Shown here one piece after another: positions 1 to 64,000 of a DNA stretch of 64,000 nt (within the stretch, counting starts at the first letter, position 1; every line of letters starts with the position of its first letter). The stretch lies in UHGV virus genome UHGV-0117634. One strand, written 5' to 3'. The notes below the pieces were generated by a model. The model saw nothing but the letters and a program-made list of their open reading frames with translations. It had not been told where the DNA came from and made no database searches. Origin of the DNA: a virus. The translations under genes and the position numbers were made by a program.

Positions 1-234
1 TAATAAAGCTCTTTATCTGGGGCTTAAGATACTACCTTTTAAACCCCATGTAAAGCACTTTATGAAATAATTTTTATAAAATCTTTCATGGTTATTTTGT
101 CGCCATTTGTTAGGGCTATGCAGTCATTGCCCATCACTGACTTGTAAAGGTAGAAAACCTTCCCAATTTTTGGATAACCATCTAAACCCTTGTAATGTAT
201 TACATCGCTTTCTTTAACCATTGTCAAGCCCTTT

Positions 235-441
235 TTAAACGTTGTAATAATAAATTGCTGTATGTCTTGTAAACTTTCTTGTGTGAGTTGTCAAGTAACA
301 ATCCGAATTAATTGATGTGTCAACATAATTATCATAATCCTTTTCTGATATTCTTTGCCAAACGTCGCAGATTAGCATATAAAAACGGCGTTTCTTTGTT
401 TTGTTGTTGTCAACAATCATTAATTCACGTTGATATAACAT
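235..441 (-). CDS. hypothetical protein (68 aa)
   Basis: ORF-track ORF downstream of the repeat-containing non-coding gap; no recognisable motif. Confidence 0.3.
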   Translation of the reverse strand: MLYQRELMIVDNNKTKKRRFYMLICDVWQRISEKDYDNYVDTSINSDCYLTTHTRKFTRHTAIYYYNV

Positions 442-696
442 CTTAGATTCTCCAGTTTAGGATTGTTGGGGCTTGCTTACCCCGTTGATGCAAATACTAC
501 AAAACTGGATTCATAGAGTCAACAAAATTTTTAAAAATATTTTTGGCATGTTGTGAATGAAACGCGTGTACGCAACTAACAGAAAACAGAAAACTAGTCA
601 AGAATTATTTTTTAGTTCTCTACAAATTTTTCTCTTGACTTTTGGGAGGAAGGGGAGTAAGAGGGGATGGTGGGGCTGGCTTCCTATAGCTACCTA

Positions 697-890
697 CCTG
701 CACAAATTGAAAATGAATTTTCCCTTTGGAGTCCAACTGCATCTGCACAGATTGAAAATGAAAAAGCTCTTTGGAGTCTAGACCTGCACAAATTGAAAAT
801 GAATTTTCCCTTTGGAGTTCAGCTAAAGAAATCTGTCCAGAGTTCTATGCAATTGCACCTGCACAAATTTGAAATGAAAAAGCCCTCCTT
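697..890. repeat. array of four ~37-bp direct repeats (unit ~CTGCACAAATTGAAAATGAA[TTTTCCC/AAAAGCT]CTTTGGAGT), period ~42-44 bp, in a ~500-bp non-coding gap
   Basis: Copies read at ~697, ~741, ~783 and ~857, alternating between two variants; the last copy abuts a long-loop hairpin (GCCCTCC...GGAGGGC) downstream of the macro-domain gene. Confidence 0.7.
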
Positions 891-948
891 ACCTGAGATT
901 TTAAACTCAAACTTTGGAGGGCTTGTCTATGTCTATTTAGGTAACTTA

Positions 949-1743
949 TTAGTTACGTGCTTCAACATAGTTAACATTCTCATGTGTGATATAATCCTCT
1001 GCAAACTCTTCTGTAGCAGCACCGATATACACACTTGCATCATCACCAAATGTTACGGCTCTGTGGCAATGGCCTTGTAACGGGTGGGTAACTTGAGCGT
1101 TACTTTGATTGTACTTCTCAACCGGAGGGTAACTGGTGTGTACCTTGCCATTACGCTTCACCTTGAGGGTAACTTTATCCTTGCCTACCACGGCAACACC
1201 ATCAAAGTATTGAGGTTCACTAAAGTTTTCCCAACCAGTAACCGGATTAGTCAACTGACTGTACATCTTATCTTCATAGACATACATATAAACGTCAACA
1301 TCTTTCATGGTCTGATTGATGATAGACAGCACAGCCATGCTGTCAAGACCACCAATCCCTGCACCAATCATAGGAAGTCCAACTTTCTTAAGCTGGTTCA
1401 CTTTGCAGTAGTTATTAAGACGCTGCAAAGCTGCTTCTAAAGCATTGTATCGTGCATCTTTACCAGTGATAACCTGAGTGTAAAGGTTAGCAATTCGACC
1501 CTGCTTAAAACGTGCTACAGAGATGTTACCAAGCATAAGATGCTTAGGTTTATGACCTTCACCACCAACTGTAGCATAAACTTCAGCGTCAGTCTCATAA
1601 GCTTTTGGATAACGTTTAGCAATTGTTGCTGCAATACCTGCACCCATTAAGTTCATGCAGTTACAACCGTGACCAATGATATCAAACTTCTTATTATCAA
1701 AGTCTTTAAAGATATCACCTTTAATAATTTTTATGATACCCAT
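949..1743 (-). CDS. macro-domain protein (TARG1/DarG-like ADP-ribose-binding/hydrolase fold) fused to a ~100-aa C-terminal domain of unknown function
   Basis: N-terminal GDIF...DIIGHGCNCMNLMGAGIAATIAKRYP and later GLPMIGAGIGGLD match the two glycine-rich ADP-ribose-binding loops of macro domains; C-terminal part (HPLQGHCHRAV...) unrecognised. Confidence 0.65.
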   Translation of the reverse strand: MGIIKIIKGDIFKDFDNKKFDIIGHGCNCMNLMGAGIAATIAKRYPKAYETDAEVYATVGGEGHKPKHLMLGNISVARFKQGRIANLYTQVITGKDARYNALEAALQRLNNYCKVNQLKKVGLPMIGAGIGGLDSMAVLSIINQTMKDVDVYMYVYEDKMYSQLTNPVTGWENFSEPQYFDGVAVVGKDKVTLKVKRNGKVHTSYPPVEKYNQSNAQVTHPLQGHCHRAVTFGDDASVYIGAATEEFAEDYITHENVNYVEARN

Positions 1744-1744
1744 G

Positions 1745-1945
1745 TTACCATTCCTCCCACGATTCTTTATCTTCAGAAGGTTTTACACGTTGCCCTTCAT
1801 GGTCTACCCAGATTCCACCACAACCTTCACAGAGTGTTGGCATAGCATAACCAGCTTTGAAATCATCTTCAGTGATAAGACCTTTCAAGTCTCCTGTATC
1901 ACGTCCAAACATTTCAATAGAACAACTCTTGCAGAAATCAGCCAT
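1745..1945 (-). CDS. small Cys-rich protein, possible zinc ribbon (66 aa)
   Basis: CKSC ... CEGCGG cysteine pairs; start abuts upstream gene. Confidence 0.4.
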   Translation of the reverse strand: MADFCKSCSIEMFGRDTGDLKGLITEDDFKAGYAMPTLCEGCGGIWVDHEGQRVKPSEDKESWEEW

Positions 1946-2159
1946 TTAAGATTACCTCTTGAGTGACTGTACGATTACTGGTGAAAGTCTGTTTAAAACT
2001 TTCAACGTTTGAACGTAAGAAGCCTTCATCCAAATAATATTTGAAGGTTTCTTTATGTGAGAAAACCTCGGTAAACGGGATTACTTCACTTCTCCCTACA
2101 TAGATACCAGATGCTATAATTTGCCGTGTCTTTTTATTTCTGACGATTAGAACTTTCAT
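1938..2159 (-). CDS. hypothetical protein (73 aa)
   Basis: ORF-track ORF in tightly packed leftward operon. Confidence 0.3.
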   Translation of the reverse strand: MKVLIVRNKKTRQIIASGIYVGRSEVIPFTEVFSHKETFKYYLDEGFLRSNVESFKQTFTSNRTVTQEVILNG

Positions 2160-2460
2160 ACATTACCTTTTCAGTTAGTTGATATAAGTCTACATGTTCA
2201 ATGCCAACAATGTCAATACCAATTTTAGCGTAACGCTCTTTGATATCATTATCGTTCATCCAAACGAGACACCAATGATTTCTAACAGACTCTTCGAGCT
2301 TATGTACACAATCTTGGAATGTTGGGGTATCGCCTCTTGTACCAATCATGGCGATTACACCATATAGAAACTCACCATTGCCATATGTCACTTGGGCTAC
2401 ACCAATATCTTTCTCATTATCTGAGAAGACGGCTACAATGGTTTTACCATTAAGTTCCAT
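2134..2460 (-). CDS. hypothetical protein (108 aa)
   Basis: ORF-track ORF; its start overlaps the stop of the upstream small ORF. Confidence 0.4.
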   Translation of the reverse strand: MELNGKTIVAVFSDNEKDIGVAQVTYGNGEFLYGVIAMIGTRGDTPTFQDCVHKLEESVRNHWCLVWMNDNDIKERYAKIGIDIVGIEHVDLYQLTEKVMYESSNRQK

Positions 2461-2620
2461 TATAGATTACCTCTTTAATTTGTTGTAAGATTGCTTCTGA
2501 AGCTTCTTCCCATAAGGTAGAGTTTTCAATTGAATCTTTAACCTGTGCAATACCAATATTAAAACGGGTATCACCATACTCTTCAATCAAGTTAAGAAGC
2601 TTCTGTTTGTCCACAATCAT
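2453..2620 (-). CDS. small hypothetical protein (~55 aa, not in ORF track)
   Basis: ATG preceded by GAGGA Shine-Dalgarno (minus strand AAAAACGAGGAAATG); stop overlaps start of 2134..2460; fills an otherwise empty gap. Confidence 0.4.
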
Positions 2621-2630
2621 TTCCTCGTTT

Positions 2631-2885
2631 TTAACGTTGCGTAGATTTCTTTGGAGTTTTCACCGAACCAGATGTAAGATTCGTGTTGATTTCAGGATGA
2701 TTGTCAACACGAATCTTACATTCTCTTCCAACATGTTTTAACTGTGCTGTAATACCCTGAATAAACAGGTGACACATTACATCATCCATGATAGTTGGTA
2801 AGAAATCAATTCTCATATAAGTGTTACTTGGTCTTGGAAGAAGTAAGTAACCTTCTACATAAAACGTTTCACTCTTTTCTGTCAT
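2631..2885 (-). CDS. hypothetical protein (84 aa)
   Basis: ORF-track ORF. Confidence 0.4.
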   Translation of the reverse strand: MTEKSETFYVEGYLLLPRPSNTYMRIDFLPTIMDDVMCHLFIQGITAQLKHVGRECKIRVDNHPEINTNLTSGSVKTPKKSTQR

Positions 2886-3151
2886 TGCTGTTTATTCCCT
2901 AACAAAATCATATCAATCAAATTGTTTGCCTTGATAGCACATTCATAGAATCCATCACGATAAAACTCCATAGCACTAGCAAGGTCTTCACCCTTAGTAC
3001 CCTTGACAGTGTACCTAGTCTCTTCCTGAGTGTACTTGTCACTCTCACTTACTTGGGAGTTTTTGAAGGTACTGTTCACTTTGTTGGTTGAACACCCCGA
3101 TATAAGGCTCAGTAGCACAAATATTATAAAACTCTGTCTTAGTTTTTTCAT
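2882..3151 (-). CDS. lipoprotein, candidate o-spanin (overlapped with upstream gene)
   Basis: Signal peptide with lipobox (LSLISG-C); starts inside the 3' end of 3045..3392 in another frame and extends beyond it (Rz/Rz1-like overlapped architecture). Not proline-rich, so uncertain. Confidence 0.4.
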   Translation of the reverse strand: MKKLRQSFIIFVLLSLISGCSTNKVNSTFKNSQVSESDKYTQEETRYTVKGTKGEDLASAMEFYRDGFYECAIKANNLIDMILLGNKQQ

Positions 3152-3392
3152 AGGTCAATACCTCTTTTGTGTGTTTGTTTTTAGCAAGCACATCTTTCAA
3201 ATCATTTTTATAATTAGCACTAAGATTTGCTAAACCTTCTTGGTAAGCATCCTTAGCAACACTAACAAGCTTCTGATTAGTCAACTCTTTCTCGTTAACT
3301 TGGCTAGTCTTGTAAGTGTAACCGCCCCAAGCACCTACACCTAACAGAAAAATGATTACAAAAGCTGCTTGACAAAATTCTTTAAATGTCAT
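3045..3392 (-). CDS. type-II membrane protein, candidate i-spanin
   Basis: N-terminal TMD (FVIIFLLGVGAWGG) followed by charged, coiled-coil-like periplasmic region; embedded lipoprotein ORF in +1 frame. Confidence 0.4.
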   Translation of the reverse strand: MTFKEFCQAAFVIIFLLGVGAWGGYTYKTSQVNEKELTNQKLVSVAKDAYQEGLANLSANYKNDLKDVLAKNKHTKEVLTYEKTKTEFYNICATEPYIGVFNQQSEQYLQKLPSK

Positions 3393-3411
3393 TTAACTTC
3401 TCCTATAAATG

Positions 3412-3433
3412 AAAAAGGCTCCCGAAGGAGCCT
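3412..3433 (-). terminator. rho-independent terminator (minus strand GGCTCC-TTCG-GGAGCC then T-run)
   Basis: Plus strand AAAAAGGCTCCCGAAGGAGCCT; perfect stem, tetraloop, T-run on minus strand; follows 3445..3909. Confidence 0.6.
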
Positions 3434-3444
3434 CTATATTAACC

Positions 3445-3909
3445 TTAACCTAGAACTTTAGCAAGCACATTTGCAGCCATTGTTGAGGCTTTAGCAGCAG
3501 CGTTAACCCCAGATTTAATGGTGCTGTCCTTGATAGCTGATACCGTTGCAGCATCAGTAAACAGATAAGTGGTAGTCTTTTCACCACTTGTGAAGGAAAG
3601 CATAAGAGCAGTTTCCAGATTGAAGGAACGGTATGGTGCTCCCTGTTTTACAATCCCTGCTGCACCAAGTTCTGAAGCCATACCCATATCATAGATGGTC
3701 ATCAGATTTTCTTTGTGAGCAGTTGTAGAACCAACACCTTTAACGTGTTTAGAAACATTCAGCAGAGCACGATACTCACGAATCTCTCCGTCAGCTTTGA
3801 CGTTTACTGCTCGGAAGATTTTACCTTCAAAGTTGTCTTTGATGATACGACGAACAACTTCAGATTTGTTTCCGGTTGCATCGATAGCTACTGTTATAAT
3901 ATTTTGCAT
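3445..3909 (-). CDS. hypothetical protein (154 aa)
   Basis: ORF-track ORF with GAGAGAG-containing leader and its own terminator. Confidence 0.5.
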   Translation of the reverse strand: MQNIITVAIDATGNKSEVVRRIIKDNFEGKIFRAVNVKADGEIREYRALLNVSKHVKGVGSTTAHKENLMTIYDMGMASELGAAGIVKQGAPYRSFNLETALMLSFTSGEKTTTYLFTDAATVSAIKDSTIKSGVNAAAKASTMAANVLAKVLG

Positions 3910-3920
3910 GGTTTTCTCTC

Positions 3921-4616
3921 TCAGTTTTTAACTAACATTGTTTTAATGTGTGGAAGGATTCTTTCGACCTTTGCCACGTTCTTTACTGTATCTTCTATAA
4001 AGCATACTACATCATAGTAAGGTAGAATGCAAGACTGAAGCATACGAACTTTCAAACTTTCTGCACTAATCTCATTGTCACCAAATCCACGCATAAACAG
4101 TAAGAAATCACTGTCTACATTTTCATTCAGGAAGAGATGAGTGACCACTCTCTGTGATTCACCACGAGCAGTTAAGAATCCTATATCAGCATTTTGTGAT
4201 ATCCCACACAGGATGTTAAAAACATAAGTTGGTTTAGCTCTGCGAGAGTCCACCAAGTTAGTGTACTGTGAGTAAGTACCATCATCTAACAGAGTTGCAT
4301 TAAGTTTCTTATCAAAACTTGTAAGAACACCATCAATATCTGCTAAGACCATTTTACGTTTTTCTTCCAAGTTCTTTGCAACCAAGATAAGACTATTACG
4401 ACCCACATATACAGTCTTACCTGTTAGCAAATCTTGACAAGGAATCTGTGTCTTTGTTGAATGAAAGTCTTCAAAGCTACATGCAACACATCTTGCTGTA
4501 TCTGCAAAGTCAGCTTTAGCAACGTCTGACCAGCTTGCATAACTGATATCTAAATCAAGTGGTTTGATATCATAAGCATGACACAGAACCGTATCAAATT
4601 GTTTTGATTCGCTCAT
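3921..4616 (-). CDS. HAD-like phosphatase-domain protein (putative nucleotidase), N-terminal region unknown
   Basis: LADIDGVLT matches HAD motif I (DxDG[TV]); later GFGDNE resembles motif IV. Confidence 0.35.
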   Translation of the reverse strand: MSESKQFDTVLCHAYDIKPLDLDISYASWSDVAKADFADTARCVACSFEDFHSTKTQIPCQDLLTGKTVYVGRNSLILVAKNLEEKRKMVLADIDGVLTSFDKKLNATLLDDGTYSQYTNLVDSRRAKPTYVFNILCGISQNADIGFLTARGESQRVVTHLFLNENVDSDFLLFMRGFGDNEISAESLKVRMLQSCILPYYDVVCFIEDTVKNVAKVERILPHIKTMLVKN

Positions 4617-5142
4617 ATTTTACCTTTTTAATGTTTGTTGCAAACTCACATTGAGCAAGCAATTTCATGTTATTGTACACATCTTGAGAATATTGTCTAG
4701 CCTTTGGAATCTTATATTTGTAACCAGCATTATAAGAAGCTAGGACACGCTTCATAGAGTACTTTCCATCTGGGTTACCGTGAACCTTTGTCCAGAATAG
4801 CAACTCTTTATGAGCCTCTTTTGCTGAGTAATGGAAGTCACTTACCAACTTCTTCTTAGCAACCTTTGGAGATATTTTGTTACGCTTTACAACAGTCTTC
4901 AAGTGATTCTGGAAAACACCATAATCATGAGTCCTTTTATTTTCTAACATGACACCTAATTGTGACTCTTGTAAGGCTATAGCTGCTAAAGGGATTCCCC
5001 AACCTTTTCCCATCTGTCCTTCGCCATAGTTATATGCTTTTAACATATTTACTTTCTGACTGATTGTAAGTTCTGGACAGTCAGATGCTGTAGCTAAATG
5101 TGCTGTAAAGAATAAGCACAAACCTAAAACAAATTTCTTCAT
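4594..5142 (-). CDS. signal-peptide lytic transglycosylase (candidate secreted/SAR endolysin)
   Basis: Start moved to MKKFVLGLCLFF (AGGAG RBS); signal peptide; Slt-like motifs ALQESQLG, GVFQ, SYNAGY. Confidence 0.55.
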   Translation of the reverse strand: MKKFVLGLCLFFTAHLATASDCPELTISQKVNMLKAYNYGEGQMGKGWGIPLAAIALQESQLGVMLENKRTHDYGVFQNHLKTVVKRNKISPKVAKKKLVSDFHYSAKEAHKELLFWTKVHGNPDGKYSMKRVLASYNAGYKYKIPKARQYSQDVYNNMKLLAQCEFATNIKKVKYERIKTI

Positions 5143-5206
5143 TTGCACTCCTATTTTGTTAAACATGCAGACAATTATACATCATCCTGCACATTTTTCA
5201 AATAAA

Positions 5207-5229
5207 AAAGGCTGCCGAAGCAGCCCTTT
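5207..5229 (-). terminator. rho-independent terminator after rIIB
   Basis: Plus AAAAAAGGCTGCCGAAGCAGCCCTTT; stem GGCTGC/GCAGCC with CGAA loop, flanking A/T runs. Confidence 0.55.
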
Positions 5230-5242
5230 AGGAATTTACTTA

Positions 5243-6364
5243 TTATACTTCACGTTTACGCTGAGAAATCAGTTCACCAGCAGTTCCTACAACTACATGA
5301 AGTGCTTCTGAACCATCCCACTCTTTGATGACTTCACGGCGACTATTCACAATCGCTGCAACTTCATAACGTGAAGCTCGCATTTTCATATCGTTGTAGT
5401 CAGTTGGTACTGAAACAACATCACGAGGATGAACACGAACTTTCAGGATAGTGTCGCCAGAGAAGCTAGTTACATAGTCCCAAGCCCCAACATGCAGACC
5501 CTGAGAGCATGTTACATGACGGTTATTATCAACCATCCAACGTGGCATCTCAACAATGTTACCCAAATCGTTTGGAACTTTGCAGGTACGAGAGTCAAAC
5601 AGTTTACCACTACGAGTTGTGACTTTCTTCCAACCGATGATATAACCTTCTTCATCGATTTCAACATCAAGGTGTGACACAAAGCCCCAAAGTTGTTCTA
5701 CAGAGTCTTTTGATGGGTTTTCCATCAGTTTTTCGAAGAATGCAATCAGACGGGTAAAGCCTTCATCACCTTTCTTCATCATGTCCAGAATACGGTCTAC
5801 CAGAGTTGAACGCATTTGAACAGCACCGTAGTACAGGTTATCACCTTTAATGGTCACAGCACCCTGAGTAAAGTTCTCAATGGATTTGCGAATATTCATC
5901 AGTTCAAAGGCTTTCTTGTACTCACCTGATACAACAGCCATAACAATTTCAGTGTAGTTAGGGTGAGTTGATTCAACAATCTCTGACTCTGCACCGAAAG
6001 TCATGATAACCGAGTCACCAGTAATCATGTATTCAATCTGACTATTATTCTGCATTGCTTCGTGCAGAGCATTTACAGGTTCTGCTTTGACTGCTTCTTT
6101 AACAGCTTTTGCAACAGGTTTCTGAGTAGCTACCTTTTTAGTTGCTTTAGCTTTCTTAGCACCCTTTGCAATATCCTTCAGAGTCCTCGCAGGTTTTGCT
6201 TTGGTTTTCCCTGTCAGTAAAGTTGCTTCATGACGCTCTACAGCACGACCTACAGAACGAGTTGAAGTATTGTACTTCAGAGCAATTGCAGTTTTGGTAA
6301 GTTTACCTTCTTTAACCAGTGCGTAGATTTCTGCGTCGATTTGTGCTTTAGTCTTAGTAGTCAT
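5243..6364 (-). CDS. rIIB: rIIB-like protein
   Basis: C-terminal region (RSTLVDRILD..., CSQGLHVGAW, VRVHPRDVVSVPTDYNDMKMR) matches T4 RIIB as I recall it; lies immediately downstream of rIIA as in T4. Confidence 0.85.
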   Translation of the reverse strand: MTTKTKAQIDAEIYALVKEGKLTKTAIALKYNTSTRSVGRAVERHEATLLTGKTKAKPARTLKDIAKGAKKAKATKKVATQKPVAKAVKEAVKAEPVNALHEAMQNNSQIEYMITGDSVIMTFGAESEIVESTHPNYTEIVMAVVSGEYKKAFELMNIRKSIENFTQGAVTIKGDNLYYGAVQMRSTLVDRILDMMKKGDEGFTRLIAFFEKLMENPSKDSVEQLWGFVSHLDVEIDEEGYIIGWKKVTTRSGKLFDSRTCKVPNDLGNIVEMPRWMVDNNRHVTCSQGLHVGAWDYVTSFSGDTILKVRVHPRDVVSVPTDYNDMKMRASRYEVAAIVNSRREVIKEWDGSEALHVVVGTAGELISQRKREV

Positions 6365-6407
6365 TTTAATATCTCTCTTTGTTGTTTAAAGTTACTTAGT
6401 GGTTCGT

Positions 6408-6436
6408 ATTCTAAGGGGCTTTTCAGCCCCTGTCAA
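6408..6436 (-). promoter_or_regulatory. sigma70-like promoter for rIIB (TTGACA-N17-TAGAAT) with a GGGGCTGAAAAGCCCC hairpin in the spacer
   Basis: Minus strand TTGACA, 17-nt spacer made almost entirely of a perfect 6-bp-stem hairpin, then TAGAAT ~40 nt upstream of the rIIB ATG. Confidence 0.45.
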
Positions 6437-6443
6437 ACTATTT

Positions 6444-8816
6444 TTATTCCCAACAGTTGGTATCTTCTGGCAGACCTCTAACATCAAACCCTAAGAATCT
6501 ACCAACTTCAACAGGTGACACTTTATTCCAATCCAGATTAGAAAGCAAGAAGTTTTCTTTACGGCGTTTTTCAAAGTAATCTTTGAACTTGCTTTCAAGA
6601 CGCTTCTTAGCATTGTCCAGAATCTTTCTTGGCTTACAAGAGCTTCTCATATTCCTGCGAATGGTGTCAAGAGTACTGTAGATTTCTTTGTAAGCAATTG
6701 GTGCAGCAGTGTATGCCAAGCGACCAAACATTGCTTCTACAGCGTCTTCGTTCCCTTCTAACAGGATTGTTGAGTCAAAGTCTTTGTTATATACATGACC
6801 CCTTGACTTCTTCTTACCAGCAAAGTTGAAGTTACGAGCAACAACATTACAATCTGTGATATCATGCTTATCAGTCATGTACTGATATGTCAAGTAACGA
6901 TGATACTCAATCCAGTGAGTGTTATCAATAAAATCTTTCATCACCTGTGCATTGACTTCTGTCCAATCTTCAGGAATCTTCTTCCAGTTTGCTTTACGGA
7001 AGACATAAACTGTTTGTCCAGTTAATTCTGTCATCAACGTTGCAGCACGTTCTGGTGAGCATGAGAAGATACCACCAAGAACTTCATCACTCTGTGCTTT
7101 GATATACAGTTGTGGTTCTTCAATCTCATCAAAGTTTTCCTTAACTTCCGTATAACGGATTATGCCGGAGTTTGGGCATATAAATGCTTTGTACAGCTTC
7201 ACCACTCCACGTACAATGGTACGTTTCTCATAGTGGTGCTCTTTAGATGACATTGTATGCACACTTAACAGAGTCTTGTCAAGCATATGCAGAGCTACAA
7301 ATTCATCAAATTGCTGCTGACTGCTGAACAAGAAAGCAATACCATTGTAGCGACGGAAGTTGGAATCTTCCTGTTCACGGTCACGGCAAGCTCCACGGAT
7401 AATCTGATTTTTACCAGTCGTCTTTTCAGACCCGTTCTTGTTTCGACGGTCATTGATAAGGAACAAATAGTTGCTCAACTTATCTTTACTCATTGCACCA
7501 AAGATACTAAACATGGCAGCATCTTGTGAATATGTTGCTGAAGTTGCTCGAATACGATTCTCCAGACTGCTGTACTTGTAATATGCTACAGGTTCATACA
7601 GATTACCAATATTAGGAACTGGATTACCGTCTTTGTCAAGCCTTAAGTTACCTGCATCATCTTTTAAGAATGATGGAGAACCATCTGCTTCAGTTAACTG
7701 ACCACGACGAATACCCAACAGCTTTTGTTCAAGCTTTTTCAAGTTCTGACCTTGCCACTCCAGAGAATCTTGGACGTGATTAAAGATTTCACGAGCCTCT
7801 TTCCTCATGGTATCATAAGCCTGAGCAGCATCAATCAGCGTTGGCTTATTAGCAATCTCTTTAACCACATCTTCAACGATTGTCTTAGTGATTTTCTTCA
7901 CGGCTTCAACAATCTTTGTCTTAGTGGTCTCATTCATCTGTAATGCTTCACGAGATGCAGCAATAGCCACTGAACCAATTGGCATGTAGATATTAACAAG
8001 GTCTACAGCACTACGGAAGAACTGAGGCAGAATACTTGTAAACTCTGAACCAAGCAACTCACCCATTTCAACAGGATAAGCAATATTACCCATGATTACG
8101 TTGAAATGGACACTATTACTATTTGAGCGCCAGTTCTCTTTGTACTTCATTGCATCATAGACACCATCTTCACGAGAAATGGAAGTCATTGCTTCAAGAA
8201 TGTCATAGTACTCAACATTACACTCTGGCTTAACTTTAAAGTACGAGTATACATTGCTCGCTTCTTCATGAAACTTGTTAATACGGTTATCAGATACCGC
8301 TACTCGAACAGCTAAACCATTTGGCTCTGTAGTTGGGTTAGTAGTCAACTTAGTGACTTGAGGGATACCATTCTCAAGATATACAGAGTACTTGTTAACA
8401 ACACCATCAACATAGCTTGATACAGTAAATGATTGAGCAATCGCAAACGGTGACTTTGAACCGATACCCATAGCACCGATGTAGTCATTTGAATCGTTCT
8501 TTGTAGATTCTCCATAGGTCATATAAAGCTTCATGACTTTTTCATGAGTCAGACCTGTACCAAAATCACGAACTTCAAAGAAAGGCTCAAAACGAGTTGG
8601 CAAGTGAACCAAGAAAGGCTTATCAACATTACCAGAATCAATGTGAGCATCTACTGCGTTACAAGATAACTCACGAATAACAGCACGTTCTTTGTATGTG
8701 TAAACACCTGAGCTTAGAAGACTGAACATTTCAGGTGTCATCTTAATCTGAGCCTGAGAGGTTTCCAGTGTACTTGAGCTTTTAATTACCGTTGCGTGGT
8801 CATTTACCATGCGCAT
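6444..8816 (-). CDS. rIIA: rIIA-like protein (GHKL/Bergerat-fold ATPase N-terminus)
   Basis: N-terminal YKERAVIRELSCNAVDAH...RDFGTGL...DYIGAMGIGSKSPF aligns with T4 RIIA ATPase-fold motifs from memory; 790 aa. Confidence 0.9.
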   Translation of the reverse strand: MRMVNDHATVIKSSSTLETSQAQIKMTPEMFSLLSSGVYTYKERAVIRELSCNAVDAHIDSGNVDKPFLVHLPTRFEPFFEVRDFGTGLTHEKVMKLYMTYGESTKNDSNDYIGAMGIGSKSPFAIAQSFTVSSYVDGVVNKYSVYLENGIPQVTKLTTNPTTEPNGLAVRVAVSDNRINKFHEEASNVYSYFKVKPECNVEYYDILEAMTSISREDGVYDAMKYKENWRSNSNSVHFNVIMGNIAYPVEMGELLGSEFTSILPQFFRSAVDLVNIYMPIGSVAIAASREALQMNETTKTKIVEAVKKITKTIVEDVVKEIANKPTLIDAAQAYDTMRKEAREIFNHVQDSLEWQGQNLKKLEQKLLGIRRGQLTEADGSPSFLKDDAGNLRLDKDGNPVPNIGNLYEPVAYYKYSSLENRIRATSATYSQDAAMFSIFGAMSKDKLSNYLFLINDRRNKNGSEKTTGKNQIIRGACRDREQEDSNFRRYNGIAFLFSSQQQFDEFVALHMLDKTLLSVHTMSSKEHHYEKRTIVRGVVKLYKAFICPNSGIIRYTEVKENFDEIEEPQLYIKAQSDEVLGGIFSCSPERAATLMTELTGQTVYVFRKANWKKIPEDWTEVNAQVMKDFIDNTHWIEYHRYLTYQYMTDKHDITDCNVVARNFNFAGKKKSRGHVYNKDFDSTILLEGNEDAVEAMFGRLAYTAAPIAYKEIYSTLDTIRRNMRSSCKPRKILDNAKKRLESKFKDYFEKRRKENFLLSNLDWNKVSPVEVGRFLGFDVRGLPEDTNCWE

Positions 8817-8849
8817 AAGAATATCTCCTTAGTTGTCGATGTGGCAAAC

Positions 8850-8877
8850 TATATAATTTTATAGATGCCACTGTCAA
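8850..8877 (-). promoter_or_regulatory. sigma70-like promoter upstream of rIIA (TTGACA-N16-TATATA)
   Basis: Minus strand TTGACAgtggcatctataaaatTATATA about 30 nt upstream of the rIIA ATG. Confidence 0.4.
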
Positions 8878-8878
8878 G

Positions 8879-9058
8879 TTACTTTTTAAATTTCTTTCCA
8901 GTTCCGTTGCAGTAAGGGCAACAATGTCCCATACCAGCTATACCAGAACCTTCACACTCATCACAAGGTTCTGTCTCTGAGAAGTACTTGCATAGTAGCA
9001 CTGCAATGGCAACAATACAACCTAATGATAGAACAATCTCTAACCAATAACTTTGCAT
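8879..9058 (-). CDS. small membrane-anchored protein with two CxxCxGxG (DnaJ-type zinc-finger) motifs (~59 aa, not in ORF track)
   Basis: Translation MQSYWLEIVLSLGCIVAIAVLLCKYFSETEPCDECEGSGIAGMGHCCPYCNGTGKKFKK: one TMD then CDECEGSG and CPYCNGTG. Confidence 0.4.
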   Translation of the reverse strand: MQSYWLEIVLSLGCIVAIAVLLCKYFSETEPCDECEGSGIAGMGHCCPYCNGTGKKFKK

Positions 9059-9375
9059 ACATTTTCTCCTACAGTTCTAAATAGAACAAAACTTCTGTCA
9101 TGAACAATACTCGAAGATACTGCAAAACTATTCTCAAGTATATTTTTATTTGGATTGTAGAATCCTTCTTGGAACAAATCAAGTGCCTCTTGATGATTTT
9201 GTGGCAGACCTTTGATGTAAACCTTCAAAGTGACCGTTGTATAAATCTCAGAAGCTAACTCTGACTGTGCTGCTTGAAACAGTTCGTTGATAAACTTGTG
9301 ACCATCTTCAGGACGCTGAATGTTTTCCCAACGTTCTTCAATGATTACATTGACATTCATCTGTTTAATTTTCAT
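9040..9375 (-). CDS. hypothetical protein (111 aa)
   Basis: ORF-track ORF downstream of the NAMPT-family gene. Confidence 0.4.
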   Translation of the reverse strand: MKIKQMNVNVIIEERWENIQRPEDGHKFINELFQAAQSELASEIYTTVTLKVYIKGLPQNHQEALDLFQEGFYNPNKNILENSFAVSSSIVHDRSFVLFRTVGENVCKVIG

Positions 9376-9599
9376 AGTCTGTTAATTCCTTTGCAAGTTT
9401 TACGAAACTCTCTGCGAAGCTTTCTAATCTGACGTTTAGTAGGTTTTGTAGGGAATTTGTAATCATCCACAAAAACCTGCATATCATCTCTGTAGTCTTC
9501 TGCAAACCATAACTGCCAAGATGCTACACAATATCCACCAAAGAATCCAGTACTATCTGTATAAAATAAATCAGTGTTAAATCTCATAACATTCTCCAC
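9372..9599 (-). CDS. hypothetical protein (75 aa)
   Basis: ORF-track ORF; GGAG RBS; overlaps next gene start. Confidence 0.4.
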   Translation of the reverse strand: MENVMRFNTDLFYTDSTGFFGGYCVASWQLWFAEDYRDDMQVFVDDYKFPTKPTKRQIRKLRREFRKTCKGINRL

Positions 9600-9604
9600 A
9601 AATT

Positions 9605-9627
9605 AAAAAGGCTCCCGTAGGAGCCTC
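9605..9627 (-). terminator. rho-independent terminator after NAMPT-family gene
   Basis: Plus AAAAAGGCTCCCGTAGGAGCC; stem GGCTCC/GGAGCC, tetraloop, T-run on minus strand. Confidence 0.6.
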
Positions 9628-9640
9628 TTATCATACTATT

Positions 9641-11458
9641 TTACAGTTGCTTGTCAATAACTTTTCGTACATCACGAAGGTTAACGTAACCATATGGTTG
9701 TGAGTCACAGAAGACAAGCTTCAAAGCACACTGAGGGTTGTCAATGACACCTTCAAACTCTGCAAATCCTAAGCCATCTACAGCTTCCAGCTTATCACCA
9801 TCCCACATAGGAATGACACCACCAAAAGCAGATTTCTTAAGACCACTATCTGTTTTAGGGTCTTTAGCCAGCATGATTTCTTTACCATCCATCTGTGCAA
9901 GAGTTGCTTTAACAGCAAATGCAAAGGTATCGCGAGTCAAGTACTGATAAGTGTATGAACCTACACCAAACACTACGTTAGAACTTGCAAAACCCTTATC
10001 AGCAAGACGTGACAGGATATCATTAGCTCTTTCCAGAGTGATAGAATCACCGTAGATTAATCCAATGTGCTCATCCAGTACTTTGTACCCTTTGGAGTTA
10101 ACAGTGCCACCAAAGATGTTATACAGCGTGTGGATAGCCCCATCAATCTCTGCTGTCAGCATACGCTTCACAGTAAACTGTCCAGTTTTCTGAGCGGTAA
10201 TCAGGTTGATTGTATCAGCAGATTCAAAATCTTCCTTATCAACAACCATCTCATAACCTTCAGAGATTAGCCAAGCAGAGAACCCAAAGCCAATATCAGA
10301 CATTTCACAATTCAAGATTGTGTCATGCAGATGTGTATTGTTCGGTGCAAGCTCTTTCATGTGCTTGTAGAACATTGACTTAGCAGTTTCCCACTCAATG
10401 GCTTTGTAACCAGTAACAATGTGAACAGGGTCTCCAGAGTCTGGACGGATTACCAACTTACCATCACGATTCAGAATCACATTACGTAGCTCTGGTAAAA
10501 TCTGTGTAACAGTTCTCCAGAAGTTGTAAGTATCTGATACAACACTTGCAATACCAGTTGGGTAGACTTCTGTCAGAAGACGTTGGAAAGTTTCTACCTC
10601 ACCACGCCAACGCATTGCATCTAACAAGTTGTCAGACTGTAGCAGATGCCAATCACTTACTTCTTTTGCACAACTATTCCATGAGATGTTTGCACACATC
10701 ACAGAGTGTTCAGTTGCTGGTACAGAGTTCCCGATATCACTTACAGTCATAAACTGACCATATGCACGTTTAGCTGTGTATACAGCAGGGAAGCTGTCAG
10801 TACCTTTAAAACTTGTCAGGTGACCTACTGCGTTAAACGCATCATCTGTGAATCCAGACATACCACGCATTGCAAAGTCATGACACTGCCAAGGAAGATG
10901 GAAGTCGTTATCACAGGTCAAATCTGACCACTTCTTACAAATACGTTTGTAATGTAGTGCAATAGTTGCAATTGTACAAGCTTTCCAGATTTCAGCAGAG
11001 AAAGCATCTTCGAGATAACCAGCTACCCAATGGAAGCCCTCTACAGTGTTTTTGAATATAATCATCGGGACACGCATAGGGACAATTGTACCTTCCTCTA
11101 CAGAGTAGACTTCAACAGGCAGATAACCTAAGTCATGAAGTTCTTCCCAATGTTGGCGACCAATAGCATCTGCACCAAGAACACCATTCATGATTTCCAA
11201 GATTTCGTCAATGGCTTCTTTCTTATCGCGTTCAAAGAACGTTGCATTCCAGTGGTCTACCAGATAGTCTTTTACAAAACGCTGAATACCAAATGCTACA
11301 ACACCATCAATTTCTAATGGAGAGTTAAACCATTTGTCTCCACGAGGTGTTAAGTTCAGCATAAGATACTGAGTAGCATCTGGATACTGGTAGATATGAC
11401 CAGCTTTGTAAGCATCTGCGTTAAGTCCTGCTGGTACTGCATAGATTGATTTAGTCAT
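9641..11458 (-). CDS. nadV: nicotinamide phosphoribosyltransferase-family protein (NAMPT/NadV-like; candidate Namat of an NAD+ reconstitution pathway)
   Basis: Clear NAMPT motifs: DAYKAGHIYQYP, FAMRGMSGF...SFKGTDS, SVPATEHS, VVSDTYNFW, IRPDSGDP, IYGDS, FGVGSY...LTRD. Confidence 0.9.
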   Translation of the reverse strand: MTKSIYAVPAGLNADAYKAGHIYQYPDATQYLMLNLTPRGDKWFNSPLEIDGVVAFGIQRFVKDYLVDHWNATFFERDKKEAIDEILEIMNGVLGADAIGRQHWEELHDLGYLPVEVYSVEEGTIVPMRVPMIIFKNTVEGFHWVAGYLEDAFSAEIWKACTIATIALHYKRICKKWSDLTCDNDFHLPWQCHDFAMRGMSGFTDDAFNAVGHLTSFKGTDSFPAVYTAKRAYGQFMTVSDIGNSVPATEHSVMCANISWNSCAKEVSDWHLLQSDNLLDAMRWRGEVETFQRLLTEVYPTGIASVVSDTYNFWRTVTQILPELRNVILNRDGKLVIRPDSGDPVHIVTGYKAIEWETAKSMFYKHMKELAPNNTHLHDTILNCEMSDIGFGFSAWLISEGYEMVVDKEDFESADTINLITAQKTGQFTVKRMLTAEIDGAIHTLYNIFGGTVNSKGYKVLDEHIGLIYGDSITLERANDILSRLADKGFASSNVVFGVGSYTYQYLTRDTFAFAVKATLAQMDGKEIMLAKDPKTDSGLKKSAFGGVIPMWDGDKLEAVDGLGFAEFEGVIDNPQCALKLVFCDSQPYGYVNLRDVRKVIDKQL

Positions 11459-11478
11459 CTTTTTATCTCTCTCAAAGT

Positions 11479-11494
11479 GGGGCTTTTCAGCCCC
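11479..11494 (-). promoter_or_regulatory. second copy of GGGGCTTTTCAGCCCC hairpin (intergenic, between PRPP-synthetase-family and NAMPT-family genes)
   Basis: Identical 16-mer to the one in the rIIB promoter spacer; here no good -35/-10 flank it. Confidence 0.4.
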
Positions 11495-11502
11495 TAAAGT
11501 TT

Positions 11503-12402
11503 TTATTCAATATTTACTACAGTCACTTGTGAGAAGTGTGAAAGTCCACGCCATTTAGCACTTCCTAATGAATCTGTAGTGTAGATATGGTCAATACCGT
11601 TGTCAAGAAGATTTTCAACACCTTTAGAGAAAATCCCATGAGTGACATATAGTTCTACATGTTCTGCACCAGCTTCACGAAGATACTTTGCAGCCTCAAT
11701 GAAGGTACGACCACCGTCACAGATATCATCCAGAATCATGACAGTCTTACCTGTTAAGTCTACATCATCAAGGATTCGCATACCAGTTATTTCACCAGTT
11801 TTTAGGTTGCGTACCTTAGCCATTGTGATATATGGCTTTTCAACATCCTTAGCAGCTTCTTCTGTCTTCTTAGCTGCACCTGCATCTGGAGCCACTAAGT
11901 AATCAATTCGTGGGTCACTTGCAAAGTGTGATGCAACGGCTTTTTGTGGAACATTATAGAAGCACTTGAACAAATTTTCTGCTACGTTGCTGTGAACATC
12001 CAGAGCACATACAGAATCAAATTCCATAGCATTTACCAGATTGGCAAACACTTTCAATGCTGCTGCATCTCCTTTAAACATGTGTCGGTCATATCTTGCA
12101 TTTGGTAAGAAACCAAATAACACTGACTTCATTGTTGTTTGTTGAGGTATAAGGTTGTCAATTGCTTCTTTAGCCAAAGCTAATGCAAATAAGGTGTCTT
12201 TGTCATAACCTTGTACCGTGAAGATTACGTTTTCAATTTTTCCAGCAGCATGTTTAGCAAAATCTACTAAGTCTTCTGAAAAGTTACCACCAATTTCCCC
12301 TGAAGGGAACTGAATAATGTTGAAGGTCTCTTGGTGTGAACCTTTTGAATTTGAATTAAGCAGAACTTGAATAGTAGTTTCCATAGTATTTCTCTCAGTC
12401 AA
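11503..12402 (-). CDS. ribose-phosphate pyrophosphokinase (PRPP synthetase)-family protein (candidate Adps)
   Basis: PRTase-type binding loop VMILDDICDGGRTF and overall Prs-like layout; immediately upstream of the NAMPT-family gene. Confidence 0.8.
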   Translation of the reverse strand: MTERNTMETTIQVLLNSNSKGSHQETFNIIQFPSGEIGGNFSEDLVDFAKHAAGKIENVIFTVQGYDKDTLFALALAKEAIDNLIPQQTTMKSVLFGFLPNARYDRHMFKGDAAALKVFANLVNAMEFDSVCALDVHSNVAENLFKCFYNVPQKAVASHFASDPRIDYLVAPDAGAAKKTEEAAKDVEKPYITMAKVRNLKTGEITGMRILDDVDLTGKTVMILDDICDGGRTFIEAAKYLREAGAEHVELYVTHGIFSKGVENLLDNGIDHIYTTDSLGSAKWRGLSHFSQVTVVNIE

Positions 12403-12421
12403 AAGTTACGTTTGTAAATTA

Positions 12422-12871
12422 TTATTCCCAAATAATTTTCTTTCTTTTTAATTTAATGATGTTCTTTTTACAATACTCAACTGCCTCATCCATTGTATCA
12501 AACATCATCTCACCAATAAAGTACTTAACATTTGGGTTTTGCTCTTGTATTATTTGGATTTCTGTAGTTTTTACTTGGTCTTTTACACCAGTAACCAGTC
12601 TTGCTAGTCGTGGTTCATTTTCCATAAATGGTTTGCTTAACTGGTTGATATAAAGAACTCCACCATTTTTGCTACCATGCTTGACAGTCACGAGAACCCC
12701 AACTTTACGCAACGCTGATAAGTAATACCTTGAATTAGCTATCGGCATTTTCTTAAGATAATCACAATTACTTCTTAGAGCTTTCACCGCTTCATTGGAA
12801 TCAAATTCCTTATCAGTCCCGAACTTTTCGTGTAGTATCTCAACAAGCGTTACATAAAATGAGCTAATCAT
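12422..12871 (-). CDS. hypothetical protein, tandem paralog B (149 aa)
   Basis: Same length as and about 45% identical to 12898..13347 (shared EIL..KFGT..FDSNEA...YL.ALR..GVL.TV and C-terminal YFI...MF.T..EAVE.CKK.IIK.KR.KIIWE). Confidence 0.6.
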   Translation of the reverse strand: MISSFYVTLVEILHEKFGTDKEFDSNEAVKALRSNCDYLKKMPIANSRYYLSALRKVGVLVTVKHGSKNGGVLYINQLSKPFMENEPRLARLVTGVKDQVKTTEIQIIQEQNPNVKYFIGEMMFDTMDEAVEYCKKNIIKLKRKKIIWE

Positions 12872-12897
12872 AACTTTGTCTCTTTAGCTAGTGTAAA

Positions 12898-13347
12898 TTA
12901 TTCCCAAATAATCTTTGCACGTTTAATCTTAATGATGTGTTTTTTGCAATGCTCAACAGCCTCTTCTAAGGTATTAAACATCGCACTTTCAATAAAGTAC
13001 CTTACGTCAGGGTCTGTGTCAACAATTTTGTTCTCATCTTTATTTTTAGGTTCTTCATGTGATTCATCCAATAATGGTGATAGCTGGATGTGCTTTTCCA
13101 TGAAGGATTTATTTAACTGGTTAATGCTCAGTCTACCTTTACTTTTTATCTGGCCTACAGTCATTAGTACACCAGTTTGTCGTAATGCTGTCAAGTAACC
13201 ACGAGCATTATTAATTGATTGACCTCTAATGTATAGGCTTTTCTTTCGAAGTACATCAATAGCCTCATTAGAATCAAATGTCCCCTCTGTTCCAAACTCT
13301 TTATACAAAATTTCTATTACATGTTTTTGTAAATTACAAAAAATCAT
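12898..13347 (-). CDS. hypothetical protein, tandem paralog A (149 aa)
   Basis: Paralog of 12422..12871; conserved GTAACTTTTGACTGAGAGAAA leader upstream. Confidence 0.6.
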   Translation of the reverse strand: MIFCNLQKHVIEILYKEFGTEGTFDSNEAIDVLRKKSLYIRGQSINNARGYLTALRQTGVLMTVGQIKSKGRLSINQLNKSFMEKHIQLSPLLDESHEEPKNKDENKIVDTDPDVRYFIESAMFNTLEEAVEHCKKHIIKIKRAKIIWE

Positions 13348-13358
13348 AATATTTTCTC

Positions 13359-13652
13359 TCAGTCAAAAGTTACAAATGTTACAGCCATAGCTGTTTTACA
13401 TTTCTTTGGGTCTACAGTGTGATAAATAACTAAACAGTTACCTGTTCCATCTGGTACTGGTTTTGTCCAAGTACGTTCAATATTTGGCTCTCCAAATTCT
13501 TTATAGAATCCGTTGGAGTAGTGGTCAATCATCTCAATAGCAAGTGCATCTGGGACGTGACCACGTATCATATACATCTCACTACCGTTTCCAGCTTCAC
13601 TAATAAGTTCTTTGATATCCCATTGTTCTCTAGACATGATAAGTTGCCTCAT
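13359..13652 (-). CDS. hypothetical protein (97 aa)
   Basis: ORF-track ORF. Confidence 0.4.
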   Translation of the reverse strand: MRQLIMSREQWDIKELISEAGNGSEMYMIRGHVPDALAIEMIDHYSNGFYKEFGEPNIERTWTKPVPDGTGNCLVIYHTVDPKKCKTAMAVTFVTFD

Positions 13653-14145
13653 AAACTTCCCTAAACTTCAACAAGAGAGATATTGCCAGAACTGCATAGC
13701 TCCTGTCAAGCATTGGTGGCATATTATTTTTAAGATATGCTTTCTGTTCTTCCCAAGTCATCTTAGGAGTCTCAGGAAGTTTCTCACCTTGCTTCTGATT
13801 ATCTTCTTGTGTCTGGATAAACCAGTTTGAGCAATGGTGCTCTCCACCTTTTGTCACAGGCTTATGGTGGCCTAATGTGAAAGCTTTCTTTCCAGAATAT
13901 CTACAAAGCTTATTAAGGGTTGCAATAGTGTTCTTGACAACGCAGTATTCATAGAGGTTGTCAATAGTGTAATGAGGGTAGTACTGGAACAAGGCACTAT
14001 CACGGAACTTACCACGATTCCAAAGCACCATGTGATTAGAATTTGAAGGGTCATACTTATGTGACTCGATGAACTCTTGACGCTCATCAAAATCAAGACG
14101 AAGAACAGACATTGCAGCAGCACGTTTCATATTTGAATGGTACAT
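13630..14145 (-). CDS. hypothetical protein with possible HNH-like nuclease motif
   Basis: LGHHKPVTKGGEHHCSNW resembles the HH..P..GG....N HNH core; weak. Confidence 0.35.
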   Translation of the reverse strand: MYHSNMKRAAAMSVLRLDFDERQEFIESHKYDPSNSNHMVLWNRGKFRDSALFQYYPHYTIDNLYEYCVVKNTIATLNKLCRYSGKKAFTLGHHKPVTKGGEHHCSNWFIQTQEDNQKQGEKLPETPKMTWEEQKAYLKNNMPPMLDRSYAVLAISLLLKFREVYEATYHV

Positions 14146-14164
14146 GATTTCTCCAAAATAAAAA

Positions 14165-14186
14165 AGGGAACCTTTTACAGTTCCCT
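14165..14186 (-). terminator. rho-independent terminator
   Basis: Plus AAAAAGGGAACCTTTTACAGTTCCCT; stem AGGGAAC/GTTCCCT, T-run on minus strand. Confidence 0.5.
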
Positions 14187-14198
14187 AATCATATACGT

Positions 14199-14510
14199 TT
14201 ACTGAGCTATTTTCAAGACTTTTAAGAAACCTCCCTCACCAATTGCATCATAAACGTTTTCAGTTGGCTTGATAAGGTTGTTCAAGCATACAATTTTCTT
14301 ACGCTTCTTGTCATAAGTAAGCTTCAGTTGTTTCAACTCTTTGTCATCTTCAGGGTGCTCGTTGTACATCTTCACAGCTTCTTTAAAGCTAATGTAGCCA
14401 CCACCTAAAGTAAGGAAACCTGTACCACAATAGTGGGAGTTGTGTTTATCAGCCATAAACTGGCACAGGATAGAAATCTGAATTTTACGAGTGTTATAAA
14501 TCTTTTCCAT
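14199..14510 (-). CDS. hypothetical protein (103 aa)
   Basis: ORF-track ORF; AAGGATTATTAAAATG leader. Confidence 0.45.
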   Translation of the reverse strand: MEKIYNTRKIQISILCQFMADKHNSHYCGTGFLTLGGGYISFKEAVKMYNEHPEDDKELKQLKLTYDKKRKKIVCLNNLIKPTENVYDAIGEGGFLKVLKIAQ

Positions 14511-14521
14511 TTTAATAATCC

Positions 14522-14779
14522 TTACTTGCTACGTTTGCGGTTGCGAGCTTTTTTAGCTGCACGTTTAATTGCTGCTGCACCAGTTTGGCGATGAGCTTGC
14601 TTCTTACCACCTTTACCACGTCCAACATGGATGTAAGGTTGCTGTTCAATCTGACTTGCAAGAACCTGTGCAACTGCTGAAGCATCTACACCAACTTGTT
14701 TACCAGTCATTGAAACGATAGCTGCTGCTTTCGCCAGAGCCGCTAAGAAACCTGCTTTCATGTTTGAAAAAATTCCCAT
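14522..14779 (-). CDS. small protein with Lys/Arg-rich C-terminal tail (85 aa)
   Basis: C-terminus KRAAKKARNRKRSK; leader AAAGAGAGATATTAAAATG identical to the rIIB leader. Confidence 0.45.
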   Translation of the reverse strand: MGIFSNMKAGFLAALAKAAAIVSMTGKQVGVDASAVAQVLASQIEQQPYIHVGRGKGGKKQAHRQTGAAAIKRAAKKARNRKRSK

Positions 14780-14794
14780 TTTAATATCTCTCTT

Positions 14795-15073
14795 TTAAAG
14801 TTTAATACAGAACTGGTCTAGTTCTTCTTTTTCTATGATAACCGTAACATTGTCATATGTTACATCTGTGAAAAGCATTTGTCCATCACCAAGCGTTGAT
14901 TTTTCATCAACTGTGAATGTAACCTGCTTAACAAGCGCAGCTAAAGCTGTTAAGCCACTTTCTCCAAACTTTTCATGAGTTTTCACCATCCACTCATCGA
15001 GTGAGTTAATGTTATAAGTCCACTTACCGGAGTAGCTACTCTGCTCTCCATTGACAGTCGCCTTGCCAGCCAT
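14795..15073 (-). CDS. hypothetical protein
   Basis: ORF-track ORF 14795..15151 trimmed to internal Met (MAGKATVNG) preceded by GGAGAAAAGAG RBS; overlaps nrdG 3' end. Confidence 0.35.
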   Translation of the reverse strand: MAGKATVNGEQSSYSGKWTYNINSLDEWMVKTHEKFGESGLTALAALVKQVTFTVDEKSTLGDGQMLFTDVTYDNVTVIIEKEELDQFCIKL

Positions 15074-15521
15074 ACTCTTTTCTCCACAGTATTTGATTGT
15101 CAGACCCACGATACGGTTTGTGTGTCGGTTTAGAAGCATCATACTTACCATCTACTACCACGTCAACATATTTCATCACTTCTAAGTGAATTTTTTCATG
15201 TAGCTGGTAACCTGTCCACAACCATATAGTTTTATCTGGATAGACAGTCTTAATCCGCTTACAGATATTTGTCACTTCCTGTACGTTTCGGTCATCAAGA
15301 GGTTCTCCACCTAATATAGAGAATCCACTGATAGCATCATCGTTCATTAGTTGCATAATGCCATAAAGGTTTGCATAAGTAAACTCCTTGCCAGCATTAA
15401 ACTTCCAAGACTCCCTGTTAAAGCATCCTTCACAGTGGTGTTTGCAGCCAGCTACAAAAAGACTAACACGAGCACCTTCACCGTTTGCTGTATCGAATTT
15501 TCGTATTTCCATGTAATTCAT
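15036..15521 (-). CDS. nrdG: anaerobic ribonucleotide reductase activating protein (radical SAM)
   Basis: CKHHCEGC radical-SAM cysteine motif; adjacent to nrdD. Confidence 0.8.
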   Translation of the reverse strand: MNYMEIRKFDTANGEGARVSLFVAGCKHHCEGCFNRESWKFNAGKEFTYANLYGIMQLMNDDAISGFSILGGEPLDDRNVQEVTNICKRIKTVYPDKTIWLWTGYQLHEKIHLEVMKYVDVVVDGKYDASKPTHKPYRGSDNQILWRKEYGWQGDCQWRAE

Positions 15522-15913
15522 TAAATCACCTCAACTTCAAACCTTACATGTTTTGTGACGTACTCTTCACAGTGTTCTTTAATAAATTCCTGAAGGAGTT
15601 CATCTTCCTGAGCACGAGTCATCAGAGCAACATACTTTGGATTCATCGTTTGTTCAATGCTGTAGAAGGATAGGTCACCAATCTCTGTGCCATATGAGTC
15701 TGACCATGTACCAGTTGCTACCAAAACTTTACCACATAGTGATGGAGGGATACTAATACCTTCTTCCTCAGATTCACCAATGACAGCTTCATCAATCATC
15801 AGTGTGCAAGTGAGGTAAAACTCTGAGTATTTTCTGTGAGTCTTCTCACAAGAACCGCACTCTAAAGCATAATCTTTAAGCCAATCTCTCTGAGCTTTAT
15901 TTAATTTAGTCAT
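15521..15913 (-). CDS. hypothetical protein (130 aa)
   Basis: ORF-track ORF between nrdD and nrdG. Confidence 0.45.
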   Translation of the reverse strand: MTKLNKAQRDWLKDYALECGSCEKTHRKYSEFYLTCTLMIDEAVIGESEEEGISIPPSLCGKVLVATGTWSDSYGTEIGDLSFYSIEQTMNPKYVALMTRAQEDELLQEFIKEHCEEYVTKHVRFEVEVI

Positions 15914-16007
15914 CTTTCTTTCCTTTCAATGTGTTGTATAAAAGACCTAACAAAAAGCCTAGTAGAACAGAACCTACTAAGGTAACTAATAAGAATGTCT
16001 TAATCAT
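15906..16007 (-). CDS. tiny hydrophobic peptide (~33 aa, not in ORF track)
   Basis: MIKTFLLVTLVGSVLLGFLLGLLYNTLKGKKDD; ATGA start/stop overlap with upstream gene and overlap with downstream ATG. Confidence 0.25.
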   Translation of the reverse strand: MIKTFLLVTLVGSVLLGFLLGLLYNTLKGKKDD

Positions 16008-16267
16008 TCGCCATACCACCATATAGTTTGGTTATTGTCACAAGTATATAGGTACTCTGTACCAATTTGAGGAACAACAATTGTCGTATTCCCTGAGATT
16101 ACTGTCATGTAGTACATGTATTCTCTACTTTGTGATGTTTGCTGACAATTGTTTGCATTCATCCAAATTCTTGTTTGATAAGTGTCATATATGAGTAATC
16201 CAACCATGATTGCTAATGCAATTCCAAGGAACCATAACCAAAATTTAGGCCAAAAATCGTAACTCAT
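16004..16267 (-). CDS. small membrane protein (87 aa)
   Basis: N-terminal hydrophobic helix (FWLWFLGIALAIMVGLLIY). Confidence 0.45.
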   Translation of the reverse strand: MSYDFWPKFWLWFLGIALAIMVGLLIYDTYQTRIWMNANNCQQTSQSREYMYYMTVISGNTTIVVPQIGTEYLYTCDNNQTIWWYGE

Positions 16268-16336
16268 ATTTTAATACTCTGCTCCAATAAAAAGGTGATG
16301 CAAGCCTATCAAGACCTACACCACCTTGTCAACTAC

Positions 16337-18478
16337 TTACATAGATTTTCTATCCTGAATCTCAGCAATTTTTGCATCGTTCATTCTGGAAGTGCCTTTA
16401 ATCTTAGTCCAGCCAAGATAACCACAAACACGGTTAATCACAGAGATATCGTGTGAGTTGCACTTAGTGCATAATTCAACATCTGCACTTGGACGGTGAC
16501 CACAATTTTCACAGATTGCTAAATCAAAGTTAACACCTTGATAGAAACCTTTACCCATACCTCTTGTCACACAAGCCCTGATAGCTTTATGGTTCTCTGG
16601 GTTAGCAATACGAACGTACTGGATATGACCACCATTACAAGAGTGGAAGAAAGGTTCTTCTAAGTCTTGCTTTTCAAACGGTGTAATGTCTGCACCAACA
16701 TTCATGTGGAAACTGTTTGTGAAGTATTCTTTATCAGAAACACCTTTAACAACTCCGAACATATTTCTAAACTGCTTCAATTGCGTACCACAAAGACTCT
16801 CAGCAGGTGTACCATAAAGTGCATACAGGAAGCCGTCTTCCTGCTTAAACTGCTCCAGCTTGCTATTCAGATAGCTTAAAACCTTGCTTGCAATATCACC
16901 ATCAGACTCATGCAATCTTCTACCTTGAGCAAGCACTGTTAATTCATCTAATGCAGTCACGCCAAAAGATGCTGTAAAAGACTTAACAGTATCCCAACCA
17001 ATCTTATCAGTTGGCTTCTTATGTCCTTTATACAATCCACCTTGTGTGAAAGCTAAAGGGTTAGAACTTGCTGGCATATTAGCAATCATCTCATATCGCT
17101 TCTTATGGAAGCTTCGAATCATTTCAAGGTATTTGTCAAGCTCTTTCCAGAAGTCTAAACCATTCTCTTCAGAGTATTTGTAAATCATCGGCAGATTAAG
17201 AGACACTGCACCGATGTTTGCTCTACCTGTGTAGAACTCTTTACCTTCCTCATCATAGTAAGGAGATAAGAAAGCCCTACAACCCATTGGAGAGATAACT
17301 GCACCTGAACGTTCAAAAGCTTCTGCAACAGAACCGTGACCAGACACACTTAAGAAGTCTGGATACATAGCTTTAGAGCAACACTCAATAGCTTTATCAT
17401 AAAGCTGCCCCTGCCAAGGGTCTAACATGTGTCTTGTTTCATCATAGATATAAACCAGTTTAGGGAACACAACAGGCTTCTTAGATTTACCTTGACCATT
17501 CATCCTAACATCTAGAATAGTCTTAGCAATCATAAATTGCAAACGGTTATCTCCACTAGCCATGTCTGGTTCAAGTAAACCAAATGTTAATGTTGTGAAT
17601 GCAAAGTCACCACGACTGCAAGGAACAGTGTTCAGTTTCATTTCCAGAGATTGGAATCCCTGAGTTAGTTCAATCTGAAGTTGCTCTTTAGCGTAGTGGT
17701 ATACTTCCTTGCTTGGAATATTGTATTGCTTTGCTTTTTCCAGATGATACTCAAAAGACTTCTTAGCATATGGCACAAGAACCTTGTCAATCTCTGGGAT
17801 AGTGAATCCACCAAACTGCTGTGCAGTTGCTGAGAGTACAACATCACCGATAACCTGTAAGGCTGATAGTACAGACTTAGGTTCACAGTATTCGATGCCG
17901 GACATTTCAAAACCACCTTCTAAGACACTCCCAATGTCAAATAAGCAGCAGTTAATACCACCGAAGATTAAGTCTCTTAAGTCATGGATATAAATGAATC
18001 CATCTTCAATAGCACTTGCTTCTTCTGGTGTCAAGTGATACTGCTTAAAGATTTCTTTTGTCAAATATCCACGGATGATTGAACCTTTTGTAGAGATTAA
18101 GCTGCTGTCAAAGTTAGCATTCTCACGGTCACCTAAGAAGAGTGTGTCTTTAGTTTTCTGGTAAAGTTCATCCCAATTCTGTGCAACCTCTTTACGATAG
18201 TTTCTGTAGGTTGAATATGACTCATAGATTTCATGGTTTACCTCTGCCAGAGTCCCTTCTACAATACTGTGAACATCATCTACAGAGATGAGCATAGCAT
18301 TCTGATTAGTTGCTCTGACAAGCAGTCTCATAAAGGCTGATTCAAGAGCATGGATAACTTCTAGTGGTAACTCTTTGTAGCCAACTCTATTAGCTGACTT
18401 GGTAACTGCTTCGACGATTTTATTTACGTTTGGCTTTTCCAGTGAACCGTCTTTCTTAATAATTTGTACTTTAACCAT
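16337..18478 (-). CDS. nrdD: anaerobic ribonucleoside-triphosphate reductase (class III)
   Basis: ATP-cone start (MVKVQIIKKDGSLEK), C-terminal glycyl-radical motif RVCGY and Cys-rich zinc site; start moved from 18568 to the Met with AGGAG RBS just downstream of a terminator. Confidence 0.85.
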   Translation of the reverse strand: MVKVQIIKKDGSLEKPNVNKIVEAVTKSANRVGYKELPLEVIHALESAFMRLLVRATNQNAMLISVDDVHSIVEGTLAEVNHEIYESYSTYRNYRKEVAQNWDELYQKTKDTLFLGDRENANFDSSLISTKGSIIRGYLTKEIFKQYHLTPEEASAIEDGFIYIHDLRDLIFGGINCCLFDIGSVLEGGFEMSGIEYCEPKSVLSALQVIGDVVLSATAQQFGGFTIPEIDKVLVPYAKKSFEYHLEKAKQYNIPSKEVYHYAKEQLQIELTQGFQSLEMKLNTVPCSRGDFAFTTLTFGLLEPDMASGDNRLQFMIAKTILDVRMNGQGKSKKPVVFPKLVYIYDETRHMLDPWQGQLYDKAIECCSKAMYPDFLSVSGHGSVAEAFERSGAVISPMGCRAFLSPYYDEEGKEFYTGRANIGAVSLNLPMIYKYSEENGLDFWKELDKYLEMIRSFHKKRYEMIANMPASSNPLAFTQGGLYKGHKKPTDKIGWDTVKSFTASFGVTALDELTVLAQGRRLHESDGDIASKVLSYLNSKLEQFKQEDGFLYALYGTPAESLCGTQLKQFRNMFGVVKGVSDKEYFTNSFHMNVGADITPFEKQDLEEPFFHSCNGGHIQYVRIANPENHKAIRACVTRGMGKGFYQGVNFDLAICENCGHRPSADVELCTKCNSHDISVINRVCGYLGWTKIKGTSRMNDAKIAEIQDRKSM

Positions 18479-18496
18479 TCTGACTCCTAATGCAAA

Positions 18497-18518
18497 AAAG
18501 GTCTCCGAAGAGACCCTT
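18497..18518 (-). terminator. rho-independent terminator upstream of nrdD
   Basis: Plus AAAAAAGGTCTCCGAAGAGACCCTT; stem GGTCTC/GAGACC, CGAA loop. Confidence 0.55.
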
Positions 18519-18527
18519 ATATTAATT

Positions 18528-18728
18528 CTACTTAGAAAACTTTTCAATAAGCTTTTTAAGCTTTCCACTCAAATCATGTTTGATATCTAATATCTCAAAG
18601 ATAACCCATACTAGCATAGCTCCAAAGAGAGCACCTTGTTTTAAATCAGTAAACAGGCTAGTAACCATGAATGCCAGAGCAATCATCGGAGCATCTTCAA
18701 CAAAACCATCCCATAAACGTTTAAGCAT
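18528..18728 (-). CDS. small membrane protein (66 aa, two predicted TM helices)
   Basis: Hydrophobic segments MIALAFMVTSLF and ALFGAMLVWVIF; GAGGTG RBS. Confidence 0.45.
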   Translation of the reverse strand: MLKRLWDGFVEDAPMIALAFMVTSLFTDLKQGALFGAMLVWVIFEILDIKHDLSGKLKKLIEKFSK

Positions 18729-18963
18729 TATTCACCTCTGCCATAAAGTTCTGTAGTGTTCCAACAGGTTTCATTTCATTGTCTTCAACCTTCATAATGA
18801 AAGGCATCTGACGAACAGGTATCTTTGCAATATCCATCAGGTCACTTAGCTCATAATCTTTCCCAAGCATTCTTACAACATGGTCTAAGCCACGAGCCTG
18901 AGCAAAGTTTTTAGCAGTCACACACTGTGGGCATCCATCTTTTGAGTAAATTACATAAGTCAT
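18721..18963 (-). CDS. nrdH: glutaredoxin-like protein NrdH
   Basis: CPQC redox motif near N-terminus, ~80 aa, next to nrdB. Confidence 0.7.
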   Translation of the reverse strand: MTYVIYSKDGCPQCVTAKNFAQARGLDHVVRMLGKDYELSDLMDIAKIPVRQMPFIMKVEDNEMKPVGTLQNFMAEVNNA

Positions 18964-20036
18964 TAAGGAACCTCTAAAAATCCTGAATTTAAATCATCAA
19001 CAACAGTATTCAAAAGATACGCACCATTTTGTTGTTCTTGGTTAGCGTTTTGCTCTTTATCAATTTCCATCTTCTTAATCATATATTTCAAAGGTGGTTC
19101 TTTAGGAGCTACGAAGTCTCTTGGAATACCAAACATATCATACAATGGAGCAGCATTGTAGTAAACCCATTCATGAAGAAGTTTTGTATTCAAGCCTACA
19201 ACAGCACGTCCTTCAGAGAAGATATAATAAGACCATTTCTCTTCACTTTCAACTACTTCATCCAGAATTACTTTAATCTCTGGGAGTACTTGACGGAAAG
19301 CTTCTTGCCACTCTTCATCTTTCAAAGTTTCTTTTAATGCTTCGATATCAATCTTTGTGTGAATGATTTCGTCAAGCATAATTTTCTGTACTGCTTGTGC
19401 AATCCCTTGGAATTTATCTTGTGCATCAAGTGCAAAGGTACATGCAAAGGATGCCATGAAGGAAATACCCTCAAGTGCTGTTACTGCAAAGAGACCTTTC
19501 AAGATTACTTTGTGGAAGTGTAAAGGGTCTTTCTCCATTAACTCTTGACGAACATAGTTTAAACGATAGTTAATACCTTCGTCAAGTAATTCTGCCAGTG
19601 CTCTGTTTACAGTCTTCAATCTGTCCTGAACAGCAGTGTTCTGGTTAATCTCATCAAGGATTGTTTCAGGGTTCTTGATACACTGACGAACAATCTCTGA
19701 ATAAGTTAGTGCATGAAGGTTCTCAATTTCTGATTGCTTCATGATAGCAGTTGCATAGATATCATCAGAGATGAATGGTGCAAATGCAAAAGCTAAACTC
19801 TTAGCAACCTGTGTATCTGCTTCCCATTGCCATTTCAGAATCTCAAGCATTACACCAGACATTGACTGAGGGACACTCTCAAAGTCTAAGCGTGATTGCT
19901 CAAATGGAAATTCCTCTTCAGACCAGTCTTGAGCTTTCTGCTGCTTATACAGTTCAAAGATTTTTGGATAGTGTTTATTAAGTGAATCAAAAGTCTTACG
20001 TTCTTCACCTAAGAAGATTGGATGTGAATTAATCAT
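18963..20036 (-). CDS. nrdB: ribonucleotide reductase class I small subunit
   Basis: Ferritin-like di-iron ligand pattern (e.g. LDEIIH), 357 aa, downstream of nrdA. Confidence 0.8.
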   Translation of the reverse strand: MINSHPIFLGEERKTFDSLNKHYPKIFELYKQQKAQDWSEEEFPFEQSRLDFESVPQSMSGVMLEILKWQWEADTQVAKSLAFAFAPFISDDIYATAIMKQSEIENLHALTYSEIVRQCIKNPETILDEINQNTAVQDRLKTVNRALAELLDEGINYRLNYVRQELMEKDPLHFHKVILKGLFAVTALEGISFMASFACTFALDAQDKFQGIAQAVQKIMLDEIIHTKIDIEALKETLKDEEWQEAFRQVLPEIKVILDEVVESEEKWSYYIFSEGRAVVGLNTKLLHEWVYYNAAPLYDMFGIPRDFVAPKEPPLKYMIKKMEIDKEQNANQEQQNGAYLLNTVVDDLNSGFLEVP

Positions 20037-20308
20037 TCTGGTAATTTTCCTGTTCTGAACATATCTCTCGCAGCTTGTCTTGTAAGGACTAGCCAGTTTT
20101 CCATATTAAATAACTCAGGTGCTCTAACATATTCTTTGCCGCCATTAAAGCAGTCAATATATCTCACACATTTCTTCCAAGAATCATCATCCTGCTTTAC
20201 CATTACCTCTGTACTGGCAACATAGTAAAGTGTATTTCTTGGCTTATACATCAGATAAACAGATTTACCTTCTGCTTTATTTCTTGCGGATTCTATTAAG
20301 TCTATCAT
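20033..20308 (-). CDS. hypothetical protein inserted between nrdA and nrdB (~91 aa)
   Basis: ORF-track ORF trimmed to internal Met with GGAGAG RBS and TAACTTT leader; longer version would overlap nrdA. Confidence 0.4.
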   Translation of the reverse strand: MIDLIESARNKAEGKSVYLMYKPRNTLYYVASTEVMVKQDDDSWKKCVRYIDCFNGGKEYVRAPELFNMENWLVLTRQAARDMFRTGKLPE

Positions 20309-20363
20309 AGACTCTCCAAAGTTAATTTTAGAGGGTCTTTTACGACCCTCATAGTTATTGAAA

Positions 20364-22598
20364 CTAAACACCACAACCTTCGCAGTAAGCATCTTGAAGT
20401 GCTGATTTACCAACACCAATACGACTGTTTAGGTAGTACATGGTTTTCATACCTACAGAGTTTGCATAAATCATGTACTTCAAAGCTTGCTCTAATGATA
20501 CCTTCTTAGACTTCGAGTAGTCAACATAGAAATCTGAAGAGATAGCTTGACCAGTGAATTTTTGAACAATTGCATAGCAATCAATCATATCAAATGTGTC
20601 AATATCCCAAGCAATTTCATAGACATACTTCAACTCTTCGTAGTCTGGTACGATAAACAGTACGTTACCAGTGGCAGACTTTTTAGTTAAAATAAAGTCA
20701 CGGATTGGGTACAAGCCATTTGTCGTATTAGTTGCTAGTGAAGAACTCTCGTTAGGCATGTAAGCTTCTAATACAGAGTTTCGGATTCCACCATTTTCTT
20801 TGATACGTTGTGCTAAGTCATCCCAATCATATCTTAGTTTTGCATCATGTTTTTCATCAATCTTCTTGTTAGCTGTCTTAGTTGGAACCCAACCATCAGG
20901 GTACTTAGTAAACTTCATGTACTCAGGCACACCACGCTCTTTAGACAGTCTCAGTGAAGCCTCATGCAGATAGAATGAGTGCATCTCTGCAAGTTCATGT
21001 AGCTTCGTTTTACCAGCCCTTGAAGAGTAGTTCACGTAGTTCTTTGCAAGGTAATGAGCCACATTTGTAAGGCCAATCCCAACAGAGCGACGTTTCTGTA
21101 CATGGTTACGCATCGACGGATACGGGTAGTCCATGAGGTCAATAACGGAGTCAACCATTGCAAGAGCATAATAAGCAACGTCAGCGTATTCATCTTCTGA
21201 AATTCTCCCTGCAACCAAACTAGCTAGGAAGCAAAGAGCTACTTCACCATCTTCTTTAGCAGCATTGTAGCTGTAAAGGTCTGTCTCTTTCTCAAATCCA
21301 TAAACTGGCAATATAATTTCCATGCACAGGTTAGACATTTTCAAAGGTTCTTTGAACGGCGTATGTGTGTTTGCGTTGTTCGTAAAGAACGGATAAACAC
21401 GACCAGTTGCATAACGTTGCTGGATAAACAACTTAGCAATCTCACGAGCTTTTACTCGCTTATGTTTAACACCAGTGTGAACCGCATGTCCAACAGCCAT
21501 TGCAAACTCATCTGCACTTGCTGTGTAGAACATATCATACAATTTTGGAGCGTCCTTGTAAGAGAATAGTAGCCAATCTGTATCGTACTGCACACATTGC
21601 CAGAAGTAATCGTTTGTTCCAAATGAGTAATCCATCTCATTAATACGCTTTGAAGTAACCGTTGTAGGGTGCTTCAGACGAAGTAAATCTTCAATCTGAG
21701 GGTCAAGAGCAGTGTAGAAGTTGTTCGCTGAACCACCACGACTCTTCTGCTTATTAGCCTCTACAGCAGCACGTACCAGCTTATAATAAGGGAGTTTTCC
21801 CATATGCTCAATAGTGTTTTGTCGGATACCGTCACCAATTGTTCTGGTCTCCATCAGCATACCAATACCTGCTTGCTTAGTGGTCATGTCATAAGCTACT
21901 TTTGTAGCAATGCCAAGAGATTCAGCAGTATCATTTGCTTTAATTAGGCAGCATGAAGCGTAGCCAGATTTTGTAGCTCTCAGACCATTCAGATACGGTG
22001 TAGGAGCATTAATCTTCAGGTCAGATAGATATGTGTAGAGCTTAATAACATCATCTAAACGCCGCTGTTTAGGCTGTCTTTCAAAGGCTTTCATAGCCAT
22101 ACCCATGAACATAAACTGTGGAGACTCAAACAGCTTACCACTTTTAATGTCACGGATTCCATACTTATCACGGAACTGCTTCAGCACTGCATACCCATAA
22201 GAGATATCTTTCGAATGTACGATGTGACCTTGTAAGTAGTCAATCTCTTCAGGTGTGTAATCCATGTGTTCCCAAAGTCCCATCTGCTCCATCTTCATCA
22301 CAAATGGAAGTAACTGAGGAACCTTTGTAAATCCACCAAAAGCTTCTTTGTAGATAATGCCAAGAAGTAGTCTCCCAGCCATATCAGAGTACTCTTGAGT
22401 TTGTTTATCAATACAAACGTCAATCATAGCTTGGTGCATTTCTTTTGTTGTACAACCTTCATAGACACGCTTCATAGCTTCCATTACAACTTCTGACCAG
22501 ATAATTCCTCTCTTGTCAGCCCATGAAGCCCATTTATTTAAACGTTCTGGTTCGAATGGTACGATTGTACCGTCTGATTTGCGAATAGTAGTAATCAT
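20364..22598 (-). CDS. nrdA: ribonucleotide reductase class I large subunit
   Basis: N-terminal ATP-cone (MITTIRKSDGTIVPFEPERL), 744 aa, C-terminal Cys pair (CEGCGV). Confidence 0.85.
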   Translation of the reverse strand: MITTIRKSDGTIVPFEPERLNKWASWADKRGIIWSEVVMEAMKRVYEGCTTKEMHQAMIDVCIDKQTQEYSDMAGRLLLGIIYKEAFGGFTKVPQLLPFVMKMEQMGLWEHMDYTPEEIDYLQGHIVHSKDISYGYAVLKQFRDKYGIRDIKSGKLFESPQFMFMGMAMKAFERQPKQRRLDDVIKLYTYLSDLKINAPTPYLNGLRATKSGYASCCLIKANDTAESLGIATKVAYDMTTKQAGIGMLMETRTIGDGIRQNTIEHMGKLPYYKLVRAAVEANKQKSRGGSANNFYTALDPQIEDLLRLKHPTTVTSKRINEMDYSFGTNDYFWQCVQYDTDWLLFSYKDAPKLYDMFYTASADEFAMAVGHAVHTGVKHKRVKAREIAKLFIQQRYATGRVYPFFTNNANTHTPFKEPLKMSNLCMEIILPVYGFEKETDLYSYNAAKEDGEVALCFLASLVAGRISEDEYADVAYYALAMVDSVIDLMDYPYPSMRNHVQKRRSVGIGLTNVAHYLAKNYVNYSSRAGKTKLHELAEMHSFYLHEASLRLSKERGVPEYMKFTKYPDGWVPTKTANKKIDEKHDAKLRYDWDDLAQRIKENGGIRNSVLEAYMPNESSSLATNTTNGLYPIRDFILTKKSATGNVLFIVPDYEELKYVYEIAWDIDTFDMIDCYAIVQKFTGQAISSDFYVDYSKSKKVSLEQALKYMIYANSVGMKTMYYLNSRIGVGKSALQDAYCEGCGV

Positions 22599-22610
22599 TA
22601 TATTAAATCC

Positions 22611-22634
22611 TACAGGTGAAAAAGGGTCTCCGAA
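22611..22634 (-). terminator. rho-independent terminator upstream of nrdA
   Basis: Plus AAAAGGGTCTCCGAAGAGACCCCTT; stem GGGTCTC/GAGACCC, CGAA loop, T-run on minus. Confidence 0.6.
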
Positions 22635-22649
22635 GAGACCCCTTAGAGA

Positions 22650-22985
22650 TTAAATGCTAAAAATCTTTTTACTTTCCCAGAGTTCAATGAACTTCTGTGA
22701 CACTTTTGTTAGTGAACCTTTAGACATTGTATTCATATACCAGTAACGTTTACCTTCATCGAATGCCATGTCAAGTTTCTCACTAATATCTTCTTCAAGT
22801 CTTGCAATTGAAAAGTTACCACGTACTTTGCAGACAACTCGTCCAAATTTGATATCGCTGCGGCCTTTGCAATCTTCAGTGTACATTACAAAGTCACCAT
22901 GATGTAATGTCTCACCAAACTTATCATTGCCTAGTTCTTCACCAGCTTTGATTTCTTCTTTAGTTAACTTTTTAATTTTAGACAT
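22650..22985 (-). CDS. hypothetical protein (111 aa)
   Basis: ORF-track ORF. Confidence 0.4.
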   Translation of the reverse strand: MSKIKKLTKEEIKAGEELGNDKFGETLHHGDFVMYTEDCKGRSDIKFGRVVCKVRGNFSIARLEEDISEKLDMAFDEGKRYWYMNTMSKGSLTKVSQKFIELWESKKIFSI

Positions 22986-23304
22986 GGTATCTATCCAAGT
23001 TTCGTTTCAAGTAAATCCACTGGTCATCTGTGCGCTCTACACCCATGAACAGGGGGGCTACAACAACTTTACCAAAAGTATTTCTGTGCTGGCAAATCTC
23101 GTAAGAGTACGGTTTATCAATATTTAAGCCATACTTATACAACACTGCTGCTAATACTTGTTCATTATCCAGAATCGTTTCTGGCTTCTCTCCGTACTTG
23201 TCTAACAGTGAATCATTCATAAACACTGTCATAGAGAGGTTGTAGTTGGAGAAGTGGCTTTTTGCCACCACTTCTTCACCTTTATTAATGTTCTGTGAAT
23301 CCAT
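22978..23304 (-). CDS. hypothetical protein (108 aa)
   Basis: ORF-track ORF. Confidence 0.4.
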   Translation of the reverse strand: MDSQNINKGEEVVAKSHFSNYNLSMTVFMNDSLLDKYGEKPETILDNEQVLAAVLYKYGLNIDKPYSYEICQHRNTFGKVVVAPLFMGVERTDDQWIYLKRNLDRYHV

Positions 23305-24040
23305 TATAACCGACTCCTTTCAACCACTGCTTGAGGTTGATTGCATCATAATTCAATTTCGGATATGAGGTTACATGGAACTTCTCACCATCATAGTACA
23401 CAATATCCGCAAGCCATAATCCATTCTCACGGCAGAAATCTTTATCTGCTTTTGAAGAGATTGGTTCAACTTTAGAAAAGTTTTTAATGCCAAGACTACC
23501 AAGACTTCCAATCAGTCCTTGGCAGATAACGCATGTGTCAGATGTTACCACAAATAATTCTTTTGCGTCAACTTCTGCAACAAAACTTTCAAGTTGAACT
23601 TTTGGAAGATTAGACTGTTTCATAACCTTACCATCAGACTTGCGAATAATTGCAAACCACTCTTTGCCTTCGATGATTGATTGGCGCAGGTAGCATTCAT
23701 CACCAGTACGTTTCTCAATATCAAACATTCGCTGTACAGCTTCTTGATAGTCATCTGTGTATTTGAGGTTGTTGTTTTCACAAACAGCCTTGATAGCACC
23801 ATCATGGTCATGCTGTGTTAGGAAAATTAAACCGTCAAGTACATACTGCAAATCAGCTTGAGCATCAAGAGTTTCAATGGGGTCTTTGGCTTCTACTGCT
23901 GCGACTAACTCTCTAGCTTCTTCAAGCATGCACAGAGATTGACTTTTCAGTGATTCCCAATACTCTGTGCTGTATGGCTCTTTTGGGTTATTGCCACAAC
24001 GTAGATTCCAATTTCTTACGGATTCTCTGGAATTAAACAT
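23285..24040 (-). CDS. hypothetical protein; N-terminal region weakly MazG-like (all-alpha NTP pyrophosphohydrolase)
   Basis: EEARELV...ETLDAQADLQYVLDG fits the ExxE...ExxD spacing of MazG/HisE-type pyrophosphatases; tentative. Confidence 0.3.
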   Translation of the reverse strand: MFNSRESVRNWNLRCGNNPKEPYSTEYWESLKSQSLCMLEEARELVAAVEAKDPIETLDAQADLQYVLDGLIFLTQHDHDGAIKAVCENNNLKYTDDYQEAVQRMFDIEKRTGDECYLRQSIIEGKEWFAIIRKSDGKVMKQSNLPKVQLESFVAEVDAKELFVVTSDTCVICQGLIGSLGSLGIKNFSKVEPISSKADKDFCRENGLWLADIVYYDGEKFHVTSYPKLNYDAINLKQWLKGVGYNGFTEH

Positions 24041-24270
24041 TAAGCCTCCTTATCTTCAAACAACTTTTGTTGAGACTCAATATATTCCATTCGTTCTTTG
24101 AGTTCAACACGTTTGCTTAACAGATGTTGAATTTGTGATTCCAGAGCATCCATCTCAGCTTCTGTAGCTGACTTAGCTTTACTGATAGTTTCCTTCAGTG
24201 CTGCTACGCCACTCTGGATTTTAGAAACATGGTCATTTTTGATTTTATTAAACATTTTAAACTCTCTCAT
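24040..24270 (-). CDS. small coiled-coil protein (76 aa)
   Basis: Heptad-like charged sequence. Confidence 0.4.
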   Translation of the reverse strand: MREFKMFNKIKNDHVSKIQSGVAALKETISKAKSATEAEMDALESQIQHLLSKRVELKERMEYIESQQKLFEDKEA

Positions 24271-24757
24271 TAAGTTTCATGATTTTAGTGATTCTCTTCT
24301 CAGCTTCATCATAAGTCTCTTTTGTAAGAAACTTGATTGCTGCAATGTTTGCATTGTAGAAGAGTCGAAGCTTAGAGTCAATCCTTTTTGTCATGACGTC
24401 AAACTTATGCTGTAGGTTAGCTTCGCCATAAACTAAGCCACCTCGCGTATAGTAAGTCTGGATGATGTAGAAGTCAAACTCTTTTTCACCAAAAGATTCA
24501 ATATCCTTCTTAATGTATTCAGAAGATGTTTGATAAGTCATCCAATCACTTTCTTTTGTCACGACTTTACGTCTGGTCTTTCCAGCAACCTTTCTCTTAG
24601 TGACATTATTAAATTGTTTCTTTCCAATATAATATTGCCCAGTTTTCTTACAGTATACTAAATAGACAAAACCAAAATAGTTAGCGGGGTCAATTTCCCC
24701 GCACAGTGAAATCCAATGTCCATAAACAGGGCAATTTCCAAATCCTTTAATCTTCAT
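24257..24757 (-). CDS. GIY-YIG domain protein (candidate homing endonuclease)
   Basis: FGFVYLVYCKKTGQYYIGKK matches the GIY-(x10)-YIG signature; basic linker follows. Confidence 0.45.
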   Translation of the reverse strand: MKIKGFGNCPVYGHWISLCGEIDPANYFGFVYLVYCKKTGQYYIGKKQFNNVTKRKVAGKTRRKVVTKESDWMTYQTSSEYIKKDIESFGEKEFDFYIIQTYYTRGGLVYGEANLQHKFDVMTKRIDSKLRLFYNANIAAIKFLTKETYDEAEKRITKIMKLNERV

Positions 24758-25814
24758 TCATAACTGGCTCCCAATTGTATTTTTTAAACGTAAAATCATC
24801 TTTAGGATTTCGTTCTTGATAAGCAATCCAGAAGTGCTGCTCCATTAGTTCTAGTGGAGTTCTTGTCACAATCTGACCATCCCACGATTCATAAGTATAT
24901 GACTCTTTCTTAGCATAAAGTTCATAGATTGCGTCTAAGCACTCTTTGTAGGTAGTTTTACCTTCCAGTGCATTCATCACTGCAACCTTACCAGCACCTT
25001 TTAAACCGAAGTAGTTATCTGCATTATCACCTGCTACAGCTTGATAGCAGAGGAATTTAAAACCTACTCCAACTGTCTTCTTAGCTTTCGGTTTAGATTT
25101 GATAGGGCAATCCCAAATCTCACCAACGTTATTATCTGCAATGAAAATTAATGGAGCTTTCTCATAAGTCATATCAATACAGTAAGTTCCTTCAGCTTGA
25201 CGAAGGTCTTTATCAATACTCATCAGAGCAGCTTTTTTACCCATCTTCTCAGCTTTTGCAATAACGATAGAGTCTGCTTCGAAGCCCCCCTTTAGGAGCT
25301 TAAACTCTGGTCGTGACAGAAGATACTCACGACAAGCAACTAGGTGTGTAGGTGTTACAGCTTCTTTTCTGTTACCTTGGTATTGGTGTTCAAGACCTTT
25401 GATATCCTTGTGTTTGTGAACACCTTTCTCAGTAAGGTAACCCATCCATTTGCGTTCTTTACCAACGACTTTCAACCACTCCTGAAGAACTTGCTGTGTA
25501 GCCATAATTGCTTCAGCTTCACTCTTAGCCTCCTTCCAAGTCTGTCTTTCCCATTCATCTTCATCAAAGTCAAGTCCTAACTCTTCAGTTAAAACTCTTT
25601 GGTCAGACAGCCATTGTGCTGCCAGTTTTGCACTATCAAAAGCGTCGGATTCTTCAGCAGTGATTTTATTCACATACTTGTACTTTGCTTTTTCAACTAC
25701 ACAAGCACCTTTGTAAGCAATGCTATCAGAGTCAATAAAGACGTGTGTAACGCTCTCTGGGAGCTTTGTTAAGGTGTATTGTTCCATTGTACTCTCCATA
25801 CGAAAAAGCCCCAT
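24747..25814 (-). CDS. 5'-3' exonuclease, T7 gp6-like
   Basis: Segments ALMSIDKDL, GDNADNYFGLKGAG, EIWDC align with T7 gene 6 exonuclease as recalled. Confidence 0.6.
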   Translation of the reverse strand: MGLFRMESTMEQYTLTKLPESVTHVFIDSDSIAYKGACVVEKAKYKYVNKITAEESDAFDSAKLAAQWLSDQRVLTEELGLDFDEDEWERQTWKEAKSEAEAIMATQQVLQEWLKVVGKERKWMGYLTEKGVHKHKDIKGLEHQYQGNRKEAVTPTHLVACREYLLSRPEFKLLKGGFEADSIVIAKAEKMGKKAALMSIDKDLRQAEGTYCIDMTYEKAPLIFIADNNVGEIWDCPIKSKPKAKKTVGVGFKFLCYQAVAGDNADNYFGLKGAGKVAVMNALEGKTTYKECLDAIYELYAKKESYTYESWDGQIVTRTPLELMEQHFWIAYQERNPKDDFTFKKYNWEPVMNED

Positions 25815-25831
25815 ACGTCTGTACAGGGCTT
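25804..25831 (-). terminator. terminator-like hairpin after SSB-like gene
   Basis: Plus AAAAGCCCCATACGTCTGTACAGGGCTTT; stem with longer loop, T-run on minus strand. Confidence 0.4.
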
Positions 25832-25849
25832 TGTAGTAGTTACTGACTA

Positions 25850-26710
25850 TTACTCGTCGTCAGTTTCGAAATCATCTTCGTCATCATCATCTGGGTTTGG
25901 CAGGTCGTCGTCATCGTCATCACCACCTTTACCTTCATCACCAGAATCTTTTGCATCTTCTTCAGTGATTTCGCCGTTGTCTTCAACACCTGCAAGACCA
26001 AGCATTGCCAGTTCATCTTCATCCAGTTCAGTCTCAGTAGCACCACCAGTACCACCAGTGTAAGGAACCAGAGTATCAATGATAAATTGTTCCTGAATTG
26101 GCTTGGTCAGAACGTTACCTTCAAATGTGTAGAAGTGAGTCGCCAGAATCACACTACCAAATGAGCCGTTACCAACTGCAATATCTGGATGAATTACATC
26201 GTAAGTCTTATCATCATCGTGCTTATCAGATTTTGCTGCCTTGATTTTCTTCATAGGCTGCTTAACTGCAACACGCTTACCGTTGATTTCTTCAACCAGC
26301 ATTACAGGGAAACTCTGTTTTGCTGACCACACAGCACCGTCTTTATATGCTGCTGAACGGCTAACCTTCAGGATGTGATAGGTGTCAGCTTCAAACGGAG
26401 GCTCACAACCAAACTTCTCTTCGAAGTCATCTGCATCAACAGCCTCTGTAGTAACTTTATCCCAACCTTCAGGACTCTTTTTAGACTTGGTGAACTCTTT
26501 AAAGAGCTTGTTACCATCTTTTGCCAGAATTGAAACGCTGTAGTTACAATCTTTGCCCGGAAAATGCTTATCCACAGATTTACCCTTTTGAGGACGTGGA
26601 ATAGTGTTCAGGTAATAGAACCAAACATCTTTCAGCAGGTAACGAAGAGTCTCACGTTCTTGACCATTGTACTTCTCTACCGGAGCTTTCATTTTAACAC
26701 CTTTAGACAT
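25850..26710 (-). CDS. putative ssDNA-binding protein with acidic C-terminal tail (T7 gp2.5-like architecture)
   Basis: ~40-residue Asp/Glu-rich tail (...DDDDDDLPNPDDDDEDDFETDDE) and position within the T7-like replication module; body not aligned. Confidence 0.45.
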   Translation of the reverse strand: MSKGVKMKAPVEKYNGQERETLRYLLKDVWFYYLNTIPRPQKGKSVDKHFPGKDCNYSVSILAKDGNKLFKEFTKSKKSPEGWDKVTTEAVDADDFEEKFGCEPPFEADTYHILKVSRSAAYKDGAVWSAKQSFPVMLVEEINGKRVAVKQPMKKIKAAKSDKHDDDKTYDVIHPDIAVGNGSFGSVILATHFYTFEGNVLTKPIQEQFIIDTLVPYTGGTGGATETELDEDELAMLGLAGVEDNGEITEEDAKDSGDEGKGGDDDDDDLPNPDDDDEDDFETDDE

Positions 26711-26761
26711 TTTAATACCTCTTTCTCAAATTAACTTTCAACTCAATTATCAAGGAGTACA

Positions 26762-26790
26762 ATCTTACAGACTTCGTACTCCATTGTCAA
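26762..26790 (-). promoter_or_regulatory. sigma70-like promoter upstream of SSB-like gene (TTGACA-N17-TAAGAT)
   Basis: Minus strand TTGACAatggagtacgaagtctgTAAGAT, ~50 nt upstream of the ATG. Confidence 0.4.
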
Positions 26791-26796
26791 ACATTT

Positions 26797-26934
26797 TTAA
26801 GCAGATTTTTTAGCTGCTTTACGAGCTGTCTTACCTGTGCGAACTCGCTTCTGTACATAGTGTTCAGCAGACTTACCAGCAGTTGCTTTCATGGAATCGC
26901 CAAATACTTTCTCAAATGCTTTAGAATGTTTCAT
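26797..26934 (-). CDS. small basic protein (~45 aa, not in ORF track)
   Basis: MKHSKAFEKVFGDSMKATAGKSAEHYVQKRVRTGKTARKAAKKSA; ATGA overlap with stop of 26931..27212. Confidence 0.35.
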   Translation of the reverse strand: MKHSKAFEKVFGDSMKATAGKSAEHYVQKRVRTGKTARKAAKKSA

Positions 26935-27212
26935 GAATCTCTCCGATATATTTCATATTCAAAATGTTTATTTGTCAAGGTAAACATGTAAACTGTGGAC
27001 AAATTATCAATTGCTAATGCAAACATCTCAACATTGTCTTTTGATATATGTTCAAACTTTACTTCATGTCCCTTGTTGATGAGTACTTTACCGAACTGTT
27101 CTATCTTAGTCAAGCACTCATTTACAAATTTTTCTCTACTTTTTTCTGAATAGAAGGGTGTAAAACACTCCTTCAGATAGCTATCAATCAGTTTCGAACG
27201 GACAGTCATCAT
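26931..27212 (-). CDS. hypothetical protein (93 aa)
   Basis: ORF-track ORF overlapping the 3' end of the primase-helicase gene. Confidence 0.4.
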   Translation of the reverse strand: MMTVRSKLIDSYLKECFTPFYSEKSREKFVNECLTKIEQFGKVLINKGHEVKFEHISKDNVEMFALAIDNLSTVYMFTLTNKHFEYEIYRRDS

Positions 27213-29175
27213 TATCCTCGTTAATCACAGGTGGAATGGTGGAACTTTCACGTTGTTCTTGTGTGTAAATCTCTCCAGATTCACGGTCAAAATCAACATC
27301 TTCATAGTGTGGCATAGAGTCATCGTAATGGTCTTCAGCCTCACCAATACCAAACTGCTGACGAATATTCTCTGCTGCACCATCAATATCAACACCACAT
27401 CCAGCAGCCTTTACAAGACGACCTGTATCTGGATTATACCAAGTGTGACCAGCAATACCAGTTGACTTACCATGACGGCGACATTTTGTTAGCTTGATTT
27501 TTGTCAAGTTCTTTTTAACAGGGTCTGGGTCAACCTTGTTACGCATAAGCAAAATGTTGTTCATGGAAATCTGGAAGTATGCACCAGAACCCTTGATATC
27601 TTCTTCAGAAATATCACCACCTTCAGAGTTGGCCTTTTGACCACCTGCACTCTTACGAACGTGACATACGTTTACCTGAGCATACTGATAACGCTTACAG
27701 CGACGAAGTAACTCAGACAGAACTTCTTCTTCATCTGTATCAGAGCGTGACAGTGCCAATGTAATAGGGTCAAGGATGATAATCTTACAATCGAGACTGT
27801 TAACAAGATAGTCAACAAACTCCAGCAGGTTATCTTGGTCAATTGCCCCTTGGTGGTCTACGATGTGAATACGACGACCTTTTGATAACTCAGCATGTGC
27901 AACCTTAATCTCATCCCAATTACGCTCATCGTAAGGAATCTCTGAAATCTGCTTACTAAGATGGATTGCACAGAGCATTTCCATAAGTTCTTCGTAAGTA
28001 TCCTCTACAGGAATCACACCGATGTTGTACTCAGTATCTTTCCATGCTTTGTAAATCATCTCACGAGTATATGCAGATTTACCTACAGATGAAGGTGCAG
28101 CAAGGGTTGTAATCTCGCCTAAACCATACCCGCCATAAGTCAGCTTATTCAAATCCCCGAAAGAATCTGGGAAAGGAATTAAAGGAATCTGACCACGATT
28201 CTTCATAGCATCGAAACCGTCTGCAAAGTTCTTGATACCAGCAGGACAGTAACGAGGTGCATTGTAGATTCGTTGTTTAAATCCTTCTAAGACTGTATCT
28301 TTGTCTTTGAAGAACTTAGTCCACCACTCACTAAGGTCTTTAATACCTTCAGGATACTGGAACAGTCTTACTTTCTCAATAGGTAAGATACCAGCAGCTT
28401 CCTTAGTTGCTTTAGCCCCTGCTTCATCATTATCAAAGCACAGGTAGATTTCATCAAAGGAAGTAATATACTGATAGTTCTCTTTGATAGACTTAACATT
28501 AGCACCAGATGGTACAGAAACGTGGCAGTAATTCTTACGTCTAGACTTATCTTTAATTGCTAAAGAAGTCATGTAGATTGCTGTAGCACATTCCATCTCA
28601 CCTTCCCAGATGAAAAGACGGTTACCACCTTCTGGAGCAATCCATGAACCGAACATAGCCAGTTCACCTTTAATATCTCCGACACCACCAGAAAAGTCTT
28701 TCAACTTCCCACGTAAGTGCTCTTTGTGATAGTCATCTGGATATTTGTGACGAACACGATAACCTACATGTTGCAACTTACCATCTTCATCTTTTTTGTA
28801 TGTTGGATAGAAATGTGCATCAATGTCGCCATTATCGTCAATATCAACTTTAATACCAAGACGCTCAAGGACTTTTGCAGGAATCTTCCTGTCTTTTAAA
28901 TCCATTGCTTCTAGGTTTTCTTTCACATCATCCAAATCCATACCACGAAATGTACGGTTTTTATTCTCTGAACCTGAAGTATGAGTACTCACAATCTGCC
29001 CTTTATCAAAATCCCACTCTGGAAAACCTTTTCCACAACTGAAACATGTCATTGAATATGAACCGTCATCATGACGATATATAGAACCTGCATCTGAAGA
29101 TAAACATTGAGGGCGTGGACATGCACAGTGACCTACAAATGTTCCAGCATCTTTCAGTTTTCTCTGTTTAGCCAT
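27184..29175 (-). CDS. DNA primase-helicase (T7 gp4-like)
   Basis: N-terminal Cys4 zinc finger (CACPRPQC...CFSCGKG), primase core, DnaB-type helicase with Walker A (AAPSSVGKS). Confidence 0.85.
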   Translation of the reverse strand: MAKQRKLKDAGTFVGHCACPRPQCLSSDAGSIYRHDDGSYSMTCFSCGKGFPEWDFDKGQIVSTHTSGSENKNRTFRGMDLDDVKENLEAMDLKDRKIPAKVLERLGIKVDIDDNGDIDAHFYPTYKKDEDGKLQHVGYRVRHKYPDDYHKEHLRGKLKDFSGGVGDIKGELAMFGSWIAPEGGNRLFIWEGEMECATAIYMTSLAIKDKSRRKNYCHVSVPSGANVKSIKENYQYITSFDEIYLCFDNDEAGAKATKEAAGILPIEKVRLFQYPEGIKDLSEWWTKFFKDKDTVLEGFKQRIYNAPRYCPAGIKNFADGFDAMKNRGQIPLIPFPDSFGDLNKLTYGGYGLGEITTLAAPSSVGKSAYTREMIYKAWKDTEYNIGVIPVEDTYEELMEMLCAIHLSKQISEIPYDERNWDEIKVAHAELSKGRRIHIVDHQGAIDQDNLLEFVDYLVNSLDCKIIILDPITLALSRSDTDEEEVLSELLRRCKRYQYAQVNVCHVRKSAGGQKANSEGGDISEEDIKGSGAYFQISMNNILLMRNKVDPDPVKKNLTKIKLTKCRRHGKSTGIAGHTWYNPDTGRLVKAAGCGVDIDGAAENIRQQFGIGEAEDHYDDSMPHYEDVDFDRESGEIYTQEQRESSTIPPVINEDNDDCPFETD

Positions 29176-29368
29176 TCACACCTCTTCGTTGTAGTTCTGC
29201 CTTAAGACCGTTTTCAATCTTATCAAGCTCATGGATTTCTTCTGCAATCTCTTTCCTTCTTGAAGCGACCCTTTCAAGTCGCTCCATCATAACTTCTTTG
29301 GAAAGAGATGAGAGTTCCACTGTACGGTGGTCAATTACTTTAAAGTTATTCTCTCTCATCTTCAACAC
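29168..29368 (-). CDS. small coiled-coil protein (66 aa)
   Basis: ORF-track ORF. Confidence 0.4.
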   Translation of the reverse strand: MLKMRENNFKVIDHRTVELSSLSKEVMMERLERVASRRKEIAEEIHELDKIENGLKAELQRRGVNG

Positions 29369-29371
29369 CTT

Positions 29372-30112
29372 TTACAGATTGATAATGGTTTTAAGTTTAC
29401 TCTCTAATTCTTCCATCGTTCCATTATTCTGGATAATATCACGAGAGAAGTTAGTGGAAATACCACGTTCAGAGCTATGGGAAGCCACCTGAATAGCATC
29501 TTTTCTTGTAATCTCAATTATCTGGCTATCATAGCTTTGAAGGAACTCAGCTTCAATATCAAACCTTAAATCACATATCAGTGCAATACCTATGTGACTT
29601 TTCTTAACACAATCACCATAGAATTTTTCAATACGTTCTGCTAAGTCTGTAATCCAGAAACGCTCTCCAAGAATTTTACGGATAACCTCACTACCCCAGA
29701 CTTGCTGTATTTGTCTTGAGGAAATCATATATTCATTTTTCAAACCAAGCTTTGTAAGCAATGTTGGCTTACCAACTTTCTTTAACTCTTTGATAAGTCT
29801 GTCTGTGATTTCCCCACAAAGTTTTGCATCATCTTGTATACCCTTGCTTTTCATGTTTATATTGAAAGCCCATGCCACACGAGAGTTAAGGTTGTCAAAA
29901 TCTAAGCTAAACTTTTTAGGCGTTTCTTTCGTATCACCATATAGGTCGTGCCAGTTTAAGTCAAAGATAAACCCAGCAGTTGCTTTTAAGTTATCGGCAA
30001 ACGCAAACACTTTAACAGTGTATCCAGCCTCATTCAATAGATTTTTTACAATGCTGCAAGACGTATCCTTTCCAGAACGAGCTTTTCCAGTAAATGCAAT
30101 AACACTTTTCAT
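29372..30112 (-). CDS. deoxynucleoside monophosphate kinase (T4 gp1-like)
   Basis: MKSVIAFTGKARSGKDT P-loop and C-terminal GTMEELESKLKTIINL match T4 dNMP kinase ends; start trimmed to internal Met. Confidence 0.75.
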   Translation of the reverse strand: MKSVIAFTGKARSGKDTSCSIVKNLLNEAGYTVKVFAFADNLKATAGFIFDLNWHDLYGDTKETPKKFSLDFDNLNSRVAWAFNINMKSKGIQDDAKLCGEITDRLIKELKKVGKPTLLTKLGLKNEYMISSRQIQQVWGSEVIRKILGERFWITDLAERIEKFYGDCVKKSHIGIALICDLRFDIEAEFLQSYDSQIIEITRKDAIQVASHSSERGISTNFSRDIIQNNGTMEELESKLKTIINL

Positions 30113-30169
30113 ATAAGTCACTCCATAATAAAAAGCCCCCAATTAAGGAGGCTGAAGGGTATGCCACAA

Positions 30170-30964
30170 TTATTGTAGTTGAGAACCAGTGAGTTCACGC
30201 TCAGACATTGCTTCTAGCTGCTGAACAAACTCTTCACCGAAGTTGATTGCAATTTTGGTGCTAAGAACTGCTGCACCAGTTTGACTAAATACTTCTCCGA
30301 GTGCTGCTGTATGAGCACCTTGTGACATGCTCTCTACAAAGCTTGGGTCAGACTCTAACATTTTTGACACTTCAAGTAAAGCATGAATACCCATGATACT
30401 AAAGATGGCATTTAACATTGAAGTTACTTTAACCTGAATAGGGTCTAGAGAGAGACCATTAGTAATCTCTGACAGCTTATTCATTGTCTCATCAGCATAC
30501 TGAATTGCCTTGTCAGATACTTCATCAAAGCCCCAATCCAGTTTTACATAACGTGGTGACTTATCATTCATACGCTTCTCTAGTGATGCCATTACAGCAG
30601 CAACTGGCGTACAAATACCTTTCAGAAGGTCTTCATCACTCATGTTATCAAGCTCTTTAATACCCTGCTCAGTAATCTGGATGTATCCACCTGAATACAT
30701 TTCATCAAAGATATATGTTGCAAAAGCATCAACACCAATGAGGATGGTTTTCAGAGCATCAGTCTTATTAGATAGCAGGTATTCAACCTCTTTACGGAAA
30801 TCTTCGTCATTCTCTACAGCGTTTTTTACAACACGCAGAGATTCAGGGATAAATTTTCCTGACAGTGAGTTGCTACGCATAATGATAGCAAGAGTCTCAA
30901 CAGTGTTCAGCATGAATGCTTCGTCAATACCTTTTTCTTCCAGAATCTCATTTACAGTTTTCAT
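30170..30964 (-). CDS. hypothetical protein (264 aa)
   Basis: ORF-track ORF. Confidence 0.45.
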   Translation of the reverse strand: MKTVNEILEEKGIDEAFMLNTVETLAIIMRSNSLSGKFIPESLRVVKNAVENDEDFRKEVEYLLSNKTDALKTILIGVDAFATYIFDEMYSGGYIQITEQGIKELDNMSDEDLLKGICTPVAAVMASLEKRMNDKSPRYVKLDWGFDEVSDKAIQYADETMNKLSEITNGLSLDPIQVKVTSMLNAIFSIMGIHALLEVSKMLESDPSFVESMSQGAHTAALGEVFSQTGAAVLSTKIAINFGEEFVQQLEAMSERELTGSQLQ

Positions 30965-31388
30965 CTTTAATCTCTCTCATTTTGTTAATAGTAAGTCGTG
31001 ATAATCTTAAGCTTTCTTGTGAAGAGAAGTCAAGTCCTTTTTCAGACCGTGGGAAGTAATTTCTGTCCCACGTATTCTCTGCATCCTGAAGCAGTTGGGA
31101 TAGACTATCTAAGTCCGTTCCATTTTGCAACTTATTTTTTAAGGTATCTATCAAAAAGATTGTGTCTTTCGCTTTACGTCTTTCTGAAGATATCTCTTTC
31201 ATGTGCTCAAATACCGAGCACTTTAAACCTTCGTCGTATCCACTTGATAGTTCTATCTCATGCTGAACATCAACCATTCGACGATGTTGATAAGCATACT
31301 CCTTCTGAGCCTCAATGTAAAGTGCTTCAACTCTTTCTAAAGCTTGGACAAGGTTATTGATATCTGGGTGAACGTACATCCTCTGCAT
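30948..31388 (-). CDS. hypothetical protein (146 aa)
   Basis: First gene of the leftward block next to the divergent control region. Confidence 0.45.
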   Translation of the reverse strand: MQRMYVHPDINNLVQALERVEALYIEAQKEYAYQHRRMVDVQHEIELSSGYDEGLKCSVFEHMKEISSERRKAKDTIFLIDTLKNKLQNGTDLDSLSQLLQDAENTWDRNYFPRSEKGLDFSSQESLRLSRLTINKMREIKDENCK

Positions 31389-31648
31389 AATTGCCTCTGT
31401 TAAGTATCTATAAAGATTTTAATCTCTTATCTTTATGTATGTTATACATATAACTTTAAAGCTTTTTTAAAAGCTATTAAAAATCTTTTGAGACTTTTAA
31501 AGAAACTGTATAGTTAATCTATAAAGGGAGTCTATTAAGATAAAACCCACTTCGAAAAGACTAACACCTTGTCAAGCAGTTTGTCAACTTGCTTTTTGCA
31601 GAAAATTGCTGTAGGGTATTATCCAGAATGATTTGAGAGGGAGTAAAA
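31389..31648. promoter_or_regulatory. divergent AT-rich control region with palindromes (AGCTTTTTTAAAAGCT; TATGTATgttATACATA) and TTGTCAA direct repeats
   Basis: 260-bp gene-free gap between oppositely oriented blocks; a 16-bp perfect palindrome at ~31466..31481; candidate operators and promoters, exact -35/-10 not resolved. Confidence 0.45.
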
Positions 31649-34348
31649 ATGGACAATGTAGATTTCGAAAAATTACATTTGGTTGGTGATACAGAAACTG
31701 ATGGGTTGCTCCTTGAGTTTACAAAAGCACACGTAATGGCTTTCGCAGACTATAAAGATGACAGTGATGAACCTGCTGTGTGGGTTTTCACTGATGAGCC
31801 TATTCTTGGTCACAAGTATACAAAATACATCAAAGGTGGTCTGCGTGAAGGTGTTGAGTTTGCACTGAAAGCTAAACGTCTTTGTATCCACAATGGTCTT
31901 GGTTATGACTGGTGGGTGTTTAATCACATTGCACCTGACCTGTGGAACTTTGAGAATCCTAAGTGTAAGCCTTGGAGTGACTTCTTTCAGGATTCACTTA
32001 TCCAATCTCGCGTACAGTGGATGGATAGAACTACACCAAAAGGTTACAAAGGTGCTCATGGTTTGGCTGCATGGGGTGCTCGTGTTGGTGTTCGTAAACC
32101 AGAGATTGAAGAGTGGGGTGTCTGGAATGCAGAGATTCTTACTCGTGTTGTAGAAGATATTAAGATTAACGCCAAAACTAAACGTGCTCTTGACAATGAG
32201 TATCTCAAGCTTAAGAAGTGTGGCGTGGATACTTATGAAACCTACATGCGAGCTAAAGAAACATCTTTCTGGATGAGTCAGCAAGCTATCAACGGTTGGA
32301 AAGCTGATGTAGAGCTTATGCAGTTCCACGTTAAAGAGCTTGACAAGTTAACTAATGAGTTGGCTGCTGAGGTTGAACCACACCTTCCACCAACTATTAA
32401 GACAAAAGGTAAAGTCACAGGTGAAGAATTTGCCAAGTCTTGGAACGAGTATGTAGATACATTTGGTCACGTTGACGGCTTAAAAAGGATTACCAAGTAC
32501 CCTAAGACAAAGTATCGTGAACAGATGCGTGAAGGTGAGTTGAAGCAGTACCCTATTAAGCCATATGGTAAGCCAACTACAAAGATTTTTAATGTTGAGA
32601 AACGCAACTGCTACACTCCAACTAACACGGTCACAAAAGAAGAGTACCCTGAAGGTTTTGTAGCAATGAAAGATGCTCGTGCAGTTTGTAATGAACTGAA
32701 TGAGAAGATTGGCAAGAAGTGTAAAGATTGGAAGCCAGTTAAGACTGTGAAAACTGTGAAGTACTACAATGTTCACGTTGTTAATCACTTTGAGTTAGAG
32801 TCTAGTCGCTACACTGGTTTGATTGATGCACCATTTACACCAATTGAGTTTGAAGTTTCACGAATGACTCAGGTAGCTGTGGTGAAGGATTACTTAAAAT
32901 CTGTTGGTTGGATTCCTGATGATTGGAACTATAAAAAAGATTCTGATGGTCGTCCTATCAAGGTTTGCAGATTCAAAGACAACAAAAAGATGATTCGCAA
33001 ACATCCTAAGTGGGATGAGATGGTTGAGCGTTGTGGGTTGAACTATATTGAGCATGAAGGTGTCTATTACATCGAGCATAACTGGTCTGTTAAGAAGTAC
33101 ACAGATGTGCTTGAACCTTGCTTGATTAGGACTTCACCAAAGCTTACAGAGTCTTCTTATGATACAATCGAAGGTGAGCTTGGACAGAAGATTGCGAAGT
33201 ACTATACTTTGATGCACCGACGCAGGACTATTGAGAACTCAAAGGATGATGAGAAAGGTTGGCTGAACCAGATTCGTCCAGATGGTCGTTTGAGTGCAGG
33301 TGCAATGGTGTTTGGTACTTCTACTGGACGTATGACTCAGTATGGTATTGTAAACGTACCTTCTGGTGCTGCTGTTTACGGTGAGCCAATGAGGGCAGTG
33401 TGGATTTGTGAAGAGGGAACCAACGTAGTATCTGTTGATATGAACTCTGCACAGCTTGTACTACTCTGTAACTTCATGGGTGATAAAGACTTCACCAAAG
33501 CGGTAACAGAGGGTAAAGAAGAGATTGAGTTTGTTCGTCAAGAGGATGGAAGATACTACTGCAAACACTTTGACCAGTATCTGAATCCAGAGATTGACAA
33601 GTATCTGCGTTATGACTCTGAAAACGATTTGTACGTAGTTTACTCAGGGACTGATGCTCACACTCTGAACAGTATCTACTTCAGCCTTAATGATGAGCAA
33701 GATATCTTGACTTGTCGTGCTACTCAGGATGAGAATCTTCTTCATGAGATTAGCAAGGGACGTAAGAAAGCTAAGAATGGTATCTATGCCCTGTTGTTCG
33801 GTGCAGGTGATGAGAAGTTTGCTAAAACAATTAAAGCAGCAACTACTCAGGAAGGTGCATTGACTAAGCAGACTTACTTTGTGCGTTTACCGAAGATTAA
33901 GAAACTGTTAGACAACTTGGAAGCTGATTTCAAAGCAACTAAGAAAGCACTTGAAGAGGTGTTTGGTAAGACTGCTGCAATCTCTAAAGGTGGTTTTGTG
34001 AAGGTTGCTGGGGCTTGGCTGTGGTGTAAGTCTCCACACAAACTCTTGAACTATTTGTTAATGGGTTCAGAAGCACAAGTTCAGAATGAAGCAATCAACC
34101 TTGCATGTCGTCGTATGATTGATGAGGGTTTGATGAAGTTGAATGGTCGTAAACCAGCTATTGGTGCTCGCTTACTCTGTGCTTACCACGATGAAACAAG
34201 CTGGGAATGTCCAGAGAGCATGACAGCAGATGTGAAAGCAGTAACTGACTGGTATTATGGTCAAGCATCTAAGAACCTTGGACTAAGAAAAGAGACACTA
34301 GTCACAGGTGCAGGGAAAGTTGGTAAATCGTGGCTTGAAGTCCACTAA
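31649..34348 (+). CDS. DNA polymerase, family A, with 3'-5' exonuclease domain
   Basis: Exo I motif DTETDGLL; Pol A motif B RKKAKNGIYALLFG and motif C YHDE; 899 aa. Confidence 0.9.
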   Translation: MDNVDFEKLHLVGDTETDGLLLEFTKAHVMAFADYKDDSDEPAVWVFTDEPILGHKYTKYIKGGLREGVEFALKAKRLCIHNGLGYDWWVFNHIAPDLWNFENPKCKPWSDFFQDSLIQSRVQWMDRTTPKGYKGAHGLAAWGARVGVRKPEIEEWGVWNAEILTRVVEDIKINAKTKRALDNEYLKLKKCGVDTYETYMRAKETSFWMSQQAINGWKADVELMQFHVKELDKLTNELAAEVEPHLPPTIKTKGKVTGEEFAKSWNEYVDTFGHVDGLKRITKYPKTKYREQMREGELKQYPIKPYGKPTTKIFNVEKRNCYTPTNTVTKEEYPEGFVAMKDARAVCNELNEKIGKKCKDWKPVKTVKTVKYYNVHVVNHFELESSRYTGLIDAPFTPIEFEVSRMTQVAVVKDYLKSVGWIPDDWNYKKDSDGRPIKVCRFKDNKKMIRKHPKWDEMVERCGLNYIEHEGVYYIEHNWSVKKYTDVLEPCLIRTSPKLTESSYDTIEGELGQKIAKYYTLMHRRRTIENSKDDEKGWLNQIRPDGRLSAGAMVFGTSTGRMTQYGIVNVPSGAAVYGEPMRAVWICEEGTNVVSVDMNSAQLVLLCNFMGDKDFTKAVTEGKEEIEFVRQEDGRYYCKHFDQYLNPEIDKYLRYDSENDLYVVYSGTDAHTLNSIYFSLNDEQDILTCRATQDENLLHEISKGRKKAKNGIYALLFGAGDEKFAKTIKAATTQEGALTKQTYFVRLPKIKKLLDNLEADFKATKKALEEVFGKTAAISKGGFVKVAGAWLWCKSPHKLLNYLLMGSEAQVQNEAINLACRRMIDEGLMKLNGRKPAIGARLLCAYHDETSWECPESMTADVKAVTDWYYGQASKNLGLRKETLVTGAGKVGKSWLEVH

Positions 34349-34409
34349 TAGTGTTGACAAGGTGCTCATGGAAGAGTACCTTATACTATATATTATATAG
34401 GAGACTTGT

Positions 34410-34610
34410 ATGACTATTTCAGAAATTGAAGTTCAACTGCAATGTGCTGGATATTCTCAAAGTGAGATTGAGGCTATGTGCATCATCATTTGCAGTAGCC
34501 ATAAGCACCTCAAGCTTTCTAATGAAAATCTTCGCAAGGTTGATATTTTTATTGCTGGAGGTAAGATTATCAAGGATAAGACAGGATACCTTAAAGGTGA
34601 ACGTCTATGA
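34410..34610 (+). CDS. hypothetical protein (66 aa)
   Basis: ORF-track ORF with RBS. Confidence 0.4.
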   Translation: MTISEIEVQLQCAGYSQSEIEAMCIIICSSHKHLKLSNENLRKVDIFIAGGKIIKDKTGYLKGERL

Positions 34611-34816
34611 GCCATCGTGGAAGAACTCATCTCGCTATGATGCAAGGTGCTTCAAAAGAGACTATCAAGAATCGGAAGAAAACTCTTTTTGACAGAATGA
34701 ATAGACTCATTGATAATGCGAGCCTACCTAACTCTGAAAAGGTTTTCTTGAAAGGAAATCTGAAGAGTATTGCACAGGAACTTATTGACATTGAATTTTG
34801 GAGACACCAAAAATGA
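34607..34816 (+). CDS. hypothetical protein (69 aa)
   Basis: ATGA overlap with upstream gene. Confidence 0.4.
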   Translation: MSHRGRTHLAMMQGASKETIKNRKKTLFDRMNRLIDNASLPNSEKVFLKGNLKSIAQELIDIEFWRHQK

Positions 34817-35070
34817 GCAGCAAAGAAGAAGAAGGTTTAGCAATAATCCGTCACAAAAACCCTCAGATATCATTCGTTTCTGAAGCATGGTGTCGTGGTT
34901 TAGACTATCAATGGTACTTAGATTTGTGTAAAATGAAATCTGTAGAGCCAGTAAAAGAAGGGACTTTCAAGGAACTTTACAAGACCGTCCAAGAAGGTTA
35001 CGAAGAAAACTGTGAAAAAGGAAATCAACTATGTGGAAAACAATCATTGCACTTGGAGTGCTTTTTCTAA
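34813..35070 (+). CDS. hypothetical protein (~85 aa)
   Basis: Start moved to second Met (GGAGA RBS, ATGA overlap with the upstream stop). Confidence 0.4.
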   Translation: MSSKEEEGLAIIRHKNPQISFVSEAWCRGLDYQWYLDLCKMKSVEPVKEGTFKELYKTVQEGYEENCEKGNQLCGKQSLHLECFF

Positions 35071-35276
35071 CTGGCTGTAACCCAAGCTACGATAACAAAG
35101 AAGGGAGCTACACACTACCTCCAGAGATGAGAGATTGCTCAATCTATCGGCTGAATGGTTCCATGATTAATAGGGACTTGGTAGTTGTTCGTTGTCCAAA
35201 TTCACAGACTACAACTACCTCTAAAGTTGGTAGAAGTAGTACCCAAAGTGTAACAGTTATCAACGAAGGATATTAA
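35031..35276 (+). CDS. small lipoprotein (candidate superinfection-exclusion protein)
   Basis: Signal peptide plus lipobox (VLFLTG-C), ~60-aa mature part with two further Cys. Confidence 0.45.
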   Translation: MWKTIIALGVLFLTGCNPSYDNKEGSYTLPPEMRDCSIYRLNGSMINRDLVVVRCPNSQTTTTSKVGRSSTQSVTVINEGY

Positions 35277-35277
35277 G

Positions 35278-35484
35278 ATGCAAGTACTGGTAAACTTTAT
35301 TCACCTATATGACGTTATACACTCAACTACTACAGTTGCCCAACGTAACCCTATCGTACCACGAGAAGGTGAGTGGGTAAGGATTGATGGTTGGACTTAC
35401 ACTGTAGAAAATGTCATTCACAAGTTTGATGTTTGTGGAGACACTCAAGTTATCGACGTAGAAATTGGTGGTAAGAGAAAATGA
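35278..35484 (+). CDS. hypothetical protein (68 aa)
   Basis: ORF-track ORF; overlaps ligase start. Confidence 0.4.
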   Translation: MQVLVNFIHLYDVIHSTTTVAQRNPIVPREGEWVRIDGWTYTVENVIHKFDVCGDTQVIDVEIGGKRK

Positions 35485-36581
35485 CAATTCTGTACAAACA
35501 AAACAAAGATGGTTCTTTCAACGTTTGGTCATGTGTTGCTGTAGGTGATAAAGTTGTTACAACCTACGGTAAAGAAAATGGCAAGATGATGTTCGAAGAG
35601 TACACAGCAGAACCAAAGAACATTGGTAAGAAGAATGAGCGTAATGCTGAACAGCAAGCTCTCTTTGAAGTTGCTGCTAAGTACAAGAAGCAAGTTGACC
35701 GTAAAGGATACGCTTACACAAAATCTGAAGCAGAGAATGTTGAGAAGGTTGGTGTACAGCTTGCTCAAGATGCTTCCAAGATAAGTCATAAGAAATATTT
35801 GAAGTTCCCTGCTGACGCTCAACCAAAACTTGATGGTGTTCGTTGCAGGATTTCAAGGAATACTGATACTGTAAGCTTCACAGCTTATTCTCGTGAGAAT
35901 ACGGTATATAGCATACCTGAAGAGTTAATTCCTGATGTTCTTCTCATGTTGAAGCTTCACAAAGATGTTAAAGACTTCGATGGTGAGATTTATGCTCATG
36001 GTTGGGACTTAGAAGATATTGTTTCGATGATTAAGAATGCTGACAATCCAGACCGTCACCTTCTTAAATTCTACTGGTATGATATCTGTGACAAGACCAA
36101 ATCTTGGCCTGAGCGTCGTGAAGTTATTGACAATTCGCCAATCGTTGAACTCGGTGATGCTTGCAGGGTTGTACCTGTTCAGACAATACGTGTCAACTCT
36201 TGGGAAGAGTTTGATACTGCTCATGACAATTGGGTTAAGCTTAAGTTTGAAGGGGCAATGTATCGCTCAATCTCACCAGATTCGTTCTATGAGTGTAGTC
36301 ACCGTTCATACTTCCTGATTAAGCATAAGAAGATGCACACACAGGAATTTAAAGTAACTGGTGTAAAGACTGATAAGCGTGGTCATGGCAAGTTCGTTGT
36401 AGAAACACTTCCTAATGTCTTTGTAGATGTTTCATGGAAGACTACACACGAGAAGAAACAGTATCTTGCTGAACATCCTGAAGAGTTTATCGGGAAACCT
36501 TTGACTGTTCAGTTCCAGAAGATGACTCGTAAGGGTTCTTTACAGTTCCCTGTTGGGCTAGTAATTCGAGACTATGAATAG
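35481..36581 (+). CDS. ATP-dependent DNA ligase (T7-like)
   Basis: Adenylation motif I KLDGVR; size 366 aa. Confidence 0.85.
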   Translation: MTILYKQNKDGSFNVWSCVAVGDKVVTTYGKENGKMMFEEYTAEPKNIGKKNERNAEQQALFEVAAKYKKQVDRKGYAYTKSEAENVEKVGVQLAQDASKISHKKYLKFPADAQPKLDGVRCRISRNTDTVSFTAYSRENTVYSIPEELIPDVLLMLKLHKDVKDFDGEIYAHGWDLEDIVSMIKNADNPDRHLLKFYWYDICDKTKSWPERREVIDNSPIVELGDACRVVPVQTIRVNSWEEFDTAHDNWVKLKFEGAMYRSISPDSFYECSHRSYFLIKHKKMHTQEFKVTGVKTDKRGHGKFVVETLPNVFVDVSWKTTHEKKQYLAEHPEEFIGKPLTVQFQKMTRKGSLQFPVGLVIRDYE

Positions 36582-36589
36582 AGGCCAGT

Positions 36590-36739
36590 ATGTTTAGTGC
36601 AATTGTTCTGTTTATATTTGTTGTTTTATCATTGGCTTACTTCACAAGTAAACTCTTAAGTATAACATACAAAGCAGCCTTAGCCTTTACTCTGTTGTCA
36701 TTTGTAGTAAATGCAGTAGTCAGAGAATTTTTAGTATAA
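36590..36739 (+). CDS. small hydrophobic protein (~49 aa, not in ORF track)
   Basis: MFSAIVLFIFVVLSLAYFTSKLLSITYKAALAFTLLSFVVNAVVREFLV; GAGG RBS. Confidence 0.35.
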   Translation: MFSAIVLFIFVVLSLAYFTSKLLSITYKAALAFTLLSFVVNAVVREFLV

Positions 36740-36744
36740 AGTTG

Positions 36745-36772
36745 TTGACATGAAGAATCTGACGGGTATACT
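36745..36772 (+). promoter_or_regulatory. sigma70-like promoter (TTGACA-N16-TATACT)
   Basis: Near-consensus hexamers ~50 nt upstream of 36823 ORF; inverted repeat TCTGACGGG...CCCGTCAGA brackets the -10 and leader. Confidence 0.55.
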
Positions 36773-36822
36773 GCCTATATAGAAAATTATATATTAACCC
36801 GTCAGAAATCTCGGAGGTAGTT

Positions 36823-37203
36823 ATGAAAAAGTTACTTGTTGGTGTCATTGCTCTTGGTATGAGTTTTAGTGCAGTGGCTATGAAGATGCCTGAAGCAAAC
36901 TTTAATGGTGTTGCTTTAGAGTCTTGTAAGATTGTACAGAAAATTGCATCAAATGCTGGAGAGTTAACTAAACCGTTATCTGCTCCAACTGTTCAAGAAA
37001 TGACTGATAAGATGGTTGACTACAATTACCATTTTATGGGTGATTACTATGACAGATTAGCAGATGAGATGGTCACCCAGAATGTCGATGTTCTTGACAG
37101 CAAAGGTATCGAAACTGTAGAAGATGTGAAAGATAATTTTATGCGTGAGTCTTTCAAAGGTGTCCAATATTTTATTGAAAATCGTAACTGCATAGGTTTA
37201 TAA
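36823..37203 (+). CDS. secreted/periplasmic protein (signal peptide), function unknown
   Basis: MKKLLVGVIALGMSFSAVA signal peptide; GGAGG RBS. Confidence 0.5.
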   Translation: MKKLLVGVIALGMSFSAVAMKMPEANFNGVALESCKIVQKIASNAGELTKPLSAPTVQEMTDKMVDYNYHFMGDYYDRLADEMVTQNVDVLDSKGIETVEDVKDNFMRESFKGVQYFIENRNCIGL

Positions 37204-37205
37204 TC

Positions 37206-37409
37206 ATGAAGAAGAACATCTGTAGAACAGACTATGGTGAAGTGGTCGATGATGACGGAGTAGTTATTTACAGAGTTTGGGCTAATGATTTTTCAACCCT
37301 TGTAGAGTCTTTAGATAACTACATCAACGGGACTCGTGAAAACGTCAGAGCAACTAATCTTGATTCGTTAATAGACACTTCTCGAAAGCGGAGAAAGAAA
37401 GATGAATGA
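37206..37409 (+). CDS. hypothetical protein (67 aa)
   Basis: ORF-track ORF. Confidence 0.4.
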   Translation: MKKNICRTDYGEVVDDDGVVIYRVWANDFSTLVESLDNYINGTRENVRATNLDSLIDTSRKRRKKDE

Positions 37410-37701
37410 AGTCTTCGACCCTTATGCACCTCAAGATTCTTGGGAGGCTGATAGAGAGGCTGAAATGGAGAGTTATGTCTGTCCAATGGATATAGAAGAG
37501 ATGAAAGACTTTGTATCTTTCAGATTCTCTAAAGAGATTGAGAAGCTAAAACTTTCTCAGGCTCAAGTAGCAACTGTTTGTGAAATCTCACAGAGTCGTG
37601 TATCAAATATCATTAACGACCCTCAAAAGATTTCTTTAGAGTACATGCTTAATGCTTGTACAAAACTTGGTGTAAATTTTAACTTAAGGCTGGCAGATTA
37701 A
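37402..37701 (+). CDS. helix-turn-helix (XRE/Cro-like) DNA-binding protein with acidic N-terminus
   Basis: LSQAQVATVCEISQSRVSNI resembles XRE-family HTH. Confidence 0.45.
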   Translation: MNEVFDPYAPQDSWEADREAEMESYVCPMDIEEMKDFVSFRFSKEIEKLKLSQAQVATVCEISQSRVSNIINDPQKISLEYMLNACTKLGVNFNLRLAD

Positions 37702-37702
37702 T

Positions 37703-38062
37703 ATGAAACGTGAAAATGCAATCTTTAACGATAACTTTGCAATTGGCTTCTATGGTAAACCAACTCCAGCAGAGAAGCTTTATGGTAATGCAATTCTGGA
37801 GACCTTGAAAGAGGTTTACACAACTGGTGGTATGAAGCATACTGAAGCAAACCGTGTAAGAGGTTATATGGCAATTGGCTCTGCAATCTCTAACATCAAA
37901 CTTGAAACCACCAGTGCCAAAAAGGTACGAGACCACTTCATCAAAGAGTTGTCAGAGAATCTAGATGGTGTTGATGTTAAGGCTGTCTGGTTAGATGTTG
38001 ATGGTCACAACTACACAACTTTTGTGTTTAAAAATGAGGATATCAAATGTCTCTTCCCTTAA
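37703..38062 (+). CDS. hypothetical protein (119 aa)
   Basis: ORF-track ORF. Confidence 0.4.
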   Translation: MKRENAIFNDNFAIGFYGKPTPAEKLYGNAILETLKEVYTTGGMKHTEANRVRGYMAIGSAISNIKLETTSAKKVRDHFIKELSENLDGVDVKAVWLDVDGHNYTTFVFKNEDIKCLFP

Positions 38063-38550
38063 AACTCGATTTATACTTTGGGTACAGTGTATTGCAAGGC
38101 AGCATACTATCACTACCAAAGTCAGATTATCGTTGTGATTTAGGTTCTGTGAAACGTGCATCACACTTTAACAACAACATCTTAGGCTTGCAGACACTTC
38201 ACAGGTGGCTTGAGGAAGATGGACGGTTGAATGAGTATCTTCACCAACTCGAACTAGCCAAAGAAGAAGGTCATATGGGCTATGAAATGCTTCCACGTCT
38301 TTACAAACCTGTAAGCCCAAATGAGATTCGTTGGAATGAGCAAGCTGTTGAGAGCTATAATAAATTTAATATAACTATTTGCTCCAGAGCTTGGAAGGAG
38401 TATATGAAACTCCGTGAAATCATCATACAGACTATTGGAAAGCGTGTAGCAAAAGGTCTTGCTTATGATGAAAAGGTTGACTGGAATACACAAAAGTGTA
38501 TAAAATTCTTCAAGTACGATAATGACAAGGATACTTTTGTAGAGGTTTAA
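38047..38550 (+). CDS. hypothetical protein (167 aa)
   Basis: ORF-track ORF. Confidence 0.4.
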   Translation: MSLPLKLDLYFGYSVLQGSILSLPKSDYRCDLGSVKRASHFNNNILGLQTLHRWLEEDGRLNEYLHQLELAKEEGHMGYEMLPRLYKPVSPNEIRWNEQAVESYNKFNITICSRAWKEYMKLREIIIQTIGKRVAKGLAYDEKVDWNTQKCIKFFKYDNDKDTFVEV

Positions 38551-38551
38551 C

Positions 38552-39067
38552 ATGAAAATTGGAATTACCCTTTGCCAGCCTGAAGCAGAGTTCTTGAAAT
38601 CAATGTTGTCTGAGCATATGAAAGCTACAAATCATACTGAGAAGACATTCTTGATTGATACAAACTATGATGCAGGAACTATTGAGTTCATCGATGAAGA
38701 CACTGCTGACTCTCTGTGTGTTCTTCCTGCTCACTTATTTACTCCAGAGCTACGGGATAGTCGTTCTATTGAAGTTAATCTGGAGCCAAGTATTGAACTG
38801 TACTCAGATACACAGTATCCAAGAAGTTTTAAAGCATTGCTAAACATCTTCATAGCTGATATTGTAGAGATTGTTAAGCAGACTGAAGGTGGTCATGTAG
38901 TAACTGCTGAGTATGAACAAGGAACTATCAAACTGACAGGTGACTTTGGTTCTATGAGTTTCTTAGACTTTGTGCCAAAACACTTTGAAGATTTTCTGTC
39001 AAGTGAAGTTGATGACCTTGATTTCATACTAAAATTTGAACGCACTTTTAAGGTAAACAAAAAATGA
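38552..39067 (+). CDS. acidic hypothetical protein (171 aa)
   Basis: Strong Asp/Glu excess; no motif recognised. Confidence 0.4.
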   Translation: MKIGITLCQPEAEFLKSMLSEHMKATNHTEKTFLIDTNYDAGTIEFIDEDTADSLCVLPAHLFTPELRDSRSIEVNLEPSIELYSDTQYPRSFKALLNIFIADIVEIVKQTEGGHVVTAEYEQGTIKLTGDFGSMSFLDFVPKHFEDFLSSEVDDLDFILKFERTFKVNKK

Positions 39068-39336
39068 AAATCTTAAGCGGAGTATCACAGTGTTACATGA
39101 ATAATGGTGAGCCAGTTAAATGCTGCCATTGTGGAGGTGAGAACTTCCAAGGTGAAGTTTCAGAGATTGTCTCTGGCAATATCGCTGAAGAGTACACCCG
39201 TTGCTGTGGATGTGGAAAGATTTTATCTTTTTGGGCTTATGGAAGTTATGAACCACAGCCTCACCTTATTTACCATCCGAACAGGATTGTGAAGCGTGTT
39301 CTAAACTGGTTCATTATCAAAGGATTTACAAAATGA
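39064..39336 (+). CDS. small Cys-rich protein (zinc-binding?)
   Basis: CCHCGG and CCGCGK cysteine clusters. Confidence 0.4.
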   Translation: MKILSGVSQCYMNNGEPVKCCHCGGENFQGEVSEIVSGNIAEEYTRCCGCGKILSFWAYGSYEPQPHLIYHPNRIVKRVLNWFIIKGFTK

Positions 39337-39878
39337 TTAAGTTAATTTTTGCAAGTGGTATTAACGGGGAGTTTGGCACAGCTACTGGAATGCCTTGGCC
39401 TCGTAATAAACAAGATATGGCAGAGTTTAAGAAGCAGACTGTTAACCAGTTAGTCTTGATGGGTAGCGAAACTTGGAAGACTCTTGGGAGCAAACCTTTG
39501 CCAAACCGTGAGAACCTTGTCTTAACAAACTCTCTTGACTTTTATGGTCTGGACTTTAAAGATGACTCTCATTGCAAAGCAAGAGTTAAGTCTGAAGCTT
39601 TTGGGGCTTTCCTAAAGTATATTGATAGTTCTATTGAGGAAGATGTTTTAGTAATCGGTGGAGCCAATATCTTAATCTCAGCTTTGCCGTATGCTGACGT
39701 AGTTTTCCACAGTGTTATTAAGGAAGTTACTGAAGAGGCTACTGTCAAGCTACCTTATGAGGGTTTCTTCCAGTGCTTGTATGACACAGAGTTATTTGCT
39801 AAAGTACAGTCCAAACCCTCAGAAGATAAGTCTGTGGTGTTTGATACCTATGTTCCACAAGTAAGAGGACGTTTCTAA
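39333..39878 (+). CDS. folA: dihydrofolate reductase
   Basis: MIKLIFASG...TGMPWPR...LVLMG DHFR N-terminal motifs; directly upstream of thyA. Confidence 0.8.
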   Translation: MIKLIFASGINGEFGTATGMPWPRNKQDMAEFKKQTVNQLVLMGSETWKTLGSKPLPNRENLVLTNSLDFYGLDFKDDSHCKARVKSEAFGAFLKYIDSSIEEDVLVIGGANILISALPYADVVFHSVIKEVTEEATVKLPYEGFFQCLYDTELFAKVQSKPSEDKSVVFDTYVPQVRGRF

Positions 39879-39879
39879 T

Positions 39880-40779
39880 ATGTCACAAGCAGATGTAAGC
39901 TACAAAGCTATTTTAAACCATGTTTTATCAGTTGGTGAGTTGCGTAAAACCCGAACTGGCTCAGTGATTTCGACCTTTGCTCCACCTGAGTTCCGTTTTG
40001 ATATGCGTAGTGGATTCCCATTAATCACCTCAAAACAAACATTTATGCGTCAAGTCCTCGGTGAAGCATTATGGTTTATGAACGGTGAAAACCAACTAGG
40101 CCATTTGCGTTACAGAACTTGGGGGGAGAACGACGGAGAGCGTTGGACTATCTGGACAGATGATTTTAAACGTTGGTTGAAAACAACCTATGCTACAGAG
40201 AATGATTGGCTGGAGGACGCTGGAGGAAGAATCTATGGGGTCCAATGGAGAGCCTACGAAGGTCATGGTGGCGTTGTTGTAGACCAGTTGAGTAATCTTG
40301 TAGAGAAGATGAGAAAGTCCCCTACAGACCGTTACATGCTCGTTAACGCATGGAATGCAGCAGATATCTCAAGTAACTCTATGGCATTAGCACCTTGTCA
40401 TGTACTTTTTCAGATTTATATCTCGAATACTAATGAGGTGGATTTAAAATGGTATCAGCGTTCTTGTGATACGTTCTTAGGGTTACCGTTTAACATCGCT
40501 TCCTATGCCTTTATCTTGGAAGTGTTGTGTAAACTGACGGGATATACACCGAGATATCTGATAGGTACTTATGGTGATACTCAAATCTACCAGAACCATA
40601 TGTCGCAGGTTTTTCAACTTCTTGGTAATGAAGAGTTTCCAGCACCTAAGTTTGAAATTCATCAAGATTTGAAGTCTCTTGAAGACTTGAGACATATGAC
40701 AGCAGATGACTTTCTAGGTGGGTTGAAAGGGTATAAACATGCTGGTAAGATTGAAGCGCCTTTATCAGTAGGTAAGTAG
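39880..40779 (+). CDS. thyA: thymidylate synthase
   Basis: Catalytic-Cys context LAPCHVLFQ, 299 aa. Confidence 0.9.
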   Translation: MSQADVSYKAILNHVLSVGELRKTRTGSVISTFAPPEFRFDMRSGFPLITSKQTFMRQVLGEALWFMNGENQLGHLRYRTWGENDGERWTIWTDDFKRWLKTTYATENDWLEDAGGRIYGVQWRAYEGHGGVVVDQLSNLVEKMRKSPTDRYMLVNAWNAADISSNSMALAPCHVLFQIYISNTNEVDLKWYQRSCDTFLGLPFNIASYAFILEVLCKLTGYTPRYLIGTYGDTQIYQNHMSQVFQLLGNEEFPAPKFEIHQDLKSLEDLRHMTADDFLGGLKGYKHAGKIEAPLSVGK

Positions 40780-40785
40780 AAACAA

Positions 40786-40812
40786 AAAAGGCTCCCGTAA
40801 AAAGGAGCCTTA
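40786..40812. terminator. bidirectional rho-independent terminator between converging operons
   Basis: AAAAAAGGCTCCCGTAAAAAGGAGCCTT flanked by A-run and T-run; lies between thyA (+) and 40816..41190 (-). Confidence 0.65.
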
Positions 40813-40815
40813 TAG

Positions 40816-41190
40816 TTATTTCTTTTTAGTGCTTTGGGTATTTTGTTCTGTAATTGCCTGCAAAGCTGATACAGATTGTGCTAAGTTGTTAACACTGTCA
40901 GAGAACTTATCAAGGGTCTTAGTCAACTTAGCGTTTTCTCCCTTAACATTCTCTAGCTGAACTTTCTGGTTCTCCATCCCTAATTGTAGGAGCTTCATAT
41001 CAGATTGTAAGTCACGAATAGCTGAATAGTTACCTTTTGAGTAACCATCCAACTGCTGTAACTTATTTGTGATAGACACTTCCTGTTTACCATCAGAGAC
41101 CTGCATTGTAGTGTACATACCAATTACACTGAAAATACCTACAACGATTGCACCAATATTATTCTTAAAAGCATCTTCAAGCCACTTCAT
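40816..41190 (-). CDS. membrane-anchored coiled-coil protein (124 aa)
   Basis: N-terminal TMD (IGAIVVGIFSVIGMY) then heptad-rich region; no embedded lipoprotein ORF seen. Confidence 0.45.
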   Translation of the reverse strand: MKWLEDAFKNNIGAIVVGIFSVIGMYTTMQVSDGKQEVSITNKLQQLDGYSKGNYSAIRDLQSDMKLLQLGMENQKVQLENVKGENAKLTKTLDKFSDSVNNLAQSVSALQAITEQNTQSTKKK

Positions 41191-41384
41191 TATTTCTCAC
41201 CTTTAAAAGCCTTTTCCAAGGTATCTACAAATTCATCATCAATAGGTGTATCTGTTTTACTCGCAAGGTATCTTGCAAGCTTAAAGAACACTTTTTCAAT
41301 CATGTATTCGCTAAGAAGAGAAAGTAGAAGCTTCCAGAAGAATGCCCCAAGATTTTTCAAGAGGATTGCTAGAATGGTTGGCAT
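41190..41384 (-). CDS. small single-TMD protein (64 aa), holin-like
   Basis: Hydrophobic N-terminus, charged C-terminus; located after tail fiber genes with its own promoter. Confidence 0.4.
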   Translation of the reverse strand: MPTILAILLKNLGAFFWKLLLSLLSEYMIEKVFFKLARYLASKTDTPIDDEFVDTLEKAFKGEK

Positions 41385-41433
41385 TTAATCACCTTACTTC
41401 TTGAGCCAAGATGGTGAGAATACCTACTAAGAA

Positions 41434-41462
41434 ATATTAACACCATCTTGACAGTTAGTCAA
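41434..41462 (-). promoter_or_regulatory. sigma70-like promoter (TTGACT-N17-TAATAT) for 41384..40816 genes
   Basis: Minus strand hexamers with 17-nt spacer; overlaps palindrome TTGACagttaGTCAA. Confidence 0.4.
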
Positions 41463-41470
41463 CAAGGTAA

Positions 41471-43846
41471 TTATGCAGTTCTTACCCAAGCCATTAGTTT
41501 AATGTAAGTGTTAAGAACACTGAATGCTGCACCAGAACCAGTTGCCCTAGTGTTACCACTGAATGTGTGGTTGTGTCTACCAATACCTACACCGTGACCA
41601 TGAGCACCTACCCAACTAGTTCTACCTGTCCAAGTTCTGGAAGCATAGAAGTTAACTGGCGCACCATAAGTGAAGTTAGAACCAGTGAAACTATGACCAC
41701 CTTGGCTACCACTCATTGCAAAAGCACCGTCTGCAAGGTAAAATGACTCATTATCACTTCTAAACCATCCAAAGTTACCAGAGATTTCCATATTACCTCT
41801 GTCGTGGTCGTGAGCACCATTAACATCTGTGTACTTAGTACCATAGTCAAACCAAGAAGTTGTTCCAGAGAAGCTGTGAGTGTGTGCAGGGATGTGACCA
41901 ACACTTAATGCAACCGTATCAGCACCACCAAGACCCTTCACATCAGAACCATTTTCAGAACCAATCCTAATAGTTCTGTTTGCACCCTCAGTTAAGTAAG
42001 TCCAAGTAGTGCCTGGGAAAGCTGTATTTGGGTTGACATTAGAAGCAAAGAACGCCACAATACCAACCGGATACACTTTCTTAAGGTCTGTAGCATCAGT
42101 TACAGCGGAAGCAATACGTTGGTCCACTTCAGCCTTGGTGTAAGCACCAAGTTCAGAGGGTGTAGGTTTGTCTTTGTCGGTGTAGATTTTAGCCCAAGCC
42201 TCTTCAAAACCAAACCCATCCCTTGCTGTTCTATAATAGATTCCAGTATTCTTGTAGTTAAATTTAAACTGTGCAGTTGGTGTAGATGCACCAACTCCAA
42301 GGTACATTTGGTAAACTAAGTGAGTAGACCCACCAGTTGAATTTGTAACACTGTACAAACCTGTTTTTGCATCCCAAGCAACACCTGTGCCATCACCTAC
42401 TTCTGTTCCAGTTCCAGATACACCAGACAACATATATCTTGAGTTTGCAGCAGATTGTGTGTAGTATCTTGAGTCAAAGTTTGACCAATCGCTTGGTCTT
42501 ACTTGTCCAACAATATTCATATGTGTATTCACATCTAAATCAGTACCAATATTGATTGCCTTTCCTGTTACATCATTGTTAAGTACCACATTGTTTTGAC
42601 CAGCATCACCAATACCCAACCACCATCTCCTGCTCCCATTAGCATTATGTGCAGACATGTAGATTCCAGAGTCTTGTACTGTTGCCTGTAGTCTAAAAGG
42701 ATTGTCGCTGTCAGTATTGATAGTCTGTGGACTAGTAAAAACGTTTGCAGCATTAGTTCTTGCAAGAACGTTCGTCAAAGAGCTTGGAACATATCTTGTA
42801 TCAAAGTTAGAAAAGTCACTTGGTTTTACCTGACCAGCTACATTGATAGCTTTGTTAAATGAAAACTCTGTAGCAATTTTCAAGTTAACATTTGTCATCT
42901 GGTTTGCTAAAACAATCTCAGACTGCGTACCATCTGGTTGACCTACATACCAAGCACCTGTCCCAGCACTGTTGTAACCACGCATAAATAATGCAGCATT
43001 CTCTGAAGCCGCTCTTAAGTTAAGTGCATTCCTATCTGCAATAACATAAGTCTTCCCGTTGAAGTTGTTAACCCCAACAAAGTTATTACTTGCATTAAGT
43101 CTTGCAAATCTCTGGTCAGCAGCAGTCTGTGTAAAGAATCTTGCATCAAGGTTGTTCCAGTTATTAGGCTGAACCTGACCATTGATTTTAAAGTTCTTGT
43201 CAACACTAACAGAGTTTGTACCAAGAGTCAACGTAGCACCTTTGCTGTTAACTAATGTAACATCAGTCCCAGAAGTCAAGTTACCAACTGTGAATCTCAA
43301 AGCATTATTTGAGTCTCTTGCTTCAATATATGCTCCACCATCTGGTAAGATGCTTTTAAGTGTCAAACCAACACCGTTGATATTAATGATTTGTCTTGCC
43401 AAGAAGGTATTTTCAGTTTCCTTCATAGCGTATCTTGCATCATTTTCAGTATTAGTTCTCATACCTAATTCATTAGGAGATGGTTTATTAAGTGTGTGAT
43501 AAACTGTTGCAGACCTTGTGGCATCATTTACAGTTAATCTTAAAGCACTTGCATTAATTCTAAAGGTCTTGGCAGTGTCACCGAGAATAACCTCAGAAGA
43601 ACCTGTTGGGTCTAATAAGTCTTTTCCACCGTATCTTAATTTGACGATGCCAAGATTCCCTGTCATATCCCCACCAGTTAGTTGTAAGAATCTTTCTAGT
43701 TTGAAAGAGGCAAGGAAATTTGCATAGGTCATTTTACGGTCTTCATCACCTAGCATATCAGACCTTTTGATAATTCTTAGGTGAAGTAAATCTTCTGAGC
43801 GAACTGTATCAATACTGTTTAGCTCACTTAGCTTATATTCAGCCAT
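41471..43846 (-). CDS. tail fiber protein (long) with C-terminal HxH-motif domain
   Basis: 791 aa; C-terminal HTHSF..FDYGTK..GAHDHD..GAHGHGVGIGRHNHTF; N-terminus similar to the adjacent fiber. Confidence 0.65.
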   Translation of the reverse strand: MAEYKLSELNSIDTVRSEDLLHLRIIKRSDMLGDEDRKMTYANFLASFKLERFLQLTGGDMTGNLGIVKLRYGGKDLLDPTGSSEVILGDTAKTFRINASALRLTVNDATRSATVYHTLNKPSPNELGMRTNTENDARYAMKETENTFLARQIININGVGLTLKSILPDGGAYIEARDSNNALRFTVGNLTSGTDVTLVNSKGATLTLGTNSVSVDKNFKINGQVQPNNWNNLDARFFTQTAADQRFARLNASNNFVGVNNFNGKTYVIADRNALNLRAASENAALFMRGYNSAGTGAWYVGQPDGTQSEIVLANQMTNVNLKIATEFSFNKAINVAGQVKPSDFSNFDTRYVPSSLTNVLARTNAANVFTSPQTINTDSDNPFRLQATVQDSGIYMSAHNANGSRRWWLGIGDAGQNNVVLNNDVTGKAINIGTDLDVNTHMNIVGQVRPSDWSNFDSRYYTQSAANSRYMLSGVSGTGTEVGDGTGVAWDAKTGLYSVTNSTGGSTHLVYQMYLGVGASTPTAQFKFNYKNTGIYYRTARDGFGFEEAWAKIYTDKDKPTPSELGAYTKAEVDQRIASAVTDATDLKKVYPVGIVAFFASNVNPNTAFPGTTWTYLTEGANRTIRIGSENGSDVKGLGGADTVALSVGHIPAHTHSFSGTTSWFDYGTKYTDVNGAHDHDRGNMEISGNFGWFRSDNESFYLADGAFAMSGSQGGHSFTGSNFTYGAPVNFYASRTWTGRTSWVGAHGHGVGIGRHNHTFSGNTRATGSGAAFSVLNTYIKLMAWVRTA

Positions 43847-43890
43847 TTATAAATCCTCTTTCTAGGGGCTGTGTAGCCCCTTATAAATAA

Positions 43891-45066
43891 TTACGCAGTT
43901 CTCTTCCAAACATATACAACATAAGAAGGTTGCTCAATATTAAATGCTTGTCCAGCACCAAATGCACCAGTTGTACCTGAGTGAGTGTGCTCAGAAGATT
44001 GAACTGTCACAGTACCTGAGTGTCCATGTGAACCAATTGCAACGCTGTGTCCATGTGCTCCGATATACACACTGTGAGAGTGGTTACCACCAACTGAAGA
44101 GTTAACGTTGAAGGTATGTGTGTGAACCCCATCAAAGTCTGTATATGACGCATTACCAACACCTGCATCAGCCGTTGCCGTAATAGCGTTTACACCACCC
44201 CTGTCAGAACCCCTCAATGGAATCCTGTGGCTGTGACTACCAGCACTGCTTACAGAACCATTAACATTATGAGCGTGGCTTCCAGAGTCGTTTGTGGCCT
44301 TAGAACCATAATCAAAACTTGATGTGCTCTTAGTCCCATAGTCAAAGCTAGAAATTACTACTGTTGCATTATGGGAGTGTCCACCACCAGTTAACAACAC
44401 AGAGTGTGTGTGACTTGGAATGTTATTTTGTGTAAGTGTTACAGTAGCAGAACCAAATACTGATTCTACAGGTCTTGTATCTGTGTCATAACCGACAAGA
44501 GACCTTCCTTTAGAAACTAACTCCCAAGTACCACCACAAAGTAAATATGTAGATGGGTTTGCAGGGTTAACTGACAAATGAATAGTACCAATTGGATAGC
44601 TATTCTGGATAGCTCTATATAAAGCATTCACAGCTTTTGCAGTAGCATACTTATCAGCATCTTCAGAGTAAGAGTTTGAATATGTCCAGTTTTGAATATT
44701 AGACAAACCTACTTGAATCTTGTTAGTGTTGTGAGGGTTATTCTTGTCATTAATGTGATTTTGAATAAGGGCATTAACTTCATCACTTGATAGAATATTA
44801 AGGTTCTGTCTAGCCTCTTCAACACTAACCACGTCTGACAAGTTATTAGCAGCCACTAATTGGAGTGCGTTAACAACATTACCAAGTTCTACGTGAACCT
44901 TTGTAACACCGTGTGGGTTATTTCTTAAAGATGCGTGTGGAGCAAGTAATTGCTCAAGTGTGCATCGTTTATCCTCAATACCTTGCTTCAGGTGAAAGAT
45001 ATCACTTAAATCAATCGGTAATGAGGCTTGAGGCAATGCACTAATTTGAATTTCACCGACTGCCAT
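43891..45066 (-). CDS. tail fiber protein with HxH-repeat receptor-binding domain
   Basis: Repeated HTHS, GHSHN, SHAHN, SHSHR, HTHTF, NHSHS, AHGHS, SHGHS, HTHS motifs; FDYGTK repeats. Confidence 0.65.
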   Translation of the reverse strand: MAVGEIQISALPQASLPIDLSDIFHLKQGIEDKRCTLEQLLAPHASLRNNPHGVTKVHVELGNVVNALQLVAANNLSDVVSVEEARQNLNILSSDEVNALIQNHINDKNNPHNTNKIQVGLSNIQNWTYSNSYSEDADKYATAKAVNALYRAIQNSYPIGTIHLSVNPANPSTYLLCGGTWELVSKGRSLVGYDTDTRPVESVFGSATVTLTQNNIPSHTHSVLLTGGGHSHNATVVISSFDYGTKSTSSFDYGSKATNDSGSHAHNVNGSVSSAGSHSHRIPLRGSDRGGVNAITATADAGVGNASYTDFDGVHTHTFNVNSSVGGNHSHSVYIGAHGHSVAIGSHGHSGTVTVQSSEHTHSGTTGAFGAGQAFNIEQPSYVVYVWKRTA

Positions 45067-45068
45067 TA

Positions 45069-45368
45069 TTAGCTCCCTTTATATTCATATGTGTAAAGGT
45101 TAGTCGTGCTGGTGTGTGCAGTTCCTGTTACTGTTTCAATTAATTCCCAACCATTGGAAACTAAATCAGGTTGCTCCGTAGCAAATGAACGAACCTCTCC
45201 AACCGTACCATTTACTTTGTTAAGCAAATAGTTGATAATATAGTTAAACCACTGACGACCCATAGGTTCACCCCTTAATAGGCCAGTGGCTTGAATTTCT
45301 GGAGGTGGTAAAACTTTAAGCTGGTTACCGTCAGCATCAACTGTATCTGTAGACCATGAAAGAGACAT
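45069..45368 (-). CDS. small tail/baseplate-associated protein (99 aa)
   Basis: Position between baseplate genes and fibers. Confidence 0.35.
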
Positions 45369-46264
45369 TATGAACTTCCTTCTTGTTGAGATTTATCTTT
45401 TCTGCCTTTGACGATTTGGGCGACTTCTGCCATAATCCCATAATCACCACCTGCTACTGTTTCTTTACCAGCAATGAAATAGTCGTTGCTATTGTTTGTT
45501 TTGCTGACTTTTAAATAATCTTTACTGGTACTTCCACCAGTTTTATCCACTCTTACATAACCATCCCTTACACCTGCATCTGCAAAACTACCTAATTTGT
45601 TTGCTTCTAGAGAGCCACCTGTGTTGTTCGTAATAAGACCCTTGTTAGTGTTTGTTACAAACCAGTTATTGTTCTCATCAGTAATTGCCAGAGATGAATC
45701 AGCAACCTCTACAGGAGTCCAAGCAGTACCATTTAAGGTAACATCTCTAAGGATAACTGCTGAACCAATAGTTGTTGCAGCAATCTTAGAAAGTGTGTAT
45801 GCTGTATCTAACACGTTATTACGAGTGTTTACACGGATAACAATTCCACCAGTCATTGGCGTAATGTGCTCAAAAATCTGACTGAATGATGCGTTGTAAA
45901 GGGTCATAACAGCCCTTTGTAAGAAGCTTGGTGTGGTGTCAGAACGTCTTAAGAAAATTTGAATGTAGAGGATAGCTCTGTAAGTGTCATCATCAGCACC
46001 AATAGGTCTAGGGACTTTAATCAAAGCCCCGATGTTATCAAGTTGTGTGCCAACACCTACACGAATATTCCTTTCAGTATATAACTGATTACTGATATCC
46101 TCTAATAATTGTAACTCATCTGTGATAGATTTCAATAGACTTGTGTAAATAAACTTATCTTTGAATTGAGTTACAGTTCTTTCGTCCAATGTTTTCTCAT
46201 AAAAGTTTTCAATCTTTTTAAACATTGTTACTCCTTGGTAATTGTATACTGTGAGCTTTCCCAA
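45368..46264 (-). CDS. baseplate protein (P2 gpI-like position)
   Basis: Synteny only. Confidence 0.35.
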
Positions 46265-47697
46265 ACAGTGTACTGGTCACCATCAATAGTGATTCTTGAA
46301 GTTGTGTACTGCCCCTCAGCAGGTGGAATTGCTTGGTTATTTGAAAGTGCAACCTTAATCTCATTAATCTCGATACCTTGAATCACATCATAGATATGTC
46401 CATAGATTCTGTTAGGGATTACATCATTACCAACTTTCAAAGTTCTACCGTAGGCATTAATACCTTGAACAATTCTGTCATGAATATCCTGTTCAGGGAT
46501 GTTAAGAGTTTCTTCATCGTAAAGAGAGTAAGTAACCTTGACAAAAACGTATTTAGGCATTGGTCTACTAAAGTAAACGTCGTGAGGAAGAGAACCTAAG
46601 TCATATGCAGTACCAAAGATTGTACCAAATGGGCGAATACCAGCAGGTTTCGTGTCCCAGATTGCCTGTGCAATATTATCATTCTGACCACCAACTACAA
46701 CAATCTTAAAAGACTTCGGAGGAAGACCGTCAGCGTTTGTTGTCTCAGTATCATTTTCTACACCAGAAGCATCAGACACACCTTGCACTCTCTTGACAGC
46801 AGCTACAATAGCATCTAGAGTACCTACACCAGTAACAGCCAGAGATTCTAAGTAACGCTGTCTCAGTTCTGTGTCAGTTTCCTCATCACGACCTGTTGTC
46901 AAGTCATATCTGTTGAAAACACTATCAAGACCATCTACAGTTGTTTCAATCTCAATCAAGGTTCCTGCAAGAGTCTGGATAGCTCCAGTTTCATCTGCTA
47001 CAACGTCACTGATTGAAGTAATCTTTGTAAATGTTAAGAATGTCGTTGCAGTAACAACCATAGGGTTAGTTCTGGCAATGATATCTCCAGTGTCTTTATA
47101 GATTCTTAGGACTGAACCATCATTAATAACTTCAGCCTTTGCAATAATACCACCATTGATAGCATCTGCAAGTTTCTGTAGCAATGTTGTAATGGTGTCA
47201 GAGCTAGTCGGCTGATATGAATACTCAATGTTGTCAATGATAATAACATAGTTTGCATCTGTTCGTAAAGAGTTAACTTCTAAGTTTGCCTCTACACAGT
47301 AAGATGGAGTCAGCGTGAAAGTTGACACAGGGTAAAAGATGTTACCTGCTGTGCTTCTTAGTCTTGTAGTGGCTGGTACAGGAGCACCAGAATTACCAGT
47401 GAACTCAGCTTGACCTCTTGTAGCCTGCGCCACATATCTGTATACAGCATTCAAAGCTGTTACATCATCTAAACTGAATCCTTCAGCTTTGTCAATAGTA
47501 CCACCGTCATAAATTTCTGACAAGATTTCATGAACGTCTGCAAGACCTCGGCAAACAGAAGCTAAGAATAACCCAAGTTCGCTATCTTCAGAAACATCAA
47601 GGTTTGGTGAGATATCTCTATACAGACTTGCTTTAACATCATCCAAGATTTCTTGATATCTTTTTGTTTGTAAACCTGTAGTTGTTAATCCAGCCAT
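46228..47697 (-). CDS. baseplate J-like protein
   Basis: Synteny (V-W-J-I order), 489 aa. Confidence 0.4.
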
Positions 47698-48112
47698 TAA
47701 ATGTTTACCTCTGTATTAATTTCAACATCGTCAGCAGTTGTCGTTGCATTAAATCTTACTGACACTTTCCTCATTGCATTATCCATTGTTGAAGAGTAGT
47801 TGTAGATGTTTGTTACATCTCTCGTTTCAACAAGGTAACCTTTCATATAATTATCAAAAATAGAGGTCTTCTGCTTGAACTTAGCAAGCTGTAAATAAGG
47901 GAATCCAGCAGATGTATTAAAGAATACCTCTCCAGCCCTTAGAAGACACCTAATATGTAATCTTTGAGCTACCTGAGTAGCTTTATCGTCTTCTGGGATA
48001 ATTCTAATCTGATTACCCGTAATTTTTAAATCTCCGTGAGCAACGTATACAGAATCATTTCCTAATTTAGCTACGTAGTCACCACCAAGATTAATTGCAA
48101 AATCTGTTTTCA

Positions 48113-48113
<1 letters not shown>
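47697..48113 (-). CDS. baseplate wedge protein (gpW/gp25-like)
   Basis: 138 aa, position between spike-like and J-like genes. Confidence 0.4.
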
Positions 48114-50874
<2,761 letters not shown>

Positions 50875-50875
<1 letters not shown>

Positions 50876-53112
50876 TATTCATCCTCTGGGTAGCTAGAGT
50901 TTAACAGAATATCTTCCTGACTCTTATCAGTGATATCCACCATCTTAGTAGCAATCTGCTTACCATCCAGATTAAAGGAAACGTTAAGCGTCTGCTTAGT
51001 TTGCAATGGTAGTCCAGAAGGAGTCATCATCATAGGTGTCTGGTTAAACTTGTTTGCAAAGTTATTTAGAGACTCAGACAGGTTGTTCATGATAATATCC
51101 CAATTTGACAAACCATTATCAACTCTCTGAATATTTCCAGAAGTGTCTGTGGTATATTGTGCAAACTGAAGTTGCCCATTCTGGTCAAAGAACATTGGAC
51201 GTTTTGGATTAGTGATTCCTGAGATAGCTTCATTGAAAGGATTAGGTGTGTTAACCTCGTTAAATCTCTTTCCAGCATTCTTGTCAACTGAACCAGATAA
51301 CATTAATGCAGAACCACCTACACCAAGAGCCATTCTGGTTGCTGATACACCAGCCGTTGTAGCTGCTGTTTCTGCTGCTGTAGTTAACCCAAACTTCTGT
51401 GCAATCTTAGCTAAGATACCTTCTTCAAAAATACTCTTGACAAATGCTACAGTACCACCAAAGATTTTAGCAACTTTTGTAATAGCTGCAATTGAGACAC
51501 CAATAGCAGTGAACGTAGCAACTAACTCAGCAGAATCCTTGATTAGTTTCTGTTGACTAGCATCTAATTCCTTGAAATAGCCCATTGAGGTATAGTACAA
51601 TGAAGAAATGCGGTACATGATATCTGTCACGAAGTCTAGAAGGTTACTAGCACCTTTTAAAAGGTAACCAATACCTGTACCAAGTGCTTCAGATGTACCA
51701 AGGGAACCTTGCAAGAACATTGCAACTGAGTTAGAGAGTTGTGAGATACCTTCACTAGAGTTGTTAAACAAAGCTACAAGGGTGTTATCCCACATTGCCT
51801 TTGCTTGACCCATAGAGGTAGCTGTCTGCTTAGAAACTGCATTCATACCACCTGCTGCTTCAACAAGCTCTCTCATTTTTTCTGAGACTTTTGGTAGAAC
51901 GTCTTTTGCAAGAAGCTGACCATCTTTCATCATCTTGTCAAGTTCTTGTGGAGTTTTACCAATAGCATCAGCAAATAACTGAACAGCACCTGCCAAACGG
52001 TCACCTAACTGTCCACGAAGTTCTTCAGCCTGAATCTTACCTTTAGATGCCATTTGCTGGAAAGCAACCATGATACCTTTCAAGTCTTCATCAGAAGCAC
52101 CACGAATACGTGAGAACATAGCAGCATTCTTATAGAACTCTTGAGTTCCTTTAAAACCTAACTCTGGTTGAGCACCAGCAGCGAAGTTTGAGTACTGCTT
52201 CATAGTGTCTGTGTAGTTCTGACCAATCTGGTGAGAGAACGTAGCAGCGAACATTCTAGCTTGCTGTGTATCCCCTCCAAAGATAGCTGTTGAGGCTAAC
52301 TGTGCAGACTGTCTCTTTACACCTGCATCAATAGTCTTCTGAGCTAATTCCAGCATAGCATACGCTGAAACAAAACCACCTACAAGCTGTCTTAGTGAAG
52401 AGTTTGCTCTGTCTTGTAACCAAGCTGACTCTCTGACTGCCTTAAGTCTAGCATTTTCTGCAATAACCCAACGTTTGGTAGTGTCAATGAGTTTCTTGAC
52501 TTCCATCTCATACTCACCAACTTTACCACTACCTTTGTACTTATTATAGATTCCTTGTAAGCTTCCTCTGAAGGAAGTAGCCATTTGGTTACCTTGTCCA
52601 CCAATTGTTTCAAGACGACGAGTCAAACCAGAATAGAAGTTGTTATTAAACATTCTTTCCATTTGTCTTTGAGCAATATCAGGTCTAACTCTAGGTGAAC
52701 CACCACCTCCAACCGGAGGGATAGTATTACCACGGCCTCTACCAACTCCACCACGAACATTGACTTTACCTTCAACATTCATAGCTTGTCTTAGAGCCTT
52801 ATTAATTTCTTTGGCTGTTTTCTTACCCTGTGTTTCTAATCTACGAAGTGATTTTACACCTTGTGAATCTAAATTCATAGCATTGTTTAGGGATTTATTG
52901 ATTCTGCCTGAAGCAGTCTGAGCGTTTTTTACAAGTCTGTTTAGAGCGTCTTGTGAACTTCTATTAGGCTTCACATCAAAGGCTTTATTGATATTGCGTT
53001 CGATACGTTGAGCAGACTGCATAGCCATTTTCTCAACTCTTTGCAAACCCTTAATAACCTTTTCACTGAATCCAAGTTCAACAACAAAACTATCAACTGT
53101 ATATTGTGCCAT
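50875..53112 (-). CDS. tail tape measure protein
   Basis: 745 aa, N-terminal coiled-coil-like charged repeats, central Gly/Ala-rich hydrophobic segments, located after the chaperone pair. Confidence 0.7.
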
Positions 53113-53339
53113 TAAATTTTACCTGCTTTTCTGAGTTCGTTGTAAGCCATTTCTTCTTTATATGACTTCTGGATTTCTAAATATTGACGTAGAGATAATA
53201 AATCAACGAAGGTCATATCAAAAAGTTGGTTGAGTGTTTCTTTACACCCATCCATACCATAAATAGCAAGCACAAATTTCATCTCATCTGCTTCATCATA
53301 AGTTGCCTTTACAGCCCCGTCAGTCAGCGGGGTCTGCAT
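53112..53339 (-). CDS. tail assembly chaperone, frameshift-extension ORF (GT-like)
   Basis: Frame is open ~30 codons upstream of its ATG, overlapping the 3' end of 53348..53749 in the -1 frame. Confidence 0.5.
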   Translation of the reverse strand: MQTPLTDGAVKATYDEADEMKFVLAIYGMDGCKETLNQLFDMTFVDLLSLRQYLEIQKSYKEEMAYNELRKAGKI

Positions 53340-53347
53340 AGAATAAC

Positions 53348-53749
53348 TTAAGCTTCCTGCTGAGAAGTTAGGCTTTTGAAAATGCTTGCCTCGAAAAAAC
53401 TTCCGAAGTTTGCCTCCAAAGCAAAAGCTAAGAAGTCAATAAATTCACCGTAGTTCGCTTGGAAGTAACTATCAATTTTCAGTGGGAAGTCATTAACTGT
53501 TGCCCCCTGAAATAGTGTCTCTGCCATTGCATCAATATCTAGTTCGTCAACCTTTTCAAAGCAAGCTTCAACGAGTTCTTTAAATGGAATTTTAGCTTCC
53601 CCATCTTTAGAGGTTAAACCAGAGAGCATCTGTGCAAATGCTGGTACAACTGCTTTACCAAGTTTCATAGAGATACGGATACCATCTCTTGCTCCAAGAA
53701 GAATAATAGTTACCTTCTTGCCATTAATCATTTTAGTTTCAGTCTTCAT
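53348..53749 (-). CDS. tail assembly chaperone (G-like)
   Basis: 133 aa acidic protein between tube and tape measure genes; contains slippery heptamer near its 3' end. Confidence 0.55.
   Translation of the reverse strand: MKTETKMINGKKVTIILLGARDGIRISMKLGKAVVPAFAQMLSGLTSKDGEAKIPFKELVEACFEKVDELDIDAMAETLFQGATVNDFPLKIDSYFQANYGEFIDFLAFALEANFGSFFEASIFKSLTSQQEA
53393..53400 (-). other. candidate -1 programmed ribosomal frameshift site (T_TTT_TTC slippery heptamer)
   Basis: In the chaperone frame ...GGA AGT TTT TTC GAG...; a -1 slip reads TTT TTT CGA GGC AAG... which is the frame of 53112..53339. Confidence 0.45.
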
Positions 53750-53782
53750 TGTGATTCCTTAAAAGTTATGCTATAAAAACAC

Positions 53783-53815
53783 AAAAGGGGAAGACCTTTT
53801 ACAGTCTCCCCCTTA
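53783..53815 (-). terminator. terminator-like hairpin after tail tube gene
   Basis: Plus AAAAGGGGAAGACCTTTTACAGTCTCCCCCTTATT; stem with one bulge, T-rich tail on minus strand. Confidence 0.4.
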
Positions 53816-53825
53816 TTAGGATTTG

Positions 53826-54272
53826 TTAAACGCTTGACGCAGGGATTGTTGAAGTGTAGTCTAACTTCTCACAACCGAAAATCCAAGTTTTCGAGTTCTG
53901 GTCACGACCTAGCTCAATCTGTGGAAGCTCTTGCAACCAAGCATTAATACCTGTTGCCAGAACTGAACCAGATGGGTCGTAAATTACAAAGTTAGATGAG
54001 ATATCTTCTTCAAGTTCCATGTCATCTTGTTTAGCTTGAATTGCAGAAAGCATCTGGTTTGATAGAGAAGTCTGCATTAGCTCAATCTCAATCGTACCTG
54101 TCTTGTCTGCATTTCTTGTCAGAGCTACTTGACCACCTGCACCTACAACTGGCGTAACAAGTGGAGAAGTTCTCTGAAGACGCAAGAATGAGTCTGGTGC
54201 AAAACCTTCAATGGCAATGCCATTCCAGCTACAAACTACATCTTTAGGGGAATATTGCTGATACATAGCCAT
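53826..54272 (-). CDS. tail tube protein
   Basis: 148 aa, immediately after the sheath-like gene. Confidence 0.5.
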   Translation of the reverse strand: MAMYQQYSPKDVVCSWNGIAIEGFAPDSFLRLQRTSPLVTPVVGAGGQVALTRNADKTGTIEIELMQTSLSNQMLSAIQAKQDDMELEEDISSNFVIYDPSGSVLATGINAWLQELPQIELGRDQNSKTWIFGCEKLDYTSTIPASSV

Positions 54273-54286
54273 TCCTAATTACTCCT

Positions 54287-55639
54287 TTATTCGTAAGCCA
54301 CTGTGCCTTTCAAGTCAACATCCAAGATAGCCCCTGCAAGAATACCGTGGAAGGTAACGTCTTTCAGGATACGTGCTTTCTTATCTGCCAATGCAACTTG
54401 TGAGGCTTTAGGAACAGTAACAGTGTAAGTTGACAAAAAGTTTCTGTTAACTGCTCGCTGAAGAGATGTTTCAATGACCTGACGAATACGGGTAATACCA
54501 GTATCATCATAAGTAATCTTACCACCCTTCTGATTAATTAGCAAGTCTCTCAGAGATGTTTTCAAATCAGATTCAAGCCAATCAACACCACGTACAATAT
54601 CAATCCATTCACCACCAGAAGTGATACCTCTACGCACTACAGGAACCCCACCATCGAGGTCAATGAAATTACAGCTACGGGTATCCAAAGCTGACTTCTG
54701 AATGCTTGTCAGTGGTCTCTGGTTAGCAGGTTGTAGAGATGCTGCAACACCAGTTAATTGAGCGTTACCCCAAGCAATTGAACCTGCATCATATGGAGCA
54801 CCATATGCGATGTAAGCCATTTCTGGGTAGTCATACTCGGCTGTGTGATGCCACAAGCAAACTGTACGAGTGTACTTTCTCTTAGCTAACTGTGCCGGAA
54901 CATCTGTTGCAGAGGTCAAATCAGTGCCTTGCAGAGCCTTAACGTCAGCATTAGCTGTGAAGAAAATCTTCTTACGAGCCTGAATCTCTGAAGCCATTGC
55001 CAAGACAAACTGTTGAGTTCTGTCTTCTGCTGAGATGAAGTACCAATCTGTTGAATATGCTTCAATGGATGCCAGAGCAGCGGAAGCCGTGTCAGCAGTT
55101 GTTGCTGCAATAGATGTTGTAGGTGTAATAGACGTTACTTTTACGAAGTCATTATCACCAGCTTTAGTAATAATCATCGTCGCAGAAGCACCAGTACCTG
55201 TTACACTAACATTAACACCATCTTTAATTGTTGGGCTTGCTTCAATCTGTGATTTAAACTCATTCAAGACAATAAGTGCTGTGTCGTTTTCTTTTGCAGT
55301 GTACTGGAATGGCTGAGAAACACCACCACCGATAGCAACTGTCAATGAATATTCATTTCCTTCAGCCACTGTGTCAGGAATAGAAACAGTATATTGCATA
55401 GTTCTTCTACCAATATACAGTTGAGTTACTTTTGGAGTTTGGCTCCATAGCTGTTTTGCAGCTTTATACGCAGCAGTACTTTCATCAAAGTCTTCAGCTA
55501 CTTCTGTTAATGAAGTATAACCACGGATTCTTTCTTCAAAGTTATCTGTTGAAGCAAGGAATAATGGTAAACCAAAACCTTCTCTTGTAGTTCCTGCTGT
55601 GTTCAATGTAATATCTACATTAACAATTGGATTCCACAT
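54287..55639 (-). CDS. tail sheath protein
   Basis: 450 aa, position between head-completion genes and tube gene. Confidence 0.55.
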   Translation of the reverse strand: MWNPIVNVDITLNTAGTTREGFGLPLFLASTDNFEERIRGYTSLTEVAEDFDESTAAYKAAKQLWSQTPKVTQLYIGRRTMQYTVSIPDTVAEGNEYSLTVAIGGGVSQPFQYTAKENDTALIVLNEFKSQIEASPTIKDGVNVSVTGTGASATMIITKAGDNDFVKVTSITPTTSIAATTADTASAALASIEAYSTDWYFISAEDRTQQFVLAMASEIQARKKIFFTANADVKALQGTDLTSATDVPAQLAKRKYTRTVCLWHHTAEYDYPEMAYIAYGAPYDAGSIAWGNAQLTGVAASLQPANQRPLTSIQKSALDTRSCNFIDLDGGVPVVRRGITSGGEWIDIVRGVDWLESDLKTSLRDLLINQKGGKITYDDTGITRIRQVIETSLQRAVNRNFLSTYTVTVPKASQVALADKKARILKDVTFHGILAGAILDVDLKGTVAYE

Positions 55640-56239
55640 TTATTTTACCCCTTTGGAGTCTACATCTAGATGGATAGTATATTCTGGTGGCTCCTGTCCT
55701 TCCTCGTAAACCAATTCACCATCCACAATGACACGTTCAATAATACTTCCACGTTCATCTTTTAATACTGAATTTTTTACAAGGGTTACAACAAGAGGTG
55801 CAGAATTTTCAAAATCTGTGTTGAGATAAGTATAATCATTTGGGATAGCCCCTGTATCAAGTACTGAAGCACCTGTCATGTCAGCTAGATAATCTCTTGT
55901 AGTACTCATCTCTAATCTTTGTTTTAGCTCAAGCATAATACTGTGAGCACCTTTACCATTTACAGTAATCAGTACAGGAATCTGAAAAGCAATTCTATAA
56001 CAAACTACATCATCTTCCACGAACTTATCAAGAACCCAACCATAAGGTGTGGTAGCATCTTGACAGTATACTGTAATAAAAGGCTGGTCTGGTTTTAGAC
56101 CTTTATCATTGGAATTATCTGAAGGGTAAGCCCTAATAACATTTGGTCTGTTATTCTTGTCTCTCGCTAAACGGTGACCAATAACATCAACCAAAACTCG
56201 GACAATACCTTTCTCAAGTTCTGCTGTTTCTAACTGCAT
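55640..56239 (-). CDS. head-tail joining / tail terminator-like protein
   Basis: Synteny between head and sheath genes. Confidence 0.35.
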   Translation of the reverse strand: MQLETAELEKGIVRVLVDVIGHRLARDKNNRPNVIRAYPSDNSNDKGLKPDQPFITVYCQDATTPYGWVLDKFVEDDVVCYRIAFQIPVLITVNGKGAHSIMLELKQRLEMSTTRDYLADMTGASVLDTGAIPNDYTYLNTDFENSAPLVVTLVKNSVLKDERGSIIERVIVDGELVYEEGQEPPEYTIHLDVDSKGVK

Positions 56240-56615
56240 TCATCTTATCCCTTCTAATAATGATATACTCATAATGGGATGTGTGAGCTAATTGTTCAGA
56301 CCAATCCATTGTCATAAAGACTTCGTATTCGTGTCCCTTAATCATGACAATATCCGCTTCAGTCCAATCAACATCATCAGACGTTCTTAACTCAGCTACA
56401 GTGAAAAGGATTCTTGTATCTGTCAATCTGATACCTTCAGGTAAAACAATCTGTGTACCATTCTTTACAGAACCCTTAATATAAGGTTGAATATTACCTT
56501 TACAGTTAATTGATACAATATCCTGTGAAGCTACCCAATCACCATCTTCATTGTAATAACCATCTTCAGATACCTTTCTTTTAACTACAAAGCTGTGTCT
56601 ATTTAAGAGTCTCAT
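56214..56615 (-). CDS. head-tail connector protein (133 aa)
   Basis: Synteny. Confidence 0.35.
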   Translation of the reverse strand: MRLLNRHSFVVKRKVSEDGYYNEDGDWVASQDIVSINCKGNIQPYIKGSVKNGTQIVLPEGIRLTDTRILFTVAELRTSDDVDWTEADIVMIKGHEYEVFMTMDWSEQLAHTSHYEYIIIRRDKMNAVRNSRT

Positions 56616-57094
56616 TTTTTAATACCTTTCTTAGTAGAGATTTTATAAGCAAGGTTATCTCGTAAATCTCCAGTTTCCACAAGAGGGGCATTGAAGCCTT
56701 TCTTTTTAACTGTAGATGGAGCGTTAGGAGGCAATATAGCCGTATTACCAAAACCTCTTTTAATTGCTTTCTGAGCACTCTTTGCAAATGCTTCTAAAGT
56801 ATCTGAGGGGTCAGTATTAAGACTGTTTAATTGCTTATAGAGATTCTTCTTAGTCTGCTCTAACAAGGTCTGTCTGTGTAACATCATAGTAATTTCAAAC
56901 AACCTACGATATACTTTACCTGAAGCTGCTGGTACACCAATAACTTCATGCAAGTACATTAAAGCAGAGTAAGAAAAACCAGAGCTATGTTGACCTTGTT
57001 CCTGAAAATACCCAACTTGAGCATTAGCCGTATGCAAGTTCTTCATAGCCCCGACTAATTTAGCTCTAGCGGGGTGAATAACCCTTTTAACCAT
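56612..57094 (-). CDS. head completion / minor head protein (160 aa)
   Basis: Synteny. Confidence 0.35.
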   Translation of the reverse strand: MVKRVIHPARAKLVGAMKNLHTANAQVGYFQEQGQHSSGFSYSALMYLHEVIGVPAASGKVYRRLFEITMMLHRQTLLEQTKKNLYKQLNSLNTDPSDTLEAFAKSAQKAIKRGFGNTAILPPNAPSTVKKKGFNAPLVETGDLRDNLAYKISTKKGIKK

Positions 57095-57543
57095 TATTCA
57101 TCTCGCTCGATAATAAATACACCATTGACACGTTCACAGTAATCTCTACCATTGTATCTAACAGCATCGCCATATTCAGTATATTTCTTGACAGAGCAAG
57201 GATTTTGACGACGCATATTAATATCACACTGGTTAATACCACCCGCATAAGGGAGGCCACTAACAGAGCTTTTAACTAGGTCGTCATAGACAGCTTTCAG
57301 AGATTTGAATCTGGAAGAGTTTCGTAAATAAACACCACCAACTTTCTCATCTCCCATCTTGGCTACTTGAAAGAGTAAATATTTAAGAGCTTTGATGGCT
57401 GCTTTCTTTTCATCCTTTCCAGATTCTTGGTAGAACCACTCTAGCACCGATTGGTCAATGAGGATTTCATTGTTGTCAGTATCGGTGCAGAGGATTCGAA
57501 CTCTATCAAGAGGGTTATTAGCGGGGTCGCCTGTATAACACAT
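57094..57543 (-). CDS. head completion protein (149 aa)
   Basis: Synteny; ATGA overlap with next gene. Confidence 0.35.
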   Translation of the reverse strand: MCYTGDPANNPLDRVRILCTDTDNNEILIDQSVLEWFYQESGKDEKKAAIKALKYLLFQVAKMGDEKVGGVYLRNSSRFKSLKAVYDDLVKSSVSGLPYAGGINQCDINMRRQNPCSVKKYTEYGDAVRYNGRDYCERVNGVFIIERDE

Positions 57544-57565
57544 TTATAACCCTCCTTTCAAGTTA

Positions 57566-58669
57566 TTACTCAGCGTCTGAACGAACGTCAACAAGCAGTT
57601 GAGGACGTGTGCAGTATGGCAGCATGTAAGAGTGGGCTTCGAAGTCAATACCTTCGTCACGGTCTTTCTCATATTCGAACACATACAGTTCCTGACCCAG
57701 AGTGTTTGCATAACCCATCTTAGGACATGGAGCGTAAGCAACTTCGAAGATGTTGTTAGCTTCACCCAACATTGCTACGTTAGGGAATGCGTGACCTACA
57801 CCAATATTAGTGTCAGATACACCGTCAATGCTAACCAGAGTATGAGTCTTACCACGCTTGTCTTTGAACTTACCGTTGTACTGTACGAATACAACACCAC
57901 CGTAGTAGAAGCGGTTCATGTGAGCCTGAACACCATCAGTACCACCAGTTCTCAGAGAACCAGTAATCTGTTGCCAAGCCAGCGGAGTCTGCTGTGCAAG
58001 GTATGCGTCACGAATCTTAGGATGCTTGATAAGCTTGCTGAAAAAAGTTCTGTCAACAACGATGTGAATTTCTTCACCGTTAATTACAGTACCTGTCTTA
58101 GCTTCATCTTCCATGTGCATACGCAGGTCTTCAATGTGCGCATCGATATCAGAGTTCGGGTTGTCCAAGTCGAAGTAGATAGTCTTCTTAGTTACATCGA
58201 ACTGCTTGTACAGGTCTGCGTACAGAACACCGTTAGCGTCGATAACTTTACCCTTCAGGGCTTGCATAAACAAGAACTCACGAGTAATATCAAACTTGGT
58301 ACGAATCTTCATCAGCTTCTTAGCACGTACAACTGCTTCAGTAGTCAGTTCATTTGCAGTGCCTGGCTGACGAACACCCTGAATCTCATCAGGAGTGATG
58401 CTTTCAACTTCCTTGAAGTACATCATCGGGAAGCTAATCTGACGAACACGCTCAGGAGCGCTAGTCTCAGCTTTACGGCTGGTACGGTCTACCGCATCCA
58501 GTAAGCTGATATCCCAATCAGTCAAGTCCATCAGGAAAGTAGTCTGTGTTTGTGGGGCAGAACGGAACAGTCCCAGACCAGAGATATATCCGTAAGTATT
58601 TGGAATAGACTGGACTTCACCAGTTAAGTCAGCAAGGAAAAATCTGCTTTTTTCAGAATTAGTCAACAT
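57566..58669 (-). CDS. major capsid protein (lambda gpE-like)
   Basis: 367 aa; local similarity to lambda E as recalled (e.g. ...MQALKGK...); position after protease and decoration-like genes. Confidence 0.7.
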   Translation of the reverse strand: MLTNSEKSRFFLADLTGEVQSIPNTYGYISGLGLFRSAPQTQTTFLMDLTDWDISLLDAVDRTSRKAETSAPERVRQISFPMMYFKEVESITPDEIQGVRQPGTANELTTEAVVRAKKLMKIRTKFDITREFLFMQALKGKVIDANGVLYADLYKQFDVTKKTIYFDLDNPNSDIDAHIEDLRMHMEDEAKTGTVINGEEIHIVVDRTFFSKLIKHPKIRDAYLAQQTPLAWQQITGSLRTGGTDGVQAHMNRFYYGGVVFVQYNGKFKDKRGKTHTLVSIDGVSDTNIGVGHAFPNVAMLGEANNIFEVAYAPCPKMGYANTLGQELYVFEYEKDRDEGIDFEAHSYMLPYCTRPQLLVDVRSDAE

Positions 58670-58700
58670 TGTAAAATTCTCCAGAATGTCTTATTATTAA

Positions 58701-59078
58701 TTACAGGCCAGTTGGGACGAAATCAATACCTTTCGCCTTAAGAGCAGACTTGACAGCAGCAGCATCAACGCCACTCTCTAGCTTCAGCAAGTCTTTCAGT
58801 TCAGCGTCACGGTAGATACCAACGACTTTCAACTGACCATGATAAGACAGTTGTAGGTCTGCATAGAAGTTAACGATACATACAGAATCTGCCTGAGCTT
58901 CTTGACCAGCAGCTACTTTAGAGCCGTCAGCCTTCAGAACTTCACCAACACGGTATTCTGTGCTTGCTACTGGAGCATACTCTTTACGAGAGTGACCAGT
59001 TGGGGTAATTTCTTCCCAAAGGATGATATCGTTAAGAGGTTCTCTTTCACCTAATTTAGTAAAACCTTGATATGCCAT
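58701..59078 (-). CDS. head decoration-like protein
   Basis: 125 aa, between protease-scaffold and major capsid genes as for lambda D. Confidence 0.45.
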   Translation of the reverse strand: MAYQGFTKLGEREPLNDIILWEEITPTGHSRKEYAPVASTEYRVGEVLKADGSKVAAGQEAQADSVCIVNFYADLQLSYHGQLKVVGIYRDAELKDLLKLESGVDAAAVKSALKAKGIDFVPTGL

Positions 59079-59090
59079 TATTTGTGTTCC

Positions 59091-60440
59091 TTATTTCTTG
59101 ATAAGAGTATTCAAAGCATTCTGGAGAGCCAGTTTGCGTTGGTCAGCGTTAGCATTAACATTTGCTTCTGGAGTGGTATCTTTACCATCATCCACTTCTG
59201 CTTCGCCGTCATTGCCAAGTTCTTCCATAGCGTTTGAGTGTTCCAGAACAGCACCAGCAGCTTCTTTCAGCTTAGTGATTTCAGAATCCTTCTCAGACAT
59301 GGCAGAAGCATGGGACGCGATAGTTTCATTAAGTTTCTGGTTAGCACCTTCCATAGCATTCATAAACAGAACACTCAGAGGGTTGTCAAGACCAGCACCT
59401 AAAATAGCTGTTGCAGCTTCTTTTGCATCAAACCCAAAAGCTTCAGCAGATGCAGAAATCTTACCAGTTAAATCTGTAAGAACTGTTTCCTGTTCCTTAG
59501 CTTTCATTTGAGCAACCTGAAGACGCAGAGCTTCTAGTTCTTGCTTTTCTTGTTCAGTCATTTCTTCACCTGAATTGTTTGTGTTTAAACTTACAGGAGC
59601 TTCTTCAGAACCTTGTAAGTAATTTAAGAAATCATCTTGAGACATGATAGAGTTAATTAAACCAAGTTCAAGAGCTTCCTGAGCAGAATAAACATTCGCC
59701 TCAGTATTCTTTACAGCTTCTTCAGAGATATTACGTGAGTCTGCAACAAAACTAGTAAAAGTCTTGTAAGTGTCATCAATTCTCTTTTGAAGTCTATTCT
59801 TGCTTTCTTCTGATAATGCTTGGAATGGGGAACCCATACCTTTAAATTCACCAGCTTTAATAACGTTAATAGTTACGCCATTCTTTTCAAATGCTTTAGT
59901 TAATTCTTGGTGAACCATAATCACACCAATTGAACCAACATCTGCATCTGGTGATGCAATAATTTCTTCAGCGGAAGATGCAAGAGCGTATGCAGCAGAG
60001 CAAGCAAACTCATCTACATAAGCAATAATTTTCTTTTGGCCTCTTGAAGCCATGATGTGACGTGCCAACTCAAAACAACCTGACGCTTCACCACCACCTG
60101 AATCAACGTGCAGCACGATAGTCTTAATAGACTCATCTGCTAGGGCTTCGTCAAAGCCTCTGCGTAAACCTTCATAAGAACTTAGTCCACCAGTACACAT
60201 TGCATCCATGAAGGTCATACGATGTGTTAGGCCACCCATAATAGGGATGATAGCAATGTCTTCTTTAACTTTTAAAAGACTCCTTGCTTCACCTTTTGGC
60301 TTATCGAAGTTTACTGCTGCTTGTACCTCACCTAACAAGCGGTTATTAACATAAGTCGCTGCTGAGTGGGCTAATGATTCTGTAGCTAGTAAAGGTTGGT
60401 TGAATAATCTGTCAGCAAGTCTGAAGATATTCGAACTCAT
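59091..60440 (-). CDS. head maturation protease (S49/ClpP-like) fused to scaffold-like C-terminal domain
   Basis: IVLHVDSGGGEASG and CSAAYALAS resemble S49 peptidase oxyanion and Ser-nucleophile regions; C-terminal charged coiled coil. Confidence 0.75.
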   Translation of the reverse strand: MSSNIFRLADRLFNQPLLATESLAHSAATYVNNRLLGEVQAAVNFDKPKGEARSLLKVKEDIAIIPIMGGLTHRMTFMDAMCTGGLSSYEGLRRGFDEALADESIKTIVLHVDSGGGEASGCFELARHIMASRGQKKIIAYVDEFACSAAYALASSAEEIIASPDADVGSIGVIMVHQELTKAFEKNGVTINVIKAGEFKGMGSPFQALSEESKNRLQKRIDDTYKTFTSFVADSRNISEEAVKNTEANVYSAQEALELGLINSIMSQDDFLNYLQGSEEAPVSLNTNNSGEEMTEQEKQELEALRLQVAQMKAKEQETVLTDLTGKISASAEAFGFDAKEAATAILGAGLDNPLSVLFMNAMEGANQKLNETIASHASAMSEKDSEITKLKEAAGAVLEHSNAMEELGNDGEAEVDDGKDTTPEANVNANADQRKLALQNALNTLIKK

Positions 60441-60451
60441 TTTTACTCACC

Positions 60452-60784
60452 CTATTTATTTAAGTCAATGGATACTGAAGAGATAACATAAATTCCTTCT
60501 TCAGCAAAGAACTGAGGGCTACTTAGAGCACCTGTTGCCACGCACTTAGAGTTGTCATCCCATAAGCTAAAATGAGAAACTGTAGCAGAAGCCGGAACAG
60601 TAATATTAACTGTGTCTTCTGAGGCAATTAATCCATTATTAGGTTCTGAGAAGAAGATAGCCACTGGCTGAGTAACCTTGTTTGCTGTAGGGTCTGCCGT
60701 TGGGTCTACATTGTGTAATACAATAGTTGTCGGGGTTAGTGTGGCTAGGATTTTATTCTTACCATCAATCGTTAATGTTCCCAT
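60452..60784 (-). CDS. hypothetical protein (110 aa) between portal and protease
   Basis: ORF-track ORF; Thr/Pro-rich N-terminal half. Confidence 0.4.
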   Translation of the reverse strand: MGTLTIDGKNKILATLTPTTIVLHNVDPTADPTANKVTQPVAIFFSEPNNGLIASEDTVNITVPASATVSHFSLWDDNSKCVATGALSSPQFFAEEGIYVISSVSIDLNK

Positions 60785-61284
60785 TAATTAAACCTTACTT
60801 TTTGTTTAAGGATTGTTGAATGGTTACCAGATTCATCTACCACATTTACAATCATATCATAAACTTTACCTTTGACAAGTACTTTGTAATCATTTTGTGA
60901 AAAAATGTACTCAAGTCTGTTAGACTCTTTATTTACTGTCATTGGAGATTGAAATGCTGTATCAATGGTAATGAATGCAGCTTCAACACTATTAACGTTA
61001 ACACGTTTATTCTCACAGTTATATAACTTTACACCCAAAAGGCATGAACTGTCAAATGGAATTTTAACAATTTCGTTACAATTGTTTGAAATAAACTGTT
61101 TTCCGCTCATTGGAGCATCAAGTAACCTGCAAATAGTGAAAACGTCAGAGGTTCCACCATCACTAACATACCCTGAAAGGCTGACCCTTGAGCCAGCCTC
61201 TACAGTTAATTCATCAGTGATAATTAAGACACCTCTATAAGAATGCACTCGCGTAGCATTGGAAATAGAGATAACTTCTGCCAT
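60784..61284 (-). CDS. hypothetical protein (166 aa) between portal and protease
   Basis: ORF-track ORF. Confidence 0.4.
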   Translation of the reverse strand: MAEVISISNATRVHSYRGVLIITDELTVEAGSRVSLSGYVSDGGTSDVFTICRLLDAPMSGKQFISNNCNEIVKIPFDSSCLLGVKLYNCENKRVNVNSVEAAFITIDTAFQSPMTVNKESNRLEYIFSQNDYKVLVKGKVYDMIVNVVDESGNHSTILKQKVRFN

Positions 61285-62750
61285 TATTTGTTTGCCTTAT
61301 TAGCTGTACTTGGGTCTTTAGCTGAAGGAGTATTAGCAGTCCCTTCTCCAGCAGTTTTATAACCATCACCAGAACGACTTTGAGTGTTTGGAGATAGTTT
61401 CTCAGATACTGGTTTAGACTCATCAGCAGGTTCAAGGTCAAGATATTCTCTAAGCTTGTCAGACAATGGCTTGTCAACTTCCAGAGCACCAACTGCAACT
61501 GTTTTCTGAATGAATGATGCAATAGCTTCAAGGTCTGGTGTCTCAATATCATCATACACAATTTCTACGTGTTCTTCATCATCCCACATATTTAGTGCAT
61601 AAGTCTGAGCAACCAAATCACGGTTAATTACATTCTTCACTTGCTTCAGAAGAATATCAACTGACATTGCCAGTAAGCTTGTCTTAGAATCTGCCAGAGA
61701 GAATGAGCCATACTTTGACTGTCCCATAGCAAGAACATCAGACATAAACGCCATCATAATTTGCTTAGAGTATCTATCAATGATAGAACCTGTATCATAA
61801 GCTTTAGCACCCTGTCGAGAAACTAATGAGAACTCAAAGATATCTTCTTTAGTTTCTGGGTCGATAAATCTAGGCCAAATTAAACCTGCTCTGTCATTAG
61901 CAATTAAATCATTTACTACTTCTTGGCAGTATTTAACAAAAGCTTTCTTTTCAGGTTCTGCATCTTCACCTAAGTAATCAGGTGGAAGACCAATCTTTGG
62001 CATACCTACTAAGTCTCTGGAAACACCAACTGCTTCAAACTCTTCAATTTGAACTTTGTATTTCCAAGGAACATAAGCATTAAGTAATGGTGAACGTCCC
62101 TCTGGGTTACCATATTCATCGTCATACTTGAACAATAAGAATTTACTTCTAGGAAGCTTTCTTGTCAATGGTTGTTCACCAAGATTAATTGCTCCTGCAA
62201 TATGGGAAACATTACGCAGGTTCTGTCTAACACCAATGACTTTTCTATAGTCAGAGTCAAAGTACCATTTGTCTAATGTAGTCTGATTACGGATTGGTAA
62301 TTTAGCCCAACCAATTAAACCATCATTATATTTTGAAGGGTACTTACCTTTCTTGCCTTGACGTTTCTTATAAACTTTTTCGTTTACACAGAAACCGTAA
62401 GTACAGAATGACATTACAGAGTTAATAAAGTCAGCCCAATCGTGCTCCATGTCATTCATTAGTGAGTTAAAGAAATTAGCCCTTTCAATCATCTTGGCAT
62501 CTTTCTCTTTTCCCTTCGGTGGTACGAATCTCCAGTTAACCTTTCTGACAAACATCTTAATAATATTTACAGAGGCTGCTACTGAAGGGTCTCTCATCAT
62601 AAGTTGGAAAGTCTTAATACTTTCTGGGAATCTTAAAGCCTGTCTAGGTTCTTCATAGATTCTTCCTGAGCGAACTTTAAGGCCAAGACTCCCAACCTCA
62701 CCCATTCTGAATGGAGGAAGGCTTTCTTGTGTTTCTGTGATATCTGCCAT
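61284..62750 (-). CDS. portal protein
   Basis: 488 aa, immediately downstream of the terminase large subunit gene; disordered basic C-terminus. Confidence 0.6.
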   Translation of the reverse strand: MADITETQESLPPFRMGEVGSLGLKVRSGRIYEEPRQALRFPESIKTFQLMMRDPSVAASVNIIKMFVRKVNWRFVPPKGKEKDAKMIERANFFNSLMNDMEHDWADFINSVMSFCTYGFCVNEKVYKKRQGKKGKYPSKYNDGLIGWAKLPIRNQTTLDKWYFDSDYRKVIGVRQNLRNVSHIAGAINLGEQPLTRKLPRSKFLLFKYDDEYGNPEGRSPLLNAYVPWKYKVQIEEFEAVGVSRDLVGMPKIGLPPDYLGEDAEPEKKAFVKYCQEVVNDLIANDRAGLIWPRFIDPETKEDIFEFSLVSRQGAKAYDTGSIIDRYSKQIMMAFMSDVLAMGQSKYGSFSLADSKTSLLAMSVDILLKQVKNVINRDLVAQTYALNMWDDEEHVEIVYDDIETPDLEAIASFIQKTVAVGALEVDKPLSDKLREYLDLEPADESKPVSEKLSPNTQSRSGDGYKTAGEGTANTPSAKDPSTANKANK

Positions 62751-62762
62751 TCTTTCTACCTA

Positions 62763-64000
62763 TTAGCGTCTTAGCCCCTGATATGGATTACTCTTCATAA
62801 TATCTGTATGAGCACCCATTGAAGGTGGCTTGAATAGTTTAACTTCGTTTAGACTGTTGAAAGCATCACTGGTAGCATCCACTTGGTCATCCTTAGTACG
62901 ACCATCGCCACAAAAACCTTCTAGTTCTTGGAAATATGCTTCATTCCAAGAGCCTCTAACAATTTTGACAAGTCCTGCCTCAGAAGCAGCAGAGAAACCC
63001 GCAAAACGGGTGACTTTATCTTTATTTGTTGGTTTAGCTCTTGCTCGGAAACCTTTCTCAGCAAGTTTTCTAATAAGGGAGGTTGCGTAGGATTTACCAG
63101 CAGCGCCGGGGTCTTGAGGGATAAAAATACCTGTGCGCTTACCATCACCTTCAGCAGTTTGGTTAATTTGTGTTTCAACTCCAGAAGGTCTATCTCTAAA
63201 TCTTACTACGTTAATCACATAATAGCAACCATCTTTTTTAGATTTACCCATTTTAACACCTGCTGTCCAGTCAGGGTTAGGGTTAACCTCAGAAGGTAAT
63301 GTTGCTGCTAAGTCCCATGCTCTTACGTCAAATACGTCTGCTGGAACACTATCAACAATTTCACACCATTGTCTTTGCCAGTAGTTTGAACCTTCAGCAC
63401 GAGCTTTCCAGTTACCAAAACGTAAACGTGCAACGTTAACTGGTGTGTTGTTTTCTAATTTACCACGATACTTAGGTTCAAGGAAATCTAGAATAGGGTT
63501 GTCATCAATTGTACCGGAAATAAAGGTATATGTTTGAGGAATCTCAAGAGGGAACATTTCAAGAATTTTATCCCTATCCCAATCAGAAACCATGACACCA
63601 TCATTCATAACATACCAACGAATCCTACCGCACTTCTCTGGGTCTGGATATCCAGCATCATCTAGGAAAGGTTCTACCCAATCATAAATAAAGTGGTCTC
63701 TATCTGGGTTCATTGAGATTTTCATATATGAGTCACCTTCAGCACCAGAACGTAAACGTGTCTGAAGATATGAAATCTGTGAAGCCGAGAAGTGTGTACC
63801 TTCGTCGAAATAAATAGCTGAGTATTCGATACCTTGGTGACCTTCTGAGTGTTTCTCAAGTTCCAAATAAGTAAACTTGATAGTTGCTCCAGAAGGGAAA
63901 GTGATAGTCATTTTCTGTTCATGTGGAACTCCACCAAACTTACCAAATAACTTCTTAGCCGCAGGCCACAGACCACCTTGTAACTGTGTTGTATTTCGAC
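62763..64000 (-). CDS. terL: terminase large subunit (partial; 5' end beyond window edge)
   Basis: Open frame runs to the window edge; C-terminal nuclease-like region (...KDDQVDATSDAFNSLN); first gene of the head operon. Confidence 0.75.
   Translation of the reverse strand, partial: RNTTQLQGGLWPAAKKLFGKFGGVPHEQKMTITFPSGATIKFTYLELEKHSEGHQGIEYSAIYFDEGTHFSASQISYLQTRLRSGAEGDSYMKISMNPDRDHFIYDWVEPFLDDAGYPDPEKCGRIRWYVMNDGVMVSDWDRDKILEMFPLEIPQTYTFISGTIDDNPILDFLEPKYRGKLENNTPVNVARLRFGNWKARAEGSNYWQRQWCEIVDSVPADVFDVRAWDLAATLPSEVNPNPDWTAGVKMGKSKKDGCYYVINVVRFRDRPSGVETQINQTAEGDGKRTGIFIPQDPGAAGKSYATSLIRKLAEKGFRARAKPTNKDKVTRFAGFSAASEAGLVKIVRGSWNEAYFQELEGFCGDGRTKDDQVDATSDAFNSLNEVKLFKPPSMGAHTDIMKSNPYQGLRR

Follow-up and report, generated by a model that had tools for sequence, protein, structure and literature searches.

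We consider it fairly probable that the seven small genes at positions 36823-39336 of the window (the whole 64-kb stretch of phage DNA analysed here) are the promoter-proximal part of a nine-gene Mooglevirus operon, headed by a promoter, P1, with an overlapping hairpin of the PeSL (promoter/stem-loop) kind and comprising accessory genes specific to the Ounavirinae. The window phage was identified as a Mooglevirus (Ounavirinae, Felix-O1-like myovirus) that is 97.5% identical to Shigella phage SFPB, and 240 Ounavirinae records matched the window.

Organization of the gene island

The seven genes lie in a + strand replication and nucleotide-metabolism island extending from PolA to ThyA (31649-40779), with - strand genes on both sides. 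As described in the first-pass annotation, the seven ORFs (g1-g7) are tightly packed on the + strand at 36823-39336, with ligase on the 5' side and dihydrofolate reductase (DHFR) on the 3' side. The features of the region are listed below.

35481-36581, + strand: ligase, 5' of the block
36590-36739, + strand: g0, 49-aa hydrophobic (membrane-type) ORF that closes the ligase unit (phrog_22006)
36745-36772, + strand: P1, sigma-70-type promoter TTGACA-N16-TATACT; predicted start near 36779-36780
36758-36806, + strand: inverted repeat spanning the -10 box and start site; arms 36758-36767 and 36797-36806
36813-36817, + strand: Shine-Dalgarno GGAGG of g1, 5 nt 5' of the ATG, read directly
36823-37203, + strand: g1, 126-aa protein, predicted to be exported, acidic and fast-evolving (phrog_4332)
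37206-37409, + strand: g2, 67-aa protein ending in a conserved basic tail, SRKRRKKDE (phrog_4473)
37402-37701, + strand: g3, 99-aa XRE-family HTH protein (HTH_3, 2.8e-8; HTH_37, 3.7e-7)
37703-38062, + strand: g4, 119-aa protein, 72% identical between genera (phrog_4116)
38047-38550, + strand: g5, 167-aa lineage-specific protein (phrog_9143)
38552-39067, + strand: g6, 171-aa moderately acidic protein of a family confined to the Ounavirinae
39064-39336, + strand: g7, 90-aa C4 zinc-ribbon protein (CxxC-23-CxxC) with a conserved C-terminal extension
39333-39878, + strand: DHFR
39880-40779, + strand: thymidylate synthase (ThyA), last gene of the unit
40788-40811, bidirectional: hairpin terminator, the first + strand terminator-like site after P1

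The block had been taken as a separate unit between ligase and DHFR, and this was not borne out. No + strand terminator-like site was found from P1 to 40788, and every junction of the unit, including that of g7 and DHFR, was either a stop/start overlap or a gap of 1-2 nt. DHFR was assigned to the transcription unit of g7 because its start codon overlaps the g7 stop codon (ATGA). The overlapping gene ends and the lack of a terminator before DHFR and ThyA therefore suggest that g1-g7, DHFR and ThyA probably form one nine-gene operon ending at 40788-40811, where the stem of the terminator has the same sequence as the Felix O1 terminators t79/t80 (PMC3185647). An operon with seven small conserved genes, DHFR and ThyA is ordinary for the Felix-O1-like phage group.

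The g0 ORF, the stop codon of which is just 5' of P1, is context and lies outside the promoter-driven block. Its dN/dS against phage Michonne was 0.45. Scanning did not reveal it in Suspvirus EcSzw_1, nor in the majority of the Felixounavirus loci covered; some Felixounavirus copies were probably missed, because divergent copies are only 42-44% identical.

Promoter P1 and the overlapping hairpin

The sequence TTGACA-N16-TATACT, which had been proposed to head the block, was indeed present at 36745-36772 and matched the consensus at 11 of 12 positions. P1 begins 6 nt past the g0 stop codon, and the GGAGG and ATG of g1 are located 41-51 nt further 3'. When the 64 kb was searched for TTGACA-N15-18-TATAMT, P1 was the sole match; at least one match was also obtained in 24 of 100 shuffled sequences, showing that the match alone is within chance. 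We took P1 as real because intergenic gaps are few and it occupies one of them, and because it recurs in 31 of the 32 related loci scanned (28/29 and 3/3; it was not found in L015). Each positive locus contained one TTGACAT...TATACT copy, which was common to all.

An inverted repeat had been reported to bracket this promoter. A perfect 10-nt repeat was confirmed, TCTGACGGGT at 36758-36767 and ACCCGTCAGA at 36797-36806 (10/10 complementary, 29 nt between the arms), but it extends across the -10 box and start site instead of bracketing the promoter. The -35/-10 spacer holds the left arm, the last T of which is the first T of TATACT, and the right arm lies at about +18 to +28 from the predicted start, just 5' of the GGAGG Shine-Dalgarno sequence. 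No further exact copies of the arm were found within the window. Only one promoter-like site in the 64 kb had a perfect inverted repeat of at least 10 bp, and another had an 8-bp repeat.

The relatives carry the repeat in the equivalent position, and four sequence versions of it were distinguished: A, CTGACGGGT; B, TGGTGAGTA; C, TCCGGTAGTT; and D, TAGTGGGT. In each version the arm was complementary to its own partner, and 5 of the 10 pairs were altered on both sides among the versions. Paired cells accounted for 84% in these versions, which represent at most about four independent events, as compared with 28-60% when the partner was slid. Furthermore, the folding z-scores of the hairpin were -2.1 to -4.9. 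Because the four differing versions are all self-complementary, the inverted repeat was regarded as a conserved hairpin. It is not a canonical intrinsic terminator, because its loop of 24-31 nt, which holds the -10 box and start site, is long and no U-tract was found after the stem.

The VIPR site between P1 and g1

VIPR (Viral Interference Programmable Repeat) is a recently described RNA-guided system of inter-phage warfare, consisting of the Vipr RAMP protein and vrRNAs with GGY/NN repeats (PMC13142463); the Vipr protein of SUSP1 corresponds to PDB 36pp. The VIPR locus of Moogle, Silverhawkium, SUSP2 and many Felixounaviruses was located exactly between P1 and g1. A cassette of 1.9 kb between P1 and a second promoter-like copy was observed in Moogle, Silverhawkium, SUSP2 and VpaE1, and was absent from the window, SFPB, Michonne, EcSzw_1 and ESh21. 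Searches of the window for Vipr by tblastn and with a profile of 24 Vipr homologues gave no match, and neither GGTNN tracts nor a vap gene were found in it. The vrRNAs of the relatives showed no targeting of the window phage under the 1-nt-skip rule. The window phage thus has an empty VIPR site.

Conservation and expression of the seven genes

The dN/dS values of g1-g7 against phage Michonne were 0.03-0.12, and those of DHFR, ThyA and ligase were 0.08-0.10; because of this similarity, all seven ORFs were considered to be real genes. The order of six of the seven is the same in Mooglevirus, Suspvirus and Felixounavirus, and these six were found nowhere else. Hypervariability across relatives, which had been suggested as a check, was not seen, as both the kept gene order and the strong purifying selection indicate. 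Between genera, identity was 33% for g1 and 41% for g6 versus 67-87% for the neighbouring enzymes, and 72% for both g3 and g4, alongside 67% for DHFR and 79% for ThyA. No enzymatic family was assigned to g1-g7 in Pfam, NCBIfam, PHROGs or PADLOC, in agreement with the earlier statement that the ORFs lack recognisable enzymatic motifs. As for the possibility that these are conserved core genes with assignable housekeeping functions, the genes proved to be conserved, but no such function could be assigned.

In Felix O1, the peak falls at 10 min for ORF 81 and at 25 min for ORFs 80, 83, 84 and 87 (PMC3185647). With these ORF numbers mapped to the block genes by inference from the t80 terminator, the presumed Felix O1 orthologues would share the 25-min peak of polymerase and ThyA and would not belong to the immediate-early class (PMC3185647).

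Properties of the encoded proteins

The secreted protein noted in the block corresponds to g1, which has a Sec-type signal peptide, MKK-LLVGVIALGMSFSAVA/MK, with predicted cleavage at the slash, after AVA19 (read by rule, with no trained predictor). The signal peptide was conserved in three genera, the cleavage sites of the relatives following ASA and VNA. An L-x-x-C lipobox was not found in g1, and its two invariant cysteines, C35 and C123, are both in the mature part. From these features we infer that g1 is an exported, disulphide-bonded periplasmic protein.

The acidic HTH protein of the earlier description was likewise confirmed as g3, which scored 34.1 bits against HTH_3 (cut-off 23) and 30.3 against HTH_37 (cut-off 27) in Pfam and has a pI of 4.45. 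The C-terminal HTH carries the motif LSQ.QVA....ISQSRVS.I, and the acidic N-terminal region of about 40 aa is invariant and more conserved than the HTH. The nearest solved structure was the HigA2 antitoxin (7ewc, E 8e-4), and the score against TIGR02607 HigA was 24.2 bits (cut-off 47.7). As the candidate cognate toxin, g2 was without a toxin-family match in Pfam, NCBIfam and PADLOC. We regard g3 as a probable XRE/HigA2-like DNA-binding regulator. The AF2 model of g4 was of low confidence (pLDDT 47), and g5 occurs in Mooglevirus and Suspvirus but is lacking in Felixounavirus.

The g6 protein had been described as strongly acidic and as a possible DNA mimic. It is acidic, with a pI of 4.60 and a net charge of -15 over 171 aa (relatives, net -12 to -15 and pI 4.5-4.6), but "strongly" is overstated, because this acidity ranks only at about the 5th-10th percentile among the long ORFs of the window. 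The family comprised 3 cluster representatives among 1.84 billion proteins. The g6 model (pLDDT 83.5) consisted of two alpha+beta halves with an orphan fold; it matched no solved structure convincingly, DNA mimics included, and its resemblance to clamp/processivity-factor domains was non-significant. Neither fold nor sequence similarity to the known DNA mimics Ocr and ArdA was found. With moderate acidity and no match to a solved mimic, the DNA-mimic reading of g6 found no support.

The Cys-rich mini protein was identified as g7, which has 7 Cys, five of them invariant (C10, C20, C23, C47 and C50); the C4 ribbon of C20/C23/C47/C50 was invariant in 10 sequences from three genera. Its orthologue, Bas63 gene 32, is 63% identical. 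In a genome-wide knockout screen, Bas63 gene 32 was less needed in restriction-deficient DH10B than in three other hosts, and was termed Lar-like by the authors (PMC11482910). This published label seems to derive from a BLASTP name. The window g7 gave no hit to TIGR03655 Lar, and four orthologues gave sub-threshold matches to TIGR03655 (E 0.0015-0.011; 16-19 bits, cut-off 39.6) and to ECs_2282_CxxC (E 2.3e-5 to 5.8e-3). PF14354 matched 4 of the 10 family members (best E 0.011), the hhalign probability of g7 against RalR was 19%, and other zinc-ribbon families scored equally with g7. Judging from the phenotype of the orthologue, g7 would most likely aid the phage in hosts whose restriction systems are intact.

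Discussion

In the explanation that we favour, P1, recognized by host sigma-70, would re-initiate transcription past the ligase unit and drive g1-g7, DHFR and ThyA as one message, probably translationally coupled and ending at 40788-40811. RNA initiated at P1 would lack the left arm, and the hairpin would form only in RNA read through from upstream (or in single-stranded DNA), where it may attenuate, process or insulate that transcript. The P1/hairpin element may also be the joint for gain and loss of the VIPR cassette, and g1-g7 would be Ounavirinae-specific accessory genes.

Other explanations were weighed against this one. If g2-g6 were lineage-specific accessory subunits or regulators of the replication and dNTP-synthesis machinery, this would account for their being locked in an operon with DHFR and ThyA beside ligase and polymerase. 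The gene order fixed in three genera, the junctions translationally coupled up to DHFR, the strong purifying selection, the conservation of g3 and g4 at the level of DHFR and ThyA, the Felix O1 timing shared with polymerase and ThyA, and the non-significant clamp-like resemblance of the g6 model are all in line with such roles. However, g2-g6 showed no sequence or fold homology to replication or nucleotide-metabolism proteins, g1 is predicted to be a periplasmic protein, and a whole genus lacks g5; we therefore regard these roles as somewhat unlikely. The inverted repeat, in turn, could be an operator, both arms of which are bound by g3 for autoregulation of P1. The operon encodes an XRE-type regulator, weak similarity to restriction-modification "control protein" models was seen, and the palindrome over the -10 box and start site is perfect. 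Nevertheless, the arms are wholly different in versions A, B, C and D, whereas the recognition-helix region of g3, SQSRVSNI, is invariant with A, B and C, and the g3 proteins of Moogle (version B) and the window (version A) are 89% identical. Compensatory change is a signature of base pairing, not of protein recognition. Moreover, the half-sites are 39 bp apart from centre to centre, a spacing atypical for XRE dimers, and an operator thus seems improbable. Still more improbable is that g2 and g3 form a toxin-antitoxin-like pair or that g3 is a stand-alone antitoxin mimic neutralising a host toxin via its acidic N-terminus. HigA2 is the nearest solved relative of g3 and has a similar layout, sub-threshold HigA and HipB matches were obtained in NCBIfam, the small gene g2 overlaps g3 from upstream as in higBA, and the N-terminal 40 aa of g3 are the better conserved part. 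On the other hand, the 67-aa g2 matched no toxin family, every antitoxin match was under the curated cut-off, and XRE HTH domains are ubiquitous among phage regulators.

The suggestion that the block is a place for host-takeover or anti-restriction functions was retained in part. The phenotype of the Bas63 orthologue of g7, the fast divergence of g1 and g6, and the VIPR site adjoining upstream are consistent with it, but the mimic role of g6 was unsupported, the block was not hypervariable, and the presumed Felix O1 orthologues do not peak with the immediate-early class. An island centred on g6 as an Ocr/ArdA-type mimic that blocks restriction enzymes or DNA-binding defences appears quite unlikely. 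The acidity of g6 is kept though identity drops to about 41% between genera, its family is found in the Ounavirinae only, g6 and g1 diverge fast, g7, the Bas63 orthologue of which has a restriction-related phenotype, lies in the same operon, and the g6 fold is an orphan, so that no other function is indicated. Yet the net charge per residue of g6 is about -0.09, well under that of classical mimics, its acidity ranks only at the 5th-10th percentile among the phage's own proteins, g6 is split by a frameshift in SUSP2, and the block is conserved and presumably co-expressed with DHFR and ThyA rather than variable. We also considered, as a rather unlikely possibility, that the P1 hairpin junction and the genes behind it are an Ounavirinae "conflict island", with the hairpin as the recombination joint for VIPR swapping and g1, g3, g6 and g7 as new counter-defence or host-takeover effectors of undescribed mechanism.

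Felix-O1-like phages are widely used for typing and biocontrol of Salmonella, E. coli and Shigella. P1 and its covarying hairpin offer a testable approach to the division of the replication and nucleotide-metabolism region into units in a phage group whose transcription timing is unexplained (PMC3185647), and they mark the site of insertion and loss of the newly described VIPR system. The seven genes constitute a compact list of conserved, family-restricted unknowns, one of which, g7, is linked to a host-dependent phenotype through its Bas63 orthologue. The attractive but unsupported label of DNA mimic was removed from g6.

Comparison with known systems

Like HigA2 (7ewc), g3 has an N-terminal extension of about 40 residues, a C-terminal HTH and a similar overall size; it differs in its acidic and invariant N-terminus, in having no recognisable cognate toxin, and in its location in the nucleotide-metabolism operon of a virulent phage. 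The CxxCG...CxxC of g7 aligns to most of the short Lar/RalR (TIGR03655, PF14354) and ECs_2282-type (NF047912) profiles, and a further parallel is the reduced importance of its Bas63 orthologue where the host is restriction-deficient (PMC11482910). In contrast, the g7 family scored 16-24 bits against cut-offs of 37-40, and, unlike Lar/RalR, g7 has an extra conserved C-terminal extension of 40 aa, FWAYGSYEP.PH.IYH...NWFI.KGF.K. As with Ocr and ArdA, g6 is small, acidic, phage-encoded and located behind a host-type promoter. The acidity of g6 is roughly half that of Ocr and ArdA or less, and g6 further differs in its conservation within a core operon and in its predicted two-lobed alpha+beta fold, which is unlike any solved mimic.

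P1 with its overlapping hairpin resembles the PeSL elements of T4-type phages described by Arbiol et al. (2010; PMC2839356) and Comeau et al. (2014; PMC4122927), which are situated 3' of one gene's stop codon and 5' of the SD/ATG of the next and flank cassettes that differ among close relatives. Here too, a stem-loop overlapping the -10 box is joined to a near-consensus sigma-70 promoter, and the composite is placed after the g0 stop codon and ahead of the SD/ATG of g1. Moreover, the sequence of the 10-bp stem varies while pairing is kept by compensatory changes in four versions, and the cassette has a promoter copy on each side in some relatives, with a single element in others. The element differs in that it occurs in the Ounavirinae, not in T4-type phages, and in that the 64-kb window contains one promoter/stem-loop as compared with numerous ones, spread over hyperplastic genome regions, in T4-type phages. 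Furthermore, its stem lacks the poly-G/poly-C composition, its long loop (24-31 nt) contains the -10 box and start site, and the cassette exchanged at P1 is a VIPR system rather than an ORFan.

Position of the block in a probable DHFR-ThyA operon

Positions 36500-39500 of the window showed 97.5% identity to Shigella phage SFPB and 93-97% identity to other Mooglevirus members, and the 240 phage records matching this interval were effectively all Ounavirinae. The seven small ORFs described in the first-pass annotation, here designated g1 to g7, were recovered at exactly the coordinates claimed for them, inside a + strand gene island that runs from PolA (31649) to ThyA (40779) and has - strand genes on either side. 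The main features are as follows.

36590-36739, hydrophobic ORF of 49 aa in the g0 position, between ligase and P1 (phrog_22006)
36745-36772, sigma-70-type promoter P1, TTGACA-N16-TATACT
36758-36767 and 36797-36806, arms of the P1 inverted repeat
36823-39336, + strand, g1-g7, between ligase and DHFR
40788-40811, bidirectional hairpin terminator, stem identical to Felix O1 t79/t80

No terminator-like site was detected on the + strand between P1 and 40788. The g1-g7-DHFR junctions are tight, with gaps of 2 nt and 1 nt or overlaps of 8, 16, 4, and 4 nt, and the stop codon of g7 and the start codon of DHFR overlap as ATGA. Together with the t79/t80-type hairpin, these features favour a reading in which g1-g7 open a nine-gene operon that ends with DHFR and ThyA. 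In Felix O1, RT-PCR placed the maximum of ORFs 80, 83, 84, and 87 at 25 min, with the polymerase (ORF 96), and that of ORF 81 at 10 min (PMC3185647). When the gene map is anchored on ORF 80 as ThyA at t80, ORFs 81, 83, 84, and 87 would correspond to DHFR, g6, g4, and g1, respectively. In the SFPB record (L002:4880-5778), thymidylate synthase is annotated as two CDS of 300 nt and 444 nt; the window carries one intact 900-nt gene, and the split is probably a frameshift or an assembly error. The convergent 124-aa gene (40816-41190, - strand), which combines a single transmembrane segment at its N-terminus with a long coiled-coil-like tail, is annotated as a holin in some relatives and belongs to a PHROG with unknown function.

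Conservation among relatives

The dN/dS values against Michonne were 0.03-0.12 for all seven genes and 0.08-0.10 for DHFR, ThyA, and ligase. Furthermore, Suspvirus and Felixounavirus showed the identical gene order, the one exception being the lack of g5 in Felixounavirus.

Table. Identity between the window and Felixounavirus.
g1, 33%
g2, 54%
g3, 72%
g4, 72%
g6, 41%
g7, 63%
DHFR, 67%
ThyA, 79%
ligase, ~87%

Taken together, the dN/dS values, the synteny, and the identities indicate a conserved, subfamily-specific module in which g1 and g6 evolve fast and g5 is lineage-specific. Hypervariability across relatives, raised for this block by the first-pass annotation, was accordingly not borne out. 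We conclude that g1-g7 belong to the DHFR-ThyA operon as a conserved accessory part restricted to the subfamily, and do not form a variable island.

Constraint is much weaker on the 49-aa ORF upstream of P1 (dN/dS 0.45). EcSzw_1 lacks this ORF, and the copies detected in Felixounaviruses were all divergent (42-44% identity) and came from some of the scanned loci only. Another ORF of 68 aa (35278-35484) overlaps the ligase start at the same position as Bas63 g40, which is the reported trigger of hhe defence. Orthology of the two was rejected because they share zero sequence similarity; hence, the genera differ in the small genes upstream of ligase.

The promoter P1 and its hairpin

The near-consensus promoter reported at the head of the block was confirmed, with 11 of 12 positions matching. 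At least one motif this good was obtained in 24 of 100 shuffles of the 64 kb, and promoter-like matches overall were not enriched (37 observed versus 30.5 +/- 5.9 expected). P1 is credible because it is located in a rare intergenic gap and because, of 32 related loci scanned across three genera, 31 contain it in the common context GTTGTTGACAT...TATACT.

The inverted repeat said to bracket this promoter is real: TCTGACGGGT (36758-36767) and ACCCGTCAGA (36797-36806) are complementary at 10/10 positions, and no further exact copies of the arm occur within the window. The promoter, however, is not bracketed by it. The spacer contains the left arm, whose last base is also part of the -10 box, and the right arm lies at about +18 to +28, directly 5' of the g1 GGAGG. 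Four versions of the arms occupy the same position across relatives.

Table. Arm sequences (left/right) of the P1 inverted repeat.
Version A, CTGACGGGT/ACCCGTCAG, window, SFPB, and Michonne
Version B, TGGTGAGTA/TACTCACCA, all Felixounaviruses, Moogle, Silverhawkium, and SUSP2
Version C, TCCGGTAGTT/AACTACCGGA, Suspvirus EcSzw_1
Version D, TAGTGGGT/ACCCACTA, ESh21

Even within version A the outermost pair varies: the window has T-A, Michonne has C-G, and SFPB has a C.A mismatch. When versions A, C, and D were aligned, two-sided changes were found in 5 of the 10 pairs, and 84% of the cells were paired, as against 28-60% with the partner column slid; the value of 84% is an undercount, since version C stands one column out of register. 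The RNA folding z-scores of the hairpin regions were -2.1 to -4.9. Rfam gave zero matches in the window and two relatives.

Two other readings of the repeat were considered. As an operator for the HTH protein g3 it was rejected: the arms vary, and the recognition-helix region of g3 (SQSRVSNI) is invariant among phages with versions A, B, and C. The arms thus do not co-vary with g3 as an operator would, and what is selected is base pairing. A canonical intrinsic terminator was also rejected, because the U-tract is absent and the loop is long. Judged from these alignments, it is the structure of the P1 hairpin that is conserved. A transcript that starts at P1 would hold the right arm only; accordingly, the hairpin can form only in read-through RNA from the PolA-ligase unit or in single-stranded DNA.

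An empty VIPR site between P1 and g1

Some relatives carry a 1.9-kb insert (L001:1800-3650 in Moogle, L003:800-2700 in VpaE1, and also L031 and L032) whose place in the window is 36773-36822, the empty site. In Moogle and VpaE1, it holds a 195-aa gene and a 146-aa gene flanked by 2-5 modules, each combining a conserved hairpin with a (GGTNN)x8-17 tract of 5-nt period. When viral contigs were scanned for seven GGTNN units, 120 loci matched (L034-L153), about half of which are plain pentanucleotide microsatellites. In 32 of the 120, the tracts have a homologue of the 195-aa protein no more than a few hundred bases away (31 on the same strand), and the adjacent arrays reach 13-15 tracts in stretches longer than 1 kb (L053 2217-3359; L131 3243-4318).

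The tracts and the 195-aa protein had the look of a new, TRAP-like RNA-binding system. This reading was rejected when a profile of 24 homologues of the protein matched PDB 36pp, 'SUSP1 Vipr protein' (E 3e-47), which identifies the insert as the VIPR system. As reported in 2026, VIPR comprises the ancestral RAMP protein Vipr, the accessory Vap, and vrRNAs of GGY/NN repeats; the vrRNAs read DNA through a non-contiguous code, and the targets of the system are competing mobile elements (PMC13142463). The relatives thus hold vipr (195 aa), vap (146 aa), and vrRNA modules exactly between P1 and g1. The window phage has neither vipr nor vap, and the window contains zero GGTNN tracts. Hence, the window promoter is an empty VIPR site, which is known biology and explains the megablast indel. 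Targeting of the window phage by the relatives' vrRNAs was rejected, since under the published 1-nt-skip rule the best matches were equal to those of the shuffled-order controls. The compared loci also show the P1-g1 junction to be a hot spot for conflict-related cargo.

Several Felixounavirus loci (L007-L009, L012, L013, L023, L026, and L030) have 0.3-0.45 kb of non-coding sequence between ligase and the g1 homologue, which is too short for vipr and vap. In Bas63 (L030 ~27213-27654, minus strand), the one such locus scanned for tracts, the short stretch still carries GGTNN tracts. These sites, the others being read from gap size alone, may be orphan vrRNA genes without Vipr or a decayed VIPR locus.

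The proteins g1 to g6

Every g1-g7 protein matched one PHROG, six of them with unknown function and that of g3 labelled 'transcriptional regulator'. Except for g3, none of the seven had a significant match in Pfam, NCBIfam, or PADLOC, and PDB profile searches for g1, g4, and g6 returned nothing.

The g1 protein starts with a signal peptide (MKK, a hydrophobic core, and AVA|MK) with ASA| and VNA| equivalents in other genera; the lipobox is absent, and C35 and C123 are invariant. These features suggest an exported g1 that sits in the periplasm and is probably disulphide-bonded, and a role in superinfection exclusion or lysis control would be a guess. The basic tail of g2 is conserved. The g3 protein scored above the HTH_3 and HTH_37 thresholds and gave only weak HTH matches in PADLOC. 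Among solved proteins, the antitoxin HigA2 is nearest to it (7ewc, E 8e-4) and likewise joins an N-terminal extension to an HTH; the N-terminal 40 residues of g3 are acidic and invariant, and no toxin partner was recognisable. The homologue search for g4 found 12 proteins, in close Ounavirinae relatives only, and its structure prediction was poor (pLDDT 47).

The homologue search for g6 likewise found close Ounavirinae relatives only (11 proteins). The protein had been called strongly acidic. It is acidic (pI 4.60, net charge -15; -12 to -15 in other genera), but 'strongly' needs correction, and nothing was found in support of the DNA mimicry also proposed for it. An exhaustive HMMER profile search of 1.84 billion proteins gave three clusters at 50% identity and one further match, which was a repetitive false hit; the 255 phage records with g6 matches all had Ounavirinae-type names or hosts. 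The AlphaFold2 model from the 11-sequence alignment (pLDDT 83.5, pTM 0.71) predicted two alpha+beta halves with identical secondary-structure order. An internal sequence duplication was rejected because BLASTP of one half against the other found nothing, and kinship to sliding clamps was rejected because the matches were at noise level only. On this model, the predicted fold appears to be a confident orphan and is modestly new here. In SUSP2 (L032:4078-4595, RefSeq NC_028935.2), a frameshift near the boundary of the two predicted halves splits the g6 orthologue into ORFs of 100 aa and 68 aa; the record may contain a sequencing error, or the gene may be a pseudogene or naturally split.

g7 and a possible role in anti-restriction

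The g7 search found 7 proteins, again in close Ounavirinae relatives only. C20-x2-C23 and C47-x2-C50 are invariant and form a C4 zinc ribbon, which is followed by a conserved 40-residue extension. In a genome-wide knockout screen of Bas63, gene 32 was needed less in the restriction-deficient host DH10B than in three other hosts; the authors of the screen named it Lar-like and suggested evasion of type IV restriction systems, which are absent from DH10B (PMC11482910). The gene numbers in that paper equal the GenBank locus tags (e.g. gene 65 is the glutaredoxin), and bas63_0032, of 86 aa and directly upstream of DHFR, has 63% identity to g7 (E 1e-41).

The window g7 itself had no Lar match. With four g7 orthologues, TIGR03655 gave E 0.0015-0.011 (16-19 bits, below the cut-off of 39.6) and ECs_2282_CxxC gave E 2.3e-5 to 5.8e-3. 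PF14354 matched 4 of 10 members and did no better than other zinc-ribbon families, and hhalign of g7 against RalR gave 19% probability over the ribbon only. The curated thresholds for the Lar family were thus not reached. Plausibly, g7 acts like a Lar-type small zinc-ribbon anti-restriction factor, although Lar membership is not established, and the evidence for an anti-restriction role is indirect. The view of the block as one for host takeover or anti-restriction is therefore retained in part, as far as the Bas63 orthologue of g7 carries it; the block itself is conserved, and a DNA mimic in g6 is left with no support.

Comparison with PeSL elements

The closest known element to P1 and its hairpin would be the PeSL of T4-type phages, a near-consensus sigma-70 promoter fused to a stem-loop that lies between the promoter boxes or overlaps the -10 box (PMC2839356, PMC4122927). 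PeSLs follow the stop codon of one gene and precede the SD/ATG of the next, and are described as promoters with attenuators and as joints at which cassettes are gained and lost (PMC2839356, PMC4122927). No prior description of a PeSL-like element in Ounavirinae was met, in literature that was not specifically searched for one; on the sequence comparisons, a PeSL-like promoter/hairpin with compensatory variation in this subfamily appears to be modestly new here. P1 differs from PeSLs in that only one such element is present within the 64-kb window, and the loop of the P1 hairpin is long and holds the -10 box and the start site. The cassette behaviour is alike. In Moogle, Silverhawkium, SUSP2, and VpaE1, P1 is separated by about 1.9 kb from a second promoter-like copy, and the downstream part of this second copy is homologous to the window P1 leader; the window, SFPB, Michonne, EcSzw_1, and ESh21 have a single element.

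Follow-up and report, generated by a model that had tools for sequence, protein, structure and literature searches.

A probable two-gene lysis module, comprising a PM2 P18 homologue and a candidate holin, behind the tail fibre genes of a Felix O1-like phage

Introduction

Typing, biocontrol and therapy in Salmonella and E. coli make wide use of Felix O1-like phages, for which a holin has been named only putatively. In the 64-kb stretch of viral DNA analysed here (the window), two small genes, encoding proteins of 64 and 124 amino acids (aa), stand at the end of the late gene cluster, which raises the question of what such a pair does behind a tail fibre gene. The first-pass annotation took the two products for membrane proteins and proposed that they form the holin/antiholin pair missing from the other lysis cluster or, alternatively, an exclusion system. 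Existing annotations of the 124-aa protein disagree as well. Its homologues in sister phages carry the GenBank label "putative holin", as is the case in Moogle; the laboratory that assigned the Moogle label identified no holin in Meda, although Meda_052 is 92% identical, and the BASEL annotators left both bas63_0028 and bas63_0029 of Bas63 as hypothetical proteins. Experiments on either gene from any Ounavirinae phage were not found in the literature searched. From the evidence presented below, the pair probably forms a lysis module of two genes with which the late transcription unit of the tail fibres closes at its 3' end.

Identity of the phage and layout of the locus

The window is 96–99% identical to Mooglevirus phages and ~98% identical to the Shigella phages SFPB, Sf14, and Sf17; judged by this identity, the source phage is a Mooglevirus, that is, a Felix O1-like myophage. 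The two small ORFs were correctly placed after the tail fibres by the first-pass annotation: they are located immediately 3' of the gene for the 791-aa fibre, on the same strand, and converge on DHFR/ThyA (Table 1). Comparison with the Moogle- and Felixounavirus homologues revealed strong purifying selection on both genes (pN/pS 0.06–0.09; 0.06–0.08 for the 124-aa gene), and in Sf14 the product of the second gene's homologue has been detected by mass spectrometry, so that both ORFs can be regarded as genuine genes. The genes overlap in the sequence TAATG, which suggests translational coupling, and a Shine-Dalgarno sequence, AAAGGTGAG, is located within the 64-aa gene. Throughout the Ounavirinae the two genes are neighbours and follow each other in this arrangement, even in Erwinia and Hafnia phages, whose versions of the 124-aa protein share only 26–29% identity. 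The other lysis cluster of the window contains a spanin pair, in which the o-spanin has the lipobox LISGC, and this pair adjoins the polynucleotide kinase and rIIB/rIIA genes.

Table 1. Coordinates of the gene pair and of neighbouring or related features in the window.
Feature	Position	Strand	Remarks
Bidirectional intrinsic terminator	40788..40811		Common to the convergent thyA gene
124-aa protein gene	40816..41190	-	ORF; PHROG 4038; candidate holin
64-aa protein gene	41190..41384	-	ORF; PF26925, PHROG 402; PM2 P18/gp l homologue
Intergenic RNA hairpin (predicted)	41386..41473	-	Extends between the stop codon of the tail fibre gene and the 64-aa gene's Shine-Dalgarno sequence
Sigma70-like promoter candidate	41434..41462	-	TTGACT-17-TAATAT with TGn extension; predicted start ~41427
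Palindrome TTGACagttaGTCAA	41448..41462		Present, unconserved
791-aa long tail fibre gene	41471..43846	-	Context; last structural gene of the late cluster
Other lysis cluster (spanin genes)	2882..3392	-	i-spanin 3045..3392 overlapping o-spanin 2882..3151

Homology of the 64-aa protein to P18, a lysis factor of PM2

According to precomputed assignments, the Pfam family PF26925 (Phage_PM2_Gpl) is present on every homologue of the 64-aa protein that was found (81 of 81 homologue clusters). A profile built from 11 diverse members of the family matched PM2 gp l in hhalign with a probability of 92% (E 6.4e-7), with 38% identity over residues 19–60, and an alignment of 39 sequences revealed the conserved core E...FF..A......T.T..DD. 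This match identifies the 64-aa protein as homologous to P18 (gp l), which serves PM2 as a lysis factor. The AF2 model of the protein consists of three helices (pLDDT 79), and Foldseek searches with this model against BFVD returned matches to the same family only.

The description of the 64-aa product as a single-TMD protein holds in part. Its N-terminus is indeed hydrophobic, with a best 19-residue Kyte-Doolittle window of 1.66, but two lysines (K10 and K18) lie inside this window, the family median is 1.54, and the AF2 model has three helices. The corresponding value for PM2 gp l is 1.1, and the 13 additional N-terminal residues of the phage protein make its N-terminal helix borderline transmembrane. 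PM2 gp l is reportedly described as having no TMD in the abstract of the 2007 study on PM2 lysis. It is thus doubtful whether the 64-aa protein is a TMD protein, and it appears amphipathic or borderline.

In PM2, as summarized in later articles, the cytoplasmic membrane is punctured by P17, and P18 aids the disintegration of the outer membrane (PMC6356626, PMC9502842), the last lysis step, for which it is needed. The underlying study is that of Krupovic, Daugelavicius & Bamford (2007, Mol Microbiol 64:1635), as referred to in PMC6356626, PMC1950889, and PMC9502842. P18 homologues in Felix O1 and RB49 had already been noted in 2007, according to PMC1950889. By analogy, we infer a P18-type activity at the outer membrane for the 64-aa protein in the Felix O1-like phage. 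As its characterized homologue acts at the outer-membrane step, the antiholin reading of the 64-aa protein is unsupported. For the pair as a whole, a lysis role is supported by the P18 homology of the first protein, by the endolysin or holin T genes that adjoin its family in other phages, and by the "putative holin" label of the second protein, but the division of labour into holin and antiholin is not. A P18-type outer-membrane factor looks redundant, however, in a phage that encodes a genuine spanin pair.

The 124-aa protein is a candidate holin

The architecture proposed for the 124-aa protein, a TMD plus a coiled coil, agrees with our predictions. Its best 19-residue Kyte-Doolittle window (residues 11–29) reaches 1.62, which corresponds to a borderline TMD of weak hydrophobicity rich in Gly, Ala, Ser, and Thr. 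The AF2 model comprises a helix at residues 2–28, a linker, and one single helix of 84 residues (40–123), and the protein ends in ...QSTKKK. In its small size, its TMD, and its charged, hydrophilic C-terminus, the protein resembles holins, which have at least one TMD; the charges flanking the TMD give no decision between an N-in and an N-out orientation. The family is confined to the Ounavirinae, and its conserved positions include N11 and S21 in the TMD and the distal motif DKxxDSVNNL.

Database searches placed the protein in none of the known holin, spanin, or releasin families. Searches of Pfam, PHROGs, and NCBIfam yielded only sub-threshold coiled-coil matches, the AF2 model had zero Foldseek matches in the PDB, and a full-library search with the family profile retrieved 8 proteins only, all of which belonged to the same small family or were fragments. 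Homology to the T-type holins (PF11031; hhalign 0.5%), to PM2 P17 (0.3%), and to Mu gp25/DUF2730 (PF10805; 0.2%) was rejected. The DUF2730 profile was matched by one distant relative only, at 18.3 bits with a cutoff of 24.9, and for all six family members scanned it was not among the 25 Pfam families listed out of 118. Paralogy with the i-spanin that the phage itself encodes was rejected as well (BLASTP E 1.3), and the match of the protein to a PHROG spanin reached only E 0.099. The role of an i-spanin subunit was likewise rejected: no ORF with a lipobox was found within or beside positions 40816–41462, and the genuine spanin pair is encoded elsewhere.

The assignment as a holin is based on position and architecture. 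The late cluster ends with this gene, which overlaps the one for the P18 homologue, whereas the endolysin and the spanins are encoded far away. Its position is the one that T occupies behind the P18 homologue in RB49. PM2 likewise pairs a single-TMD holin with P18. Because the gene lies beside a P18 homologue and at the T4 t spot, a holin remains the best guess for the 124-aa protein, which is the best available candidate for this function in the phage.

Among the rival explanations, the one that survives best still appears unlikely: the pair could be lysis-related without the 124-aa protein being the holin. The latter might then be an accessory or regulatory protein, namely an antiholin of the RI type whose signal-anchor can be released, a membrane-tethered factor resembling releasins, or a partner of the P18-like protein that reaches the periplasm. 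In that case a different small membrane protein, encoded elsewhere, would act as the holin. The weak TMD, whose Gly/Ala/Ser/Thr-rich composition resembles that of SAR domains, would be in line with this explanation, as would the distal tip of the long helix, which is the most conserved part, as expected of a binding site. Moreover, a protein in the Mu lysis cassette combines a TMD with a helical domain and yet is not a holin (PMC9239132), two expert annotation efforts (Meda and BASEL) withheld the holin label, and other small membrane ORFs do exist in the window as well as outside it, where bas63_0116, for example, lies near the endolysin. However, the membrane ORFs in the window belong to early-region clusters behind strong sigma70-like promoters, an RI-like protein would have no T-type holin as its target in this phage, and the 124-aa protein has no sequence relation to Mu gp25.

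Genomic neighbourhoods of the P18 family and a possible role in morphogenesis

In other phages, genes of the 64-aa family are found directly 3' of Phage_lysozyme, Amidase_3, or DUF5675 genes. Neighbouring lysis genes occur in Vibrio and Shewanella siphophages, in Krischvirus, and in PM2, and in RB49-like phages the gene is located between the gp37 fibre gene and Phage_holin_T. Metagenomic phages combine the family with Amidase_3 or with DUF5675. The locus scan in IMG/VR yielded 13 loci only. DUF5675 is presumably an endolysin family, although its database description reads "family of unknown function". Within 6 kb of the cassettes of endolysin and Gpl genes no lipoprotein (spanin) ORF was found by a scan that does detect the o-spanin of the Felix O1-like phage itself.

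A different placement was observed in Grimontviridae and Lahexavirus, where capsid genes on one side and adaptor/tail genes on the other flank the family member and no lysis gene adjoins it; this counts against the lysis reading. The same placement would fit a role of one or both proteins in virion or tail-fibre morphogenesis, either as a membrane-anchored assembly factor or as a minor virion component, and so would the invariable position of the pair after tail-fibre genes in Ounavirinae and Krischvirus and the existence of small coiled-coil fibre chaperones such as gp57A in T4. In addition, it was in a particle preparation that mass spectrometry detected the 124-aa protein's homologue of Sf14, which could mean that it is associated with the virion. 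We nevertheless regard such a role as improbable. The Sf14 sample was a low-speed pellet (13,000 g, no gradient step) that would carry membrane vesicles, and no density is assigned to the homologue in Table 1 and the searched text of the report on the Sf14 structures. The characterized member of the 64-aa family, P18, is a lysis factor of a tailless virus according to the summaries of PM2 lysis, other members follow endolysin genes in replication or early-type modules and not structural ones, and the T4 and T7 holin genes also follow fibre genes.

Promoter, hairpin, and terminator

The first-pass annotation assigned the pair a sigma70-like promoter of its own, overlapping the palindrome TTGACagttaGTCAA. 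Both hexamers of the promoter are present and invariant across four sequence variants from close relatives, the spacer being variable, but the match to the consensus is 9/12 and a local scan did not rise above chance (11 sites versus 10.0 ± 3.5 in shuffled sequences). The candidate is 1 of only 6 strong sites in the window that are wholly intergenic, all of which (6/6) point at a gene. It is absent in the Erwinia and Hafnia relatives phiEa104 and Zyzzx, where a classic terminator is found instead. We consider the promoter plausible. The palindrome is broken in Mijalis/Moogle, Bas63/ASO1A, and Meda and looks like a chance occurrence.

Better conserved than this palindrome is a predicted RNA hairpin in the intergenic region. 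Its inner 10-bp inverted repeat is CAAGATGGTG/CACCATCTTG, and in its outer stem UUACCUU pairs with the Shine-Dalgarno sequence AAGGUGA (41395..41389) of the 64-aa gene. The calculated stability is −30.5 kcal/mol (z −5.5), which was equalled by 0 of 200 shuffled sequences, and the fold recurs in Moogle- and Felixounavirus-type sequences with dG values of −30 to −34. In the alignment, which contains four variants only, 96% of the cells are paired and one compensatory pair is found. Relative to Meda, the intergenic region has 12 substitutions in 85 aligned columns, compared with differences at 26.7 of 40.3 synonymous sites in the adjacent gene. The annotators of ASO1A placed a terminator at the site of this hairpin. 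Downstream, the pair ends at a bidirectional terminator, just as the first-pass annotation had stated; this terminator is annotated in Michonne, Mijalis, Meda, and ASO1A, and its stem-loop sequence is identical in Erwinia phage phiEa104.

As for an exclusion system, the second option of the first-pass annotation, it is very improbable that the pair serves superinfection exclusion or immunity from a constitutive promoter of its own. A sigma70-like promoter that does not depend on the late machinery, the adjoining receptor-binding genes, as with llp in T5, and the membrane association of both products would suit such a role. However, the promoter is missing in the Erwinia and Hafnia relatives although these retain the gene pair, the proteins have no lipobox or signal peptide, comparison with PHROGs, Pfam, and NCBIfam revealed no resemblance to known exclusion proteins, and the 64-aa family occurs, always in late or lysis contexts, in phages with unrelated hosts and receptors and, as a lysis gene, in PM2.

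Proposed function of the gene pair

In the two-gene lysis module that we consider probable, the first gene would encode a small, helical, membrane-active protein with the P18-like activity expected from its homology. The product of the second would be a bitopic protein of the inner membrane, its single TMD being joined to a coiled-coil stalk with a predicted length of ~12 nm; as a candidate holin, it would give the soluble endolysin, whose gene lies in another part of the genome, access to the cell wall. By masking the ribosome-binding site of the first gene, the conserved hairpin may insulate the pair from the strong transcript of the structural genes, and the sigma70-like promoter embedded in the hairpin might permit independent expression in this lineage; the bidirectional terminator closes the unit. 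A bolder version of this proposal is rather unlikely. It holds that the 124-aa protein founds a novel kind of lysis protein specific to the Ounavirinae, in a fixed unit with a membrane-active peptide of the P18 type. The protein would represent either a new class of holins, marked by a single TMD and a coiled-coil stalk of ~12 nm, or a regulator that is not a holin. The hairpin would silence late transcripts reading through from upstream, and only transcripts starting at the buried promoter would be translated.

With respect to the gene pair, our finding is largely a rediscovery and adds little, because the P18 link was published in 2007 and is contained in Pfam, and the label "putative holin" exists. 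What goes beyond the known is the conserved arrangement of hairpin and promoter. The P18 link of the 64-aa gene is, however, missing from the GenBank annotations of Felix O1-like phages, and it provides a checkable hypothesis, namely that an outer-membrane or membrane-active lysis accessory coexists with spanins.

Comparison with known lysis systems

The 124-aa protein is similar in size to the phage's own i-spanin (115 aa), but, unlike i-spanins of the lambda Rz type, its gene has no embedded, overlapping, or adjacent gene for a cognate lipoprotein. With the releasin gp25 of Mu, which is encoded among lysis genes, it shares an N-terminal TMD and a subsequent helical domain of ~75–95 residues. 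A difference lies in the endolysin: that of Felix O1-type phages is annotated as a soluble lysozyme (PMC4319497), and therefore no SAR endolysin would have to be released.

The resemblance to T4-type phages concerns both the protein and its surroundings. In the class III holin T, too, a single TMD is combined with a large C-terminal domain, and its gene is the last of the tail-fibre unit, behind a P18-family gene in RB49. Furthermore, the Felix O1-like phage possesses rIIA/rIIB and a spanin pair beside the polynucleotide kinase, an arrangement of these genes known from T4. T differs, however, by its globular periplasmic domain and its cytoplasmic N-terminus of ~30 residues, compared with the long single helix and the 10-residue N-terminus of the 124-aa protein.

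PM2 offers counterparts to both proteins. P17 (gp k) has no sequence similarity to the 124-aa protein and is much smaller (53 aa), and the helical domain in the phage protein is much longer, but the two agree in their short N-terminus, one TMD, an amphipathic or coiled-coil tail, and a neighbour of the P18 family. The order of the genes is reversed in the Felix O1-like phage, where the P18-like gene comes first and the membrane-protein gene second. Unlike PM2, for which neither is annotated, this phage possesses a spanin pair together with a soluble endolysin; an exception in the PM2 annotation is the RefSeq record, in which the structural protein P5 is labelled "endolysin". Apart from the longer N-terminus of the phage protein, the 64-aa protein and P18 are alike in being small and all-helical and in sharing the core E26, F33–F34, A37, T44-x-T46-x-x-D49-D50, and in both viruses the gene adjoins one for a single-TMD membrane protein right where the late operon ends.

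Phage Identity and Layout of the Locus

In a nucleotide search, a 901-base query spanning the locus matched 298 phage records, with 96–99% identity to the Shigella phages SFPB, Sf17, Sf14, and Sf13 and about 91% to the Citrobacter phages Michonne and Moogle. The nearest relatives all belong to Mooglevirus of the subfamily Ounavirinae, i.e., they are Felix O1-like myophages. The terminator at the end of the locus has the same sequence in Erwinia phage phiEa104 (4552–4573 of the locus compared), and the small proteins flanking it are only ~27–50% identical between the two phages. In the GenBank record of SFPB, the closest relative, thymidylate synthase is split into two CDS and the 64-aa gene is unannotated, probably owing to sequencing or annotation artefacts.

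Features of the small-gene locus and of other membrane- or lysis-related regions in the window
Feature	Position	Strand	Remarks
Long tail fibre, 791 aa	43846..41471	−	First in minus-strand order
Spacer, 86 nt		−	Between tail fibre and 64-aa ORF
Conserved hairpin	41386–41473	−	Entire fibre/64-aa-gene spacer; dG −30.5 kcal/mol, z −5.5
Sigma70-like hexamers	41462..41434	−	TTGACT-17-TAATAT, TG 5′ of −10
64-aa ORF	41384..41190	−	
124-aa ORF	41190..40816	−	
Bidirectional terminator stem-loop	40788–40811		AGGCTCCTTTTTACGGGAGCCT; 3′ of 124-aa ORF
thyA and DHFR genes			Convergent, beyond terminator
i/o-spanin pair, genuine	2882–3392		Adjoins polynucleotide kinase and rIIB/rIIA
Spanin pair, polynucleotide kinase, rIIB/rIIA	2882–4616 and 5243–8816	−	
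Sigma70-like site for rIIA	8848–8877		TTGACA-18-TATAGT; strong
ORF 5′ of this site	8879–9058	−	
81-aa ORF	35031–35276	+	Early cluster
49-aa ORF	36590–36739	+	Early region
Sigma70-like site	36745–36772		TTGACA-16-TATACT; 3′ of 49-aa ORF
126-aa ORF	36823–37203	+	Follows this site

The first-pass annotation of this locus was largely right, and both small ORFs that it had proposed are real genes. Their pN/pS ratios are 0.06–0.09 against the Felixounavirus and Moogle homologues (nucleotide identity 81–94%), and the stop codon of the 64-aa ORF overlaps the start of the 124-aa ORF (TAATG). With AAAGGTGAG located just 5′ of the overlap, this is a classic arrangement for translational coupling. Moreover, mass spectrometry of a particle preparation of Sf14 detected FDI99_gp102, the homologue of the 124-aa protein in that phage (PMC11821841); since this sample was only a 13,000 g pellet, the detection indicates expression, not virion membership.

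The 64-aa Protein Belongs to the P18 (gp l) Family

The 64-aa protein falls into phrog_402, annotated in PHROGs as of unknown function, and had no match in the local copies of Pfam and NCBIfam. All its homologues in a large protein collection, however, carry a precomputed match to PF26925 (Phage_PM2_Gpl). When 11 diverse family members were combined into a profile, hhalign aligned it to gp l of corticovirus PM2 (51 aa, translated from the PM2 genome) with a probability of 92% and an E-value of 6.4e-7, at 38% identity over residues 19–60 of the 64-aa protein. This relationship was already published in 2007, but homologues in GenBank are labelled “hypothetical protein” or “putative cytoplasmic membrane protein” without the P18 link. 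In PM2, the cytoplasmic membrane is punctured by P17 (gp k), host factors probably degrade the wall, and P18 (gp l) assists in disintegrating the outer membrane (PMC6356626); P17 has been assigned to a distinct holin class, and outer-membrane disruption requires P18 (PMC9502842).

The protein had been described as having a single transmembrane domain (TMD). Its highest Kyte–Doolittle value is 1.66, with K10 and K18 inside the segment, and the median over 81 family clusters is 1.54, below the usual TMD threshold of 1.6 for a 19-residue window; PM2 gp l reaches 1.1. The AF2 model (39-sequence alignment, pLDDT 79) consists of three helices (2–23, 26–43, and 47–63). “Membrane-active amphipathic helix” is a safer description than “TMD”.

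The genomic neighbors of the family differ between phage groups. Vibrio siphophages and a Shewanella prophage carry the P18-family gene immediately 3′ of a Phage_lysozyme gene, and in metagenomic phages it overlaps the 3′ end of an Amidase_3 gene or of a gene for DUF5675, a family whose entry assigns no function. T4-like phages of Krischvirus, RB49 among them, encode it between a gp37-type fibre and Phage_holin_T. In all Ounavirinae its neighbors are the fibre and the 124-aa gene; in Grimontviridae and Lahexavirus podophages they are capsid genes on one side and adaptor/tail genes on the other, and no lysis gene adjoins it. In siphophage-like endolysin-Gpl cassettes it directly follows the endolysin, at the usual spanin site. 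A lipobox scan of ~6 kb around five such cassettes, which in a control recovered the window phage's own o-spanin but covered short flanks, found no lipoprotein ORF; this fits a P18-type protein taking the spanin slot. One of these loci (L035) has a 31-aa TMD ORF two genes 5′ of the lysozyme gene.

A Putative Holin

The 124-aa protein (phrog_4038, annotated as of unknown function) has a Gly/Ser/Thr-rich hydrophobic segment, NIGAIVVGIFSVIGMYTTM, with a Kyte–Doolittle value of 1.62. AF2 (shallow alignment, pLDDT 67) predicts a helix at 2–28, a linker, and an unbroken helix at 40–123 of ~12 nm. Within the phage collection its family is confined to Ounavirinae, and 1.8 billion representative proteins yielded eight matches. 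Members from Erwinia and Hafnia phages have diverged (26–29% identity); these and two metagenomic relatives retain N11 and S21 of the TMD motif and a distal DKxxDSVNNL. No relation was found to T holins, PM2 P17, Mu gp25/DUF2730, or the phage's own i-spanin, nothing related is present in the PDB, and no lipoprotein partner was found.

Existing annotations conflict. The GenBank label “putative holin” traces to the Moogle announcement, where it is annotation only (PMC4319497). For Meda, the same centre later reported that “a holin was not identified” (PMC6486253), yet Meda_052 shares 92% identity with the 124-aa protein, and the BASEL annotation of the Bas63 homologues is hypothetical. The case for a holin is therefore positional and architectural: this is a membrane protein whose gene overlaps that of the P18 homologue, in RB49 the T holin holds the same place, and PM2 likewise couples a one-TMD holin (P17) with P18. 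In T4 (g37-g38-t) and T7 (17-17.5), too, the holin gene is located 3′ of a fibre gene. Furthermore, the endolysin of Felix O1-like phages has been described as a soluble lysozyme (PMC4319497), an enzyme that requires a hole-forming holin. On these grounds of position and architecture, we regard the 124-aa protein as a putative holin.

The initial interpretation was partly right: a lysis module is the best-supported reading of the pair. Of the holin/antiholin pair suggested initially, the antiholin is replaced by what is, judged from its sequence, a P18-type lysis accessory, and the alternative of an exclusion system found no support. The pair had already been connected to lysis, through the label given to it in sister genomes and through the P18 relationship, which was published in 2007 and is recorded in Pfam.

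Candidate Promoter and Conserved Spacer Hairpin

The sigma70-like promoter attributed to the pair is a plausible candidate, but not subfamily-wide. Both hexamers are present, and among four sequence variants from phages of the Moogle and Felixounavirus types neither varies, whereas the spacer between them does; the palindrome said to overlap them is broken in three of the four. Locally, promoter-like sites are not above chance (11 versus 10.0 ± 3.5 expected). In the window as a whole, just six strong sites are wholly intergenic (2.5 kb of intergenic DNA), all pointing at a gene ≤150 nt away; this site is the weakest of them, and no other lies in the late cluster. At the spacer position, Erwinia phage phiEa104 and Hafnia phage Zyzzx lack a promoter-like site and carry a textbook terminator (stem and T-run).

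The hexamers lie inside the spacer hairpin, whose dG lies between −30 and −34 kcal/mol in every variant compared. In its outer stem, sequence just 3′ of the fibre stop codon pairs with the Shine–Dalgarno sequence AAGGUGA of the 64-aa gene. In the alignment, comprising four distinct sequences only, 96% of cells are paired and one pair is changed on both sides (U-A to C-G). Relative to Meda, the spacer has 12 substitutions in 85 aligned columns, whereas synonymous sites of the adjacent gene differ at 26.7 of 40.3; this low divergence indicates that the spacer is constrained. In all Ounavirinae the gene pair would be shielded from the heavy structural-gene transcript, and in the Felix O1/Moogle lineage the promoter within the hairpin may yield transcripts lacking the 5′ arm. 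In such transcripts, part of the Shine–Dalgarno sequence is still predicted to pair with UCACC.

Other Membrane Proteins and Module Organisation

Elsewhere in the window, the 81-aa ORF has a textbook lipoprotein signal, MWKTIIALGVLFLTGC, and may encode a phage lipoprotein. The ORF separated from rIIA by a strong sigma70-like site has a Bas63 homologue annotated as “putative membrane protein”. The 49-aa ORF with two hydrophobic segments and the 126-aa ORF with a signal peptide represent further small envelope proteins of the early region and alternative membrane-protein candidates.

The arrangement of the spanin pair with polynucleotide kinase and rIIB/rIIA resembles pseT/pseT.2/pseT.3 and rII in T4. 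Together with the order of fibre followed by lysis gene, this analogy suggests that the window phage and T4-like phages have their module organisation in common.

Follow-up and report, generated by a model that had tools for sequence, protein, structure and literature searches.

Background

The closest described relatives of the locus analysed here are the tail fibre systems of two Ounavirinae phages whose structures were published in 2025. In the Mooglevirus Sf14, trimers of the fibre proteins gp52 (391 aa) and gp53 (792 aa) were docked into the map of the tail, the receptor-like domain of gp52 was placed "in the center" of the fibre, and the HxH motifs of the fibres are not discussed (Commun Biol 2025, PMC11821841). 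In Bas63, from the sister genus Felixounavirus, the architecture is the same: the short tail fibre (STF, gp26) and the long tail fibre (LTF, gp27) share a domain at the N-terminus that binds the baseplate, both carry a gp37-like collar, an HxH needle and a head, and the spike has an HxH motif of its own (Sci Adv 2025, PMC12609058; baseplate PDB 9NDY). The N-terminal domain of the Bas63 LTF binds a small LTF platform protein and domain 2 of wedge 2A is the binding site of the STF N-terminal domain (PMC12609058). About 52% identity is reported between the fibres of Sf14 and Bas63, and the published AlphaFold trimers of both sets of homologues fit their cryo-EM density (PMC11821841; PMC12609058). 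Both fibres and their common N-terminus are hence already known from these two papers, as are the tips, with their gp37-like collar, needle and head and their HxH motifs, and the HxH site of the spike.

The fold itself is that of the tip of gp37, a protein of the long tail fibre of T4 (PDB 2XGF). Accounts of this protein describe a collar, a needle and a head with a chain that doubles back (PMC12609058), seven Fe atoms along the needle, histidines H929/H931 that are essential, and a requirement for the chaperones gp38 and gp57A. Here we compare a Mooglevirus fibre locus with these systems, a comparison that shows homology, motif register, synteny and mosaicism.

Organization of the fibre locus

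The window, a stretch of 64,000 nucleotides from virus genome UHGV-0117634, is part of a Mooglevirus genome. Its gene order is that of Shigella phages ESh19 and Sf13-Sf19 and of Citrobacter phage KMM2, to which its DNA is 95-97% identical. Both fibre ORFs were found where an earlier sequence-only reading had placed two tail fibre genes, adjacent and co-oriented on the minus strand. The gene order is that of the Ounavirinae fibre locus, namely wedge 2, wedge 1, LTF platform, short fibre and long fibre, followed by small ORFs and a convergent thymidylate synthase.

48113..48754, minus strand: central spike/puncture apparatus, 213 aa, homologue of Sf14 gp47 (PF18352; PDB 9NDY chain G)
46228..47697, minus strand: wedge protein 2 of the baseplate, 489 aa (Pfam Baseplate_J; PDB 9NDY chain H, E 2.2e-278)
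45069..45368, minus strand: LTF platform protein, 99 aa (E 5.9e-55 to "LTF platform protein (gp025)", PDB 9NDY chain S)
43891..45066, minus strand: short tail fibre of 391 aa, homologous to Sf14 gp52 and Bas63 STF gp26 (phrog_2097 "tail fiber", E 4e-131)
41471..43846, minus strand: long tail fibre of 791 aa, homologous to Sf14 gp53 and Bas63 LTF gp27 (end-to-end match to phrog_4277 "tail fiber", 1284 bits)

Sf14 has the same fibre genes in the same order and of the same lengths. The short fibre is essentially identical to gp52 (identical tip, one residue of difference in the whole protein), and the long fibre shows about 91% DNA identity to gp53, from which it differs in a shaft patch (aa ~351-450) that is only 32-64% identical and in substitutions scattered over the head. 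By analogy with Bas63, whose long fibre is seated on the small platform protein and whose short fibre is seated on wedge 2, the LTF platform would be the attachment point of the long fibre and wedge protein 2 that of the short one. The platform ORF lies upstream of both fibre genes. It was considered as a candidate fibre chaperone because its product was undetected in Sf14 virions by mass spectrometry, and was rejected, being the structural LTF platform of Bas63 (9NDY).

Domain structure of the two fibres

The short fibre carries an N-terminal motif and a receptor-binding tip.

44941..45048, minus strand: N-terminal baseplate-binding motif of the short fibre, aa 7-42, QISALPQASLPIDLSDIFHLKQGIEDKRCTLEQLLA (weak similarity to the long-fibre N-terminus; Sf14 and Bas63 papers)
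43894..44631, minus strand: short-fibre tip, aa 146-391, with collar, needle carrying 9 HxH motifs, and head (2XGF, Gp10_C, HxH positions, three-way alignment with T4)
44125..44226, minus strand: aa ~281-314 of the short fibre, predicted to be its distal head, where the chain would turn and fold back (T4 gp37 alignment)

The tip matches the T4 gp37 tip over aa 146-363 (2XGF, E 4.2e-25) and, less strongly, the T4 gp10 structures (E 5e-7). The Pfam profile Gp10_C (cut-off 27 bits) scores 63.5 bits, its positions 4-139 being spread over aa 155-390, and the needle is an excursion inside this span. The nine HxH motifs lie between aa 219 and 362, four on the outgoing and five on the returning strand, a number never reached in 5000 composition-preserving shuffles of the protein (mean 1.5, maximum 7). 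FDYGTK stands at aa 241 and a variant, FDYGSK, at aa 251. The predicted head aligns with the T4 gp37 head between H929/H931 and H966/H968 and is the segment that varies most among relatives; the alignment with 2XGF suggests that what lies centrally in the sequence of gp52 would be the spatial tip of the fibre. Relatives of this tip occur in 705 phage records, among them T4-type gp37, the side tail fibres of lambdoid phages and FelixO1.

The long fibre adds a shaft and a further domain ahead of its tip.

43709..43831, minus strand: N-terminal baseplate-binding motif of the long fibre, aa 6-46, ...SEDLLHLR...GDEDRKMTYANFLA (weak similarity to the short-fibre N-terminus; Sf14 and Bas63 papers)
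42419..43708, minus strand: shaft with three gp37_trimer (PF20744) repeats (Pfam E 4e-45, three stretches)
42089..42418, minus strand: gp37_C (PF12604) domain, aa 477-586 (Pfam E 1e-17; phage Mu fibre S, PDB 8JU3, E 1.3e-21)
41474..42085, minus strand: long-fibre tip, aa 588-791, with collar, short needle carrying 4 HxH motifs, and enlarged head (2XGF; BLASTP match with the short tip)
41603..41803, minus strand: His-free head cassette, aa 682-748, between HDH and HGH (alignment with T4 gp37)

Each shaft repeat closes with GQVxPxxxxNxDxR(F/Y), at aa 223, 338 and 447. The match to Mu fibre S pairs aa 476-581 with Mu S aa 327-429; in Mu this gp37_C-type domain is followed by another kind of receptor-binding end, dependent on a Tfa-type chaperone, whereas in the long fibre the collar and HxH tip come next. 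Taken as a single sequence the long tip matches 2XGF only marginally (E 8.9e-4), but a profile of 26 sequences raises the match to E 1.9e-19. Gp10_C scores 24.5 bits in the long tip, below its cut-off of 27; homologues of the long fibre carry PF21939 and PF03335, and its collar aligns with the short-fibre collar. A Gp10_C collar bracketing the needle would accordingly be identified directly for the short fibre and for the long fibre only indirectly. The four HxH motifs (aa 655-760, two on the outgoing and two on the returning strand) again exceed anything seen in 5000 composition-preserving shuffles (mean 0.3, maximum 3), and FDYGTK is present at aa 666. An AlphaFold2 monomer model of aa 588-791, built on a 22-sequence alignment, reached a pLDDT of 48 and a pTM of 0.24, low scores of the kind to be expected when an obligate intertwined trimer is modelled as a monomer; this model being unusable, the fold-back topology rests on the sequence alignment and on the trimer predictions published for relatives.

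In a three-way alignment the HxH motifs of both fibres are in register with the seven sites of T4 gp37 (against nine in the short fibre and four in the long one), the four motifs of the long fibre corresponding to T4 sites 1, 2, 6 and 7 and the head cassette standing in place of sites 3-5. T4 gp37 has the same succession of collar, HxH needle and head, and it shares FDYGTK and IGAHxHxVxIGSHGH. These similarities support the reading of both tips as T4 gp37-type receptor-binding tips, as had been proposed from the HxH repeats. The differences are that the proteins end in ...W(V/K)RTA instead of the ...YIVRLA of T4 gp37, and that gp37 forms the distal part of a T4 fibre built from four proteins, while a single protein makes up each fibre here and no chaperone gene lies next to it. 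The authors of the Bas63 study count seven HxH motifs in the STF and six in the LTF, against nine and four in our plain motif count; the phages are different and those authors may have counted differently (PMC12609058). A further difference from the Bas63 LTF is that in the long fibre here the His-free head cassette takes the place of distal HxH sites.

This cassette belongs to a conserved arrangement, HxH-RGxMxIxG...GAF...FxASxxWxGxT..GxHxH, found in 40+ protein clusters. Its profile had no match in the PDB (the best, E 0.47, is spurious) and found nothing in Pfam except flanking fibre repeats; the best match in the representative search, P0054 (29 stretches), was discarded as a tandem-repeat artefact. 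We advance only tentatively the idea that the distal end of the long fibre is a distinct, non-T4-like receptor-binding cassette of ~67 His-free residues, exchanged among Ounavirinae long fibres, lambdoid and T4-type side tail fibres and many uncultured phage fibres.

Relationships between the fibres and alternative explanations

The sequence-only reading had taken the sharing of modules by adjacent fibres as a sign of domain shuffling, and such sharing could in principle come from a recent event in this genome, either duplication of a fibre gene or conversion of one by the other, as the genes are adjacent and co-oriented and have a homologous tip and FDYGTK in common. The pairwise alignment proposed with that reading is significant (BLASTP, long aa 588-791 against short aa 153-391, 29% identity, E 3e-16), and the homology of the HxH-rich ends is thereby upheld. 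However, the amino-acid identity between the tips is only 28-29%, and a sensitive blastn search (word size 7) yields a single DNA match of 34 nt at 82% identity. T4 gp37 is closer to the short tip (37% identity over 214 aa, E 3e-29) than the long tip is, and each fibre type is conserved separately across Mooglevirus and Felixounavirus. We consider a recent event of this kind hardly credible, and rejected recent gene conversion as effectively refuted by the DNA comparison; the two tips are instead old paralogues that have undergone no recent exchange. What stands of the shuffling claim is the exchange of cassettes, which is shown by comparing genomes and not by the likeness of the adjacent genes. 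The long-fibre tip is closer to a Felixounavirus tip than to the tips of Citrobacter phages of the same genus. The N-termini present a different problem, since the resemblance that had been noticed there, with a common core D(L/I)xHL(K/R)...GxED(RK/KR)(M/C)T...(F/L)LA, could be due to chance and the fibres could attach through unrelated domains. The pairwise Smith-Waterman score is 31, with p only about 0.02-0.04 against shuffles; hhalign gives P = 0.019 and a probability of 2.4%; no shared PHROG or Pfam family was found in scans of the isolated N-termini; and the docking partners differ in Bas63 (LTF platform and wedge 2), whose authors saw no apparent sequence conservation between the fibre N-terminal domains (PMC12609058). 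The profile-profile comparison is weak because large-database searches with the two N-termini retrieved only 6 and 2 close fragments, from which no diverse profile could be built. Against chance, a small profile of short-fibre-type N-termini, centred on GxED(K/R)(K/R)xT, ranks the long N-terminus ahead of 4997 shuffles out of 5000. The same motif was noticed independently by the Sf14 authors as an N-terminal EDRK(C/M)T (EDRKMT at aa 35-40 of the long fibre), with Cys35 of gp52 in the baseplate-binding region (PMC11821841), and cryo-EM and AlphaFold of Bas63 show the N-terminal domains of STF and LTF to be structurally conserved (PMC12609058). Mere coincidence is quite improbable, and the N-terminal resemblance appears weak and above chance.

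A further alternative concerns the histidines, which might be zipper residues with a structural role, binding zinc or some other metal in place of iron, or none. Metal identity is not readable from sequence, the collar-proximal motif (I/L)P(S/A)HTHS is part of the collar domain and not of the T4 needle proper, and no equivalent of T4 gp38 is encoded nearby, so that assembly differs from that of T4 in at least one respect. Nevertheless, the motifs are in register with the crystallographic iron sites of T4 gp37, the histidines H68, H70, H162 and H164 of the long tip (tip numbering) are invariant in 26 homologues, and the corresponding T4 histidines are essential. We regard this alternative as unlikely, if less so than the other two, and we infer by homology that both tips bind metal.

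Central spike and folding of the fibres

The His cluster that had been pointed out in the spike is confirmed.

48155..48181, minus strand: NEHTHHYYW, aa 192-200, with HxH H194/H196, a predicted metal site at the spike apex (identical in 9NDY_G)

The spike carries an N-terminal PF18352 domain (70.2 bits against a cut-off of 26.1) and matches the Bas63 puncture apparatus over its full length (9NDY chain G, E 2.4e-128), in which the cluster is kept residue for residue. H194/H196 occupy the same positions in Sf14, whose authors label them iron-binding rings and report an extra needle cap (PMC11821841), and the corresponding HxH of Bas63 is H188/H190 (PMC12609058); both groups proposed iron coordination from the geometry of the HxH motif. 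Spikes of the P2 gpV and phi92 gp138 type likewise combine an N-terminal PF18352 domain with a single HxH near the C-terminal apex, although direct comparison of the sequences gives a weak match to phi92 gp138 (E 0.002) that is limited to the N-terminal domain.

Inspection of the ORFs downstream of the long fibre found no adjoining gene of the gp38/Tfa chaperone type, but proteins of 64 and 124 aa, belonging to PHROGs of unknown function, and then a terminator. Chaperone dependence belongs to T4 gp37 and is not a defining feature of the fold. As the Sf14 authors found no homologues of the Mu chaperone either (PMC11821841), folding of these fibres may differ from that of T4.

Discussion

Taken as a whole, the locus very probably encodes the short and long trimeric fibres of a Mooglevirus, with N-terminal baseplate-binding domains and gp37-type HxH tips; the trimer topology, the occupancy and identity of the metals, and the receptor are predicted for these fibres. 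According to this model, the two genes would provide two sets of six trimeric tail fibres, each anchored to the baseplate by its short N-terminal domain, the long fibre on the 99-aa LTF platform and the short one on wedge protein 2. From a collar with the Gp10_C fold the chain would run outward, turn in a small head and return to the collar, so that three such fold-back chains would form a six-stranded needle in the trimer. Each HxH motif would contribute two histidines per chain to a six-histidine octahedral metal site on the fibre axis (Fe2+ in T4). The short fibre would have nine such sites, two more than T4, around a head of T4 size, and in the long fibre only the four sites nearest the collar would be kept, the three distal ones giving way to a larger head cassette that is free of His. 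This cassette is presumably the part that contacts the receptor, which is probably the LPS core, as proposed for Sf14. One analogous HxH site would be placed at the apex of the spike, as in P2 gpV and phi92 gp138.

To what the Sf14 and Bas63 papers report, our analysis makes modest additions: the exact motif counts, equivalent to nine and four predicted metal sites per trimer; the closer proximity of the long-fibre tip to a Felixounavirus tip than to those of Citrobacter phages of its own genus; and the delineation of a widespread His-free head cassette without a solved structure. These fibres set the host range of candidate therapeutic phages of Shigella, Citrobacter and E. coli. Distinguishing a scaffold, composed of the collar and the proximal HxH needle, from an exchangeable head shows engineers the cut points for specificity swaps, knowledge that for this locus is already contained in the two structural papers. 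If the long-fibre cassette is indeed distinct and exchanged, it would be a portable module for host range, having a fold and a class of receptor of its own.

The fibre locus and its relatives

The region holds two co-oriented fibre ORFs, with the baseplate genes upstream of both on the same strand and, downstream, two small ORFs, a bidirectional terminator and the convergent genes for thymidylate synthase and DHFR.

Features of the fibre region (window coordinates)
48113..48754 (-): spike, 213 aa
489-aa ORF: wedge protein 2 (9NDY_H, E 2.2e-278)
99-aa ORF directly upstream of the short fibre: counterpart of the Bas63 long tail fibre (LTF) platform (9NDY_S, E 5.9e-55)
43891..45066 (-): short fibre, 391 aa
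41471..43846 (-): long fibre, 791 aa
41603..41803 (-): head cassette in the distal head, long fibre aa 682-748
40816..41384 (-): two small ORFs, 3' of the long fibre and in the same orientation
40788..40811: bidirectional terminator

Megablast assigns the window to a Mooglevirus (Ounavirinae) genome. Across the fibre region, identity is 97% with Shigella phage ESh19 and Citrobacter phage BSwM KMM2 and about 95% with Shigella phages Sf13-Sf19, and the 25-kb stretch surrounding the fibres has the same relatives at about 97% identity. The annotated record of Sf14 shows the gene order found here, with gp52 (391 aa) and gp53 (792 aa) both given as tail fibres. The spike, wedge and platform proteins were matched to the baseplate structure (PDB 9NDY) of the Felixounavirus Bas63, in which the platform carries the long fibre and domain 2 of wedge 2A carries the short one (PMC12609058). 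The ORF at 45368..46264 (-) was called mechanically as 298 aa with a TTG start; because its PHROG match runs from residue 14 on and its homologues in Sf14, Moogle and Bas63 have 285 aa, its true start is probably the ATG at 46225. The first of the two small ORFs (64 aa) falls in phrog_402, of unknown function, while the second (124 aa) is labelled a putative holin in relatives and matches phrog_4038, a family likewise of unknown function; its Sf14 homologue, gp55, was detected by mass spectrometry in virions (PMC11821841), which is odd for a holin.

Two fibre tips of the T4 type

The sequence-only reading had described an HxH-rich C-terminal module and an FDYGTK motif shared by the two fibres, and both go far beyond chance. 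BLASTP aligned short-fibre aa 153-391 with long-fibre aa 588-791 at 29% identity (E 3e-16), and FDYGTK stands at aa 241 of the short fibre and aa 666 of the long one, with a second copy, FDYGSK, at short-fibre aa 251. There are nine HxH motifs in the short fibre (aa 219-362) and four in the long fibre (aa 655-760), these being plain motif counts, so that comparison with the numbers given for Bas63, 7 and 6, may not be valid (PMC12609058). Neither number was reached when each protein or tip was shuffled 5000 times (means of 1.5 and 0.3-0.4 and maxima of 7 and 3 for short and long, respectively). The two FDYG copies of the short fibre belong to a tandem 10-aa repeat, SSFDYGTKST / SSFDYGSKAT (aa 239-258; window 44293..44352, -); extra copies are found in Moogle (three FDYG) and Michonne (FDHG variants), so that the repeat number of the outgoing needle strand varies among relatives.

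That these tips are of the T4 type was also essentially right. The short tip (aa 146-391) matched the receptor-binding tip of T4 gp37 as solved by crystallography (2XGF) with E 4.2e-25, and both the FDYGTK repeats and the GxHxH series lie within the alignment. The first ~85 residues of the short tip match the T4 gp10 C-terminal domain as well, and the whole 139-position Pfam profile Gp10_C is spread over aa 155-390 (63.5 bits); the needle and head are therefore an excursion within the collar domain. As a single sequence the long tip (aa 588-791) is marginal (2XGF E 8.9e-4; Gp10_C 24.5 bits, under the cut-off of 27), and a profile of 26 long-tip homologues brought the 2XGF match to E 1.9e-19; PF21939 and PF03335 are the precomputed Pfam domains on such homologues.

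In PMC12609058 and other descriptions of the structure, the T4 gp37 tip consists of a collar, made up of residues 811-881 and 1010-1026, followed by a needle and a small head. HxH histidines, without which the tip does not function, bind seven iron atoms along the needle. The seven HxH motifs of gp37 are at residues 883, 915, 929, 966, 980, 989 and 998. Three-way alignment of both tips with gp37 gives the short fibre equivalents of all seven and one more per strand, making nine; the long fibre retains counterparts of sites 1, 2, 6 and 7 and has, in place of the distal sites 3-5, a His-free stretch of ~67 aa (aa 682-748). At 37% identity (E 3e-29), T4 gp37 is a closer match to the short tip than the adjacent long tip is. 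The 2XGF alignment also suggests that short-fibre aa ~281-314 (window 44125..44226, -), although central in the sequence, should form the spatial distal tip, as the chain folds back; the distal end of the Bas63 tip is likewise formed where the chain turns back (PMC12609058).

Each fibre would most likely be a homotrimer held at the baseplate by its N-terminal domain, its tip being a six-stranded needle that extends from the collar. Metal ions on the needle axis would staple the strands, with one HxH motif per ion supplying two histidines from each chain, six in all, and the head at the chain turn would contact the receptor. Going by the number of motifs, a trimer of the short fibre should have 9 sites and one of the long fibre 4, and we infer these numbers as we do the identity of the metal and the receptor; LPS outer core has been proposed as receptor for at least one Sf14 fibre (PMC11821841). 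How the tips fold is a question already raised in the field, because T4 gp37 requires gp38 and gp57A, while the immediate neighbourhood of the present fibres holds no chaperone gene and the authors of the Sf14 study found no homologues of the Mu chaperone (PMC11821841).

Baseplate attachment and the spike

The N-terminal motif claimed for both fibres is present in each (...SEDLLHLR...GDEDRKMTYANFLA in the long fibre and ...LSDIFHLKQGIEDKRCTLEQLLA in the short one), and its similarity is weak. Direct comparison of the two N-termini yielded a Smith-Waterman score of 31 (p ~0.02-0.04) and an hhalign P of 0.019 (probability 2.4%), scans of the isolated N-termini revealed no PHROG or Pfam family in common, and database searches returned too few relatives for deep profiles. 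Against a small profile of short-fibre N-termini and three other fibres, the long N-terminus was beaten by only 3 of 5000 shuffles, the signal centring on GxED(K/R)(K/R)xT. The same motif was assigned in Sf14 to the baseplate-binding region of both fibres (PMC11821841); at short-fibre aa 31-36 (window 44959..44976, -) the sequence reads E-D-K-R-C-T, in this genome as in the GenBank entry for Sf14.

The histidine cluster NEHTHHYYW noted in the spike is indeed there. The protein carries a PF18352 N-terminal domain (70.2 bits) and matches chain G of 9NDY, in the solved Bas63 puncture apparatus, end to end (E 2.4e-128), with the cluster identical. In the Sf14 spike, H194 and H196 (positions as here) are labelled as the two histidine rings of a predicted iron site, likened to those of Mu gp45 and P2 gpV (PMC11821841), and the Bas63 equivalents are H188/H190 (PMC12609058).

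Exchange of tips and heads between genomes

Module sharing between the adjacent fibres had been taken as a sign of domain shuffling, a view that fails for these two neighbours and holds between genomes. A recent exchange between the two genes was rejected, since their tips share just 28% amino acid identity, at the DNA level they resemble each other only over 34 nt at FDYGTK, and T4 gp37 is the closer match to the short tip. Exchange between genomes is clear from the comparisons. For long-fibre aa 651-791 (window 41474..41896, -), identity to the tip of the Felixounavirus NBEco004 is 78-84%, against just 18-68% for those of Moogle and Michonne, members of the same genus as the present phage whose tips have a different head and 7 and 6 HxH motifs, respectively; this points to tip exchange across genera. 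Across the 26 aligned long-tip homologues, a hypervariable centre is flanked by a conserved collar and proximal needle. A patch in the third shaft repeat (aa 351-450; window 42497..42796, -) has 32-64% identity to Sf14 between flanks of at least 88%, which explains why the megablast matches to Sf13-Sf19 are 94% covered and in 2 pieces. High variability of both tips and of the long-fibre beta-helix repeats is also described for Bas63 (PMC12609058).

The His-free head cassette is conserved and follows the pattern HxH-RGxMxIxG...GAF...FxASxxWxGxT...GxHxH, found in more than 40 protein clusters (50% identity clustering), some of whose members have a collar and C-terminus of the T4/lambda-Stf type, ending ...NIAFNYIVRLA. 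The cassette had no match in the PDB and, in Pfam, only weak single-member matches and flanking fibre repeats. In the Felixounavirus REP7, an Escherichia phage, the long-fibre head segment (protein P0015) differs little from the head of T4 gp37 and is a further case of head-cassette transfer between phage families.

Fibre tips of this kind are already described in the 95%-identical phage Sf14 and in Bas63 of the sister genus, and the FelixO1 fibre was labelled gp37-like in its first GenBank record. What the present fibres add is only mildly new and concerns the long fibre, namely its His-free head cassette and the relationship of its tip between genera.
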